This document shows positions 1 to 64,000 of a DNA stretch of 64,000 nucleotides, in pieces. Numbering within the stretch: the first letter of the stretch is position 1; every line of letters starts with the position of its first letter. A model generated the notes under the pieces. The model was given only the letters and a program-made list of their open reading frames with translations, ran no database searches and was not told the origin of the DNA. The stretch is from Leucoraja ocellata (lineage: Eukaryota): positions 3,534,001-3,598,000 of the forward strand of contig JAWMAR010000231.1 in the NCBI GenBank assembly GCA_036785375.1. The letters are read 5' to 3'. The position numbers were made by a program, and so were the translations under genes.

Positions 1-194
1 AACCTATTTTTAGTTGCGGCCGGTTTTGAATTTTTTAAAATAATCGCCAGAACATAGAAGAAGCGGAAACCACTTTCGACCATTAGGGAGACTGACAAAA
101 ACCTCCAGGAACCTCCGGGAACCACATGGAAACCTTGGGTGGGTGCAAAGTCTCCAGAGGTTTCCGTTCAGGTTTTCTAAGTGGGACAGGGGCA
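1..194. mobile_element. Right end of a non-autonomous TIR element (PIF/Harbinger-type MITE), truncated by the window start
   Basis: Ends in AAGTGGGACAGGGGCA followed by TTA. The terminus resembles the TIRs of the MITE at 18150-18427, and TWA target sites are typical of PIF/Harbinger. Confidence 0.55.
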
Positions 195-328
195 TTAGTG
201 GGACGGGGCGTTAAAGTATAAAAAAAATAGAGAATATCAAAATTCAGCATGGGTCCATTTGATAGAGAGATGGAAATTATGATGGGGAAAAAGGAAATGG
301 CTGAGGTACTGAACATTTTTTAATAATC

Positions 329-1052
329 AAAGTCAAAAGTCAAAGTCAAAGTAGCCTTTATTTTCATTTCAAATTTTGTTGCCTTGCAGTCATACATATA
401 ATAAAAATGACAAAAACACACAATAAACACAAATTTAACATCCACCACAGTGAGTTCACAGGCACCTCCTCACTGTGATGGAAGGCAAAAAGTCCTTGTC
501 TCTTCCCTCCTTGTTCTCCCTCTGCTCCGAGGTGACCTGTGAGCTCCTGACGCTGTCATCCTCCGAGGTCGGGTCGCCGCTGCTGCCGGAACACCACAGC
601 TCCAATGTTGGGTCGCCGCTGCTGCTGCCGCTGGAACGCCACAGCTCCGATGCCGGGTTGCCGCTGCTGCTGCCGCCGGAACGCCACAGCTCCGTTGTCG
701 GGTCACCGCTGCCGCTGGAACGCCACAGCTCCGATGCCGGGTTGCCGCTGCTGCTGCCGGAACGCCACAGCTCCGATGTTGCCGCTGCCCCAGCTCCGAG
801 GCCGCCAGCTCCGCCATTAGGCCTCGACACAGATGGAGATGGACATGGGGAATACGACAAGAGAAGTCGCATCCCCCCCGAAGGAAGAGACCAAAAACAC
901 ATTTCACCCCCCCCCCCACCCCCCACACCCATACACAGCATAATAAAATAAAACCAAAAATTAACTAAAACAGGACAAAAGAACAAACAAAAAGAGAAAA
1001 AACAAACGGACTGCAGGTGAGCCGCAGCTGCTAAGGCAGCGCCGCCATCTTA
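329..1052 (-). mobile_element. Non-autonomous retroelement with AAGATGGCGG 5' head, internal VNTR and AATAAA+(TTTGAC)n tail
   Basis: The minus strand starts aagatggcggcgctgcc (~1051) and ends aataaaggctactttgactttgac (~330). Its 3' block (ccttccatcaca..gagg..actgtggtggatgt) is shared with 5800-6331 and 24340-24730. Confidence 0.6.
568..777. repeat. Minisatellite, 5 units of 39/45/45/39/42 bp with variable (GCT)n
   Basis: Repeated g.cgggt.gccgctg(ctg)n..ggaacgccacagctccgat, read directly from the sequence. Confidence 0.9.
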
Positions 1053-1448
1053 GCAAAATGTCAGAAGACCAAAGAACAGTTCAGGATCAGTGGATCCAAG
1101 GATCGAATGAGATGAAGGAATTTCTGAAGCCAGAAGGTGGTGAAACTGTGGAATTCAATGCCACAGACAACTGTGGAGGCCTAGACATTGGGTATTCTTA
1201 AGGCAGAGATTGATAGATTCTTGATTAGGAAGGGCATCAAAGGTTTGAAATAAGAAGGCAGGATAATAGGGTTGAGAAGGAGAAATAGATCAGCCATAAT
1301 TGAATGTAATTGTACTGAATGTCAATTCTCACTTATGTCATTATCTAACAACAATGAAAATCACTGTTAATTGTGAGGCAATTGCCCATGGAGGGCGAGC
1401 ATCTCAGAGGAACTTCAAACCTAGCACTAAAATGTGTCAATGATGTTC

Positions 1449-2108
1449 ATGCAGGTGCAGCAAGCAGTGAAGAAAGCGAATGGTATGTTAGCATTCATAG
1501 CAAAAGGATTGGAGTATAGGAGCAGGGAGGTTCTTGGTGAGACCACACCTGGAGTATTGCGTACAGTTTTGGTCTCCTAATCTGAGGAAGGACATTCTTG
1601 CCATAGAGGGAGTGCAGAGAAGGTTCACCAGACTGATTCCTGGGATATCAGGACTTTCATATGAAGAATGACTGGATAGACTCAGCTTGTTCTCGCTAGA
1701 ATTTAGAAGATTGAGGGGGGATCTTATAGAAACTTACAAAATTCTTAAGGGGTTGGACAGGCTAAATGCAGGAAGGTTGTTCCCGATGTTGGAGAAGTCC
1801 AGAACAAGGGGTCACAGTTTAAGGATAAAGGGGAAATCTTTTAAGACTGAGATGAGAAAAACATTTGTTACACAGAGAGTGGTGAATCTCTGGAATTCTC
1901 TGCCACAGAATGTAGTTGAGGCCAGTTCATTGGCTATATTTAAGAGGGATTTAGATGTGGCCCTTGTGGTTAAAGGGATCAGGGGGTATGGAGAGAAGGC
2001 AGGTACAGGATACTGAGTTGGATGATCAGCCATGATCATATTGAATGGCGGTGCAGGCTCGAAGGGCCGAATGGCCTACTCCTGCACCTATTTTCTATGT
2101 TTCTATGT
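1449..2108 (+). mobile_element. 5'-truncated CR1 LINE (ORF2 C-terminus, 3'UTR, (CTATGTTT)n tail)
   Basis: ORF 1687-2016 SLEFRRLRGDLIETYKIL...QRVVNLWNSLP; tail ttctatgtttctatgt. Confidence 0.95.
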
Positions 2109-2316
2109 CTACACTCATGATGAATTCTTTCTCAAACACAATGACAAAAAGCTATGATTGACCATCCAAAGCATTGTTGATATTCACTGTTTCTTCTCAG
2201 TAGAGTGCTTAGAGTGACTGGCTGCAGAAGAGAGATCCCGGCCAAAGGATATTCAGAGGAAGATGTTACTCCTTTTTCCTTTATTCCACCATGACACTCG
2301 TCAACTCCATCATCCA

Positions 2317-2612
2317 GGGTGGCACAGTGGTGCAGTGGTAGAGTTTCTGCCTTACAGAGCCGGAGACTGGATTAGATCCTGGTTACGGGTGCTATCTGTA
2401 CGGAGTTTGTACGTTCTACCTGTGACAGCGTGGGTTTTCCCCGGGTGCTCCAGTTCCTCCTACACTCCAAGGTTGTAGGTTAATTGGCATTTGTAGAATT
2501 GTAAATTGTCCCTAGTGTTTAGGAAAGAACTAATGGACAAGGTGATCGCTGGTCGGTGTGGACTTGGTGGGCCGAAGGGCTTGTTTGCACATTGTACATC
2601 TAAAATCTAAAG
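2317..2612 (+). mobile_element. HE1-type tRNA-derived V-SINE
   Basis: tRNA-like head (ggtggcacagtggtgcagtggtagag), V-domain gtttgtacgttct..cgtgggtttt, and LINE-derived tail ggtgggccgaagggc. Confidence 0.85.
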
Positions 2613-3124
2613 TCAAGCCAATATCTGGTATGCTTTCTTGTCTCCCAACGGCAGTAAGTACATTCACATTGGATAACAGCCTTTGATTGGGGACTTCAAA
2701 AATAGATCATAGAAAATTCCAGCACAGGAACAGGCCATTCAAAATGTCTGTGCCGAACTTAATTCCAAACTAAACTACCTGCACATGATCCACACCCCTC
2801 CGTACCCTGCATGTCCCTGCACAGGCAGCCTCAGGCTTGTCCTGGCCGCTCAGTCTTGGCCTTAAAGGAAGCACTGGATGGCTTGGGCTTGTCCTGGCGG
2901 CTCAGGTTTTGCTTTCCATGTGGGGCACAGTCCCTCATTGTCTCTGGGCATGTGAGGAGGTTATAGCGGTCCCAGGTTTGTTCTAGTATCTCAGCCTTCC
3001 TCCAAGCTTGCAAAAGGGAAGAACAGCTAATAGGGTGGCACCTCACTCTCTCTCCCTTTCTATCTCTTATTCCTTCCTTCCTCCCACCCCTTATTTTTTT
3101 TCCCTCTCCATCTCTGGCTGGAAT

Positions 3125-3285
3125 TGCCTTGGTTTGTAAGGAGGAGGGTGACGAGGTGCAGGTGAGCCAATCCAGCTAGATATGTACAGCTAAATGTACA
3201 CAGCTGTTGCTCCTCTGGCTGTGGGCTCAGCTCAGCTCAGTCTAGAGCTCTGTTCAGGTTGCTGGTGTTCTCCGGCAGTCAAGCA
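3125..3285 (+). repeat. Copy 1 of a ~160-bp local direct duplication (copy 2 at 4489-4644)
   Basis: tgccttggtttgtaaggaggag...ccggcagtcaagca occurs twice, with a few substitutions and one GCTCA unit difference. Confidence 0.95.
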
Positions 3286-3733
3286 CTGTTTGTAATGCTG
3301 ATTGTTGGCTTCTCCTGGCCTGTCTGCATGTGACGGGGATCAGAGTGGCACACACAGGTTAGGATGCACTGTCTTGTACGGATCATCTACATGATCCCAC
3401 TGTACATTATTTCTGTTCAGGACTTGCCATTGACTATACTTTGCCCTTGCATTCAACCTCCCAAAGTGCAACAACTCACACTTGCTCACTTTAAACTCAG
3501 ATTAAACTCCATGTGCCATATCTCTGCTAATTTCTATAGCTGATTTATATCCCACTGTATATTTTGATAGCCTTCCTCGCAGTACGCAATGCTAGCAATC
3601 TTGTCATCCGCAAACTTATTAAACAGCCCATCTACATTTACAAACTACAATATAATCTATAATTACAATCTGCATTTCCTGATTGTTATTATTGACTGTG
3701 GCTGATAAATGTCAGTGAATATTTGAACCACAA

Positions 3734-4488
3734 ACCATATAACCATATAACAATTACAGCACGGAAACAGGCCATCTCGGCCCTACAAGTCCATGCCGAA
3801 CAATTATTTTCCCTTAGCCCCACCTGCCTGCACTCATACCATAACCCTCCATTCCCTTCTCATCCATATGCCTATCCAATTTATTTTTAAATGATACCAA
3901 CAAGCCTGCCTCCACCACTTCCACTGGAAGCTCATTCCACACCGCTACCACTCTCTGAGTAAAGAAGTTCCCCCTCATGTTACCCCTAAACTTCTGTCCC
4001 TTAATTCTGAAGTCATGTCCTCTTGTTTGAATCATCCCTATTCTCAAAGGGAAAAGCTTGTCTACATCAACTCTGTCTATCCCTCTCATCATTTTAAAGA
4101 CTTCTATCAAGTCCCCCCCTTAACCTTCTGTGCTCCAGAGAATAAAGACCTAACTTATTCAACCTTTCTCTGTAACTTAGTTGTTGAAACCCAGGCAACA
4201 TTCTAGTAAATCTCCTCTGTACTCTCTCTATTTTGTTGACATCCTTCCTATAATTGGGCGACCAAAATTGTACACCATACTCCAGATTTGGTCTCACCAA
4301 TGCCTTGTACAATTTTAACATTACATCCCAGTTTCTATACTCAATGCTCTGATTTATAAAGGCTAGCATACCCAAAGCTTTCTTTACCACCCTGTCTATA
4401 TGAGATTCCACCAAGGAACTATGCACGGTTATTCCCAGATCCCTCTGTTCAACTGCATTGTTCAACTGCATTCAACTGCATTCTTCAA
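3734..4488 (-). mobile_element. 5'-truncated HER1-like CR1 LINE
   Basis: ORFs 4094-4471 and 3814-4110 (LVRPNLEYGVQFWSP; FFTQRVVAVWNELP) are separated by a frameshift; (TATGGTTA)n tail. Confidence 0.9.
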
Positions 4489-4644
4489 TGCCTTGGTTTG
4501 TAAGGAGGAGGGTGACAAGGTGCAGGTGAGCCAATCCAGCTAAATATGTACAGGTAAATGTACACAGCTGTTGCTCCTCTGGCTGTGGGCTCAGCTCAGT
4601 TTAGAGCTCTATTCAGGTTGCTGGTGTTCTCCGGCAGTCAAGCA
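4489..4644 (+). repeat. Copy 2 of the ~160-bp direct duplication
   Basis: Matches 3125-3285 and begins at the 5' junction of the truncated LINE. Confidence 0.95.
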
Positions 4645-4829
4645 GTGGTCATCTCTAACAAGTGAGACCTATACATTTTCTTCCTCCTGTTCCTCTTATT
4701 TCAGTTGCAATTCGTGGCTAAATCTTTTTGGCCAGTCTCCAGATAATAGGAAGGCACACCAACTTTCTCTCCTTTTCTCCCTCTTCTTTCTTCCTTTCTC
4801 TCTTTCTACCTTTCTCTCCAGATTTCACC

Positions 4830-5300
4830 TTTTCTTCTGCTTAGAATTTGCAAGGTTATGCATGATGCAGCAGAGGATAGACTCTCCACATCATTTGGCT
4901 TGTACTTCAAAGCAACCAGACTGATATAGCAAATCTCTGGTTGTTTCCACTTCCATTAGTATTTGGAGGTTCTCATAGTATCAGCCGGTATAGTTGGAGA
5001 GCTCATTCTCAATTATAAATTTCAGAGATATTCTGAATGCACGAGTGCTTTTGTATGTTAGAATGCTTTTGTAAATATTATCAATACTGTGATCGACAAG
5101 GAGCGTATAGGAAAGTCGTTGTCCTCTGTGATCCGCCTCTCTAGCTAATGGTGACCCCACGACACCTGCTGTAACCGCTTGTGATGATCCTTTGGTGAGT
5201 AAGTTTAGATTTGAAATGAGCTTGAGCTCCATGTAGAGAGCTGAGAGTGTGGCAGGAGGACTTATTGCACCATTCCATGGAAACCTAAGCATGTGAATGC
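4830..5300 (-). pseudogene. Degenerate PIF/Harbinger transposase fragment
   Basis: SALYMELKLISNLNLLTKGSSQAVTAGVVG resembles the Harbinger HTH motif (ALRF.ATGSFQ..VGD..G). 4878-4849 encodes ILCCIMHNLA, resembling the C-terminal II.ACC.LHN motif. Confidence 0.6.
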
Positions 5301-5799
5301 ATTGCTTGTCAGAGAACTTCAGGCATGATGTGGTGTCTTTGATGACAGGAAACGGTTGTTCACTAATTGTTCACCTGTAATTATTTGTTCACCGCTTGTT
5401 TCCCTGTAATTCCTGCCATAACATCGCTAACCCATCCTGACTGGCCAACCATGGTCACATCGATACATGCAGCTATACTGCTGCAGTCCCACTGCTGAGG
5501 CACAATTGGGTGGGTATATCAGCAGCTAAGTGCTGGAGCAAATATTCATCATTCCTGAAGCATATTCCATGGACTTTGAAAGGTATTTGTGTTTCCTGCG
5601 CTCAGTTCTGATGGTGCCTGGTCAGGTGGTCTGTTAATCTATCTCAACAGATGCTGAGAAAAGCAACCAGTATAATTATGACTGGTTGTAAGTTGTACCT
5701 TTGACCTCCATTTTTAATTAGGAAGGACGGTGATGACAAACTCATTCAGTATGCGACATGAACAGGAAAAACCTAAGACCGTCTAAGTTGTTTTGGAGA

Positions 5800-6331
5800 T
5801 ACTTTATCCCATATACCACCGGGGGTGCTTCGATAGCAGCCTCACCTACAGTCTGACTGTCCTTTTCATCTTTTTTCATGGGCATGGACTTACCATCGGA
5901 GCCGATTCCTTGCCTGCAGACTTTAACATCAAGGAACTCGCAGTCTCGGGAGAGACCGAGTCGGGAAGCTCCAAAACTGCATAACGTTCAACTAGCCCCC
6001 ACCCGGGATAGATCACCCGGCGTGGGGAGTTAAAGTTCCCCCCCGATGCAGGAGCTTGATCGCCTCGATGAGGTGGCCTGCTCCCGGCTACGGGAGTAAG
6101 AACGTCCCGTCAACGGAAGGTTAGAGGCCCCCAACCACTGGAGGACAAAGAAGGGAAGAGATTTTTGCCTTCCATCACAATGAGGAATGTGGCGGAATCA
6201 CTGTGGTGGATGTTTATGTTAAAATGTATTTTGTGTTTTCTGTTGCTTTTTATTAGTATGACTGTATGGCAAATCAAATTCCTTGTATGTTGCAAAACAT
6301 ACTTGGCTAATAAAGTATGATTATGATTATG
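5800..6331 (+). mobile_element. Non-autonomous retroelement, CpG-rich body, AATAAA+(ATGATT)n tail
   Basis: 3' part is homologous to the reverse complement of 24340-24540 and of 400-520. Confidence 0.65.
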
Positions 6332-7469
6332 TTTTACCAATGAGCACCATTTCACCTGCAGTTCCAGATGAAACGTGTTTTTTTTCTTGACTAGTGCCTC
6401 AAAAAGAGCACAAATTGAACCATTATTTCTGTTGTAGTTTTGTTTTGCTTTTGCACACTTCCAGCCGACATCACATGCTTATTTATCACGATACATTTGC
6501 TCCAAATGCAATAACATCATAAATTCTTTATGCGTGGGGAGGAACAAAAATTCCTTATGTTTAGCTAAAGGTTTCTCATGAATATCCTGTAAAATGCAGC
6601 ACTCTCCAAAATGATCTCTGAAGCATTTGGTGGATATTATGTCCTATGCCTGTAAATTCCAGTAATTAATAGAATTACAATACCATGTGACCATCACCGA
6701 CTCCTTTTCACTGGGAGACGCTGAACAACATAATGTTGTCAAGTAACTACAATTAACTGGTTTAAAATAGAAAAGAAAATCAATCAAAATAAAAACATCT
6801 ATTCGTGATTATTCCTTCAGTTATAGTTCAATAGCATTTTCAAAAGATACTGTATGAATAGTATAAGTGTTTTGGTATATTAGAGTGCCTTTGTGAGTAC
6901 CCATCAACATTGTGGCTCATTTACTTGATGTTAATTTAAGTATTTGCAATAACAATACCCAGAATGTTCATTTAAAAGGTGACAATAAAAGGTAAATAGT
7001 TTTCAAATATTATACGTCATTTCTCACATGATATTATCAGGTTATAACCATCCTATCCAATAATTACAGGTTGTTTTACTCAAATAATCAGTAACTGTAT
7101 GTTCGTTCCCCATGAAATGGCAGACCAAGAAACATTAATACGCAAATTCTACTCTAAGTGACATTAAAAATATTTCTCAGGCACTGCTCATGCCAGTTTC
7201 AATAAACTAACGATGTGCCAAAAGAATAGGGAAGATTTAGCATGCAGTTGAAAGAATGATTTGGTATTTGAAGGTAAACTAATAAAAACCAGGAATCATT
7301 AAATTTCCTGCTGTGGATTCCAGCTTATTTTTTTGTAATTTTGAATGAGCTAAATGAAATTGAAGCTTCAGTGGTAATGTAACAGAAGCGTAGGAAATGC
7401 ATATTAAAGATAATTTCTAATTTAGATTTTGTGGTGTAGCAGCTTGTGATGGTTTATCAGGTGGTTTAA

Positions 7470-7731
7470 TGAGGTGAGAAAAAACGTTTTCACCCAGAGA
7501 GTTGTGAATTTATGGAATTCCCTGCCACAGAGGGCAGTGGAGGCCAAGTCACTGGATGGATTTAAGAGAGAGTTAGATAGAGCTCTAGGGCTAGAGTCAA
7601 GGGATATGGAGAGAAGGCAGGCACGGGTTATTGATAGGGGACGATCAGCCATGATCACAATGAATGGCGGGGCTGGCTTGAAGGGCCGAATGGCCTCCCC
7701 CTGCACCTATTTTCTATGTTTCTATGTTTCT
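7470..7731 (+). mobile_element. CR1 3' fragment
   Basis: FTQRVVNLWNSLPQ plus (CTATGTTT)n tail. Confidence 0.9.
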
Positions 7732-8842
7732 ATCAAAATGGATTTGGAGCCACAAGGACACAGATAATCGATGATCCATGATAGATTGTACTTCAACAAA
7801 TTTTGTACCCATCGAAGATGTTGTTGACTTTTCCACACTCCAACTTGCTCTATGATGACACTAAAATGTTGGCTAATGTACCTGATTAATATGGTAGCTG
7901 GGAAATCAAAATATGTTAGCATAAATTTACAGTATACACTCAACACAAAGGTGAAGAATTACCTTTGTCGTGCATATTCAGAGGTAGAAATGCACCACAG
8001 TTTCCTGAACATGCATTTCAAGAAGTGTGCTTCACTGACAAGGCCAGACGTTATCTCCATCTGCAGTAACCCTTTGAGATTTTATATATTTTCATAATTG
8101 TTCTCAACACAAATCCTCTCAAGACAAGTATATCATTGCTTTACTATGAGCTGGCATTTCACAAAATGGATTTTAAAATCCATGAAAAAGCCTTTTTGTG
8201 AAAAAGGATAGTTGACCTATCACAGCTGTGCTAACTCTTTGGTAGAACTTTCAAATCAGGTCTCTGTGGAACATTGGAGCTGAGCCTGCTTCAAGAATCC
8301 TTTAAAACATTAAACATATGTCATGCAAAAAAGCTGCAATAAATTGGTGCTGTGTGGTTCCCAACCCTTGAGTTAAATGAAAAAAATATCCTTGGTTGCC
8401 TATTCTTCCTCGTGTCCGGCCATCTTCTATATCACGTCTTTCCGGTCGGTCAGTGACGGTTGACGGTCGGTGGTTGCAGAATTGGCTACTTCAGTCAGTC
8501 ACTGCGATACAGTTTCTGTCTTCAGCATTGCCCGGGAAGCGCCACGTGGAGGCTTCTGCTTGCATCCCTGGTTACCTATCAATGTCGTTTATGCTTTGGG
8601 CAAAGAGTGTTTGGAATGTATATATTTTTAAAGACTAAAGCTGAGTTAATTCAATCAGAAACATGCAGAAAGTTTGACAGAATCTGTGTAAAAAGAAACA
8701 GATAATATTTTAGATCCAAGGACTGGGAAAAAAATAGTGAGAATAACCTTCATGTAGCAGCGAATGTGGCAGATGGGAACATCTGGATGAAGGGATTATC
8801 TCTCAAAAGTTAAGATGACCTAACTTTATGTATGATAGCGAT

Positions 8843-9300
8843 GTTACAAAACCTATCTTCAGCGGCGCTGCAGTTCTGCCACTGGCCATGCGCGCGACTT
8901 CGGCGCCTTTGAGGGGGGGGGGGATTAAAATCTAGTTTTCTACTGCCTGTCCGAGGCAGATTTCCTCGGGCTGCTGCTGATGCAGAAAAATCTTTCCGAC
9001 TTGCATTCCCAATTTTTTTTTTTTTTTAATCGCGAGACAATTTCATAATTATATTAAAATAAAAAAGCGACTTCTAACGCCGTCAGCACCTACAACGTGA
9101 CATCGCAAATACGGGACAAAACACGGTGTAAGTCTATATTTTACATTTCAACTTGCTTCTTGGGATGACTTTAATCAATCTTCTATAAGCAAGAATGTGA
9201 TTTGGGCCCCATATGAACCGGCAGTGTTTTTCCTGCAGATATGGGGTTCAAATTCACCGCAAATGCAACGTTCCAAGAAAGATGATTAAAATGCCCATTT
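8843..9300. repeat. Unclassified CpG-rich interspersed-repeat-like segment
   Basis: Abrupt rise in CpG content, with homopolymer runs and no ORF; termini not identified. Confidence 0.3.
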
Positions 9301-9489
9301 TTTTTGGAGATAAGCCGTCTAAATTGTCTATATTTTGTCATTCTCTCTCTCCATGATCATTATTTTTTAACTAGATATTCACAACAGTTTGAGTCACATG
9401 TATTGTGCAAAAAAACAATAATTTGATTACATTTTTTGGGTGGATGTTTCTAGATTAATTTATGGGAATTAGACATTATATCCCAGATG

Positions 9490-10087
9490 GAAGAAATTTA
9501 ATGTACAGGGCCCTGGTGAGGCCACACCTGGAGTATTGTGTGCAATTTTGATCTTCTAATTTGAGGAAGGACATTCTTGCTATTGAGGGAGTGCAGCGTA
9601 GGTTCACGAAGTTAATTCCCGGAATGGCGGCCTGTCATATGATGAAAGAATGAGCAACTAGGCTTGTATTCGCTAGAATTTAGAAGGATGAGTGGGCATC
9701 TTATAGAAACATATAAAATTGTTAAGGGATTGGACACGTTAGATGCAGGAAACATGTTCCTGATGTTGGGGGTGTCCAGAACCAGGGGCCACAGTTTATG
9801 AATAAGGGGTAGGCCATTTAGAACTGAGATGAAGAAAAACTTTTTCACACAGAGAGTTGTGAATTTGTGGAATTCTCTGCCTCAGAAGGCAGTGGAGGCC
9901 AATTCACTGGATGCATTTAAAAGAGAGTTAGATAGAGATCTTAGGGCTAGCGGAATCAAGGGAAATGGGGAGAAGGCAGGAATGGGGTACTGATTGTGGA
10001 TGATCAGCCATGATCACATTGAATGGCGGCGCTGGCTCGAATGGCTGAATGGCCTACTGCACCTATTGTCTATGTATCTATGTATCT
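9490..10087 (+). mobile_element. 5'-truncated CR1 LINE, moderately diverged
   Basis: Aligns by eye to 1520-2108. Confidence 0.9.
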
Positions 10088-10499
10088 CTGTAGCACAGGA
10101 GAATAACCTTGGAGGGGAATTACGAATTGGAATTCCTGTTGCCCACATGCCACAGGATGCAGTGTGAAAAAAAAGTTATAAATGTCCAATTAAAACTTTG
10201 AGGGTTAATCTATACAGCAACTTCCTGTAGTGGTCCAACAGGAAGCCCAAATGCAGCACTAAAAAGCTACAGTATATCATCATCACTACGGACTTGCACT
10301 TAACTCATCAACCTGAATGGGAGCTTTGACATGCAAAGTAATTGTACCTTAATTTCTATTATTATAAACAACAAGACTGTTGAGGGATTATTGAGGCTTC
10401 AAAGCCTCAAAGCTTAATTGAAATGAATCTGAAGCACTCCTGGGAACTTAACCTGCTGCCAAAAATTAGTTTAAAAAAAATGTAATTTATGAGTTTATT

Positions 10500-10800
10500 T
10501 CTTCAAGGATCTCGCATTACACAAGAGCCAATATTTTATCTTGGATATGGATTTTCAATTTTAATTCTTGGCAGGAGAGCACAGAGCAACATCTGATGGG
10601 GAGGATCATGTAGAGCTGATATAATGCTTCAATTGATTTAAATGCATAGAAAGTTATAACCATTTTGTTCATGATGTGTAAAGATCTCTGCAAGAGTTTC
10701 CTTCTTGCACTCCATCCTGGGTGATTTTTATTAGTAAACATAAACCAATTCTTTTCTACCACATGAGATTCGTTCTTCTGCAACAATATGTCCCAGAACG
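10500..10800 (-). mobile_element. Highly decayed CR1 ORF2 fragment
   Basis: KMVITFYAFKSIEALYQLYMIL weakly resembles the CR1 ANGML.FI...EY....LY..L segment. Confidence 0.3.
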
Positions 10801-10930
10801 AACAAAAGAGCAGGCCATATCAGATTTAAGGAAAGAGTAAGAAGCCGCTTTCAGTTAACAGCCTAGTGTTCTAGTGTTCTGTGTTATCTAACACAGTTCA
10901 TAAGTTGATCACATTCAGAGTGGTGTGTGA

Positions 10931-12313
10931 TTCAAGTTCAAGTTCAAGTGAGTTTATTGTCATGTGTCCCTGTATAGGACAATGAAATTCTTGCTTTGCT
11001 TCAGCACACAGAACATAGTAGGCATTTACTACAAAACAGATAAGTGTGTCCATATACCATGATATAAATATATACACACATAGAAACATAGAAACATAGA
11101 AATTAGGTGCAGGAGTAGGCCATTCGGCCCTTCGAGCCTGCACCGCCATTCAATATGATCATGGCTGATCATCCAACTCAGTATCCCGTACCTGCCTTCT
11201 CTCCATACCCCCTGATCCCCTTAGCCACAAGGGCCACATCTAACTCCCTCTTAAATATAGCCAATGAACTGGCCACAACTACCCTCTGTGGCAGAGAGTT
11301 CCAGAGATTCACCACTCTCTGTGTGAAAAAAGTTCTTCTCATCTCGGTTTTAAAGGATTTTCCCTTTATCCTTAAGCTGTGACCCCTTGTCCTGGACTTC
11401 CCTAACATCGGGAACAATCTTCCTGCATCTAGCCTGTCCAACCCCTTAAGAATTTTGTAAGTTTCTATAAGATCCCCTCTCAATCTTCTAAATTCTAGAG
11501 AGTATAAACCAAGTCTATCCAGTCTTTCTTCATAAGACAGTCCTGACATCCCAGGAATCAGTCTGGTGAACCGTCTCTGCACTCCCTCTATGGCAATAAT
11601 GTCCTTCCTCAGATTTGGAGACCAAAACTGTACGCAATACTCCAGGTGTGGTCTCACCAAGACTCTGTACAACTGCAGTAGAACCTCTCTGCTCCTATAC
11701 TCAAATCCTTTTGCAATGAAAGCTAACATACCATTCGCTTTCTTTACTGCCTGCTGCACCTGCATGCCTACCTTCAATGACTGGTGTACCATGACACCCA
11801 GGTCTCGCTGCATCTCCCCCTTTCCCAATCGGCCACCATTTAGATAATAGTCTGCTTTCCTGTTTTTGCCACCAAAATGGATAACCTCACATTTATCCAC
11901 ATTATACTGCATGAATAAATAAACTGATAAAGTTCAAATAACAGAAAATGGTTATTAATAATCAGAGTTTTGTCCGAGCCAGGTTTAATAGCCTGATGGC
12001 TGTGGGGAAGTAGCTATTCCTGAACCTGGTTGTTGCAGTCTTCAGGCTCCTGTACCTCCTACCTGAAGGTAGCAGGGAGATGAGTGTGAGGCCAGGATGG
12101 TGTGGGTCTTTGATGATACTGCCAGCCTTTTTGAGGCAGCGACTGCGATAAATCCCCTCGATGGAAGGAAGGTCAGAGCCGATGATGGACTGGGCAGTGT
12201 TTACTACTTTTTGTAGTCTTTTCCTCGCCAGGGCGCTCAAATTGCCGAACCAAGCCACGATGCAACCTGTCAGCATGCTCTCTACTGTGCACCTGTAGAA
12301 GTTAGAGAGAGTC
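10931..12313 (-). mobile_element. 5'-truncated Rex1/Babar LINE split by a younger CR1
   Basis: ORF 11962-12276 (GCIVAWFGN...LPSGRRYRSL...RFRNSYFP) is homologous to 35740-36222. The 3'UTR resumes at about 11078-10931 with AATAAA+(CTTGAA)n. Confidence 0.9.
11079..11912 (-). mobile_element. Young 5'-truncated CR1 LINE with uninterrupted ORF2 C-terminus (244 aa)
   Basis: ORF 11178-11912; near-identical to the copies at 28575-29405 and 57003-57809. Confidence 0.97.
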
Positions 12314-12315
12314 TT

Positions 12316-12830
12316 CTAGGGAGAGGGTGAGGGAAGTAGAGAGGGAGGGGTAGGGAGGTAGAGAGGGGGAGGGAGGGGGGTAGATATTGAGGGGTGAGGG
12401 GGCGCGCAGCAACACAAGGGAAGGCTGGTTCCCGAACGCAATACTCCACCATTCACCAATAAGTCCCAATAATCACCACTCCTGAGAGGGAGGGGGGTAG
12501 AGAGGGAGTGGTGGTAGAGAAGGAGGAGGGGGGGGGGGTGGGTTGAGAGCGAGGGAGGGCAGAGAGAGGGGGAGGGCAGAGAGAGGGGCGGGGTCAGAGA
12601 GGGAGGGTGGGGGCAGAGAGGGAGGGGGAGATCAGGGAGGGTGGGGGCAGAGAGGGAGGGGGCAGAGAGGGAGGGGGGCAGAGAGGGAGGGGGACAGAGA
12701 AGGAGGGTGCAGAGAGGGAGGGTGCAGAGAGGGAGGGGGTAGAGATGGAGGGGAGGGGAGAGAGGGAGGGTAGAGGGAGAGGGAGGGTGGGGACAGAGAG
12801 GGAGGGTGCAGAGAGCGAGGGAGGTAGAGA
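12316..12830 (+). repeat. G/A-rich low-complexity tract (degenerate GGGGCAGAGAGGGAGG units)
   Basis: Almost purely purine on the plus strand, with many G3+ runs. Confidence 0.9.
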
Positions 12831-13156
12831 CCCCACCCCATCTCCCTCCTCATTTCCCTCATCCTCCTCTCCGCACTCCTATTCCCTGCCGCAGCACCTA
12901 CCCAGGTAGTAGGCCCTGGCTCTATACTTCAGCCATCAGCTCTGCCGCCGCATGGTCTCCAGTCCAGACCCCGACTTCATCTCCGGGCTCCTCCCTGATC
13001 CCGGCTCGTCTTTGGTTCCACCAGTGGCTTTTTCTCGGTGCCGGTCCCAAGCCCCAAGCTCGGCCCTCATTCCAGCTCCAGGCTCTGGTCCAGCCCAGGC
13101 CCAGCCTCCGGGTTCGGCCTACAGCAGCAGCCCCCCCACCAGGCAGCGGGCGGGCG

Positions 13157-13400
13157 TCTTTTCTTTACTCAGAGAGTGGTAGCGGTGTGGAATGAGCTTC
13201 CAGTGGAAGTGGTGGAGGCAGGTTCATTGGTATAATTTAAAAATAAATTGGATAGGCATATGGATGAGAAGGGAATGGAGGGTTATGGTATGAGTGCAGG
13301 CAGGTGGGACTAAGGGAAAAAAGTTGTTCGGCACGGACTTGTAGGGCTGAGATGGCCTATTTCCGTGCTGTAATTGTTATATGGTTATATGGTTATATGG
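13157..13400 (+). mobile_element. HER1-like CR1 3' fragment
   Basis: Near-identical to the reverse complement of 3734-3970. Confidence 0.9.
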
Positions 13401-14104
13401 CGTCGACCCGAGTGAGGCTGCGGGCAGGCGTTGACCCAAGGACCCGACTTGCGAGTGGATTGATTTTTTTGTGGTTTGAGAATTGAGCACTTGAGTGCCC
13501 CTCCCGCGTGGAATGTCCAGTTCTGACGTCAGTCGGATTTTTTTTTGGTGGTTTGTGCTTGAGTGCCCCTCCTGTGTGGAGTGTCCCGTCGTGCCTTGCG
13601 AGTCGATGGTGACGACAGTCGGATTTTTTTTCTTCGAAATTAAAACTTTGAAAACTTTAATATTTTGAAGCTGTTTTTAAAAGGTTTTATAACTTCAGAA
13701 ATATAGGTTGAAATGCGACGGGAAGATATTTATCCGGTCGGCTGAAAAAATGTGAGAGGCATGTGTGAAAATGGGAAGGCTGTGGCCTAGCGTTTGGAAG
13801 AAGTTACAAATTAAGGAGATTAAAAGAAAGCCAACACAACCCTGCAAACACACAGACATTTAGAATGTGAAGAACAAAGTCCGCCTCCAAACCTATTGAA
13901 GCTCAGCCACCAAACATATGCAAATCAAGTACTGCAGCTTGATCAGTCAGGTGGGGGTGAACCTGGTGCTGGGCTGAAGGCAGGTGTAAGAGGCAGTTTT
14001 GTAGGTCAGGATAATGACTTGCATGCATCGTGAAACAAACAAAGGGCAGAAAATAAATGTCAAATTGAAACAGATTCTTTACCCATAGTGTCAAAAGGTT
14101 AAGA

Positions 14105-14463
14105 GTTTAAGAAGGAACTGCAGATGCTGGAAAATCGAAGGTACACAAAAATGCTGGAGAAACTCAGCGGGTGCAGCAGCATCTATGGAGCGAAGGAAGC
14201 GTCTGAAGAAGGGTTTCGGATCTAAACGTTGCCTATTTCCTTCGCTAAAAGGTGTGCCAAAAGGTTAGTTTTTCATTATAGGTCAGCCAACTAAAACAAT
14301 GGGCTTAGGCACAAAATGTCAGCATTGAGCACTGAAGCAGTTTGAAGGTCTCAACCCGAAACGTCACCTATTCCTTTTCTCCAGAGATGCTGCCTGATCG
14401 GCTGAGTTACTCCAGCATTTTGTGTCTATCTTCAGCGTAAACCAGCATCTGCGTTCCTTCCTA
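14105..14463. mobile_element. Two Penelope-like terminal-repeat (pLTR) relics, the first palindromic
   Basis: gaaggaactgcagatgctgg...ctgaagaagggtttcgg..aaacgttgcc, and cccgaaacgtcacctattcc...ccagcatctgc. Confidence 0.65.
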
Positions 14464-15021
14464 AAACAATGTGTTTGTTCGTCCTGCACAGACATTGTCT
14501 GTTTGGCTGAATGTTGACAGCATTTCCTGCTTTTATTGGAGCAGAATGGCCCAAGATGGCTGACTGGGCCCAGGTCATATCTCCCCTCATGGATCTGGCT
14601 CTCACTACACTTGTGTGGCCCGTCACATCACAGATGCTAGCTCCATGCAGATGACCAACCACAACCATTGAATGGCTTTGACAGTGAGTGAGGTCCTGCC
14701 TCCAGTTTATTCTCCCAAAATTCTCATCAACTCCTCCTTGATTATGCAATTCACTAGTGACAATTTAGTGGCCAACTAACCTTCCAGCCAGCAAGTCCTT
14801 TGGATATTGGGAAACCGGAGCACCCAGAGGAAAGTCAAACTATCACAGGCAGAGCGTGCAAACTCCACACAGTCAGGTCTCTGGGTCTGAGGCTCCACTA
14901 GTTACTAGCTGTGTCACTGTGCTGTTGTGCCATATGTAGTGGTTATTGAATTATTCAGGAATATTAAAAACCACTTGGAACTTGTTAAAAGACAAAATAA
15001 TATTAAAAAATTAAATTATTA

Positions 15022-15203
15022 ATAGAAACATAGAAACATAGAAAATAGGTGCAGGAGGAGGCCATTCGGCAGTTCGAGCCAGAACCGCCATTCATTGTGA
15101 TCATGGCTGAATCCCCAATCAATAACCCGTGCCTGCCTTCTCCCCATATCCCTTGATTCTATTAGCCTCTAGAGCTCTATCTAACTCCTTAGAGCTCTAT
15201 CTA
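15022..15203 (-). mobile_element. CR1 3'UTR fragment
   Basis: (AAACATAG)n followed by gtgcaggag..gccattcgg. Confidence 0.85.
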
Positions 15204-15388
15204 CAATGGAAGATAAATATCAAAAAACATAGAAACATATAAAAACATGTGAACATTGAAATTAAAAGTCAGATCTTAAATAAATAAAAAACATAATTCT
15301 GAACTTATCTTTCACCCTGCAGCAAACCTCTCCCCCATTCATCTGAATTGGGGAGTTTGGCGCATGTGTCAGGTTTCGCAAGTTGGTT

Positions 15389-15706
15389 GGCACGGTGGTG
15401 CAGTGATAGAGTTGCTGCCTTACAGCGCCAGAGACTCGGGTTTGATCCTGACTGGGTGTTTGTCTGTACGGAGTTTGTATGTTCTCCCCGTGACCTGCGT
15501 GGGTTTTCTCAGAGATCTTCAATTTCCTCCCACACTCCAAAGACTTATTGGTTTGTAGATTGATTGGCTTGGTATAATTGTAAATTGCCCCTAGTGTGTG
15601 TGTACGATAGTGTTAATGTGTGGGATCGCTGGTCGGCATGGACTCAGTGGACTGAAGGGCCTGTTTCTGCACTGTATCTCTAAACTAAACTAATCTAAAC
15701 TAAACT
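15389..15706 (+). mobile_element. HE1-type V-SINE, full length
   Basis: A/B-box-like head (gggtttgatcc), V-domain and (TAAAC)n tail. Confidence 0.9.
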
Positions 15707-15939
15707 GCAAACAGTGAAGCCTGAATTGTTTGGCTGCTCCACGTGCCAGGGTGGACAATGCTGTTGGCAGCTTAGAGACATGCCAACATTGGACATTGGG
15801 ACTTGTGTAAAGAGATATGGATAAGTCCCAGTTGTAACACTAGCATTGGATTGGAATTTTCTGCTCAGTAACTATTTCAACTGGTTTGGGAGTCTGGACG
15901 AGAAGTCATTATCCAGAATTAGACCTGTTCTTTCCTCTC

Positions 15940-16066
15940 ATGGAGTGATACAGTGTGGAAACAGGACCTTCGGCGCAACTTGCCCACACCGGCCAACATG
16001 TCCCAGCTACACGAGTCACAACCTGCCTGCATTTGGTCCATATCCCTCCAAACCTGTCCTATCCAT
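15940..16066 (-). mobile_element. HER1-like LINE 3' tail fragment
   Basis: gagtgatacagtgtggaaacagg..cttcgg matches the 48885 copy. Confidence 0.7.
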
Positions 16067-16534
16067 CCTCATAAACAGTAATTGATACTGAGTCAGTTGT
16101 TGGGTTTAAATCTAAAGCGAGTGGACCTTTTGTTAACCAAGACAGACACAAAAAGCTGGGATAACTCAGCGGAACAGGCAGCATCTCTGGAGAGAAGGAA
16201 TGGGTGACACAAAATGTATTCCCCTTCTTCAGACACCAAGTGTATTAATGGGGCAAAGAGTTAGATCCAAAACTGGTGCAGTTTCAGTGACAAGTAGAAC
16301 AGACAGGCAGACTAAATTCTTTTACAGATGCAATCTTACTGCTGTATTCGTAAATTACTAAAATTGTGCTTGTAACATAGAGTGTTATGGAGCAATCTGT
16401 AATAAATTTGCACAGTGTGACACATTGCTACATTACCAGAGGTCCCCAGTTTAATCTTGACCCCTGGTTCTGTCTGAGTGAAGTTTTCAACTTCTCCCTG
16501 AACTCTGGTTTCAGTCACATGCTTGATTGTTTAC

Positions 16535-16838
16535 ATTTTTAGAGATACAGCATGGAAACAGGCCCTTCGGCCCACCGGGTCCGCACCGACCAGCGATCCC
16601 TGCAAATTAACACTATCCTACACCCACACTAGGGACAATTTACACATACACCAAGCCAATTAACCTACATACCTGTATGTCTTTGGAGTGTGGGAGGAAA
16701 CCGAAGATCTCGGAGAAAACCTACACGGCCACGGGGAGAACATACAAACTCCGTACATACAGCACCTGTAGTTGGGATCGAACCTGGGTCTCAAGCGCTG
16801 TAAGGCAGCAATTCCACCGCTGAGTCACCATGACAGCC
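16535..16838 (-). mobile_element. HE1-type V-SINE, full length
   Basis: Intact B-box GGTTCGATCC on the minus strand near 16774-16785; V-domain; tail. Confidence 0.9.
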
Positions 16839-17227
16839 CGTGAAATGGAACTCTGTTTCCTCTGATGTAGGCAGGTAACAGGAGAATGGAGCGAGGAGTT
16901 CATGTGACTGTAAGAGGAAAATTGGTATTGGGTTAGGCAGGTGTTTGATGGTTGGCACAGACATGGTGGATGATTGATGTCGACAAGGGCATTGTGAATG
17001 TTTCATACATGGCATGGACATGGTAAATGTTTGACTGTTGGCTCAGACACGCTGGGGAGCTAACAATTGGCACAGACAAGGCAGGTAATTTATGGTTGGC
17101 ACATGCATGGTGGGTGATGGATGGTTGGCACAGGCCTCGGCACTGTGCGATGGTTGTTTTCATGCTTTACGTCGCAATATAATTGTCCACTGGAGTCAAT
17201 AAAGGTTCTAAAGAACCCTTACAATGA

Positions 17228-17508
17228 AAAAGGGGTAGGCCATTTAGAACAGAGATGAGGAAAAACTTTTTCACCCAGAGAGTTGCGTATCTGTAGAATT
17301 CTCTGCCTCAGAAGGCAGTGTAGGCCGATTCCCTGGATGCTTTCGTTAGAGTTAGATAGACCTCTTAAAGATAGCAGAGTCAAGGGATATGGGGAGATGG
17401 CAGGAACTGGGTACTGATTGTGGATGATCTGCCATGATCACAGTGAATGGCGTTGCTGGCTCGAAGGGCCGAATGGCCTACTCCTGCGTCTATTGCCTAT
17501 TGTCTATT
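17228..17508 (+). mobile_element. CR1 3' fragment
   Basis: Homologous to 9805-10075. Confidence 0.85.
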
Positions 17509-18149
17509 GATCTGACCCAAAACATCATCTATCTATTTCCTTTCAAAGATACTGCCTAACCTGCTGATTGTTTTTGGATCACGATTCCAGCATCTGCAGT
17601 TACTTGTGTCTCCATATATAATTTTTCACTTTGGAACTATTTCCCTCATCCAATAGCAATGCAAATCACAGTCATTGAGACGTCAAATTTAAAAATATCC
17701 GCAAAAATATAATACTGGAGAATGTTAATTCTTGAAATTCTTGAGATACAAGGAACTGTGAACACTAGTTTTCAATAATTGCTCCAGCACTTTGTTTAAA
17801 AAAAATCTTAATTCTTGATAGTTTTTATAAACTATGATTGGAATATTTAACAAAACAGCGTTTCATATAATTACAGAGCTGACCATCTATACCCATGTTC
17901 AGCTCAGTCAATGTTCCGACCTTAAATCTAGGCACAGTTTTTTTCCGCACTGCCATCAGACTCCTGAACTAATCAATATAGAAAAAGGGTCTTGACCTGA
18001 AACATCACCTATTCTTTTTCAGCAGAGATGCTGCCTGACCTGCTGAATGACTCCAGCTTTTGGTGTCTGTCTCCTGAAATAGTACTTTGCACAATCACCT
18101 CTTTCACACCCCATTGCCAGAGTTGCTACCACGTACTCTTACTCCAAAA

Positions 18150-18427
18150 GGGGCTGCCCCACTGTACGAGGTAATTCAAGAGCTCGCCCGAGTTTAAAAA
18201 AAAAATCAAATCTCGTGGTAAGCACGTAGAATATACGTAGCGGGTACGTCGGTGCTCGGGACGTCACTTAGCGGCTCGTAACACTAACGGCAGGTACTCG
18301 GGAAACGTGGTAAGCTCGTGAAGACGCGTGAAGATTTTTCAACATGTTGAAAAATGTCCACGAGAGCCCCGAGTATCTACGAGCGGCTATTACCGTAATT
18401 CTCCATTCGAATCAGGGGGGCAGTCCC
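18150..18427. mobile_element. PIF/Harbinger-type MITE with degenerate TIRs
   Basis: Left ggggctgccccact and right agggggggcagtccc are imperfect inverted repeats. The body is CpG-rich, with an internal palindrome tttttcaacatgttgaaaaa. Confidence 0.65.
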
Positions 18428-18964
18428 TTCACTCTACCTTGTTCAGTTATTCCATTATTGTAATTTAATGTTTATTTTACATTGCATCAGATTGGACTAC
18501 AATCTTGCTCTATGCTGCCGTTTTGTAGTTGCATTTATTGTTGCATTTTATCTTTACTGTATGTCTACTGTTTTATTCCATGAGCAATTAAGGAACTTAA
18601 TTGAACCCGGGTGTAAATGACAATAAGTAAATCTGAATCCTGAATCCACACCATTGTAGCTGTGCTCTTTTTGTTACTTCCGTTGACATTTGCGGCCGTT
18701 CTGGTATCAAAGTCTGATTCCAGTTTCAGTTTTGAGATGCTAGATCTTTGGACATATTCCGTGTTACGTTTATCATTTAACCCTTTCTAATCAATTTTTA
18801 CAAAAATGATCCAGAAACTTATGAAATTAGTAATACAATTTTTTTGCTGAAATGGCATTAAGGATAATTTTCCCTCACAGAAGCTTAACATTAGTTCTCT
18901 GAAGACAATATGAATTTGAATTCTAAAATGCTACATAAATGGAACAGGGACTTGTCATATTAAG

Positions 18965-19435
18965 GTGTCAAAAGGTATAGAAGTATGAAAACGCACACCT
19001 CCAGATTCAGGGACAGTTTCTTCCCAGCTGTTATCAGGCAACTGAATCATCCTACCACAACTAGAGAGCAGTACTGAACAACTATCTACCTCATTGCTGA
19101 TCCTCCGACTATCCTTGAATGGACTTTGCTGGCATTACTTTGCACTAAACTTTATCCCCTTATCTGTAAATGGATCAATTGGAATCATGTATTGTCTTTC
19201 TGCTGACTGGATAGCACGCAACAAAAGATTTTCACTGTACCTCGCTACACGTTTTGGGGATCATGACAAAAGCCTCCTCGTGGAGATCCCTGGAAGCGGC
19301 GACGCAATTCACTCTGTGATGCATCGGGCGACAATTCTGTCAACATGTTGGACGACGACAGAGGCCAACAACAAGCTACATCATCTGACACACTAGCGAA
19401 CGAACGAACGGTACATGTGACAATAAACTAAACTG
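18965..19435 (+). mobile_element. Rex1-type 3' fragment containing a 166-bp insertion
   Basis: aggtatagaagt..agattcagggacagtttcttccc (RYRS...RFRDSFFP). The tail ttttcactgtacctcg/gtacatgtgacaataaactaaac is uninterrupted in the copy at 45291-45330. Confidence 0.75.
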
Positions 19436-19559
19436 GACAATGCAGCTTCATGTCGTTAAAAGTTTAAAACAATGAAAGTTGTTGGTACTATAGCATCAGC
19501 TAAGTAGAAAGATTGATGATGGTTAGTAATTCCGTTGTCCTTTAAAAAAATAATTTGTG

Positions 19560-21327
19560 AAGAATTATATAAATACTTTTCTATGTGAAGCCAAATGTAG
19601 GCCCCTTGCAGTAAGAAACAGGTGAATTGATCATGGGGAACAAGGACATGGCGGACCAATTGAATAACTACTTTGGTTCCGTCTTCACCAAGGAAGACAT
19701 AAATAATCTGCCGGAAATAGCAGGGGACCGCGGGTCAAATGAGATGGAGGAACTGAGTGAAATCCAGGTTAGCCGGGAAGTGGTGTTAGGTAAATTGAAT
19801 GGATTAAAGGCCGATAAATCCCCTGGGCCAGATAGGCTGCATCCCAGAGTACTTAAGGAAGTAGCTCCAGAAATAGTGGATGCATTAGTGATAATATTTC
19901 AAAACTCTTTAGTTTCTGTAGTAGTTCCTGAGGATTGGAGGGTAGCTAATGTAACCCCACTTTTTAAAAAGGGAGGGAGAGAGAAAACGGGGAATTACAG
20001 ACCAGTTTGTCTAACATCGGTAGTGGGGAAACTGCTAGAGTCAGTTATTAAAGATGGGATAGCAGCACATTTGGAAAGTGGACAAAGTCAGCATGGATTT
20101 ACGAAAGGTAAATCATGTCTGACGAATCTTATAGGATTTTTCGAGGATGTAACTAGTAGAATGGATAGGGGAGAACCAGTGGATGTGTTATATCTGGACT
20201 TTCAAAAGGCTTTCGACAAGGTCCCACATAAGAGATTAGTATACAAACTTAAAGCACGCGGTATTGGGGGTTCAGTATTGATGTGGATAGAGAACTGGCT
20301 GGCAAACAGGAAGCAAAGAGTAGGAGTAAACGGGTCCTTTTCAGAATGACAGGCAGTGACTAGTGGGGTACCGCAAGGCTCAGTGCTGGGACCCCAGCTA
20401 TTTACAATATATATTAATGATTTGGACGAGGGAATTGAATGCAACATCTCCAAGTTTGCGGATGACACGAAGTTGTGGGGCAGTGTTAGCTGTGAGGAGG
20501 ATGCTAGGAGGCCGCAAGGTGACTTGGATAGGCTGGGTGAGTGGGCAAATGCATGGCAGATGCAGTATAATGTGGATACATGTGAGGTTATCCACTTTGG
20601 TGGCAAAAACAGGAAAGCAGACTATTATCTAAATGGTGGCCGATTAGGAAAAGGGGAGATGCAATGAGACCTGGGTGTCATGGTACACCAGTCATTAAAA
20701 GTAGGCATGCAGGTGCAGCAGGCAGTAAATAAAGCGAATGGTATGTTAGCATTCATAGCAAAAGGATTTGAGTATAGGAGCAGGGAGGTTCTACTGCAGT
20801 TGCACAGGGTCTTGGTGAGACCACACCTGAAGTATTGCGTACAGTTTTGGTTTCCAAATCTGAGGAAGGACATTATTGCCATAGAGGGAGTACAGAGAAG
20901 GTTCACCAGACTGTTTCAGGACTTTCTTATGAAGGAAGACTGGATAGACTCGGATTGTACGCGCTAGAATTTAGGAGATTGAGGGGGGATCTTATAGAAA
21001 CTTACAAAATTCTTAAGGGATTGGACAGGCCAGATGCAGGAAGATGTTGGGGAAGTCCAGGACAAGGGGTCACAGCTTAAGGATAAAGGGGAAATCCTTT
21101 AGGACCGAGATGAGAAAAACATTTTTCACGCAGAGAGTGGTGAATCTCTGGAACTCTCTGCCACAGAAGGTAGTTGAGGCCAGTTCATTGGCTATATTTA
21201 AGAGGGAGTTAGATGTGGCCCTTGTGGCTAGAGGGATCAGGAGGTATGGAGAAAAGGCAGGTACGGGATACTGAGTTGGATGATCAGCCATGATCATATT
21301 GAATGGTGGTGCAGGCTCGAAGGGCCA

Positions 21328-21363
<36 letters not shown>

Positions 21364-22015
21364 TTTATTTGTTAAGCACCTTAAAAACAACCAAAGCTGA
21401 CCAAAATGCTGTACAGAAAAAAGAAAACAAGCAAGACATCATAAAACAGGCAGAACAACAGAACATCCAACTAACACGAGGCGCATAAATTACATACAAA
21501 AATCCAAACAATAAATTAAAAAAACATAAAACACGAGTACGAACAACGCAGCAAAACCAAGCAAATAAAGTAAATAAACAATTCAACACCTCACTGGTCT
21601 ACAAAGGCCATGGAGAATAGATATGTCTTCAGGAGTGACTTAAAAACAGCTAGAGAAGGGGCCTGTTTAACGTGCAGAGGCAATTCATTCCACAATCTCG
21701 GAGCCGACACAGCAAAGGCACGGTCCCCTCTGAGCTTCCGCTTAGTCTTTGGCTCAATCAGGAGCAGCTGATCATCTGACCTGAGAGAGCGGGAGGGTGA
21801 ATAAGGGTGAAGAAACTCAGATAGGTAGGACGGGGCAAGACCACTTAGGGATTTAAAAGTAAATAAAATAATTTTAAAACGAATCCTATACTGAATAGGC
21901 AGCCAGTGGAGAGAGGCCAAAAGGTGGGTGTGAAACATGATCATGCTTTCGTGTGCCAGTCAAGAGACGAACAGCTGCAAATGGCTTACTCCTGCACCTA
22001 TTTTCTATGTTTCTA
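19560..22015 (+). mobile_element. 5'-truncated CR1 LINE with disrupted RT; 3'UTR interrupted by an L2
   Basis: ORF pieces 19627-21274 carry YLDFQKAFDKV, GVPQGSVLGP and FADD, with several stops and deletions. The 3'UTR resumes at about 21978. Confidence 0.95.
21331..21977 (-). mobile_element. 5'-truncated L2-clade LINE with (TTA)n tail
   Basis: ORF 21591-21944 LASLHWLPIQYRIRFKIILFTFKSL.GLAPSYL...RSLRS...GDRAFAVSAPRLWNELP is a typical L2 ORF2 C-terminus. CAAAT is present on both sides. Confidence 0.9.
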
Positions 22016-22199
22016 AGTTCCATCAATAAATCTTTACCACCAGGACAGAACCACCACCTGCAGATTCCCCTCCAATTTGCATTCCATCCTGACTTACAAA
22101 TACTTTGCTGTTCCTTCACTGTTGCTGGGTCTAAATCCTGAAACTCCCTTCCCGACAAGTATATGCAGGTACCTTCAGCAGTAGGATCGTGGCATTTCA

Positions 22200-22233
22200 G
22201 GTCTGAGGAAGGGTCTCAACCTGAAACGTCACC
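22200..22233 (+). ncRNA. Minimal type I hammerhead-ribozyme-like motif in a Penelope pLTR relic (relic extends to ~22332)
   Basis: GGU-CUGAGGA-A-GGGU(CUCA)ACCU-GAAAC-GUC-ACC: both core boxes, a 4-bp stem II, palindromic ACGU stem III and a 3-bp stem I. Confidence 0.55.
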
Positions 22234-23039
22234 CATTCCTTCTCTCCAGAAAGGCTGCCTGTTCCGCTGGTTTACTCCAGCTTTTTGTGTCTATCTTTGG
22301 TTAAAACCAGCATCTGCAGTTCCTTTCTACACAGTTCAGCTATTGCAAATACACAGATTGGGATTATTCTAACACAACCAGTCTATTGGACATCTAGATT
22401 AACAAATACTTTACAGTCCATTTTTACAGTGCATTGATTTAAAATTGAGCTGAGTGTAAATTGGAATGGGATTTGTATTATTTTTATGAGCAGGTTAAGT
22501 TAAAATCAAACCATTTTTAATATACTTGCAGTACATCAAATATACCAATAAATGTTACACCATCTATTCTCACACTTATTAATTTCATATAATTATTTGT
22601 CATACTTTTTCATCATATTTCCTTACTTGAGTATTCTCTCCAACTCAGCTGTAAATTGCAAATGATAATGAGATTCATTATCTAAACTATATTGTCAGTT
22701 GCATATAAAGTTTGCAGGAGGAGCAATTTATCAAACTAAAAATCATCAACATCAGATTATAGGATGTCAGAATAATAATGTTGGAATAATAAGATGGAGC
22801 TTATTAGCATTCAATTGAAGGAATAATGTGTGCAAAGACTGTCATGTAATTTAAAAAACTTGTCTTTTGATCCATATTCAGTGTCCTAGAAATAAACGAC
22901 AGTTTTAGGAATTGACATGAAATGTCTGCGTATGATGTGACTAAAGTGCAGGAGGTTCGTATAATAGACTGATCAGATCATTCAATCCTCTTTGTGTCAC
23001 TATCACACTTAAGGCCTCCATGAGGGAGCACTCTACTGC

Positions 23040-23345
23040 CAGCCTATGACCTACATCACAGCACACACATCCATCTCTTCACTACTGCGCTTCACCACAT
23101 TATCACCAGATGATCCCGTTGATATTTCCTGCCTGTGCACAGTGTGAGGATGTTTTGGGAAATGCTTCACCTATCATTCAGCACACATGACCAATCCATT
23201 TCCACTTCTTCCACTTCACGGTTTGGTCTGTTAGATTTTATGTTCATAGAGGATGAAGCCTCCACAGATGTTATATCAGTAGCTGTTATGGAAGGGCCCT
23301 GGCTTTTGAGCAATCCTTGTGGTTACTTTCCAGCACTCTGACATA
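23040..23345 (-). mobile_element. Ancient RTE-clade LINE fragment
   Basis: The minus strand reads aagtggaaatggattggtcatgtg = KWKWIGHV, the RTE W.GHV.R motif. Confidence 0.55.
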
Positions 23346-23364
23346 TTACACATTACAACTCAGG

Positions 23365-24310
23365 TTCATAAATCATAGGATTAGAATTAGGGTATTTGGC
23401 CCATCGAGGTCAACCCTCATCCTTCTGAACTTCAGTGAGTAAAGGTCCGGTGCCGTCAAATGCTCATCATTTGTTAATCCTAATCATCCCTGGGATCACT
23501 CTCTTAAACCCTTTCTGGACCCTCTCCAACACCTGCACGTCATTTGTCAGATGTGAGGCCCTAACCTGCTCACAATACTTTAAATGCGCTCTGACCAGTG
23601 CCTTATAAAGTCTCAGCGTTACATCCCTGTTTTTATATTGTAGTCCTCGCAAAATAAATGCTAACATTGCATTTGCTTTCCTTACCATCCAATCCACACT
23701 TTGTAACTAAATCTCTCCATTCCAAATCTCTTTGGCATTTCTCTTTCTTTTTTTGCTACCACATCCTTCCTGTCACATCAATCAGAATTGTACATAACAT
23801 CCTGAGCATGTTTTATACAACCATGACATGGCACCCCAACTCTTATACTCAATGCTTAGGCCTATGAAAGCAAACATATCAAATGTCCTTTGCACTCTCT
23901 TATCCATCTATATCAGCACTTTCAGGGGGCTATGGACTTGCCCCCAAAGCTTTATTTGCACACCGACAATCTCTGCCAATTACTCTACATCTCCGACCTG
24001 AATTTGACTTCTGAAAGTGCATTACCTCACACTTATCTGGATTAAATTCCATATCCCAGTGTTTTTCCCAACTTTCCAGCTGATACACATCCTGCTGTAT
24101 TCTTAGACAACTTTATTCGCTATCTAGAATCCACTAATTGCAGTTTGTGTCATCAGCAAACGTAATAATCATACCATCTACATTCTCATCTAAGGCATTC
24201 ATACATATTAATACAAAGGGAAGGGCCTAACAATAAACATTAATCTTTGTGGTATATCACTTGTTGCAGATTTGCAGTCAGGTGAACGCCCATGCACCAC
24301 TACCCTCTGC
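23365..24310 (-). mobile_element. Decayed CR1 fragments (two ages)
   Basis: ORF 23467-23697 KANAMLAFILRGLQYK...LYKALVR; 23760-24310 is an older RT-region remnant. Confidence 0.75.
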
Positions 24311-24339
24311 CTCCTATCACCGAGCCAAACTCAATTACA

Positions 24340-24890
24340 AACACAATCACAATCTCAATAATACTTTATTAGCCAGGTATGTTTTGCAACATCAGAGGAA
24401 TTTAATTTGCCAAGTCAGTCATACAAATAAAAAGTAACGGAACACACAAAACACATTTTAACATAAACACCCATCACAGAGACTCCTCCACATTCCTCTC
24501 TGTGATGGAAGGCGAAAAAAAGTTCGATCTCTTCCCTTCGCTCTTCCGCGGTCGGGGGCCTCAAGCCTTCCGTTGACGGGATGATATTGACTCCCCTAGC
24601 CGGCGGCGAGCCCTCTGCGTCAAGGCGATCTACTCCTGCATCGAGGGATGTCAGCTCCCCCGGCCAGACGATTGAACCTCGCGTCGGGGCTGGTCGAACC
24701 TTCCACGACGTTCCGTCAGCTCCTGACATTCACATTGCAGTAGAACTGGGTTTCTAAACTTGAAAATCATTCAAGGTCGACTATCAGCAAGCCTATTGAC
24801 TATACGGCATTCGTTAATTGTAATTGTAATTGTAATTAATTTATTAGCCAAGTATGTAATACATACAAGGAATTTGAAAGTCATACCTTT
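24340..24890 (-). mobile_element. Non-autonomous retroelement related to 5800-6331, plus a second isolated tail at ~24815-24890
   Basis: Shared tactttattagcca.gtatgt..caacat..aggaattt and ctgtgatggaagg blocks. Confidence 0.65.
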
Positions 24891-27252
24891 AGAGAGCAAA
24901 AACAATTAAACATCCATGGTCAGATTAACAGGAGTATTCATTGTGACATCAACGTGACTGTTTGCAACCCTCAAACTCCAGGTGCTTCCAGTGGCCTTGT
25001 TTAAGGGTTGAAGTTTAAAGCCACAATTCAGCAAATGAAGTTCATTAACTGCTTTGTTCTGTTCTGAAGACATTTTCTTTGCATTCATTATATTGGAAGG
25101 CCCTCCAGAAATCCTCACAGTTATTCTTTCCATTAGAGTGCCACTTAAGAGTTTACATAAAGGAAATTTAACATCAGTGCATAAAAGATAAGGATGAGAA
25201 CACATTAAATGCACGGAAATACATGCGCACAGTGCTAAAATTCCCAATGGCACTGGGTAATGTAGGATTAATCAGTCATGTGTGGGAGGATGCACTTTCG
25301 TGTGATGCCTTTTGACAGCAAAATCCTTTCCTACACATGGCCCAAGGATACATCTGCATACTTAGTGCATGTATATTGCTATCTACCACCAGCTCTGCAG
25401 CAGTGAGCTTAATGGATGAAGTGCTGATTTGCTGATACCTCTATTAGGGAATTTATTCACCCCTCAGCAGCAATGCTGCACCATGTAACTAGCAAGATAT
25501 TGTGATTATTGTGCAAACTCAACCTGGATGATGTCACAGGGGTGACATTTAGTTTCAGCAAATTCAAAATGTCACTTGCATCTGGGCACTATTCTCTACT
25601 AAATTGTAATCAGCCACAGTTAGAGTATAACTCATGTCTCCTAGCCAGGGATCCATTAATTACTTCAGTGTGTGCATTGGGAGCACTGAATATAAAACAA
25701 GCCTTAACTTCAATAATTAACTGCTAATGCTCAAATACCAGCTGCTCAGAAAGCTGCAGCTTTTTCTTTTGATTTACATTGGATATAATTTGTAGAGTCT
25801 TGCACTACATCCCCCTAAATGTTGCCGTCATTTTCTGTTGGTATTGCTTACACGAGATGGTACCAGTGACAGACGACCAGTTCAGCTGCTGGGAACGATG
25901 TCTCTTACTTCATTATTTCATGGCACCCTTAGTTATGAAAAGCATAAATTTACTCTCTCCACTTTACATTCTCCAAAAATGGATGATGCTAATTTTACAT
26001 AATGAGGCACATCTTGAACAGAATTAGTCTTAATTTGTTTCCAGTAATGACAATAAAACTAACGATTGCCTGTTGCAAAAAGTATCCGTTCACAGTACTT
26101 TCCAAAGACCATATTGTTAATGATCCAAGAATGTGTTCAAATAAAGGCGTTTAACTCAAAGGCAACTTCATCACTTACATGGAGCATGGGACTGTGTTCC
26201 CAAAGCAAGACTCTTACTGCAGTTGGGCTTTTAGTTCTTGCTTCATTATCTAAAAAGCCTATTTTTTTTTCCTCGTGTAATGTGCCCAGCAATCCTCAAG
26301 TGGAAGCATACTCAGGGTAATATCTGGAAAGCTTATGCATTGAATTCCCTTTATATTTAAGTCTTTCTGCACTAATACATTTGATTAGAATTTTCCAGTT
26401 GCAATTTAGTTAATGTGAGAAAATTCTTAATGCCTGAGCTACAGAAATACCTCGCTACTGAACTACATGTTTAGCTAATCGATTTGATCAAGAAATTTAA
26501 GTTATGCATCCCATTTTTAATTAAAATGCTGAGTTTTTGCATTTTTTTGTTAGGGATGGATGTGAAAGACAATTCAGCACATATTTACCTATTCACATAA
26601 AGATCCCCTTAATTTCCTCCAATTGTGGCACCATTTATTTTTTCAGTGTTTATACCTCTTCTATACCTGGAAATACAGTTCATGCACTGATCATTCTTTG
26701 CAGAAGAATTTGCCAAAATGGTTTGGTCTGGGTATGCTTCATCAGTTTAAACCAAAGTTCTACTTCTGCAAATTAAAGTCATACTGTATTCCAGATATGC
26801 CATTAGCTGTCATGAGGCCCTGAAGTTTTAATGCATCTGAAAAGATTTGATAAATGAGTGCAGAAACAGGGTGCCAACAATTAGTCTGAATGATGGATCA
26901 CGCACTCCACTGCAAACTTCTGCTTTCGTTGAGGCCCAACACCTCAGGCATAATTGACCAGCCTTTGCACATTTCAACCTGCTATTGCTGTGTTGGTAAA
27001 GGCTAGTGCCAGTGCTTTGGTGTGATGGTACGTGTCGATATTGTGTACGGGTCCCTCAAAAAAACTGAACATTATTATTTTGTTTTCCAGCCAAGTAACA
27101 TATATGTTTATTATCAAACATACAGCCACCTTTTTGTCTACAAAATAGCACTGACTTGTAGTCGTAAGTCTGATTGTGCTTGTGCTTTGGCTGGAAGGGC
27201 AAGGGAGCTACCAAAGTCCTGCACAGGATTGCCAGATGGAGGCAAAGGGGAG

Positions 27253-27304
27253 AGGATGCTCGGCTAGAATGCTCGGCCAGATGCTCGGCCAGAATGCTCG
27301 GCCA
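27253..27304. repeat. Short tandem repeat, 4 x 12-13 bp (ATGCTCGGCCAGA)
   Basis: Read directly from the sequence. Confidence 0.85.
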
Positions 27305-28117
27305 GGTGGGTGTGGTGAGGAGATGTCAGATCAGAATGGCAAATATAGATGTGATGTAGAGTGGCAGGAGATTGGGGGAAACAGGGTCAGTGCAGTGGAG
27401 GAGAGAGGGCTGAGGCATAAACAGCTAAGTGATTGACCTACCCAACAAATGACACAGAAGATAGACACAAAATGCTGGCAGCATCTCTGGAGAGAAGGAA
27501 TGGGTGACGTTTCAGGTTACGACCCTTCTTCAAACTGTCAAGGCCTGGTGCTGCATTGGGAAGACAAGGTTGTGTTGACGATACCTGACATCAGTTGCTT
27601 TCATGACAATATGGTCCAAGTCCTCCAGTACTGCTCATAAATGCATGCTGTATGCGGGGGAATTATTGAATTTTGTGTTCCCTTTACGTTGTATTCTTGC
27701 AATATTGCATTTCTTTGGAATTTTCTTATTACCATCTAGCTGCGATTTCTGTAGTGACAAGGATTTCTTACTGTCTGAGCCATGTGGAAGCCAAATAGAC
27801 ATAAAAAAAGGTTGCTACTATCCTTAACACGTAGCTGGTGCACAAAGAAAGTGCCAAAAGCATAAGGGTGATGACTTACATTCAAAGAATCCTGGTCAAA
27901 TGTGCTGATGAATGCGATTGATCTTCAACATGGATATACTGGCCAACGGGCTTGTTTCTGTGCTGGATGACTCCACGATTCCATGAAATCTCTGGAATGA
28001 CAGTAAACAACCAGACAATATCACAATCACATTTCACTCAAGGTGGCACAAAACAAAAATAAACTATTTCCAATTTCACCAAAATGCCAAAGATTATGTA
28101 ATTACATTTCCAGATGT

Positions 28118-28298
28118 GTAGAAAGGAACTGCAGATGCTGGTTTAAATCGAAGATAGACACAAAATGTTGGAGTAACTCAGTGGGACAGGCAGCATTTCT
28201 GGAGAGAAGAATTGGGTGGCTTTTCCGAAACGTCACCCATTCCTTCTCAACCAAGATGCTGCCTGTCCCGCTGAGTCACTCCAGCATTTTGTGTCTAA
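28118..28298. mobile_element. Palindromic Penelope-like pLTR relic
   Basis: tagacacaaaatgttggagtaactcag... and ...ctgagtcactccagcattttgtgtcta are inverted arms around ccgaaacgtcacc. Confidence 0.7.
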
Positions 28299-28574
28299 CT
28301 ATTGAATTTCCAGATAAAGGTTTCGATAAGGCCAGGTCCTTTTCTATTCTTACCTTATAATTCACGCTCCTGCCATGAATATGCCAATGTACTGAGCTGT
28401 TCAAACATCCATCTATTGTTCCAGCAATAAGGTACACCAGTTTTCACGTGCTTTTGCCAGGATCATTTACACCGGAGTCAGATTTTATTCTTAGGATTTT
28501 GTAAACTTGCAATTGGATAAGGTTTAGCATTGAATTTATGTGTATCTGGTATACGAGTACCTTGTTTATGAGTT

Positions 28575-30284
28575 TTAGAAACATAGAAACATAGAAATTA
28601 GGTGCAGGAGCAGGCCATTCGGCCCTTCGAGCCTGCACCGCCATTCAATATGATCATGGCTGATCATCCAACTCAGTATCCCGTACCTGCCCTCTCTCCA
28701 TACCCCCCGATCCCCTTAGCCACAAGGGCCACATCTAACTCCCTCTTAAATATAACCAATGAAGTGGCCTCAACTACCCTCTGTGGCAGAGAGTTCCAGA
28801 GATTCACCACTCTCTGCGTGAAAGAAGTTCTTCTCATCTCGGTTTTAAAGGATTTCCCCTTTATCCTTAAGCTGTGACCCCTTGTCCTGGACTTCCCTAA
28901 CATCGGGAACAATCTTCCTGCATCTAGCCTGTCCAACCCCTTAAGAATTTTGTAAGTTTCTATAAGATCCCCTCTCAATCTTCTAAATTCTAGAGAGTAT
29001 AAACCAAGTCTATCCAGTCTTTCTTCATAAGACATCCTGACATCCCAGGAATCAGTCTGGTGAACCGTCTCTGCACTCCCTCTATGGCAATAATGTCCTT
29101 CCTCAGATTTGGAGACCAAAACTGTACGCAATACTCCAGGTGTGGTCTCACCAAGACCCTGTACAACTGCAGTAGAACATCTCTGCTCCTATACTCAAAT
29201 CCTTTTGCAATGAAAGCTAACATACCATTCGCTTTCTTTACTGCCTGCTGCACCTGCATGCCTACCTTCAATGACTGGTGTACCATGACACCCAGGTCTC
29301 GCTGCATCTCCCACTTTCCCAATCGGCCACCATTTAGATAATAGTCTGCTTTCCTGTTTTTGCCACCAAAATGGATAACCTCACATTTATCCACATTATA
29401 CTGCATCTGCCAAACATTTGCCCACTCACCCAGCCTATCCAAGTCACCCTGCAGTCTCCTAGCATCCTCCTCACAGCTAACACTGCCCCCCAGCTTAGTG
29501 TCATCCGCAAACTTGGAGATATTGCCTTCAATTCCCTCATCCAGATCATTAATATATATTGTAAATAGCTGGGGTCCCAGTACTGAGCCTTGGGGTACCC
29601 CACTAGTCACTGCCTGCCATTGTGAAAAGGACCCGTTTACTCCTACTCTTTGCTTCCTGTTTGCCAGCCAGTTCTCTATCCACATCAATACTGAACCCCC
29701 AATGCCTTGTGCTTTAAGTTTGTATACTAATTTCTTATGTGGGACCTTGTCGAAAGCCTTCTGGAAGTCCAGATACACCACATCCACTGGTTCTCCCCTA
29801 TCCACGCTACTAGTTACATCCTCGAAAAATTCTATAAGATTCGTCAGACATGATTTACCTTTCGTAAATCCATGCTGACTTTGTCCAATGATTTCACCAC
29901 TTTCCAAATGTGCTGCTATCCCATCTTTAATAACTGACTCTAGCAGTTTCCCCACTACCGATGTTAGACTAACTGGTCTGTAATTCCCCATTTTCTCTCT
30001 CCCTCCCTTCTTAAAAAGTGGGGTTACATTTGCTACCCGCCAATCTTCAGGAACTACTCCAGAATCTAAAGAGTTTTGAAAAATTATTACTAATGCATCC
30101 ACTATTTCTGGAGCTACTTCCTTAAGTACTCTGGGATGCAGCCTATCTGGCCCTGGGGATTTATCGGCCTTTAATCCATTCAATTTACCCAACACCACTT
30201 CCCGGCTAACCTGGATTTCACTCAATTCCTCCAACTCCTTTGACCCGCGGTCCCCTGCTATTTCCGGCAAATTATTTATGTCTT
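28575..30284 (-). mobile_element. Young 5'-truncated CR1 LINE; RT domain open for ~410 codons, one frameshift near 29035
   Basis: ORF 28990-30270 carries KSPGPD, YRPVSL, YLDFQKAFDKV, GVPQGSVLGP and FADD; the C-terminus is in ORF 28673-29131. Confidence 0.97.
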
Positions 30285-30832
30285 TTAAAATATTGGAAAC
30301 TTCATTTTTTTTATTGATGGCCAGAACTTCGAGTTTACTTTTCTATTCTCTTGCTTTGTTTAGCAATGCTTGGTAATTTTATCAACCACATTTCTTCCAT
30401 CATCACAAATTTTCCAACTCTTCTTCTGCTCTTGTCATCAACTTATAACCCTCTTGGTCTTATCCCAATGATCATCAAGTTCTTGTTATTTGCATTGGCT
30501 TTCTCTGGTGGGACATTGGAATTAACTTCAGAGAAATGTCAATGGCTAAAAATATTCATTCAGCCTGTACCCTCAAGGTAATTGGGATCAGGGTTATTAT
30601 CAGAGATGAGAAGTAGTCCGCAGCTATTTATTGGAATGCTGCATTATTTTATAGAAGAAATAAAATAGGCAATCATCATAGTCCCTGAAACTTTGGATCT
30701 TTCACTGCAGATGCAATCACGCACTGATGCAAAGTGCAGGTGGAACATGGACAGCAGTATTCTAATGTAGCCAGGAGCCAGGCAGGCAATGACAGACCCA
30801 AAGCTAAACAGTGCAGAATCTGAAGACTTTTA

Positions 30833-31000
30833 TAGAATAGAAACATAGAAAAATAGGTGCAAGAGTAGGCCTTTTTGGCCCTTCGAGCCAGCACCGCCAT
30901 TCAATGTGACCATGACTGATCATCTAAAATCAGTACCCTGTTCCTGCTTTTTCCCCATATCCCTTGATTCCTTTAGCCCTAAGAGCTAAAACTAACTCAA
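30833..31000 (-). mobile_element. CR1 3'UTR fragment
   Basis: (AAACATAG) tail and gccattcaatgtgaccatg. Confidence 0.8.
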
Positions 31001-31540
31001 TTCAATTCAGTTTCAATTTCAAAACTTTATTGGCATGATAAAAAATACATTGTTATATTGCCAAAGTATAAAACCTGACATACATATTTAAAATGCATAA
31101 GTATAAATACAAGTATACAGTGCATGGATAGATATGTCCCTGTACATAAACTGACAATAGGCCTATAGCCCTTTATTGATTGCTACGCGTTCTTGCAGCT
31201 GTAAGTTGTACAACAGAATAGCAAGTTTAGCAATTCAATATTAATTTCTTAGTGTCAGTTAATGTCAATTAGTGTGTGCGTACATATGTGCATGTTGGTC
31301 ATTCACCGTCTCTCAGGTTATGGCATGCTGTTACGTATTGTGCACCAAGATGTGCCGTATTTCATTCGCCAAGGATTATTCTTAGTTTTGATGTATCATC
31401 TAGATCTTTAAAATCAGGGATTGCCACACTGAGTTTCTCAAAGTATGTTTTCCTTGTTTTGTCAATTTATTTGCATTTTAGGAGGAAGTGCACCTCTGTT
31501 TCAACCTCATCTGTCAAACAGTGGCCACATACTCTCTATA
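31000..31540 (-). mobile_element. 3' end of an RTEX/CR1-group LINE with a CCHC-type C-terminal motif
   Basis: The minus strand encodes RVCGHCLTDEVETEVHFLLKC, followed by a 3'UTR with AATAAA and a (TGAAT)n-like tail. Confidence 0.65.
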
Positions 31541-31630
31541 ACCTGCCAGCAAACATTTGAATTCCAGGTTACTGCCATTATCCACAATTCTGTACATTTC
31601 TTGATCAACAAACCATCTTGATAGATGTTA

Positions 31631-32257
31631 TTTGCCTTCTACAATTCACAATTTATTAAAAAGAACAAAAATCTATGCAGGAAATCTGAAAGATAAGATT
31701 GAAACTAATGAAAGGAAAGCATCTGTTTTAAGACAAGCACATTAGATTTTAACCTTCAAAAATGGGGGGGGGGTGGTGAGAGGTAGGAGACTTTTTAGTT
31801 TAGTTTAGCTTGCGAACAGGTTCTTCCACCCACCAAGTCCACATTGATCACCCGTTCACGTCAACAGGTGGAGAGATGTTAAATTTAAATACTGTAAATC
31901 TCAGGCTGGCATCAATCTAACTCAAACTGTTCACATCTGTATTTACAGGAATTGAATAAAACTGTAGAAAACCATTCAGCAGATGGGTCCTCAGTTAAAT
32001 ATTATCTCAAAGGTCTGTGCCTCCTCATCATTCTCTATTTGAAATTTAATCTACTGGGCCTGGAAAGTAAACTAAGCCCTTCTTCGTTCTTACGGATCTA
32101 GTCTAGTTGCATCCCTCATCGACCATTTTCAGCATGCGGCCCCTCATGCATGCACAAAATCGCAGATGTGGGGGATCTGAGTAAAATCAAAACATTCTTA
32201 AATACTCAGTAGGTCAGGCAGTGTCAGTGGAGAGAGAAGCATGGTTGACGCTTCATG
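31631..32257 (+). repeat. Left arm of a 627-bp inverted duplication
   Basis: Reverse complement of 42839-43464, roughly 97% identical by eye. Confidence 0.97.
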
Positions 32258-32665
32258 CTGGAGAAACTCAGCGGCAGCATCTATGGAGCAAAGGAATAGG
32301 TGACGTTTCAGGTCGATCCTTCTTCAGACTGGTTCTTCAGTCTGATAAAGGGTCTCGACCTGAAACTTCACCTTGTAGTGGCCTGGATGAGGTCAGGAAA
32401 AGATCAGATGCCAGGCAGGTTCAGAAGTCGTTTTTGAAACAAGGCAAAAAACCAGAACGCCTGTGAGCAGGACCCGGGAAACCCCGTGGGCAGACAATCG
32501 TCCCTGTCCCTCAAGAGCCGAGGGGGGATGACCCAAGGAGTGCCCTAGCCCCTAGGAACCGCCACAACCTTTTCCTTTGCTCCATAGATGCCGCCTCACC
32601 CGCTGAGTTTCTCCAGCATTTTTATCTACCTTTGATTTTTCCAGCATGTGCAGTTCTTTCTTAAC
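32255..32665. mobile_element. Palindromic Penelope-like pLTR relic with hammerhead-like cores on both strands, interrupted by a solo LTR
   Basis: Arms ctggagaaactcagcgg..catctatggagcaaagga and tcctttgctccatagatg..ccgctgagtttctccag. The minus-strand core CUGAAGA-AGG(AUCGA)CCU-GAAAC-GUC lies at 32327-32302. Confidence 0.75.
32374..32566 (-). mobile_element. Solo LTR (193 bp), TG...CA ends, 4-bp TSD ACCT
   Basis: ACCT(32370-73)|TGTAGTGG...CCGCCACA|ACCT(32567-70). Removing it restores the pLTR sequence. Strand is inferred weakly. Confidence 0.8.
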
Positions 32666-32693
32666 ACTGCAATAATTATGGAGACATATCTTC

Positions 32694-35600
32694 ATGGGGT
32701 TAATAAAGGTTCAGAAGTTAGCCTACCCCCGACCCTCACCCGACCCTCGACCCTCACCCGACCCTCGGCCCTCACCCGACCCGCGACCCTCACCCGACCC
32801 GCGACCCTCACCCGACCCTCGGCCCTCACCCGACCCTCGGCCCTCACCCGACCCTCACCCGACCCTCGGCCCTCACCCGACCCTCGGCCCTCACCCGACC
32901 CTCGGCCCTCACCCGACCCGCGACCCTCACCCGACCCGCGGAGCCCAACTGTCCCGCGGAGCTGGAGAACGCCAGGTGAGCCCCGGAGCTGGAGAACGCC
33001 ACCCGACCCGTGGAGCTGGAGAACGCCATCCGACCCGTGGAGCTGGAGAACGCCATCCGACCCGTGGAGCTGGAGAACGCCACCCGACCCGTGGAGCTGG
33101 AGAACGCCACCCGACCCGTGGAGCTGGAGAACGCCATCCGACCCGTGGAGCTGGAGAACGCCATCCGACCCGTGGAGCTGGAGAACGCCATCCGACCCGT
33201 GGAGCTGGAGAACGCCATCCGACCCGTGGAGATCACCCGACCCATGGAGCTGGAGAATGCCACCCAACCCGTGGAGATCACCCGACCCGTGGAGCTGGAG
33301 AACGCCCCGGAGCTGGAGAACACCCCGGAGCTGGAGACCGCCACCCGACCCGCTGGGCTGGAGAACGCCAGGTAAGCCCCGGGGCTGGAGACCATCAGCA
33401 GAGCCGCGGGGCTGAAGACCGCCTGCGGAGTAACGCAGACGCGGAGCAACGGAGCGGCAGAACACCAGCGCGCACCAAGCCAGCTTGGCCCACCAGAAGC
33501 ACCAACAGACGGCGACGCATACGAAAACACCGCCGGGGACGCAGAGGTGGGTTAAAGGCCAGGTTAGAGCTAGCCCCACACAGGGCAGCGATTCCTAGCC
33601 TTTTCCTCGCCAACCTGCGCTCACTGGCAAACAAAATGGATGAACTCCGGCTAAGGATCACCTCCCACAACTGGATCAAGGACTGCAACATCCTGATCTT
33701 CACGGAAACTTGGCTCAACACTGACGTTCCTGACAGCGCCATCCAGCTATCGGGGCGTCATTTACTCCGAGCGGACAGGACGTCAGACTCCGGTAAGACC
33801 AGAGGTGGGGGCCTGTGCATTTATGTAAATAAAGCATGGTGCACGGACTCCACCATCATCGAGAGTCACTGCTCAGCTAACCTTGAGTTCCTCTTGGGTA
33901 GATGCAGACCGTTCTATCTGCCCAGAGAGTTTACCTCCACTGTTGTGACTGCAGCCTATATCCCTCCTGATGCTAATGCCAAGCTTGCAATGAAAGAGCT
34001 GCATACTGCCATTAGCAATCAACAGACGCACAACCCCGAGGCAGCCTTCATTGTTGCGGGTGACTTCAATCACTCCAACCTGAAGACTGTACTCCCCAAA
34101 TTCCACCAACATGTCTCCTTCCCCACTAGAGTAGACAAGACACTGGACAAAGTCTACACCAACATGGCTGAAGCTTACAAAGCCATCCCCCTCCCCCACC
34201 TTGGTCAGTCTGATCACGTCTCATTGTTCCTGCTCCCTAAGTACTCCCCACTCATCAGACGGGTTAAACCAACTGTGAGGACAGTTAAAGTCTGGTCAGA
34301 GGAAGCGGACTTCGCACTTCAGCAGTGTTTTGGAAACACTGACTGGAAGGCGTTTGCAGCCCAGGCCACCCTTGAATCCCACACGGACATTGATTCCTAC
34401 ACATCCTCTGTTCTGGACTTTATAAACTCCACCATCAATAGTGTCACCTCCCTCAAACAGGTGACCATATTCCCGAATCAGAAGCCATGGATGAACAGCG
34501 AGGTCAGGCTACTGCTGAAAGCATGGGACACCGCTTTCAGGTCAGGCGATGCTCGAGCCTACAGTTCATCCAGGGCTAACCTGAAGAGGGGTATCAGGAA
34601 GGCCAAGCACTGCCATAAGCTCAGGATTGAGGAGCACTTCAACAACAACTCCGACCCCCGACGCATGTGGCAAGGCATCCAGGCCATCACGGACTACAGA
34701 CCGTCCAACATCACCCCCACATCCAGCGACTCCTCCTTCCTTGAGGAGCTTAATCACTTCTATGGCTGCTTCGACAGGGACAATCTAGAGACAGCCTTCA
34801 AGGCTGTGCTACCTGCCAATCACCAACCCCTCACACTCACCCCCTACGACGTATACGTGGCACTGAGTAGGACTAATGCACGTAAAGCTGCTGGCCCTGA
34901 CGGCATCCCCGGGCGCGTGCTCAGTGCCTGTGCTGCGCAGCTGACAGACGTCTGGACTGACATCTTCAACCTGTCACTTGCCCAAGCAGTTGTCCCCACT
35001 TGCCTTAAAACCACCTCCATCGTGCCAGTGCCAAAACACTCCACTGCGGCAAGCCTCAACGACTTCCGCCCAGTTGCACTTACCCCCATCATCACCAAGT
35101 GCTTCGAGAGGCTGGTCCTGGCACACCTCAAAAGCTGCCTACCCCCCACACTGGATCCCTATCAGTTTGCCTACCGCAAGAACAGGAGTACGGAGGATGC
35201 CATCTCAACGGCACTTCACTCCGCCCTCTCCCACCTCGACAACAGAGCCACTTACGTAAGAATGCTGTTCATCGATTACAGCTCAGCATTCAACACCATT
35301 ATACCATCAAAACTGATCACCAAACTCGGTAACCTGGGCATCGACCCCTCCCTCTGCAACTGGATACTGGACTTTCTAACCAACAGACCCCAGTCTGTTA
35401 GGTTAGACAAGCACACCTCTTCAACCCTCACCCTGAACACCGGCATTCCACAGGGCTGTGTGCTGAGCCCCCTCCTCTACTCCCTCTTCACCTATGACTG
35501 CACACCTGTACATGGTACTAACACCATCATCAAGTATGCAGATGGTACAACGGTGATTGGCCTCATCAGCAACAACGATGAGCTGGCCTACAGGGAGGAG

Positions 35601-36222
35601 GTCCAGCACTTAGCAGCATGGTGAGCTGACAACAACCTGGCCCTTAACTCCAAGAAGACCAAGGAGCTCATTTTAGACTTCAGGAAGTCCAGAAGCGGCA
35701 CGCACACCCCCATCCACATTAACGGGACGGAGGTGGAACGTGTTTCTAGCTTCAGGTTCCTGGGAGTCAACATCTCCGATGACCTCTCTTGGACCCACAA
35801 TACCTCAACTGATCAAGAAGGCTCACCAGCGTCTCTTCTTTCTGAGGAGACTGAAGAAGGTCCATTTGCCTCCTCAGATCCTGGCGAATTTCTACCGCTG
35901 CACCATCGAGAGCATCCTTACCAACTGCATCACAGTATGGTATGGCAATTGCTCTGTCTCCGACCGGAAGGCATTGCAGAGGGTGGTGAAAATTGCCCAA
36001 CGCATCACCGTTTCCTCGCTCCCCTCCATTGAGTTTGTCCAAAGCAAGCGTTGTCTGCGGAGTGCGCTCAGCATCGCCAAGGACTGCTCTCACCCCAACC
36101 ATGGACTGTTTACCCTCCTACCATCCGGGAGGCGCTACAGGTCTCTCCGTTGCCGAACCAGCAGGTCGAGGAACAGCTTCTTCCCGGCGGCTGTCACTCT
36201 ACTCAACAACGTACCTCGGTGA
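32694..36222 (+). pseudogene. Rex1 endonuclease-reverse transcriptase ORF with lesions
   Basis: EN motifs (LANLRSL.NK, FTETWL, GGGLCIY, AGDFN, TLDKVY, SDH) and RT motifs (FRPVAL, FIDYSSAFNTI, GIPQGCVLSP). Catalytic YADD reads YADG (35535-46), there is an in-frame TGA at 35622-24 and a frameshift near 35805, and the frame continues in 35740-36222. Confidence 0.92.
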
Positions 36223-36386
36223 CTGCCAATCACCACCCCCCCCCCCGGACACTTATTATTATTTATTCAAATCAGTTGCTATGTCGCTCTTCCAGGGAGA
36301 TGCTAAATGCATTTCGTTGTCTCTGTACTGTACACTGACAATGACAATTAAAATTGAATCTGAATCTGAATCTGAATCTGAATCTT
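32700..36386 (+). mobile_element. Near full-length Rex1/Babar LINE, disabled
   Basis: APE endonuclease, RT and Rex1-type C-terminus; 3'UTR with ATTAAA and (TGAATC)n tail. 5' boundary uncertain. Confidence 0.92.
32728..33420 (+). repeat. Compound minisatellite: 18-bp (CCCTCACCCGACCCTCGG)n then 27-bp (CCGTGGAGCTGGAGAACGCCATCCGAC)n
   Basis: Read directly. Unit lengths are multiples of 3, giving long repetitive ORFs on both strands. Confidence 0.95.
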
Positions 36387-36624
36387 ATAATAGAAAGATT
36401 AATAGTGAGATTAAACGAGTACTTACCAGTACGAAGTTTGATCTGTATTTTATGAGGAGTTACGATGAGGGATTACGTGAAGAACCCACCCAGTGCGCAG
36501 GCGCGGCATACTTCCAAGCAGCGGTGTGGAATCACAGGTAGACACAATATTGAAGTAAAGATAGTAAAGATTAAAGAAACATCAGCTCGAGTTTGATCTA
36601 TACAACGAGGGTGGGAGCGGAGGG

Positions 36625-36737
36625 CACGTAATCCCTCATCGTAACTCCTCATAAAATACAGATCAAACTTCGTACTGGTAAGTACTCGTTTAATCTCACT
36701 ATTTTACTTCGGAGTCACGTGAGTGACTACGTGAAGA
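36625..36737. repeat. Internal complementary region (ICR) of the young DIRS
   Basis: 36625-36703 is the reverse complement of 36401-36479, and 36701-36737 is the reverse complement of 41179-41215. The two halves overlap at ATT. Confidence 0.95.
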
Positions 36738-36897
36738 CTTCAAAGGTCTGTGATTTCAAACCGTGTAACAGCTATATCACTCACTGCCGAAGTTCATCGA
36801 GGGAGGAAGTGGTATCTAAAGACCAACGAATTTGTTAGTTTTTTGAAACAAAATTGTTTATTTAACAATAACAAAAATAGCTCCCCTGGGCTTTAAA

Positions 36898-37851
36898 TTA
36901 TAAGTTTGCAGATTCTAAAATTTTGTCCGCAAACAAGTCCTTCTCCATCAGCGGTTTGTGGTAGAATTTCCGGAACGTTGATTCCCTTGACCATCCCGCT
37001 GTACTAAGGATGTGGTCTATGGGAACCTGCATCCGTTCCGCCGCTGACGTGGACGCTGCCCTGGTAGAATGGGATTTAAAAACATCCGTGTTAATCCCCG
37101 CGGCTTTTAAGACCTGTTTCAACCACCTAGATATTGTCTGGCTGGTAACCCGTCCAAAAGGCTTTTTGTGGCTGACCCATAAGGCTTTTTCACTCCCTCT
37201 AAGCGTTTGGGTTGTGTCTACGTAGTTGTATAGATGGGTCACTACACACAGCCTAGGTTCTGGAGGATAGGCCCGGAAGATTAACGGAGAGTTGGGCATA
37301 CCTGGCCTGCTTTGTTTTACCAACCCCGGCATGGTAAATGTAATGGAATCTGGGGTGGTTAACATGTTGTCCAGTCTTAGTTGATGCAGCGACTGAACCC
37401 TTTGTGCAGAGACGAGCGCCATGAGCATGAGGGTCTTGAGAGTGGACTGCTCCAGACTCAAGGATCCCACCGGAGGCCAACCTCTAAGGTGTGACAAAAC
37501 TACACTTACATCCCATACATGGGTGTATCTGGGTGTAGGAGGTTTAGTATTATAAATCCCTTTGAGGAGTTTTATAACCAGAGGGTGGGATCCAATGCTG
37601 TGATGTCCTGTAGGCATAAGGTAAGCGGACAGGGCGCTCCGTGCTGCATTGATGGCACTGTAGCTCATCTTTTGGTCATGGTGCAAGTGGGCCAGGAATT
37701 CCAGCACATCCGTGATCGAGGCTGTCTTGTATGATGTCCCTGCATCCAAGCAGTACTGCTCCCATTTCTTGATGTAGGTCAAGTACTGTTTCTTGGTAGA
37801 GACTCGCAGGGACGCCGACATGGTGGTGATTGTTCGTTCCGATAACCCCAA
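36898..37851 (-). CDS. DIRS tyrosine recombinase
   Basis: Uninterrupted 317 codons with an N-terminal SAM-like part and catalytic R (SAQRV), K (VKQSR), HSTR, W (AGWS) and Y (FRKFY). The listed start is TTG; the first ATG is at 37821. Confidence 0.92.
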   Translation of the reverse strand: MGLSERTITTMSASLRVSTKKQYLTYIKKWEQYCLDAGTSYKTASITDVLEFLAHLHHDQKMSYSAINAARSALSAYLMPTGHHSIGSHPLVIKLLKGIYNTKPPTPRYTHVWDVSVVLSHLRGWPPVGSLSLEQSTLKTLMLMALVSAQRVQSLHQLRLDNMLTTPDSITFTMPGLVKQSRPGMPNSPLIFRAYPPEPRLCVVTHLYNYVDTTQTLRGSEKALWVSHKKPFGRVTSQTISRWLKQVLKAAGINTDVFKSHSTRAASTSAAERMQVPIDHILSTAGWSRESTFRKFYHKPLMEKDLFADKILESANL

Positions 37852-37868
37852 TCCCTGGTAAGGCCTGT

Positions 37869-38303
37869 TCAGAACCTACAAACCAGGAGTTTCAATTTTT
37901 GATGGTATGGATGGCTTATGCCGGATACCGGATGAGTCAATAGTTGTGGGTGGCTGTGAAAAACCATAGGTGACTCTACCACCATGTCGTGGAAAACTGG
38001 GAACCATGGTTGGGTAGGCCAGTCGGGTACGACCAGAATACCTGAAGCCGAGTCTGCTTGTATTTTCTGGAGTACCCGGCTGATGAGGCAGAAGGGAGGG
38101 AAAGCATAGAAGAAGAAATTTCCCCAATCCAGCGTGAAGGCATCTACCGCTGCTGCCTCTGGGTCTGGTTCCCAAGCCACATACATGGGTAGCTGGTGAT
38201 TTAATCTAGACGCAAACAAATCTATATCTGGCGTACCATATTGCTTAACAATTCTAGCAAATATTTTTGGGTCTAACATCCATTCGATGTTGTCATTGAA
38301 TTT
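37869..38303 (-). CDS. DIRS methyltransferase-like domain (N6-adenine MT type), in frame with RT-RNase H after a TGA
   Basis: Motifs DIDLFASRLN and YAFPPF, then LVVPDWPTQPWF. Confidence 0.85.
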   Translation of the reverse strand, partial: KFNDNIEWMLDPKIFARIVKQYGTPDIDLFASRLNHQLPMYVAWEPDPEAAAVDAFTLDWGNFFFYAFPPFCLISRVLQKIQADSASGILVVPDWPTQPWFPVFHDMVVESPMVFHSHPQLLTHPVSGISHPYHQKLKLLVCRF

Positions 38304-39810
38304 TCATGACCTGGTGTCCGCCACTGTGTTTAGCTTGCCTGGTAAATAGGCAGCTGATAGCCAAATATGTCTCTCGACACACCATTGCCAGATTATAGTA
38401 GTCAATTTGTCGCATGATACTGATTTTATGCCACCCATGTGCCGGATGTAAGACACCGCCGTCGTGTTATCAATCATTAACCTGACATGCACGTGCCGCA
38501 TATCGGATGCATATGCTTTTAGCCCATAAAAGGCGGCCAGCATCTCCAAATAATTTATGCCAAGTGATTGTAGTAGCGATGCCTCTGAATTAGTCCATCT
38601 GCCACCTGTGCTGGATATAGAGTTAGTAGCTCCCCAGCCTAAAGCACTGGCATCCGTTGTAATGGCTATGTTAGGATTGGTGACGGCGATAGGACTGTAA
38701 CTGTGCCAAATGTTATCCACCCACCACTGAAGTTCTGTTTTGGCTTCAGCGGGTAAGTCCATAGTTCGGTCATAATGCCCCCTACTTAGACGTAGTGCAC
38801 GTGTCCTTGCTCTTTGTAAATTCTGATAATGCAAGGGACCATATTGTGCAGCTGGAAATGCTGCTACTATACTACCAATGACTCTGGCTACATGCCGGAT
38901 CTTTGGTTGTGTTTTTGCGATTAAGTTGTTACAGGCTTCTGCTAATGCAGCCTTTTTGTCTCTTGGCAGAGTGACAGTCATACGGATAGTGTCGATAGTG
39001 AAGCCTAGATAGTCCATGTTAGTTGTTGGCTTCAATATTGATTTATCTGGGTGTAGAACAAATCCCAATGTTTCAAGGAGTTGTTTAGTAGCTAAGACTC
39101 CTGCGACAGCTAGTTCCCTTGTTCTCCCCAATATGAGAACATCATCCAGATAGGCCATGACTAAATGTTTTTGTTCTCTTAATTTTTTCATGGCCACTTT
39201 GAGAATTTTAGTAAATAATCTGGGAGCTGTCGTTAAACCATTGGGTAATGCTCTATACTGCCATAGTTGCCCCATCCAGATAAATTTCAGATATCTGAAA
39301 TGATCCTTATGAATGGGTACTAAATAGTAGGCATCCTTAATATCTATGCTTGCCATGAAGTATCCCTTGGAGATCATGTTGTCTGGCAGTAACAAATGTC
39401 TCCATTTTGAAATGTTGATACTCAACAGACTGATTTAGTGATGTCAAATCAATAATAATGCGACATCCACCATCTTTTTTGGTTTTGATAAATATATTCG
39501 ATACAAATTCCAATGGCTCGTGTCTGGCCCTCTCAATGACGCCTTTGGACACGAGCCTATCTAGTTCAGCTTGTCCTTCTACCTTCTCTAATTGTGTGGG
39601 AAGGAATACCCTTTGGGGTATGTGCTGAACCGGCGGTTCTATGCCTGGTTTAAATTCAATTTTGTATCCACTGATACTGTTGAGTATGAACTTGTTGTTA
39701 GTAAAGGAGCACCAAACATGTTTGAAGAACCTTAAACGCCCTCCTGTTAATACAACACCCTTTGTCTGCGTATGTTGACAGGAACCAGACCCACCTACCT
39801 CCATGTTCAT
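38304..39810 (-). pseudogene. DIRS reverse transcriptase-RNase H, with one +1 frameshift (~39380) and a TGA at 38306-38304
   Basis: GGRL, KKDGGCRIIIDL, FKMET / SIDIKDAY, LPNGL, YLDD, TTDASALGWG, INYLEMLA, IDNTTAV, NTVAD. Confidence 0.92.
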
Positions 39811-41033
39811 TTCTGGGAGCGTTTGCGATGGGTTTGGCCCGAGGGTGTCCTTGTTGGTGCTGTGGTGGGGCGGCGTATCTTCCCACGGCTCCGCTCTGGG
39901 CCCCGCTCTAAAAAAGAGCTCTGGGGGTAGTGGGAAGCGGTCACCAGGCTTTCACCAGCTCGGTACCTGCTGGTGGATGCCGAGGCGTGCTGCCAACTGG
40001 GTGTCTTCACCCTGCTCGGTCCTGGCCCTGCCCTCATGAGGCCTACAGGCTTGGCCGCCTCTTCCAGCTCCTTGAGCCTTTTCGCCAAGTCGGCCCCGAA
40101 TAGTAGCGCCTCCTTTTCTGGCGCCGGAGCTTTGCAAAGGCCCGCGTATTTGGGGTTGAGGGCAGGCCTGATGTTTTCACGCCTTAAATTGTTGAGCTCA
40201 TACTGCGTGTTACACATTAGGGCCAGCACGTCCTGCTGAGGTGTAGAGAGCTCCTCGTTCCCCGTGGACCGAGCAAAGGCGGTAATGGCTGCGGTGTGGA
40301 GCTTCAGGATACGCTGCATCTTCAGCTCTTGTGTCCTGACATGCTGCCCCAGCTGGCTCCATATCTGGCCGTTTACGGTCTTTACTCGAAGCGCTTCGCA
40401 GTTTTCCGGCGCTGTGTAAGTGTCGAGGGCCTCTTGTAAGATTTTCTCCTGCAATGGCTTATTGGAGAGCCTGTTGATACTGGCCGCCATTCTTGGCGCT
40501 AGCATCATTCCGGTCCTCGGGGGCGCCGCATACCTGCTGACTACACCCAGTAGCTCTTCTTCCTCCAGCTCGCCTGGCATGCTTGCGCTGTCGTCCGCCT
40601 GCCCTTGTGATAGGCCAGCCCAGTCCTGGCCTCCCTTACTGACCTCAAACAAGGAGGGAACAGAAGGGTGTGGTGATGGTTTGGAGGAGGCCACAGCCCG
40701 TCCTCCTTGGAGATGCCTTGCCTGCATCTCCTCCTCGAGCATCTGCTCGAGCAGCTGCCTTATGCAGCTTAAGCGGCTGTCTCCCCGTTTCGCCGGTGGA
40801 GAGTGTTCCCGTTCCTCCGACGAGTCGGAGGCCACCGGCCGGTCTGTTTTTCGGGTTGATTTTCTCCCTGTGCGGGGCATCGCAATCGGCGGCACAGGGA
40901 GCGGCTCGGCGTCGGGTGTGCGGGAGCGTTCAAACAGCTCCTCCGCCGCTGGTGGCTGCCGCCCAGATATTGACCCCTCCTCGGGTGGAGTTGGGCAGGC
41001 AGTCCTCTTTGTTGGTCGCTTGCGGGTAGCCAT
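39807..41033 (-). CDS. DIRS ORF1 (gag-like), 408 aa
   Basis: Uninterrupted ATG-initiated ORF in the ORF1 position, with PENC...VN..IW and LFG.DL segments. Its stop overlaps the pol ATG (ATGA). Confidence 0.85.
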   Translation of the reverse strand: MATRKRPTKRTACPTPPEEGSISGRQPPAAEELFERSRTPDAEPLPVPPIAMPRTGRKSTRKTDRPVASDSSEEREHSPPAKRGDSRLSCIRQLLEQMLEEEMQARHLQGGRAVASSKPSPHPSVPSLFEVSKGGQDWAGLSQGQADDSASMPGELEEEELLGVVSRYAAPPRTGMMLAPRMAASINRLSNKPLQEKILQEALDTYTAPENCEALRVKTVNGQIWSQLGQHVRTQELKMQRILKLHTAAITAFARSTGNEELSTPQQDVLALMCNTQYELNNLRRENIRPALNPKYAGLCKAPAPEKEALLFGADLAKRLKELEEAAKPVGLMRAGPGPSRVKTPSWQHASASTSRYRAGESLVTASHYPQSSFLERGPERSRGKIRRPTTAPTRTPSGQTHRKRSQK

Positions 41034-42838
41034 AGCTTTCCTCCGTTAGCGACTCTCTGTAATACAAAAGACTCACTTACCTGAGGACTTGTCTTTATCC
41101 TGCCGCTGGAGAGCCTGGCTCCAGCTGCTGCCGCTGTTGCGCTGCTGACGTAATGCCGCGCCTGCGCACTGGGTGGGTTCTTCACGTAGTCACTCACGTG
41201 ACTCCGAAGTAAAATCGAGAACTTACCGTTTGAAGTTTGATCTTTATTTTATGTGAAGTTGAAGTAAGCGAATACGTGAAGAGCCCGCAAGCCCGCATGT
41301 GCTTCAATTTTCAGAGCAACTGTATGAAACCACAGACCAGTTGCAGAACATAAACTATAGAAAGATTAACGAGCCTAGAGTTACCGGCTGATCTTTTATG
41401 AGAATCAGGGTTGGGAGTGGAGGGCACTCCCTCCACTCTCTCACTTCAACTTCTCATAAAATAACGATCAAACTTCAAATGGTAAGTTCTCGTTTAATCT
41501 TTCTATTTTATTTCGAAGTCACGTGAGTGACTACGTGAAGCCTGCAAAGCTATGTGGTTTCATGCAGTAACCCAATCTGCGTGTGAAACACTTAAACAGA
41601 TAAAACCATAATTGGCAGAAAGACGTGGGTTATTAACAACATGATGCTAACTTGCATCCATAGCCATTGCTCTTAATTGGACCATAGTCCCAATTGGCTT
41701 TGAGTTAGACAATAACTCATGCCATACTGTACAGAATTATTTCTGCAATCATTCAGACATATTCAACCAAAATTTTATAACCTCCGAAAGTGCACTGTGT
41801 AAACCTCCTGCTGTTGCAAGAAGACGGACAAATGGGAATATCCATTCTATTGGCTGCTAATGAGCCACCAACAATCTCTTGAAAACTATTAATTAACAAT
41901 GAAGAAAGTATCCTTCATTGCATAGATACCCGCAAGCTCAGTGTACCTGTATACATAATAACACCCCCAATCTCTGATCTGGTGGATATGCTGGCAACTC
42001 CAACTTGTACCCAACCATGCCCATTTAGCTTTATGAGATCATTCCCATAACAAGCTACCCCCATGTCAGTTATGACCCAGAGTCCGAGCCGGAGATTGAG
42101 TAAAGGGTATGTTCTTTGTGCTGAATCAGCTGCTAAAGCATAATCAACATAAGATTCTGCTCCCATGAGGAAAACAGTAGATGAATATCTGCATAATAAT
42201 TTACTGATATACATTCTACACTACTATAGGATTTAGAGCAGTCATATAAAATACACTTTGCATTATGTTAGTCAACAATGGGAGAATAACCAATCATTAA
42301 TTGTCCCACTTATGGCACTATAGAGAATGACAAAGCAGCTCAAACAGTGTCAATTGTGCTGTAACATAATTGCTTCTCTGAGCGCAAGCTGAGAGAAACA
42401 CAAAGCTCTGCTACTTCTGTTTAAAAGTAGCTCACATGTCTTCTCCACAAAGTCCTATGCAATCGTGCAGAGCCAGCTGCAAGAGAAATAGGCTGAGGTA
42501 GCCATCACTCGTGACTTTGAGTAAAATGGAGCTTCTTTCAGCCGCCTTACCATGGGACACACGTGACTTCGAAATAAAATTAAGTGAGGATAGTGTTGGA
42601 TGAAGTGGACAGCAGATTAACTGGAAAGATGTTGAATATCAGTTTAGTTTATTATTACATGTACTGAGGTACACAGTCACTTGTGTCACCCAGCCCCACT
42701 TGGCTTCTATCTAACCTTAAATATTCCCGCCCTTCTCCACCCCTCCTTCACAATTTGTGTTGAGTTGGCATCAGGCTTGAGTTTTTTTAATTTTAACATT
42801 ATTTCCTCTCCTAATCGCTCCCTCTCTGCTGGCATCAA

Positions 42839-43464
42839 CATGAAGCGTCAACCATGCTTCTCTCTCCACTGACGCTGCCTGACCTACTGAGTATTTAAGA
42901 ATGTTTTGATTTTACTCAGATCTCCCCACATCTGCGATTTTGTGCATGCATGAGGGGCCGCATGCTGAAAATGGTCGGTGGGGGATGCAACTAGACTAGA
43001 TCCGTAAGAACGAAGAAGGGCTTAGTTTACTTTCCAGGCCCAGTAGATTAAATTTCAAATAGAGAATGATGAGGCGGCACAGACCTTTGTGATAATATTT
43101 AACTGAGGACCCATCTGCTGAATGGTTATCTACAGTTTTATTCAATTCCTGTAAATACAGATGTGAACAGTTTGAGTTAGATTGATGCCAGCCTGAGATT
43201 TACAGTATTTAAATTTAACATCTCTTCACCTGTTGACGTGAACGGGTGATCAATGTGGACTTGGTGGGTGGAAGAACCTGTTCGCAAGCTAAACTAAACT
43301 AAAACGTCTCCTACCTCTCACCACCCCCCCATTTTTGAAGGTTAAAATCTAGTGTGCTTGTCTTAAAACAGATGCTTCCCGTTGCATTAGTTTCAATCTT
43401 ATCTTTCAGATTTCCTGCATACATTTTTGTTCTTTTTAATAAATTGTGAATTGTAGAAGGCAAA
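42839..43464 (-). repeat. Right arm of the 627-bp inverted duplication
   Basis: Reverse complement of 31631-32257. Confidence 0.97.
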
Positions 43465-43499
43465 CATTTTTGTCTACCTATAATTATTGCAGTTCTTTT

Positions 43500-45160
43500 T
43501 TTACGTCACTATTAGTTTTTGATGTGTACTTTTTCTACAAAATAATTACTGCTTGGGGTTCTCTACACTAGTCCACCACAATAGTAACCCTTCATTCCTA
43601 CTTGTGTTTTTAGTCTCCACCCAAATAGTCAATATTATCTGAGCGAGAATGTCTTTTATCTCTCTAGAATGTCTTTCATCACATTCACACCTAATGCCAC
43701 CATCCTTTCCTCGCCACCTGTCCTCCCTAAACATTGTACTCAGTTTTGATTCTGTGCAGCCATGTCTCTGCAATGGCTTATGGGATTTTACCTGTTCACC
43801 TCTATTTATGCCAATGGTTCATTAACCACATTACACTTCATCAATTAACATTCAATCCCCTTTTTTTTCAAGGTGGTTCCACTTGGCTCTCACCCTTGAC
43901 ATCCCTGTCTTCTGCTGTTGCAACTACTGTTCTTTCTTTCATGTCAGGCCGTGTTTCATTCTTTTTCAAACTGATACAGTCCTGAAACGTCACCTTTGCA
44001 TGTCCGGCGGGTCAGGCAGCATCTCTGGAGAGAAAGGAATAGGTGATGTTTTGGGTCAAGACCCTTCCTGAAGGTGGGATCTTCAGTTCAGAAATAGCGT
44101 CTTAACCCGAAATGTCACCAATTCCTTTTCTACAGAGATGCTGCAAGATCAGTGGAGTTACTCCAGCTTTTTGTGTCCACCTTCCCCAAAATTGGTTCTA
44201 GTGTCCCAAGAATCCAAATCCCTCACTCCTGCACCATGTCTTTAGCCCCACCCTTTTCATTTGGTCTATTCTCCTGTTCCGACACTAACTAGCATGTGGT
44301 ACTTCTGAGAGTATTACTTTTGAAGTCCTGCTTTTTAATTTATTTCTTAATTTCTTGTATTCATTTTGCAGGACTTTATGCATTTTGTAATCTACTTTGT
44401 TGAAATTGATATATACTGCCACCGTTGGTTGCATACACTCCCCTTTCAAAGAGTTATAAAGTTATACAGCAGAGAAACAGACTTCTCGGTCTACCCTGTC
44501 CATTCCCCGTCCATCTATACTCATCGCACATACCAGCACCTCTAAAACTTGGCAATTCAAGTGTTCTTCTAGATACTTATACAATATTTGCCTCCACCAA
44601 CCTCTCTGCCAAATGCATTCCAAATTCCAATCATCCTGGTGGGGGAAAATAATTCTTCTTTATCTCCTCTAACCTTTCACTCCTTACCTTAAACATGGTT
44701 GTAGATACCTCTGTTGTGTGGAATAATTTACCACAGACTATCTATGCCCCTCTTAATTTTATACACCTCTATTAAATTTCTTTTCAACCTTTTCTGCTCC
44801 AAGAAAATCAAACCTAGCCTTTCTTGTCTCTCTTTAGACACTCCATCCCAACAACATCCTGGTGAATCTCCTCTGCACACTCTCCTGAGCAATCACATTG
44901 AATCCATTCTATGGTGACCAAAACGGCAAGCAAAATTTTAGATGTGGCCTCACAATGCTTTATAAAGCTGTACCATATCTTACCTACTCTTATATTCTCT
45001 GCCCCAGACAATGAAGGTTACCAACCCCATGCTTTCAATACCACTCTATCTCCCTGGGGTGCCACCTTCAGAGGTCTTTCAGGATGCTCTGCAGCCTTTC
45101 TGTGACACCCTTCACCCCAGCACCAGACCATCCTGGAGTCACTTGTGCAGCTCTTCTCTG
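43500..45160 (-). mobile_element. Mosaic of decayed CR1 pieces (endonuclease region, ORF1 region, 3' end) with a palindromic pLTR relic at ~43975-44180
   Basis: FREDRWRGKDGGI...IWVE (CR1 endonuclease-like); 44450-45080 resembles CR1 3' ends. Confidence 0.6.
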
Positions 45161-46699
45161 AGCCAATGTTTGAGGCCAATAAACCTCTGACAAAAAGTTA
45201 TCGACCTGAATGATTAACACTATGGATGGCTTGATTGTAATCATATATAGTCTTTCCACTGACTGGACAGCAATGAACAACAACAAATAATTTTCACTGT
45301 ACCTCGGTCCACGTGACTATAAACTAAACTAAATCAACTCTTTTCATAGTTGCTGCCTGACTTGCTGAGTATATTCAATATTTAAGCTCTCTTTTCATAA
45401 TCCCTGTTGAGGTGTGATCCAAATCTTGCTTTAGTAAAAATAAATTAATGGAAAATCATTTGTTTTATACAGTCAAGGAAAAAGCTTTAAGGATCAGGGA
45501 ATGAATTATTAATTGTACGCCTGCATGGAAGGTGTCACATATCAAATAGTCAGTAAATCTGAAATGTCACTTTTGGTTAACTACTTTGATATCAAGAAAT
45601 CTTGAGAAGTCGCTTAAATGAACCTGCGTGCTTCTTTAACCTTACCTTGCCAAGAGGAAGTAATGTTGCAATTGCAGGACTGAAATACTGAACAATTGCA
45701 ATGTTTTTTAAAGAACATCCATATTGCATACTGGAAACAAGTCATTATGCAAAGAAATAGGCATTATTTTAAATGGATTAGATCACAATTCCACCTAAAA
45801 TTGCAATTTTCTGTCACAACTGTGTTGGAATTGTACCACTCTTATCTTTTAAATAGTGTGTTTGAACCTCCATAACAGTTGGTATTGGTTTATTATTGTC
45901 ACCTGTATTGAGATATAATGAGAGGTTTGTTTGCGCGCTGTCCAGTTAAATCATATTATTAATGAGTACAATCAAGCTACAACAGTTAGTGCAAAGAGAA
46001 ACATACTGGAGTGCAGAATGTAATGTTACAGTTTTACACCATTACAGTTACATGTAGAATAGCTTTGAGGTATTTCCCAAAGAAAGGGTTTCTTTATGCA
46101 AAGTAAATGGCCAAATTATACATTTCACGTAATTTCCTTCCTACTTAAATAAACAGAAGCATCATTCTGACACGTTGGGAAAAAGATCTCTTCTGGTTTA
46201 CTTGTCAAGAACATATTTAATTATTATTATTTAAAGGTGGAATTATTATAGTAGGATTGCTGGCGTAAAACAACCTTACGACACAATATATCTGCAGAAT
46301 AGCCAGTCATTTAAATAGGCACAATGCCTGGATCTAAGATGGATAATTTAGCTCCTTTACAATCTCCCAACATTTCAACATTATTTATCCATGCAATTCA
46401 GCACTGGGGGAGAACACATGAATGGAGGAAGGGGCTCCTGTTTTAAGATGCTGTTTTGCCTCAATTGTTCTCAGTGTTCTGTGAGAGTATAGATCACTAG
46501 AAAGGCAAAGGCCAACCTGTAGCTCAGGGTAACTGCCACTATTCTTTCTTCCATTTCTTCTCTGCTCAGTAGTTTTGTTCCAAACTAATCAATGCCTTCA
46601 ATTTGTTCACTTACCTGTTCAGCCTCTAGCATTTAAATAAATACAGATCAAACCATTGTTTTATCCTCTCTCTTTAATGTGCATGGCTTGCCCTGTTTG

Positions 46700-47730
46700 C
46701 TAATCTTCCTCTCTTTGTCCACAGTACTTGCCCACAGCCTCTCCTCTGCCTCCTTTCTGTTCTGGGACCCTCTCCCCTGCCAATCTAGTTTGAAGACTCA
46801 TGTGTAGCACTAGCAAATCTCCCTCCCAGGATATTGATCCCCCTCCAGTTCATGTGTAAACACTCCCATTTGCACAGGTTATCATTGCTGCAGAATAGAC
46901 ACCAATGATCCAAAAACCTTATCCCAATTCCAGTCCCTCAGCTACTTAGTCATCCAGCATATCCTTCTACTCCTAGCCTCTCTAGCATGTGGCACTGGGA
47001 ATAATCCAGAGATTACTACCCTTGAGGACTTGCTTTTTAACTTTTTTCCTGCACTCCCTTCACTCACTCCGCAGGACCCCATCCTCTTTCCTAGCTATGT
47101 TGTGGTATTGATGTGCACAATCACCTTTGGCTGCACCCCCTTCCCCTTGAGAATGTTCTACAGTTGCTGCAAGCCATCCTGCTCCCCGGCACCAGGGAGG
47201 CAACACACCATCCTGGAGTCCCATTTGTGGTAACAGAATCTCCTGTCTGTCCCCCTAATTATAGAATCTCCTGTTGCAATAGCCCAGTCTACCTTCACTC
47301 TACCCCCACCCCCCAGTTCTCCCCGCTCATGCCGCAGACATGGTTGCTGCTGCTTTCTCCTGCACTGTCAAACCACCCCCCCTTCGCGCCCGCACTGCCC
47401 ACAGCGAAATCCGAAAGGATATATTTGTCTTCAAGAGGAATGGCCCCAGGAGATTGCTGCATTCTCTGTCCACTCTCTTTATCGTTCCTGGTGGTCACCC
47501 ATCTACTTACTGCCTGCACCTTAAGTCTGATCACCTCACTATAACTCATATCCATGGAGCTCTTATTCTCATGGACCATCCTGAAGTGATCCAGCAGCAA
47601 CTCCAGTTTCCTCACATGGTCAGTCGGGAGCTACAGTTGACGTACTTCCCACAGGTGTAGTCCGCAGGGACACTGGAAATCTCCCTGACCTTCCACATCC
47701 TGCAGAAGCAGCACATCACAGTCCTAACTG
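46700..47730 (-). mobile_element. Decayed CR1 ORF1 (zinc-finger/leucine-rich plus esterase-like region)
   Basis: RKLELLLD...SYSEV...WVTTR...QSPGAIPL; downstream GDSII.G.DRRFC and MVCCLPGA segments are readable on the minus strand near 47180-47275. Confidence 0.75.
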
Positions 47731-48189
47731 CAGCGAATTGTGGATGCAGCCCAGACCATCGCACTAACTAACCTTCTTTCCATTGATTCCATGTATACCT
47801 CATGCTGCCTTGACAATGCCAGCAGCATAATCAAGGTCGAGACCTCTCCCATTGGTCAAAAGGAATAGATTACAGTTGTTACATCGACTACAAAACATGT
47901 TTAGTTTGGAAAGGTACACAAGTTCCAAATGACAATAGCCAATATTAAAAGGGCCTTGAATTTCTGAATCGAGCTCCACAATAAACATCAAATCTATCTA
48001 ATTCTTCTATTAAATATATAATCAGGATTATCATCAATTCCCAATTTCAATGCCTTGCCTCCATTTATTGGTCCAGTTTCATTTTTGTCCATCATCTCCA
48101 TTTTGGACTTTTCCACTGAATTCTCACAGGACTCCAACTCAGTCAAATCTGCAGCATCCCATTGCCTGCACAAAGTCCCACTCACTCAT

Positions 48190-48560
48190 TACATAGAAAC
48201 ATAGAAAATAGGTGCAGGAGTAGGCCATTCAGCCCTTCGAGCCATTCAATATGATCATGGCTGATCATTCAACTCAGTATACTGTACCTGCCTTCTCTCC
48301 ATAACCCCTGATCCCTTTCTCCACAAGGGCCACATCTAACTCCCTCTTAAATATAGCCAATGAACTGGCCTCAATCACCTTCTGTGGCAGAGAATTCCAG
48401 AGACTCACCACACTCTGTGTGAAAAATGTTTTCCTCATCACGGTCCTAAAGGAATTCCCCCTTATCCGTAAACTGTGACCCCTTGTTCTGGACTTCCCCA
48501 ACATCGGGAACAATCTTCCTGCATCTAGCCTGTCCAACCCCTTAAGAATTTTGTAAGTTT
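48190..48560 (-). mobile_element. Young CR1 3' fragment
   Basis: ORF 48274-48537 and (AAACATAG)n tail. Confidence 0.93.
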
Positions 48561-48884
48561 ACCCTGCTGCAGCTCCTTGACAAGCTTTCCGTCACTCAGT
48601 GTGACAATTTGAAATTTTCAATTCTGGTCTATAGTTTAATCCTGCAACTTGTTCCTCCCTAGTTCAGGAATTTACCCTTTCCAGCATCCCTATACCTCTG
48701 ATTTCCTCTACTTCTCTGATTTTGTTTTCCCTTCTTCTGCCCACTATCAATGGCAAAGTTTCCGCCAGGGTTTCAGGACATGACCCATTCATTCTTGCCT
48801 CATTACTCCCACTTTCTGATAGTGGAGAAGGGTAACCAAGCAACCAAGCTTGCAGGATTGGCATCAGCTCCATTGAGATATAAA

Positions 48885-49572
48885 GTCATAGAGTGATACA
48901 GTGTGGAAACAGGCCCTTCGGCCCAAATTTCCCACACCGGCCAACATGTGCCACCTGCTCATGTTTGGTCCAAATCCCTCCAAACCTGTCATATCCATGT
49001 ATCTAACTGTTTTTTTTTAATGTTGAGTCCCTGTCTCAACTACCTCCTCTGGAAGCATGTTCCATACATCCACCAACCTTTGTGTGAAAAAGTTACCCCT
49101 CAGATTCCTATTAAATCTTTTCCCCTTCACCTTAAACCTATGTTCTCTGGTTCTTGATACACCTTATCTGGGAAAGAGACTATGCATCTACCCGATCTTT
49201 TCCTCTCATGATCTTATACACCTTTATAAGATCACCCCTCATCCTCCTGCGCTCCATGGAATAGAGACCCAGCCTACTCAACCTCTCCCTATAGCTCACA
49301 CCCTCTAGTCCTTGCAACATCCTCATAAATCCTCTTTGCACCCATTCCAACTTGGTAACATCTTGCCTATAACACAGTGCCCAGAACTAAACACAATATT
49401 CTAAATGCGGTTTCACCAACGTCTCATACAACTGCAACACGATCTCCTCACATCTATACTCAATACTCTGGCTGATGAAGGCCAATGTACCAAAAGCCTT
49501 TTTGACTACCTGAGCTACCTGCGACCTTCAAGGAACTATGCACCTGCACTCCTAGATCTCTCTGCTGTACAA
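48885..49572 (-). mobile_element. HER1-like CR1 3' portion
   Basis: Homologous to 58985-59437 and 3734-4488; shares its tail with the HE1 SINEs. Confidence 0.85.
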
Positions 49573-49574
49573 TA

Positions 49575-50190
49575 CGTTTGTAGTTCAGATCAACTCGCGG
49601 GCGGCGGGAGTGCCCCGGGAAGCCGCGCTTGCCCAATCCATCCGCCGAACAACTGTGCCACCGACGACCAGAGCGACGACCGAAATGTGCCCCGAGAGGC
49701 CTGACTCGCACCACAGGCCTCCCAGGGAATTGTGAGGATGCCGGGCGGCGAGGCCTGTCTGGGCCGCAGGAGCCTCAGGGCGTCGGCGATGGGAGTCTTG
49801 GCGGCAACGGGGCCTTCGGTGGCAACAGAGCATCGGCGGCGACAGTGGGAACCTCAGTGGCGGTGGTGCAGCATGAGGAGAGGGGGAAGACAATGGTGAT
49901 CTGGCGTGGGGGGGGTGGCCGTAAGGGACAGTGGGAGAACAAAGGGGGACCCAGTGTGGGGGAGTGGGAGGGCATTCTATTTTACATTCCTTTGCCCTGG
50001 GGAATGTCTGTGTTTGTTTGTTTGTTCATTTGTTCCGATGAAGGCGCTGTGCACACGACAGCCAGACAACAGTCGCTTGTCCTTTTTTTTTCACTTTCAG
50101 GTTTATGTGTACCTTGTTGTGTGTTGTGACTATTGCAAACCAATTTCCCTCCTGGGGATGAATAAAGTTTATCGTATCGTATCGCATCGT
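49575..50190 (+). mobile_element. GC/CpG-rich non-autonomous retroelement with AATAAA+(TATCG)n tail
   Basis: Ends atttccctcctggggatgaataaagtttatcgtatcgtatcg; no credible coding similarity. Confidence 0.55.
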
Positions 50191-51186
50191 TTTGTTACAC
50201 TTTCCAGTTCCTTGTGCCACTACCATCAACTGATTGATCCCAACGATAACATTACAGACCCACACTACAAAGGCCACCAGAATAAAACAGCAGGGTTTAT
50301 TTTTGCTTTGGATTTCAGCTGACAGCAAAGTCTCCATCCATCAGCTGCTGAGATTTATAACGGATTAAAATGCCTACTTGTGAAATTATCACATCTTAAT
50401 GCTGCTTTACATTATACATTTCAGCATCTAATCATCACAACTTCAACTTCAGTGTATTCATCATTAAAATTGAAAAGCCCCAGAACCGCTGAGCATTTGT
50501 ATGAAGTGACTTCACCACGAGGCACACTTTTAGCTGATAACGAGCAACGCATTTCTCAAAGAAAAAATACCTAGGAAAACAATTTGCAATAAGAAGAAAG
50601 ATTTCTTTGAAGCTGAAATAATTTTGCACTCAGAAGATAAGTCTATCTGCATTGCTTTGATGTTCATTTGATCCATCCTTTGATGTTCATTTGATCCATC
50701 ACTTGATCCATCCTTATCTTTTTTTTTGTGCAGACTTTCTATGATTTCATAAATTGCAGACAATTTTGCCTGTCATTTAATTTCTAGACACAGGCTATAC
50801 AAAGGCCACGAAGCTGGCAGAGAAAAACATTTGTGCAACATCTGTGAATCTGTGGCAACAGGTACTATATAAATTATGCCCACAGGCTTCCTTTTGGAAA
50901 ATCTTATCTACCATGTGACATCACATCGGAAGTCTCGATGTGTAGCAATCCTTCTGATTAAACATATTTTTGCAATTCGAAATTACATTGGGAGAAGCTG
51001 CATCTATTTTAAAACTTGACAGGATATTTCAGATGGAGTTTATACTTTAGGTGGGGCTTATGAGTTTTATGTCACAACAAGGTATTTCAGATTTACTGTA
51101 TGCAAAGCAATCTAAATAAAATTGCAGTGTGGCATGGGTCATGAACCTTTTGCATAGTTGCATATATTAATCATGAACAATTTTGC

Positions 51187-51456
51187 AGGTTACGGTGGCA
51201 TAGCGATAGAGCGACTGCCTTACATCGCCATGACTACGAGTTTGTACTTTCTCCCAGTGACATGCGTGGGTTTTCTCCAAGACCTTCGGTTTCCACCCAC
51301 ACTTCTAAGACGTACAGGTTTGTAGGTTAATTGGCTTGCCATAAATGTAAAATTGTCCCTTGTGTGTGTAGGATAAGTGTTAATGTGCAGGGATCGCTGG
51401 TTGGTGTGGACTCGGTGGGCCGAGAGGCCTCTTTCCGCGATGTATCTCTAAACTAA
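51187..51456 (+). mobile_element. HE1-type V-SINE with internal deletion (B-box lost)
   Basis: Head, V-domain and tail match 15389-15706. Confidence 0.85.
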
Positions 51457-54269
51457 GCAAAGGCAGCAAACTAACTTGCCTGATGCACTATTCCGGTTGA
51501 TTGTTAACCGCAAATAATGGGATGAATGCTGGGGTATTGTGGTATATTTACCCCAGTTTGGGGTAAATTTACTGATTTATTCACAGGATTTGGGCATCAC
51601 TGTAAAAAAACAGTATTTAATGTCTATCTTTAATTGCCGTTCAACTGAGTAGCTCGATCAGTTGGTTTGGAGGGAATAAATAATCAAACCACTGGGGAAT
51701 ACGAAGCGAATCAAGGCCAAAACCAGGAGGAATAAGAGTTTTCCTTCCATGAAGGACATAAGCGAATGAGGAATTTTACAACAATTGGTTTCTTGGTAAC
51801 CTCTCCTGATCCTAGCTTTTTAATCTCTGAATGTAATTAACTAACCAAATGTATATTCTTCATTATCTCTGGTGGGAGTGGGACCAATGTCACTCGTTTA
51901 GAGTAAAATCCGGTTTGCAGATCCAGTGAGTTAACTGCAGTATCATTGTTCCCTCTATTATAAGAAATGCCAGGATAAACATGGAGAGAGCATGGTGATT
52001 GTTAGATGCTGGAGACTGTGCTGGCAAAGATAGGCGCTTCTTACAAAGAATATTCAACCTCACCTTCATAATGGTCCATGATCTATTATTACATTGGAGT
52101 TCCATGCATCGATGTCTTAAACAAATTGTGGGAAAGGTCTCTTCTTTAACTGACACAAACAAGCCTGTATTCTTGCCTGTCAAGTGTGCTGTCTGTTCAT
52201 GTTAAAGGTAACCTACAAAGAATAGTTCTGTTACAAGCAGAAAAAAACAAGTTACTCAGAATTCAATTTTGAGTGTACAAAAGATAACACACAAAAATAG
52301 AACCAGATCACCTGCAGCAGCAAAGAAGATGGGAGAAAATTGTCATTTTGTGGCCAAACTGTTATCAACTTCCTTTACAAAGTTCTGGGCAAGTGACATA
52401 TTCTTTCAAAAGGAGAACACAGGTCAACAGCTAACCTTGACTTAGCTACCATTGCAAGGAAAGTCATACATTTCAAATAAAATATAATTTGTAAAATACT
52501 ACTTTCAGAGAGTTGTACATTGCAGAAAGTGGCAGTGTGTCCCATCTCTGAAAGAGCCATTCCATTAATCCCATTCCACTGCTCGTTCCAAAACTTTACA
52601 CACCTATTTTCTTTTCAGTGTGATCAATTCCTTTTTAGTTAGTGATTCTGTTATTTGTTAGTGATTCTGTTATTTCAGATAGTGCATTCGAGCTTATAAC
52701 AAGTTGCGGCATAAATATTATTCTTGCTTCCCTTCTAGAGTTTGGTGCCCAGAACCTGGTATACTAGCAATCAATGATTTTCAAATCCGCACTAAACTTC
52801 CAAAATGTTAACACCTAAACTTTCCTTCTAATCTGGCTGGGAGCCATTGAGCTGCAAACTCAATTAATTAATCAATTAATTAATTAATTAATGCATGCAT
52901 GCATGCCATTGGTTCCACGAGGCGTATGATTATGGCATTAACAGCTTGTAAATCAGAGGGAATGAGGGTCATAGAGTTATAGAGTCGTACAGCACTGAAA
53001 CAAGCCCTTCAGCCCAACTTGCTCATGCCGACCAAAATGCCGCATTCACGCTAGTTACACCTGTGTGCATTTGGCCCATATTCCTCTAAACCTTTATTGG
53101 GGTATCAGATGAAGGTTTAGGTATGAAGGCACAGTCACTTTTGGTAGTTTCAGCCCAACCCTGTGCCCTCAATAACATTGCACCGATTGATGGTAGCATT
53201 GTCTTTGTAACGACGAGAAGATACACCTGAAATGTCACTAATTAACTGCAATCACATCCAATTTCCCACCAACTTGTCCTACAAAGTTTGTGTTGGTAAG
53301 GAACCTGTAAATTTCTTTCGATGGCTATGAGTTGTGGGTGTATAAATTACAAGAGTGGTGTATGTGTGAAGGCAAGGAGGACATTACCCACCATGGCTAG
53401 TACAGATTGATGCCTGGGCTCACCAAACTTGTAAATAAAATGAAGTATTGGCAAATTAACTTTTACTTCCATCATACTTGCATCACAACTAACCGTAGAT
53501 AAGGAGACCATTTGGCTCTATATTTTCTACACCCGGAGAAGCCCAGAGATTTCTCATAACATCCAACTAGTCCACATCCCAATTGATTTGCCTCCATAAC
53601 TTTAACCAGGAGGCTGTTGGTGGCAATAAAGAACCAAGGGGAGGTTGAACAACCACTAGTTCAGCTCCTTGTTAAATAGTGGATGAAATGAACAAATGAA
53701 CTCCTTTCACCAATTTTGATTGTGTTGCCTAAAATAAAATACATGATTCCTGACAAAACTTCAATTGATCCAGTTTCCAAAATGTTTAGCTTGAAATGTT
53801 CTATTATTTCTACTCGCCATCCTAATTTAAGCAGGCCAGACTGTGACTTTAATGAGAGCCATGTTATCTGGCTTGCCAATTACATGCTTTTCTCTGTACT
53901 CAATTCAAATGAAATCTTTTGATCTAAGTATCAAGCAGATGATGCAACACTGTCAATTTGGCACAGCTATCCAAATGAATATCTGTCTTCTCCTCTCGGT
54001 CCTAACAATCCCAAAACCAACATCCTGCAGGGGAGATTTGTAATTGTGGTGTGTTTCAGCCGAGTTGGTAGAGTAATGGTATTTAGTGTAGACATGCAGA
54101 TGGAGAGGATCAGTCATCTAGAGGGGAAAATGTTAGTAAGTCCAATAAGCAGGGTAGTGGGGTGAAATGGTATATTTTCAAATATATATTTATATTATAT
54201 TTGAAAACATAATGACATTCAAAGTTAAATAAAGTTTATGATACCACAGCTTCAAGTCCAACCTTATGT

Positions 54270-54832
54270 ACAGGAAGGAACTGTTTAAACCAAAGAGGCA
54301 CAAAAAGCTGAAGTAGCTCTGAGAGCATCTCTGGAGAAAAATAATTAGTTGCCACACACTTTAATTCCCATTCCCACACTGACCTTTCTGTCCTGGGCCT
54401 CCTCCACGGTCAGTGAGGCGAAATGCAAATTGGAGGAACAACACCTCATATTTCACTTGGGCAGCTTACACCTCAGCGGTATGACTATTGATTTCTCTAA
54501 GTTTAGGTAACCCTTGCATCCCCTCTCTCTCTGTCCCTCCCCCATCCAAGTCATTGTACTAGTTTCAAAGTCGACTTGTTGAGTCTCATTGTCTGTAATT
54601 CGTTTTCACCTAGCCCACTGCTAACAATAGCTTGTTTCCTTTATCATCGTTACTTTTTTGCATATATTTCATTAATTTGTTCTATATCTCTCCATATCAC
54701 CATCTATCTCATTTCCCTTTCCCCTGACTCTCAGTCTAAAGAAGCGTCTCGACCCGAAACGTCACCTATCACTTATCTCCAGAGATGCTATCTGACCCAC
54801 TGAATTACTCCAGCTTTTTGTGTCTATCTTCA
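54270..54832 (+). mobile_element. Penelope-like 3' end (endonuclease C-terminus remnant plus pLTR) with a short inverted 5' piece
   Basis: aaattggaggaacaacacctcatatttcacttgggcagcttacacctcagcggtatgact = KLEEQHLIFHLGSLHLSGMT, resembling the GIY-YIG C-terminal E..LI..LG.L.P.G.N motif. A mutated hammerhead core lies at 54736-54765. Confidence 0.75.
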
Positions 54833-55904
54833 ATCTTATGTATGTTTGTTAGTTAGCATGGTGCATTACATTTCAGAAGTTAATTTTTTTTATGTGATTT
54901 TCCTTCCTGATTTGCAGTTTGGGTGAACTCTTTAATGTAAATGGATTTATAGCGAACTTGTTGACATCAAAGTTGAATTGGGCGTGAGAGCAATTGCCAT
55001 CAATCAGTAAGAGAAAATCCATACTTCAAAGACCGTAAGATATTTGTGGACAGCCTTTTGAGGTCATTGATGAATGCTGAATGATTGGGTCTGACCACAC
55101 AAAAAATAATCAGCAGCATTATTTGAGATGAATCACTAGGTTTTGTTAAGACAAAAGCATAAATATATGGATTTGAAATTTGCAGTAAAACATCTAAATA
55201 TAATAAGGCGGAAAGATGTTTCTAAATATTTCATGGTCACATTCTGAAATCACTATCCATTTACAACAAGCAACTTCTCAAACATATGTTACTGAAGTAA
55301 TTTATGGTCAAATCTGTGTGTTTGTCACTTTAGCATTAAAACATTGGCCTCTGTTTTGTTCAGATTGTATTAGTTGAGGAGCAATCTCATAGCACAGTAA
55401 TCAAGATCCTCATGGTAGTCAGAACATTTCCGAAAGCAAGATATTTATAATTGATTTCATGGCATGAATGAGGGTGGTATTAAAATTAATAAAATTATCA
55501 TATGAGCTGCTGTGTAAAGCAATTTGCCAAAGTGTCTTTCCCAATCACTGTGATTGATTGCTTCGAATATAATATATCTCTCATTTTTGGCTTTAAGAAG
55601 TTAAATTGCTGAAAAAATAATTGGAGCCAACTTGTTTCACTATGTCAGTGCATAACTGAGCAAGGAAAGACATCATTTTAAAACAAAAAAGATACAAAGT
55701 GCTGGAGTAACTCAGTGGGCCAGGCAGCATCTCTGGAGAACATGGACAGTCAACATTTCTGGTTGGGACCCTTGTCCATTTTGTTTTGCAGCTCTCAATT
55801 CCATTATTTATAATGACATGATGTTGTCACCTGGTTCAAATAAGGCGTATATAATGGCATTTCAGTGCATTTTCAATCAACAATCACATCCAAGAAATGT
55901 TTAA

Positions 55905-56090
55905 TTTTAGTTTGGAGATACAGCATGGTAACAGGCCCTTTGGATCACCCGTTCACACTAATTCTATGTTATCCCACTTTCTCATCCACTCCCTACACAC
56001 TGGGGGTAATTTGCAGAGGCCAATTAACTTACAAACCTGCATATCTTTGGGATGTGGGAGGAAACCAGAGGAAACCCACATGGAAACTAC
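55905..56090 (-). mobile_element. Partial HE1-like SINE
   Basis: ttttagtttggagatacagcatgg.aacaggccc...tgtgggaggaaacc. Confidence 0.7.
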
Positions 56091-57002
56091 ACCCTAAATG
56101 TTGGAAATGTATGGCCAAGGAGAGCAAGGTGCAATCAGATACATTACAAATTTTACTGATGAAAAATTAAAACGTCATTATTTGCAATGTCCCGGACACC
56201 TTGGAAAGAATATCCATTTTAAAGAGCACATGCAACATTTATGTTAATTCATTCGGGCTAATTTCAATCCTGTGTTGTTTAAATGGTTAAAATGGTGACT
56301 GGCTGCTGCAGGGTATTTTCATGACCTATTATAATAATTGTATGGTATTTCATTGTATTGAAACGGCTTGCAAAATGTTCAGAGCCTGTTAAACTGTAGA
56401 TAAAAGATCAGTGGATCAAAGCCTCTTTTACTATTCAGTTTTCTGAGCAGGTTTCCAATTTAGAAATCACTTCATTCCCATATTTCACACTCTTATGCAC
56501 ACAATGCTTTTGATGTTGATACTGTTAAATTGCTAAATTTTTCTTGAAGGAGGAAGGGACTGTAACAATCCCAACAACTCACACCAGTAGCTCTAACTGC
56601 TTCCCAGAGATCATACTCTGTGCATAAGCTTTAAAATGCCGGCTGTTGCACCCAGCTCCATTAAGCAGATCAGTACATCATCTTTAACTATCAACAAGTG
56701 ATAGCTTTCTGTGAATTTGCAGCCATGGCTGGTTTTCTTGATCGCAGACTTCATTGGTTGCTGGTCTATAGTTACATTGAAAGAAAAAAAGTGAAAATAG
56801 AAAAGGCTATCTTTCTATTAATTGCAGCTTGGCGGCCATCAATGGGACAGTATGTTCTGTATAAGACACCCAGGCAAATTTTGCAATGCATTTGTCCTGT
56901 GGCCATTCACTATCTCTCCGTATTCAACCATCTAAGAGAGTGGCAGGATGTCTGCTGTGTCCTTTACTCATGCAGTCACCCCATAATCCCACCTCACCTG
57001 AC

Positions 57003-57809
57003 TGTGAGGTTTATCCATTTTGGTGGCAAAAACAGGAAAGCAGACTTTTATCTAAATGGTGGCCGACTAGGAAAAGGGGAGATGCAGTGAGACCTGGTTG
57101 TCATGGTACACCAGTCATTGAAAGTAGGCATGCAGGTGCAGCAGGCAGTGAAGAAAGCGAATGGTATGTTAGCTTTCATAGCAAAAGGATTTGAGTATAG
57201 GAACAGGGAGGTTCTACTGCAGTTGTACAGGGTCTTGGTGAGACCACACCTGGAGTATTGCGTACAGTTTTGGTCTCCAAATCAGAGGAAGGACATTATT
57301 GCCATAGAGGGAGCACAGAGAAGGTACACCAGACTGATTCCTGGGATGTCAGGACTGTCTTATGAAGAAAGACTGGATAGACTTGGTTTATACTCTCTAG
57401 AATTTAGGAGATTGAGAGGGGATCTTATAGAAACTTACAAAATTCTTAAGGGGTTGGACAGGCTAGATGCAGGAAGATTGCTCCCGATGTTGGGGAAGTC
57501 CAGGACAAGGGGTCACAGCTTAAGGATAAGGGGGAAATACTTTAAAACCGAGATGAGAAGAACTTTTTTCACACAGAGAGTGGTGAATCTATGGAACTCT
57601 TTGCCACAGAGGGTAGTCGAGGCCAGTTCATTGGCTATATTTAAGAGTTAGATGTGGCCCTTGTGGCTAAGGGGATCAGAGGGTACGGAGAGAAGGCAGG
57701 TACGGGATACTGAGTTGGATGATCAGCCATGACCATATTGAATGGCGGTGCAGGCTCGAAGGGCCGAATGGCCTACTCCTGCACCTAATTTCTATGTTTC
57801 TATGTTTCC
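57003..57809 (+). mobile_element. Young 5'-truncated CR1 LINE
   Basis: ORF 57103-57651 and (CTATGTTT)n tail. Confidence 0.95.
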
Positions 57810-58984
57810 ATGACTGAGGGACACGGCAGGATCATTACTGCCCATCAGGTCACTGTAGCAAATGGTTGGGTGCCACGAGGGGTCTTAGACTGTCATCACT
57901 GTGAGAATGCTCTCCATATATTGAATGAAATTAAAACAAAACGCTACACCAACCAAGGTAATTGCTCCACTTTGGGGGATCAGGGCCATCTGAGGCCCAG
58001 GAGTAGCTGGCTGATTGTGTGAATCGGGCACCGATAGAGCTCTCACAGGGGTCAGATGAGCACCTAGATTGGATGCGGACTGCAGCAGCATGGAAAGGCG
58101 GTGGAGGACACCGACATCATCACCTGGCCAGGCCGGCCCTCACAACTCCAAATCACTGGCGTTGCCAGACCAACAGGCCTTTAAGGCCTTGATAAGACTC
58201 TACATTTTTAAGAACTTTGAAACTTGAACGATAGACATTGGCGCCAACAGTATTGGTGTGCTGCCCTAGTATAATCTACTATTCTTACACTCTTGTACTT
58301 GGGTATGATCGTGATTATGTATAGTAAGATTTTACTGAATTATATGCAAGACCAAAATACAATTACATGTATACCTGGGTACACGTGACAACACAGTGCC
58401 ATCAACCATTGAACATTGATGCTCACAAGTGTAGGTCCACTCATCTGTCTTTCAGGGCAAATGTGTTTTGGGATATTCTGCTAAGAGATAACAGATAAGT
58501 TTCGCCAGAAGGGCCAGAAGGAATGAGGCTGGGAGTAAGACAGAAAATCAGCAGGGACAAGGAATGGGAGTGGTCCCATTAGACTGAGTGGGAGGACGTG
58601 GAGCAGAGCAGCTGGGAATGGTCGCAGGAGTGACAAAATGGGTGAAACACTGGGAATTACACAACCTCATCAACACAATGCACATACACGTAAACTTACC
58701 TTAATTGCCCGAATAGTTCATCCTGTCAGATAAATTGTCTTTGTTACACCCTCTCTCTCCTACCCTAATATTTGGACCAATCTGTCTTTTGCCTTCGCAG
58801 TTCTAAAAGGTCCCAGATGTGAAACATTGACTGACTTTCATTCCATAGATACTGTCTGGCCTGCAGAGTTTTGCAAGCACTCTCCGTTTTTTTGCCCAAT
58901 GCATCGTCCTGCTGTCCTTTTTGCTGCAAAAGCCACGTTGGCCATGCTGACGTCTGAGAAATGGCAGTAATAGGTGAAATAGGA

Positions 58985-59437
58985 TCATAGAGTGTGAAAC
59001 AGGCCCTTCGGTCCAACTTGCTCACACCAACCAACATGTCCCATCTACACTAGTCATATCTGCCTGCGTCTGGCCAATATCCCCCAAAACCTGTCCTATC
59101 CATGTACCTAATTGTTTCTTAAATGTTGCAATAGTCACTGCCTCAACGACCTCCTCTGGCAGCTCATTCCATACACCCACCACCCTTTGTGTGAAAAAGT
59201 TACCTCTCAGATTTGTATTAAATCTTTCCCCCCTCACCTTAAACCTATGCCCTCTGGTTCTTGATTCCCCTACGCTGGGCAAGAGGCTCTGCGCATCCAC
59301 CCGATCTATTCCTCTCATGAATTTATACACCTCTATAAGTTCACCCCTCATCCTCCTACGCTCCAAGGAATAGAGTCTCAGCCTGCTCAACCTTTCCCTG
59401 TAGCTCAGACCCTCGAGTCCCAGCAACATCCTCGTAA
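58985..59437 (-). mobile_element. HER1-like CR1 3' portion
   Basis: ORF 59022-59429 LSYRERLSRL.LYSLERRRMRGELIEVYK. Confidence 0.9.
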
Positions 59438-60129
59438 TGTCGTGAAGTCCTCACTGGCCAAGGAATACTGCAGAAAAGAGCTGGAAGCAGATGGGAAGGA
59501 GAGCACCTCATCTGGAGTGTTTGCATCAGCTGCTACCTCTTCCCTTGTCTCACCGTCCTGCTGATCCATTCTGCCTCTTCTGGAAACATTCAACCCATTC
59601 TGACATATTTTATACAAATGACATTCTGACAATGCAGAATGAAAAGCTACTATTAAACTACACTGCAGACCAATGAGCCAAATGTGATAAAGGTAATTAA
59701 TGGGTACACACATTAAATGTATTCCATTCATTTCTCACCCGTTGTGCTTTTAATGACAGAATGGTTGTTAACTCTACTACTGCTGTGATGCTTTCCTCTC
59801 AAATTCTAGTAAAATCATAAATCAGTGCATCACATAGAGAGGCCACTAAAACTCCCTTTGAACAAACAATCCCATTCCCGTTCCTCATACACTTCCATTA
59901 TTTTCCCCCTTCAAGTGTTTTGCCAATTCCCTTGTGAAGGCTGCTGTTGAATCTGTATGTGGCAACCTATCATGGAATGAATATTAAATCCAAGCCATTC
60001 ATTTCAAAAAAAGAGATTCTTCTTTTTTGTCAACTCTGGCTCTTTTGCCAACTATTTTAATTCTGCAACTACAAGGCAGAGTAGCCTTTGGTTAATCAAA
60101 GAAAAGGTGCCACATGTAATGCTGCTAAG

Positions 60130-60600
60130 GAAGATGAAAGCCCACGGTATCAAAGGGCAGATACTTGCATGGATATCAGGTTGGCTGGATGGCAGGAGGC
60201 AAAGAGTGACAATAAAGGGGTCTTTTTCTGGTTGGCTGCCAGTGACCAGCGGAATTCTGTAGGGGTCGCTGCTAGGGCCTTCACTGTTGTATATTAATGA
60301 TTTGGATGAGGGGATTGATGGCCAAGTTTGCAGATGATAAGAAAATAGGTGATGGGGCAGGTAGTGTGGAGAAAGCAGGGACTCTGCAGAAGGACTTGGA
60401 CAGTTTGGGAGAGTGGGCAGAAAAGTGGCAGATGGAATATAGTGTAGCAGAGTGTGGAGTCATGCATTTTGGTAGTAGGAATAAAGGCAGATATGGGGAG
60501 AAAGTAGGATAATTAGGTTAGGAGGGAGAGATAGATCAGCCATGATTGAATGGCGGAGTAGAATTGATGGGCCAAATGGCCTAATTGTGCTTATGGACCT
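60130..60600 (+). mobile_element. Internally deleted CR1 (RT fragment joined to 3'UTR)
   Basis: AKFADDKKIG...LQKDLDSLGEWAEKWQMEY. Confidence 0.85.
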
Positions 60601-61749
60601 ATCGAGATCCACACTATCCGTGGCTGACCTGTTGCTAAAGCAAAAATAACCACACATCTGAAATGCTTGTACAATTGCAACATGGAAGAATACCCATAGT
60701 AAATTGTATTACTTACAAAGACAAAAGATCTGTGATAGAATCACAAATGATGGCTTCATAAACGGATACATGCTTTGCATCAAATTGAACTTGAGATCTG
60801 GTAGATTGTGTAAGTAGTGCTCCAAGCTCTCTTGTCAAATTATGAATGAGTGAAGAAATTACGATTTTGAATTTCTCTGCTGCTCGAAGATATGTAAAAT
60901 TAAACTGGAATGTTGAGCAAACTCTGGGAAACTATTATTCTTTAGAAAAATCGCTGGTCATAATTGAACCTGCATCTAGAATATTTCCTTGTGAAATCTG
61001 TTTTTCTTCTTAGCATCTCTAACGATACTCTGATCTTCATCCAGAACATAATTAAGCTCCCTGTAGGTACATTTCTTCCAGGTTCTGGCATAAACAATAC
61101 ATATACCATCTTAACAATACTATTGGACATGATAATCATTCCATTATTAATAAATCTTTGTCAGAAATATTCCAAATGCTCTCACTCTCTCTCTTCGAGT
61201 TTTACCCTTCGTCACTGAGTATGTCTCAGCGTAGGATGATAATAAAAAGGGTGATAATTAAAGAAACACTTCAAGTCCCAGAATAATACATTTCTGCTCT
61301 AATTATCAGCCAAAAGTTGGCTACAGTGTGATGTCGTCAGTCTCAGAATGTGCTGCAGGAGGAAGCAATGGTGTTTATCTAGTGGTGGCAAAATGTTATG
61401 TAACAGACTGGAGTTCTTGCCAATGTAGAATCATATGTTTGGGATAGTTGACAGAGGGTTCTGCAGTTGAGCAGGTTATTTAAATGTTCTATTTTCTGAG
61501 TGAAAAAAAAACCACATTTGAATGTTCTGTGGTATATTAATGACTCTTCTGGAACTGTGCTGTATTCTAAATTTAATCACCTGTGTGCAATGATAACTAT
61601 CTTTCATAACATACAAGGCAATTTAGTTAAAAATAAACAATCTAATCTCCCAGATTAAATTTGCAGGAGGAGATTGGGGATAAAAAACAGAATTGCAGGA
61701 ACAAAACTGGGTTTAATCATTGAGGTATCTTCATCGGCAGTGCTCAGAG

Positions 61750-62045
61750 CTACAGGTATTTGATGACTCATTTCCACCCCAGTTCTGTGGGCTCTGTGGT
61801 GACTAATGAGGTCAATGAGGGGCCAACACATCTTCCACAGAAGGAGCAGAAGGTCCCTCACATGACAGGTGAGTGGGTAGTTTGCAAAGTGGTGCATCCT
61901 TTTTAATAACTTGACCTGGGTTTCTGTCTTCCCAGAGGATGGTTTCAATGCCATCCCAAATGCTCACTCTCCATTTTGATTGATCGTGGGTGTTAGATGC
62001 TCCAGAACTGATGGGAATGATACAAGGAAGCTCCATAAATCATTA
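61750..62045 (-). mobile_element. Ancient RTE-clade LINE 3' fragment
   Basis: DQSKWRVSIWDG (D...WR motif) and a decayed C2H2-like end, IDLISHHRAH. Confidence 0.55.
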
Positions 62046-62319
62046 TCTTTGTTCTGCTTGTAATCTCTTGCCATGACAGATCTCAGAACTGATTTCTATT
62101 TGGGGAGACTGGAGTCACAAATGCAAGTTCCATGGTCCATCAGAGCCAAATAAGTGTAATTAGGGAACACTATTAGTGCTGGGGTTCATCTGGGAGAAGG
62201 CATGGCATTAGTTTATTTTGCAGTGGATTTTGCAGAAAGATTATCATACTAGCTTGTTTGTGCTTTAAGATGCCTGCTGTAAATGGTCAAATATGCAGAA
62301 TTTCACATACCATGAATAT

Positions 62320-62532
62320 TATGGAATTCTCTGCCACAGAGGGCAGTGGAGGCCAAGTCACTGGATGGACTTAAGAGAGAGTTAGATAGAGCTCTAGGGG
62401 CTAGTGGAGTCAAGGGATATGGAGAGAAGGCAGGCATGGGTTATTGATAGGGGACGATCAGCCATGATCACAATGAATGGTGGTGCTGGCTCGAAGGGCC
62501 GAATGGCCTCCTCCTGCACCTATTTTCTATGC
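62320..62532 (+). mobile_element. CR1 3' fragment
   Basis: Near-identical to 7510-7720. Confidence 0.9.
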
Positions 62533-62644
62533 TATATTATGCCACTTGTTCAAGCAGATGTTCAAGTACCCTTTTCCTCTATCGGTCAAACCAATAGATC
62601 TATAGTTAAGTTAATGTAAGTCAAATCCTTTCACATTATAATTA

Positions 62645-62940
62645 GGCTTTAGAATTTGGAGATAGAGAATGGAAATGGACCTTTTGGCCCACCGAGTCTT
62701 TGCCAACCAGCAATCGCCCTGTTCACTAGCGCTATCCTGCACACTATGGATAATTTTTTTACCAAAGCCAATTAACTTACAAACTTGTATGTCTTTGGCG
62801 TGTGGGAGGAAACTGGAGCACCCAGAGAAAACTCACGTGGCCATAAGGGGAACTTACAAACTGTGTACAGATAGCACCCATAGTTATGATTGAATCTGGG
62901 TCCCTGGTGCTGTAAGACAGCAACTCTACCCCTGTGCCAA
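62645..62940 (-). mobile_element. Diverged HE1-type V-SINE
   Basis: Reverse-complement match to the SINE head and V-domain. Confidence 0.8.
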
Positions 62941-62959
62941 CCTTTAATTATTTAATAAT

Positions 62960-63990
62960 GATTAATAGTGATGTCTTGCGGAGACACCACATTACAGAAC
63001 ATGAAGTGTTGGAGGCCTTAAAATGTATAAAAGTAGGTAAATCCCCAGGACCTAATCAAGTGTATCCTAGGATGTTGTGGGGAGATAGGAAAGAAATTGC
63101 AGGGCCCCTGGCAGAGATATTTGTATCATTCATAGCCATGGGTTAGGTGCCAGAAGACTAGTGGGTGGCTAATGTTCCTCTTTTTAAGAGAGGCTGCAAG
63201 GAAAAGACTGGGAACTATAAACCAGTGATCCTAACACCTGTGGAGTGCAAGTTATTGAAGCAGATTCAGAGAGACAGGATCTGCATGCATTTGGAAAGGC
63301 AAGGTGAGGTGTTGCAGTTTGGTAAGACAAACCAGAGAAGGACTTACACCACAAATCATAGGGCACTGGGAAGTGTTGTGGAACAGGGAGCCATGGGAAT
63401 GCAAGCATATAGTTCGAAGAAGGTGGCAACACGGCTGAACAGGATGGTGAAGAAGCCATTTGGCACGGTTGCCTTCATTACTTAGAATATTGAGTACAGT
63501 AGTTGCAACATCATTTTACAGCTGGACAAGATGCTGGCATGGCCACATTTGGAAAATTGTGAAAAGCTCTAGTTGCCGTGCTGTTGGAAGGATGTCATTC
63601 AACTAGAAATTATGCAAAGAAGATTTATGAGGACGTTATCAGATCTAGAAGGTTTGCGTGATAAGGAGAGGTCTTTTTTCCCTAGAATGAAGGAAGCTGA
63701 GGGAGTCACATTATGGTCCATAAAATTTCAAGGGACTTCGATATAAGGTGAATAACCGCAGACTTTTCCCCGAGGGAGGAGAGCCTAAAACTAGAGGGCA
63801 AGTTTAAGGTGAGTGTGGAATTATTAAAAGGGAACCGAGTTAATCTTTGTGATGGGTATATGGAATGAGCTGACAGGGAAGGTGATGAAGGCAGTGACAA
63901 AGACCATTACACCATTTAAAAGAATTTGGACAAGTGCATAACAAGGGAATGTGTGAAGGATTATGAGCTGGGGACCAGCTCGATTAGACA
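62960..63990 (+). mobile_element. Old, internally deleted CR1
   Basis: KSPGPNQVYPRML and ANVPLFKRG..KTGNYKPV, followed by a decayed C-terminus. Confidence 0.8.
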
Positions 63991-64000
63991 AATTGGTTAT

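Follow-up and report, generated by a model that had tools for sequence, protein, structure and literature searches.

Recombination between existing inverted repeats is the usual default explanation for inversions in vertebrates, and it is the process to which the inversions of herring have been ascribed (PMC11499932), as have those of the DAIBAM cases in the Drosophila virilis group (PMC6278893). Other Drosophila inversions carry inverted duplications derived from a single breakpoint, 46 bp to 1.9 kb in size, which are explained by a staggered-break model (the S5B scenario; Ranz et al. 2007, PMC1885836); the same paper raises the difficulty that a long overhang requires long unwinding. Among events attributed to template switching during replication, those of the 3-1-2-4 type account for 23% (Loytynoja and Goldman 2017, PMC5453318). 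Penelope-like insertions, finally, can comprise an inverted, 5'-truncated copy and a one-sided tail of 30-40 bp (PMC8557442).

The locus described here lies in a window of 64,000 nucleotides, by which we mean the whole stretch of DNA that was analysed. An inverted segment (32258..42838; 10.6 kb today, 2330 bp in a second, mirror copy of the region) carries at its two ends, in opposite orientations, a 627-bp sequence that we call X, and its far break splits a palindromic Penelope-type relic from part of one arm and from one copy of its target-site duplication (TSD). The present structure, the split relic and TSD, relatives with the unflipped order, and Rex1-like and DIRS elements that arrived later together describe a history to which we assign a probability of about 0.95.

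The locus resembles the inversions of PMC1885836 in that a unique sequence is inverted and duplicated at both ends, one breakpoint would be staggered, the duplication falls within the described size range and the event is polarised by outgroups. It differs from them in scale (a few kilobases, as opposed to cytologically visible inversions), in lying in a vertebrate-like genome, in duplicating no gene, and in that a split retroelement and its TSD locate the blunt break with single-base precision. As in the herring and DAIBAM cases, the breakpoints carry inverted repeats and one of them a mobile-element relic. The repeat, however, is newly formed in this instance: X is non-repetitive and present a second time within a split element, and the junctions do not fall in register with the related relics. 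The product belongs to the inversions with a one-sided inverted duplication, a known type of scar. We found no literature on this particular locus, nor was any to be expected.

A unique sequence lies inverted at both ends of the segment

In a self-BLAST of the window, positions 31631-32260 and 43464-42836 form an opposite-strand pair with 97.15% identity over 632 columns, in agreement with an earlier, sequence-only reading that had described 31631-32257 and 42839-43464 as inverted copies with about 97% identity. Trimmed at the junctions, the two copies differ by 12 substitutions over 624 aligned sites and by small indels. The left copy (31631..32257, forward strand) retains its native left neighbour, and its right side meets the broken relic at a junction that we call J1. 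The right copy (42839..43464, reverse strand) retains its native neighbour on the other side, B, and abuts the first 15 bases of the relic at junction J2 (43464/43465). No duplication is common to the outer flanks of the pair.

Four full copies of X are present in the genome among the 40 scored matches, at two mirror loci that comprise the pair in the window and a second pair in the mirror copy, and a follow-up check placed 4 of 4 X candidates in one of these pairs. Sequence spanning 31630/31631 was likewise found only in the window and in the mirror copy. X is therefore a non-repetitive sequence, inverted at both ends of the segment, and not the multicopy terminal inverted repeat (TIR) that the earlier reading had named as the finding that would contradict it.

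The second X pair lies 1.2 Mb away on the same contig, within an inverted copy of the surrounding region. Over the 50 kb compared, window and mirror are mostly 96-99% identical and have all flanks in common; the mirror carries both junctions, with 2330 bp between the arms and without the stretches 32725-36385 (a LINE) and 36404-41212 (a DIRS element). On a larger scale, about 2.11-2.61 Mb and 3.0-3.8 Mb of this contig (C231) form an inverted mirror of at least 0.8 Mb with 97-98% identity and many insertion differences. The mirror was followed to 3.0 Mb and 3.8 Mb on this contig, which are minimum extents, and a probe at 3.4 Mb found no partner. Because closely matching pairs in opposite orientation recur on single contigs elsewhere in the assembly, the mirror is probably the other haplotype, left uncollapsed.

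Three diagnostic sites distinguish the left from the right arm in both regions, and no site unites the two arms of one region; the duplication of X therefore predates the split between window and mirror. The arms diverge by 1.3-1.9%, which is less than the distance to organisms that lack J2 (about 4-9%) and close to the distance to those that carry it (0.9-1.9%). The second copy of X sits inside the split element and must be younger than that element. The proposal that the duplication of X was a product of the event holds.

The far break splits a palindromic relic and its target-site duplication

The main part of the relic (32258..32665, forward strand) consists of the remainder of a short arm (32258-32331), a loop of 6 nt (32332-32337), a long arm (32338-32631) and a 34-bp tail on one side only (32632-32665). 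The first 15 bases of the short arm lie at 43465..43479 on the reverse strand, parted from the rest by the inversion. They match the long arm at 32617-32631 in 14 of 15 positions, and their reverse complement rejoins the relic at 32258 with zero gain or loss; the outer piece of the left arm, which the sequence-only reading had recognised beyond the right X copy, is thus indeed the missing one. In the rejoined relic, with a 193-bp solo LTR excluded, 82 of 89 sites are paired between the short and the long arm, and most short arms of the family begin at the position equivalent to 43479. The solo LTR (32374..32566, forward strand) has TG...CA ends, is flanked by a 4-bp duplication (32370-32373 and 32567-32570) and has many copies with the same ends; it probably interrupted the long arm before the inversion break. 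Its family is multi-copy and includes, on contigs C20 and C193, pairs on the same strand with a spacing of about 4 kb.

Beyond the two parts of the relic lie a 14-mer at the tail (32666..32679, forward strand) and another at the short arm (43480..43493, reverse strand, now inverted), which are exact reverse complements and the sole two copies in the window. We surveyed 28 other loci fetched with the long arm and tested the eight non-duplicate ones with a nearby inverted arm. A duplication abutting the short arm measures 13-17 bp in six of these palindromic copies (with at most one mismatch allowed, and including 1-3 bases common to the element ends), is 9 bp long in one and is absent in one. 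Since family copies show the same layout, the 14-mer, already taken for the TSD of the element in the earlier reading, is typical. The contrary possibility, that it is no TSD, which the likeness of the bases past its right copy to the relic tail had raised, was rejected in view of this layout and of the relic-free flank in one relative (organism G, below). The target-site flank at 43488-43504 does resemble the relic tail in opposite orientation (15 of 17 positions by eye), by chance or through target preference. The two halves of one insertion now stand in opposite orientations, 11 kb apart, with nothing lost.

We apply the label Penelope-type on structural grounds. Like the Penelope-like insertions described in PMC8557442, the relic has two inverted arms and a single-end tail of 34 bp, and the TSDs of its family measure 13-17 bp; unlike them, it retains no ORF, and neither an Rfam hammerhead match nor a protein link to the intact GIY-YIG elements of the genome was found. 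The Rfam scan for a hammerhead covered 31000-44500 and gave no match with E up to 1, although minimal or decayed motifs may escape such a scan. ORF tails upstream of single arms at two loci (L021 and L032), which by eye we take to resemble the GIY-YIG end, scored no higher than shuffles against an intact GIY-YIG ORF (197/2000 and 669/2000), and an arm-like match at 2 of 20 GIY-YIG loci is probably due to chance. Intact GIY-YIG reading frames of 759 aa occur in tandem arrays (L075-L094; for example on contigs C353, C922 and C2032); these arrays are a young Penelope-like family, distinct from the relic.

Relatives retain the unflipped order

Eight of 24 listed sequencing runs from relatives were compared (A, B, C, D, E, F, G and X7), with locus L011 as reference, in which J2 lies at 3328/3329. 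Single contigs span J2 in B (2757-3919), E (3183-3940) and F (2755-3370; all in L011 coordinates), and a contig of organism A extends 30 letters past J2, one below the bridging criterion. The contigs of A, B, E and F differ from L011 by 0.9-1.9%. J1 was found in none of the relatives' contigs among those listed, and the J2 contigs are thus no proof of a flipped spacer in these organisms.

In each of C and D, a single contig contains X-B and, on the opposite strand, the far flank; 498-499 letters separate the two, and the contig spans the boundary between X and B. These opposite-strand joints are the order predicted for the unflipped state, and they polarise the event. They come from two of the four outgroup runs, with G compatible and X7 too shallow; C and D have many variants in common and may be one lineage, and alignment of their contigs fails over the 130 bp adjoining the break. 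A comparison of the 510-bp sum of the unique pieces with the 498-letter outgroup spacer was discarded as invalid, because 130 bp of that sum are unaligned in the C and D contigs. The contig of G runs through the far flank up to the target site and continues with 142 letters unlike either relic or X. No contig bridging J2 was found in C, D or G among those listed, where contigs show presence and not absence, and we infer a single copy of X in the outgroups.

The sequence-only reading had deduced the ancestral order of X, B and the far flank, and had predicted that the segment would have the opposite orientation in related species; the C and D contigs bear out both. The present orientation in outgroups, which it had named as contrary evidence, was not found: these two contigs are unflipped.

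The flipped piece was small and has since been enlarged by insertions

The inversion had been described as one of about 11 kb. This figure needs correction: 11 kb is the present span, and the event involved at most about 2.3 kb, since the mirror has the same junctions without the LINE and the DIRS element. At its origin the flipped piece measured between 0.8 kb, an estimate from relic and unique DNA, and at most about 2.3 kb, the limit set by the mirror copy.

The larger part of today's segment consists of two retroelements. The LINE (32725..36385, forward strand), for which the label Rex1 presumably fits, has an endonuclease and a reverse transcriptase (Pfam Exo_endo_phos and RVT_1, the endonuclease match slightly below its cut-off), a tail of 6-nt repeats and tandem arrays at its 5' end, and is 97% identical to other copies. 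It replaced about 220 bp of target DNA, which is gone at its 5' end and kept in the mirror, where the LINE is absent; a contig of organism A also spans the LINE site in its empty state. In the 5' part (32725-33423), arrays of 18-nt and 27-nt units lie in an open frame that continues into the endonuclease. The DIRS element (36404..41212, reverse strand) has a reverse transcriptase and a tyrosine recombinase (Pfam RVT_1 and Phage_integrase) together with inverted ends and no TSD, as expected of DIRS elements; it is 99-100% identical to other copies and absent from the mirror. This very young element stands within an older relic of a DIRS end (36388-41562 in all), joined to it at a common AAT without a TSD, which suggests that it inserted into its own kind. 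The duplication is older than the mirror split and neither insert is present in the mirror, whose two junctions are the same; LINE and DIRS are therefore later arrivals, as the earlier reading had suspected.

A Pfam search with six reading frames from the two inserts returned retroelement domains only, and the segment holds no further long reading frame. Judged from these annotations, the inversion has no evident function and appears to be a neutral scar in repeat-rich non-coding DNA that affected no gene as far as tested. Elsewhere in the window, GC-rich stretches with long open frames at 49584-50319 and 454-1049 are possible CpG islands or first exons.

A staggered break as the proposed mechanism

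An older, decayed relic related to the Penelope arm (42835..42915, reverse strand) lies at the end of X. The sequence-only reading had seen the right X copy as continuous with an old pLTR at about 42700-42940; the relic does cross the junction, by about 4 nt, but its alignment is confined to about 42835-42915 and would be weak evidence by itself. The X-B junction is spanned directly by the outgroup contigs. Relative to the older relic, J1 is shifted from register by about 60 nt, so that homologous exchange between the relics is excluded. On this ground, and because the second X lies inside the split element, we rejected inversion by recombination between pre-existing repeats.

We favour, at about even odds, a staggered break across X combined with a clean break in the relic, resolved by end-joining and likely in a single event. 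The palindromic relic would have inserted first, and the chromosome would then have broken in a staggered manner across X and cleanly within the relic. Either nicks on opposite strands 627 bp apart or breaks on two sister chromatids would have given each product a copy of X. The segment, no longer than 2.3 kb, would have flipped before end-joining restored the chromosome, with the 627-bp X in mirror image at both ends; both ends of the distal break would have been reused without loss and with no more than 3 bp of microhomology (ATG).

Read along the ancestral sequence, the rearranged locus proceeds as far as the end of X, then backwards from the relic break until the start of X is reached, and from that break onwards in the original direction. 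The two new junctions touch the relic at the same base, with an ambiguity of 0-3 bp, which suits one clean break of which both ends were reused. At J1, an ATG (32255-32257) is common to both parent sequences, and at J2 an ATG is shared only if 3 bp were lost later. The microhomology reported earlier for the left junction is therefore present, but as evidence it is weak and near chance, since three or more bases of junction microhomology arise in 5.8% of random joins. The 627-nt overhang, which would require long unwinding, may count against a staggered break. The chemistry of the break is what we infer; the sequence would be identical after a template switch, or if a templated copy of X had been made and the spacer had then flipped.

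Alternative origins of the inverted duplication

The foremost competitor, a possibility about half as probable in our estimation, is a template switch during replication, of type 3-1-2-4 or the mirror of that type, with the relic hairpin as trigger. The polymerase would have stalled about 15 nt into the hairpin, moved onto the opposite strand where X starts, copied about 2.9 kb back to the point of the stall and resumed at the end of X. The four-point order at the locus is exactly 3-1-2-4 and gives an inverted repeat around an inverted spacer, so that both switch-point order and product equal those of this type in PMC5453318; the ATG common to J1, and arguably to J2, would also suit a switch. 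The model in that paper, however, was designed for local events that span a few tens of bases, whereas the piece copied here would measure about 1.4-2.9 kb. Moreover, two independent switches would have to hit one and the same base of the relic, a coincidence that is exact here and for which the model sections of that paper contain no adjacency rule that we could find.

The hairpin itself is a further point on which this explanation turns. Folded as single-stranded DNA, the rejoined relic reaches -130.6 kcal/mol with the solo LTR and -102.2 kcal/mol without it (values with no shuffle control), and the stem contains the break. The break lies just beyond the weak outer 15 bp of the hairpin, which are A/T-rich with one mismatch, and far from the loop. 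A polymerase stall just past these 15 bp is possible. Structure-specific cuts fall at the loop or the base of a hairpin, and a cruciform growing from the centre would halt at the solo LTR before reaching the break. The relic family covers 1502 of the 64,000 bases of the window (2.35%), from which the chance that one of three break positions falls in it is about 7%; a single break in the family is thus weak evidence. The event is recognisable only through the element that it split. One case cannot show a trigger. The earlier suggestion that the hairpin probably triggered the event finds no support, given a break 15 bp inside the stem and at neither base nor loop, and the hairpin was probably incidental. 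We regard as rather unlikely the wider idea that the numerous palindromic Penelope relics stall replication and trigger kilobase-scale 3-1-2-4 template switches; were it true, these relics would be a systematic germline source of small inversions with new inverted repeats, and the locus a base-exact record of one.

A little less probable than the template switch is a single double-strand break in the relic, filled by an inverted copy of X templated about 2 kb away, with the spacer flipped in the same event or later by a crossover between the new 627-bp repeats. One break would suffice here, both intact break ends would be accounted for, and an ATG could have primed both ends. Such an origin would nevertheless need two steps or an unusual resolution; in addition, both genome copies are flipped, and the three diagnostic sites show no exchange between the arms.

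We consider it very improbable that the rearrangement took place during the Penelope insertion itself, through remodelled ends at the target site. Insertion of L1 can invert sequence locally, or duplicate it in inverted form, while the TSD is retained (10.1101/2024.12.14.628481), but at this locus nothing of the insertion is missing, both copies of the TSD are present and the break lies inside the element. Changes common to both regions number 7 of 290 in relic and solo LTR against 3 of 1240 branch-sites in X, counted for the matching interval (Fisher p = 0.0006), where the first figure may be inflated by subfamily differences (the long arm alone gives 1 of 99). From these counts, the insertion of the relic seems to be older than the inversion.

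Least probable of all is that X is the TIR of a large transposon or the pair an assembly artefact. Transposon genes do lie between two long inverted arms, and the genome has a further pair of this kind, yet that pair lies in the mirror copy with all flanks in common, and no dispersed copies with unrelated flanks were found. The genes between the arms are those of the LINE and the DIRS element, neither of which the mirror contains. In outgroups X runs directly into B, a divergence of 1.9% separates the arms, and contigs of three other organisms span J2. X was rejected as a transposon terminus for want of an outer TSD, a transposase and dispersed copies.

Implications

The locus provides a clean example of inverted repeats at the ends of an inversion that are its product and not its cause. 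The polarity of the event can be read from a single sequence, through the split element and its TSD, and is confirmed by the relatives. J2 is a rare genomic change that at least three other organisms carry and that was unseen in three more distant ones, which makes it usable as a clade marker.

Follow-up and report, generated by a model that had tools for sequence, protein, structure and literature searches.

A 4.8-kb DIRS1-type retrotransposon is nested at an AAT triplet 12 bp inside the end of an older, gene-less DIRS element of 1.35 kb in the 64,000-nucleotide stretch of the Leucoraja ocellata genome analysed here (the window). This nesting is very probably a matter of chance, the young DIRS having entered a pre-existing GATT-AAT-CG site which an ordinary A>T mutation had likely made into a favoured target. 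The young element (36401..41215, minus strand, 4.81 kb) is delimited by the left crossover triplet AAT (36401..36403) and by a right AAT at 41213-41215. To its left is a 12-bp stub of the old DIRS, AATAGAAAGATT (36389..36400, minus strand), which holds the last old bases including the terminal AAT/ATT, while the rest of the old non-autonomous element (41216..42580, minus strand, ~1.35 kb) resumes as CGAGAACTTACC at 41216 and extends to an AAT end at 42578-42580. The sequence supports the initial annotation as regards the DIRS-in-DIRS arrangement, the common orientation, the difference in family and the AAT crossover. That the old pieces were once contiguous is independently shown by an insertion-free duplicate of the locus (L198, G000:C231:2330569), in which the stub runs directly into 41216. 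The DNA to the left of 36389 is the CTGAAT tail of a non-LTR retrotransposon (LINE; 32725..36388, plus strand) with an RT and an ALKBH8_N-type C-terminal domain; it displaced ~225 bp of the native flank of the old DIRS, which in the duplicate is free of the LINE. Public contigs cover the 42580 end of the old element and its flank in four of four runs, a statement of presence only, and across 36,000-42,900 no joint across the insertion was seen in them, the placements being swamped by repeat copies.

The young element is a member of the known DIRS1-like kind of retrotransposons, possessing a tyrosine recombinase (YR) ORF, an RT, ITRs with a right extension and an ICR with a 3-bp junction. Its right ITR (36466..36509, 44 nt) is a 95% inverted match to 41153-41196, within the left ITR and 5' end (41153..41215) that finishes in the right AAT. 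The circle junction ATT of the ICR (36625..36737) is located at 36701-36703; the 79 nt from 36625 to 36703 are 100% complementary to the terminus, and a second complementary arm spans 37 nt. All coding regions are on the minus strand. The open recombinase ORF (36898..37875, 325 aa) matches PF00589 (E 1.1e-8) and PF13495 and carries an HSTR motif. It is followed by a methyltransferase-like segment (37875..38303), with Dam (E 0.033) and PCIF1_WW (E 0.009) matches that both fall below the cut-off, and a stop separates this segment from the RT/RNase H frame. The RT/RNase H region (38304..39951) is in two frames, split near 39.38 kb, and matches PF00078 (E 3.3e-16); the profile search gave no Pfam match for RNase H, and acidic motifs recognised by eye may be those of this enzyme. 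The ORF in the gag position (39807..41045, 412 aa) has no Pfam match. The nearest of 71 long matches is 99.0% identical to the young element, and its terminal 26-mer is common to ~630 copies. According to excerpts of Piednoel et al. 2011 (PMC3266345), DIRS1-like YR retrotransposons integrate when the 3-bp junction recombines with a genomic sequence identical to it, and their commonest ends are ATT/ATT/AAT. Like the elements described there, the young element has ITRs, an ICR with the 3-bp junction AAT, ATT ends, an RT and a YR, and no target duplication beyond the common triplet.

The old element contains no ORF of at least 150 aa and represents a non-autonomous DIRS1-like family, as seen from its ICR/terminus architecture, its fixed repeated length and the lack of a coding ORF. 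Eight loci align over 1,310-1,355 nt at 75-84% (six or seven distinct copies, as some loci overlap), and family copies overall are 75-86% identical. Its ICR (41422..41540) has the junction ATT at 41505-41507, and ATT is thereby confirmed at the ICR junctions of both elements. The ICR is 82% complementary to the terminus and keeps the AAA of the family, since TTT at 41493-41495 predicts AAA at position +12, the site entered by the young element. The young and old ICRs are 88% alike over 83 nt. The 23-nt terminal motif common to both elements is complete in the old ICR and incomplete at the old 42580 end, which matches its ICR for 24 nt only.

The initial annotation also proposed that the difference between AAA and AAT records heteroduplex repair at the crossover, a claim refuted by the insertion-free duplicate. 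This copy, which is inverted and located on the same contig, reads AAT at the triplet although no young element is present, while its ICR, like that of the window copy, keeps AAA. The two copies are 96-98% identical, with 35 substitutions in ~1,420 old-element columns, and have in common the private variants 41254T, 41266A and 41269C, each present in none of 21 sisters. The old family reads AAA at +12 in all 100 among the matches listed (547 in total); non-A variants at this position occur in 214 termini/ICRs, with T in 28 of 100 among the matches listed. As to whether the family consensus is AAA or AAT, AAA is found both in the family and in the element's own ICR, and AAT is private to the locus and its duplicate. 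Because the empty duplicate reads AAT and shares the private variants, and the ICR keeps AAA, the AAT is best regarded as an older point mutation and not as a product of repair. Conversion may have occurred at other loci, in light of 6 of 19 repeat-embedded sites in which both junctions are AAT but the paralog majority is not. Of 58 sites, 19 could be compared informatively with paralogous repeats as empty sites, but the paralogs (68-88% identical) are too diverged to separate mutation from conversion.

The position of the crossover within the triplet can be approached through variant junctions, counted for AAC and AAA in the first 100 among the matches listed and sorted by eye. The AAC variant is present in 65 true right ends versus 15 ICRs and in 25 left ends versus 39 ICRs (Fisher p 3e-7), and third-base target variants persist unconverted at the right junction. 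The polarity of junction variants at pooled loci is 8:1 on the left and 1:3 on the right (p 0.05). These patterns suggest a single crossover at AA|T, by which the left junction would keep bases 1-2 of the target and the right junction base 3, and further suggest that junction triplets are mosaics to which both element and target contribute bases. Integron attC/attI recombination likewise employs a three-base core and one effective crossover, and the analogy would concern the working only, that is, a three-base core with the crossover at AA|T when read on the plus strand and at N|TT in the sense of the element. Unlike the integron site, which forms one stem across the crossover, the young ICR is predicted to form a pair of hairpins that leave the AAT between them unpaired (z -2.5).

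A target motif, WT(T/G)-AAT-(C/T), was derived for the young family from 58 copies with both ends, with T/G at -1 in 55, C/T at +1 in 54 and AAT on both sides in 53; these NTT termini are without target-site duplication, and the empty duplicate accordingly holds one AAT. Under this motif the window site has a relative weight of 14, i.e. it is 14-fold favoured. The suggestion that the recombinase recognised the terminus as an att-like target does not hold at +12, where the site is a top-weight ordinary target. In genome-wide counts, based on exact sequence patterns and rough denominators, the right junction into the +12 site has one match, the window itself, versus 14,029 right-end motif matches, which also speaks against a recurrent same-sense hotspot, and the +12 old terminus was seen in none of 100 among the young left flanks listed. 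The enrichment for DIRS termini anticipated in the flanks of the young family did not appear, as 68 of 71 copies with both ends read lie outside DIRS ends and the exact position occurs once genome-wide; three (L118, L145, L180) are in DIRS terminal regions, against a hand-estimated expectation of ~0.3-0.5. In the opposite sense every old-family copy offers TTT-AAT-C, and insertions into the same hexamer give 16 matches (15 independent) where 7.5-24 are due to chance; these divide into 14 termini versus 2 ICRs (binomial p 0.004), for which the sequence gives no explanation. For the narrow class of same-sense insertions into an AAT-mutated +12 site, 0.003-0.04 are expected genome-wide, so that the odds of the one case in the window were low, unless it is counted together with every position close to a DIRS end. 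About 60 other AAT-mutated termini/ICRs are without an insertion.

Elsewhere in the genome, seven independent insertions are located exactly at the ICR circle-junction of another element, versus 0.02-1 expected, some of them across subfamilies. Position-0 insertions, which strike another DIRS copy at its ICR junction or its terminal AAT, amount to 23 matches versus 1.0-4.4 expected. Cross-family att-like targeting, as originally proposed, thus likely exists, as a rare process at position 0 and not at +12. Self-targeting accounts for no more than a fraction of one percent, with 23 cases in an estimated total of 8,000 right ends (~0.3%), and the share of 2-4% for junction-site insertions in small samples was luck in view of this genome count. 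Crossovers of the ICR-junction insertions fall within an identity block of -37..+16, narrowed to -11..+16 in L255 only, and homologous recombination may be their cause. We found no description, in the literature searched, of vertebrate DIRS elements that insert at ICR junctions, and the Poulter and Goodwin reviews or Repbase reports may hold one. Measured by the common motif, the ICR-junction/terminal-AAT site has a score close to zero. A tentative reading, with somewhat less than an even chance of being right, is that there are two target modes, a common one using the short WT(T/G)-AAT-(C/T) motif with an AA|T crossover and a rare one, att-by-att, in which a circle would enter exactly at another DIRS copy's ICR junction or its terminal AAT, across subfamilies. 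Should this be so, the +12 case in the window would, as tentatively, be assigned to the common mode.

Chance entry into a mutated site has to be weighed against a recombinase drawn to DIRS ends in general as att-like sequences, the AAT mutation having only set the exact crossover base. The low expectation for the same-sense +12 class (0.003-0.04), the location of 3 of 71 young copies within the terminal regions of DIRS elements, the 14:2 split between termini and ICRs and the position-0 excess (23 versus 1.0-4.4) all point in that direction. However, the opposite-sense +12 total is at chance level, the ~60 other AAT-mutated sites remain empty and the vast majority of young copies use unrelated sites, making such a general attraction unlikely.

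An AAA target with AAT written on both sides by heteroduplex repair would agree with the AAA of the old family and ICR. The AAT of the empty duplicate speaks against it, unless that copy acquired the triplet at a later time, either through gene conversion by the filled copy or because an insertion was precisely excised. The excision route would require the insertion to have come before the duplication, which at 2.5% divergence is older than the element looks (1% from its sisters). Since the right junction retains the third base of the target, AAA should be visible there after integration into an AAA target. Right ends have no excess of AAA (6 ends versus 5 ICRs), and repair is highly improbable. 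Least probable is an artefact of assembly, or of recombination between similar DIRS ends, in place of integration. The ends of the two families are 71-88% alike and the assembly contains many duplicates, but both junctions are sharp, the change from one family's diagnostic bases to the other's falls precisely on the AAT, the full-length young copy has an ICR that matches at 100%, and the pre-insertion state can be read in the empty duplicate.

With chance entry as the preferred explanation, the history of the locus began with the old 1.35-kb DIRS entering at AAGT-AAT-TAAG, the site preserved in the duplicate. The old copy then decayed, acquiring private changes including AAA>AAT, seen in the duplicate and in neither the family nor its own ICR, before the region was duplicated, as its second copy attests. 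The LINE and the young DIRS arrived in one copy only, as their presence and absence show, and the 99.0% identity of the young copy to its sisters suggests arrival after the duplication. In the last step the circle junction GTAA-AAT-AGTG and the target likely underwent one effective crossover at AA|T, carried out by the tyrosine recombinase; the junction-variant polarity suggests this position, and no target bases would have been copied beyond the common triplet.

Self-insertion of DIRS-1 in Dictyostelium was reportedly described by Cappello in 1984, and the window likewise holds a DIRS inside a DIRS. Unlike Dictyostelium DIRS-1, the young family is dispersed, with 68 of 71 copies outside DIRS ends. 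Excerpts of two articles (PMC7192593, PMC5006619) state that DIRS-1 prefers pre-existing copies, probably via YR-mediated recombination, and call the YR specificity of DIRS experimentally untested. Compared to DIRS1-like elements there is no difference at the family level; new here are a target motif measured beyond the triplet and the polarity of the variants. The nesting in the window is, on its own, one chance event, and its value is that of a worked control, since the duplicate preserves the empty site. [quoted passage not shown]

The window (G000:C231:3534001-3598000 of the 3.44-Gb assembly) contains the sequence letters described in the initial annotation, and two DIRS-type elements, both on the minus strand. 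The young element (36401-41215) carries a tyrosine recombinase (YR) ORF (PF00589, E 1.1e-8), a reverse transcriptase region in two separate frames (PF00078, E 3.3e-16), a weakly matching methyltransferase-like segment with a stop upstream of it, 44-nt ITRs, and an internal complementary region (ICR) 100% complementary to its own terminus over 79 nt. It splits the old element (36389-36400 and 41216-42580), which is alignable with eight fetched loci over 1,310-1,355 nt at 75-84% identity and is therefore a member of an old gene-less family of ~1.35 kb. The terminal regions of the two elements are 71% alike. Copies with the young terminal 26-mer (loci L134-L215) form two groups, 96-99% and 89-93% identical to the window copy, and by this measure represent at least two young subfamilies with identical ends. 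A paired change between subfamilies in the terminal hairpin (window 36660-36737; L216, L234), GTAC..GTAC versus GAAC..GTTC, suggests a conserved single-strand structure. A degenerate extra DIRS end motif lies within the old element at 42503-42530, 50 bp short of its end, and is also found in the duplicate of this region described below.

The young element interrupts an AAT 12 bp inside the old terminus (the +12 site), which was proposed to have been AAA until heteroduplex repair at the crossover. The old family consensus is indeed AAA (100 of the 100 listed among 547 matches with the base left free). Non-A variants occur at 214 termini or ICRs across all related families, with T in 28 of 100 listed, counted by eye. 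One such T terminus identified an inverted segmental duplication on the same contig, 1.2 Mb away (G000:C231:2324000-2343800 versus window 17574-47566; 96-98% identical over 2-6 kb blocks), which lacks both the young DIRS and the adjoining LINE. This empty copy reads AAAGT-AAT-AGAAAGATT-AAT-CGAGAACTTACC, retains AAA in its ICR, and has three variants in common with the window copy, each absent from all 21 sisters that allowed a gap-free comparison (out of 30 loci). Aligned over ~1,420 columns, the window and duplicate copies of the old element show 35 substitutions between them. Among 71 long hits, the nearest sisters of the young element match it at 99.0% identity, so its arrival likely postdates the duplication. 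As the empty duplicate already reads AAT, the triplet is older than the insertion, which refutes the repair proposal. Gene conversion from the filled copy and exact excision are the sole escapes from a prior AAT, and neither is supported.

The duplicate pair shows several presence/absence differences, and comparable pairs on C1 and other contigs make many filled/empty site pairs available. The LINE (window 32725-36388), whose 5' part contains tandem repeats and which has a CTGAAT tail, deleted ~225 bp of flank on arrival, stopping one base short of the old DIRS terminus. A ~630-bp inverted repeat (31631-32260 and 42836-43464; core of 407 nt at 98%) flanks the whole LINE-DIRS-DIRS stack; it is also present in the duplicate, with arms ~2.3 kb apart.

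Att-like targeting of the +12 site, as initially suggested, finds no support. The young terminal 26-mer has 1,261 matches, corresponding to ~630 copies because each copy is matched twice, at its terminus and at its ICR, and the old stub is the left flank in none of the 100 listed of 511. A degenerate pattern joining any related right end to the +12 remainder (AAA or AAT) matches only the window itself, compared with totals of 14,029 right-end and 30,174 terminus/ICR motif matches. The young-copy set comprised 64 of the first 68 listed left-flank matches (three apparent duplicates were excluded and one was fetched as L118). In the 58 copies with both ends read, AAT stood at both junctions in 53, position -1 was T or G in 55 and position +1 was C or T in 54. 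The flanks of twelve further copies were all non-DIRS, and DIRS terminal regions hold only three of the 71 copies (L118, L145, L180). The window site, ATT-AAT-CG, has a relative weight of 14 in the matrix built from the 58 copies, equal to that of TTT-AAT-CT.

The opposite strand of the same hexamer provides a control, as every intact copy offers TTT-AAT-C there. Sixteen opposite-sense insertions were matched, all clean and two-ended, within the 7.5-24 expected for all families; for the young family two independent cases compare with 0.6-1.8 expected (motif-match counts were used to estimate the denominators, roughly 17,000 elements and 34,000 sites). The hexamer is therefore struck at about chance where AAT is offered, and not where AAA is. 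The pure-chance reading is opposed by the split of these insertions, 14 in termini and two (one duplicate pair) in an ICR (p 0.004), the local sequence being identical at both, and by the narrow insertion class of the window, for which only 0.003-0.04 cases are expected. Ordinary integration at a motif created by mutation is very probably the best explanation of the nested insertion. The opposite-sense insertions (L118-L133) create near-perfect inverted repeats with a 6-base loop in the middle.

Rare att-like targeting may occur elsewhere in the genome, at ICR junctions; this is not the case of the window. An exact 53-mer, in which a right end is directly followed by the terminus motif (position 0), has 23 matches against 1.0-4.4 expected; its upstream type makes up about half of right ends (15 of 30 loci), giving roughly 23 in 8,000. 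A left end was located in 19 of the 22 loci examined; two others lacked one within 6.5 kb and one was unparsed. Nine of the 19 (L201 at G000:C1:2783300-2793200, L246-L248, L250, L251, L254, L255, L257; seven independent) split another element's ICR exactly between its halves, where 0.02-1.0 would be expected after motif weighting. Another nine are head-to-tail pairs sharing one terminal AAT (L145/L203, L239, L241-L243, L249, L252, L253, L256), mostly of different subfamilies, and one is complex; a same-family pair with 0 differences is possibly a dimer circle. The ICR is empty in L202, a duplicate of L201's host. For the ICR-junction insertions, homologous recombination within the shared block is still a viable alternative. 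In L201, L254 and L255 the diagnostic +17 base is of the inserted type on one side and of the host type on the other, so that these three cross subfamilies, and L255 limits the crossover to -11..+16.

The junctions are also polarized. Left junctions vary at bases 1-2 in seven of 100 listed young flanks and never at base 3, and in 10 of 100 listed for the old-family pattern, in which base 3 is fixed; at right junctions the variation falls on base 3 (three of 100 listed) and never on bases 1-2. Across the genome, 530 right-end motif matches and 200 terminus motif matches carry a third-base variant. AAC occurs at 65 true right ends versus 15 ICRs, and at 25 left ends versus 39 ICRs (p 3e-7; first 100 listed matches of each motif set, sorted by eye). 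Comparison with paralogs confirms that the variant triplet came from the target at L163 (GAT) and L166 (TAT), and pooled fetched loci give 8:1 on the left and 1:3 on the right (p 0.05), with L160 as one exception. This polarity is consistent with a single effective crossover at AA|T, in which case an AAA target should leave AAA at the right junction; no excess of AAA was seen there (six ends versus five ICRs, first 100 listed). The young ICR is predicted to fold into two hairpins (z -2.5) with the AAT unpaired between them.

In the literature, a 3-bp junction model with ATT as the commonest end is described (PMC3266345), Xenopus ends are TTT (PMC9210276), and chromosomal hot spots of DIRS1 are reported in fish (PMC6387122). 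PMC7192593 and PMC5006619 describe a preference of DIRS-1 for existing copies, probably via YR-mediated recombination, with YR specificity given there as untested. A search limited by key reviews outside its reach returned no paper on vertebrate ICR-junction insertion. The target motif, the crossover polarity and the class of ICR-junction insertions add some value and merit a full census.
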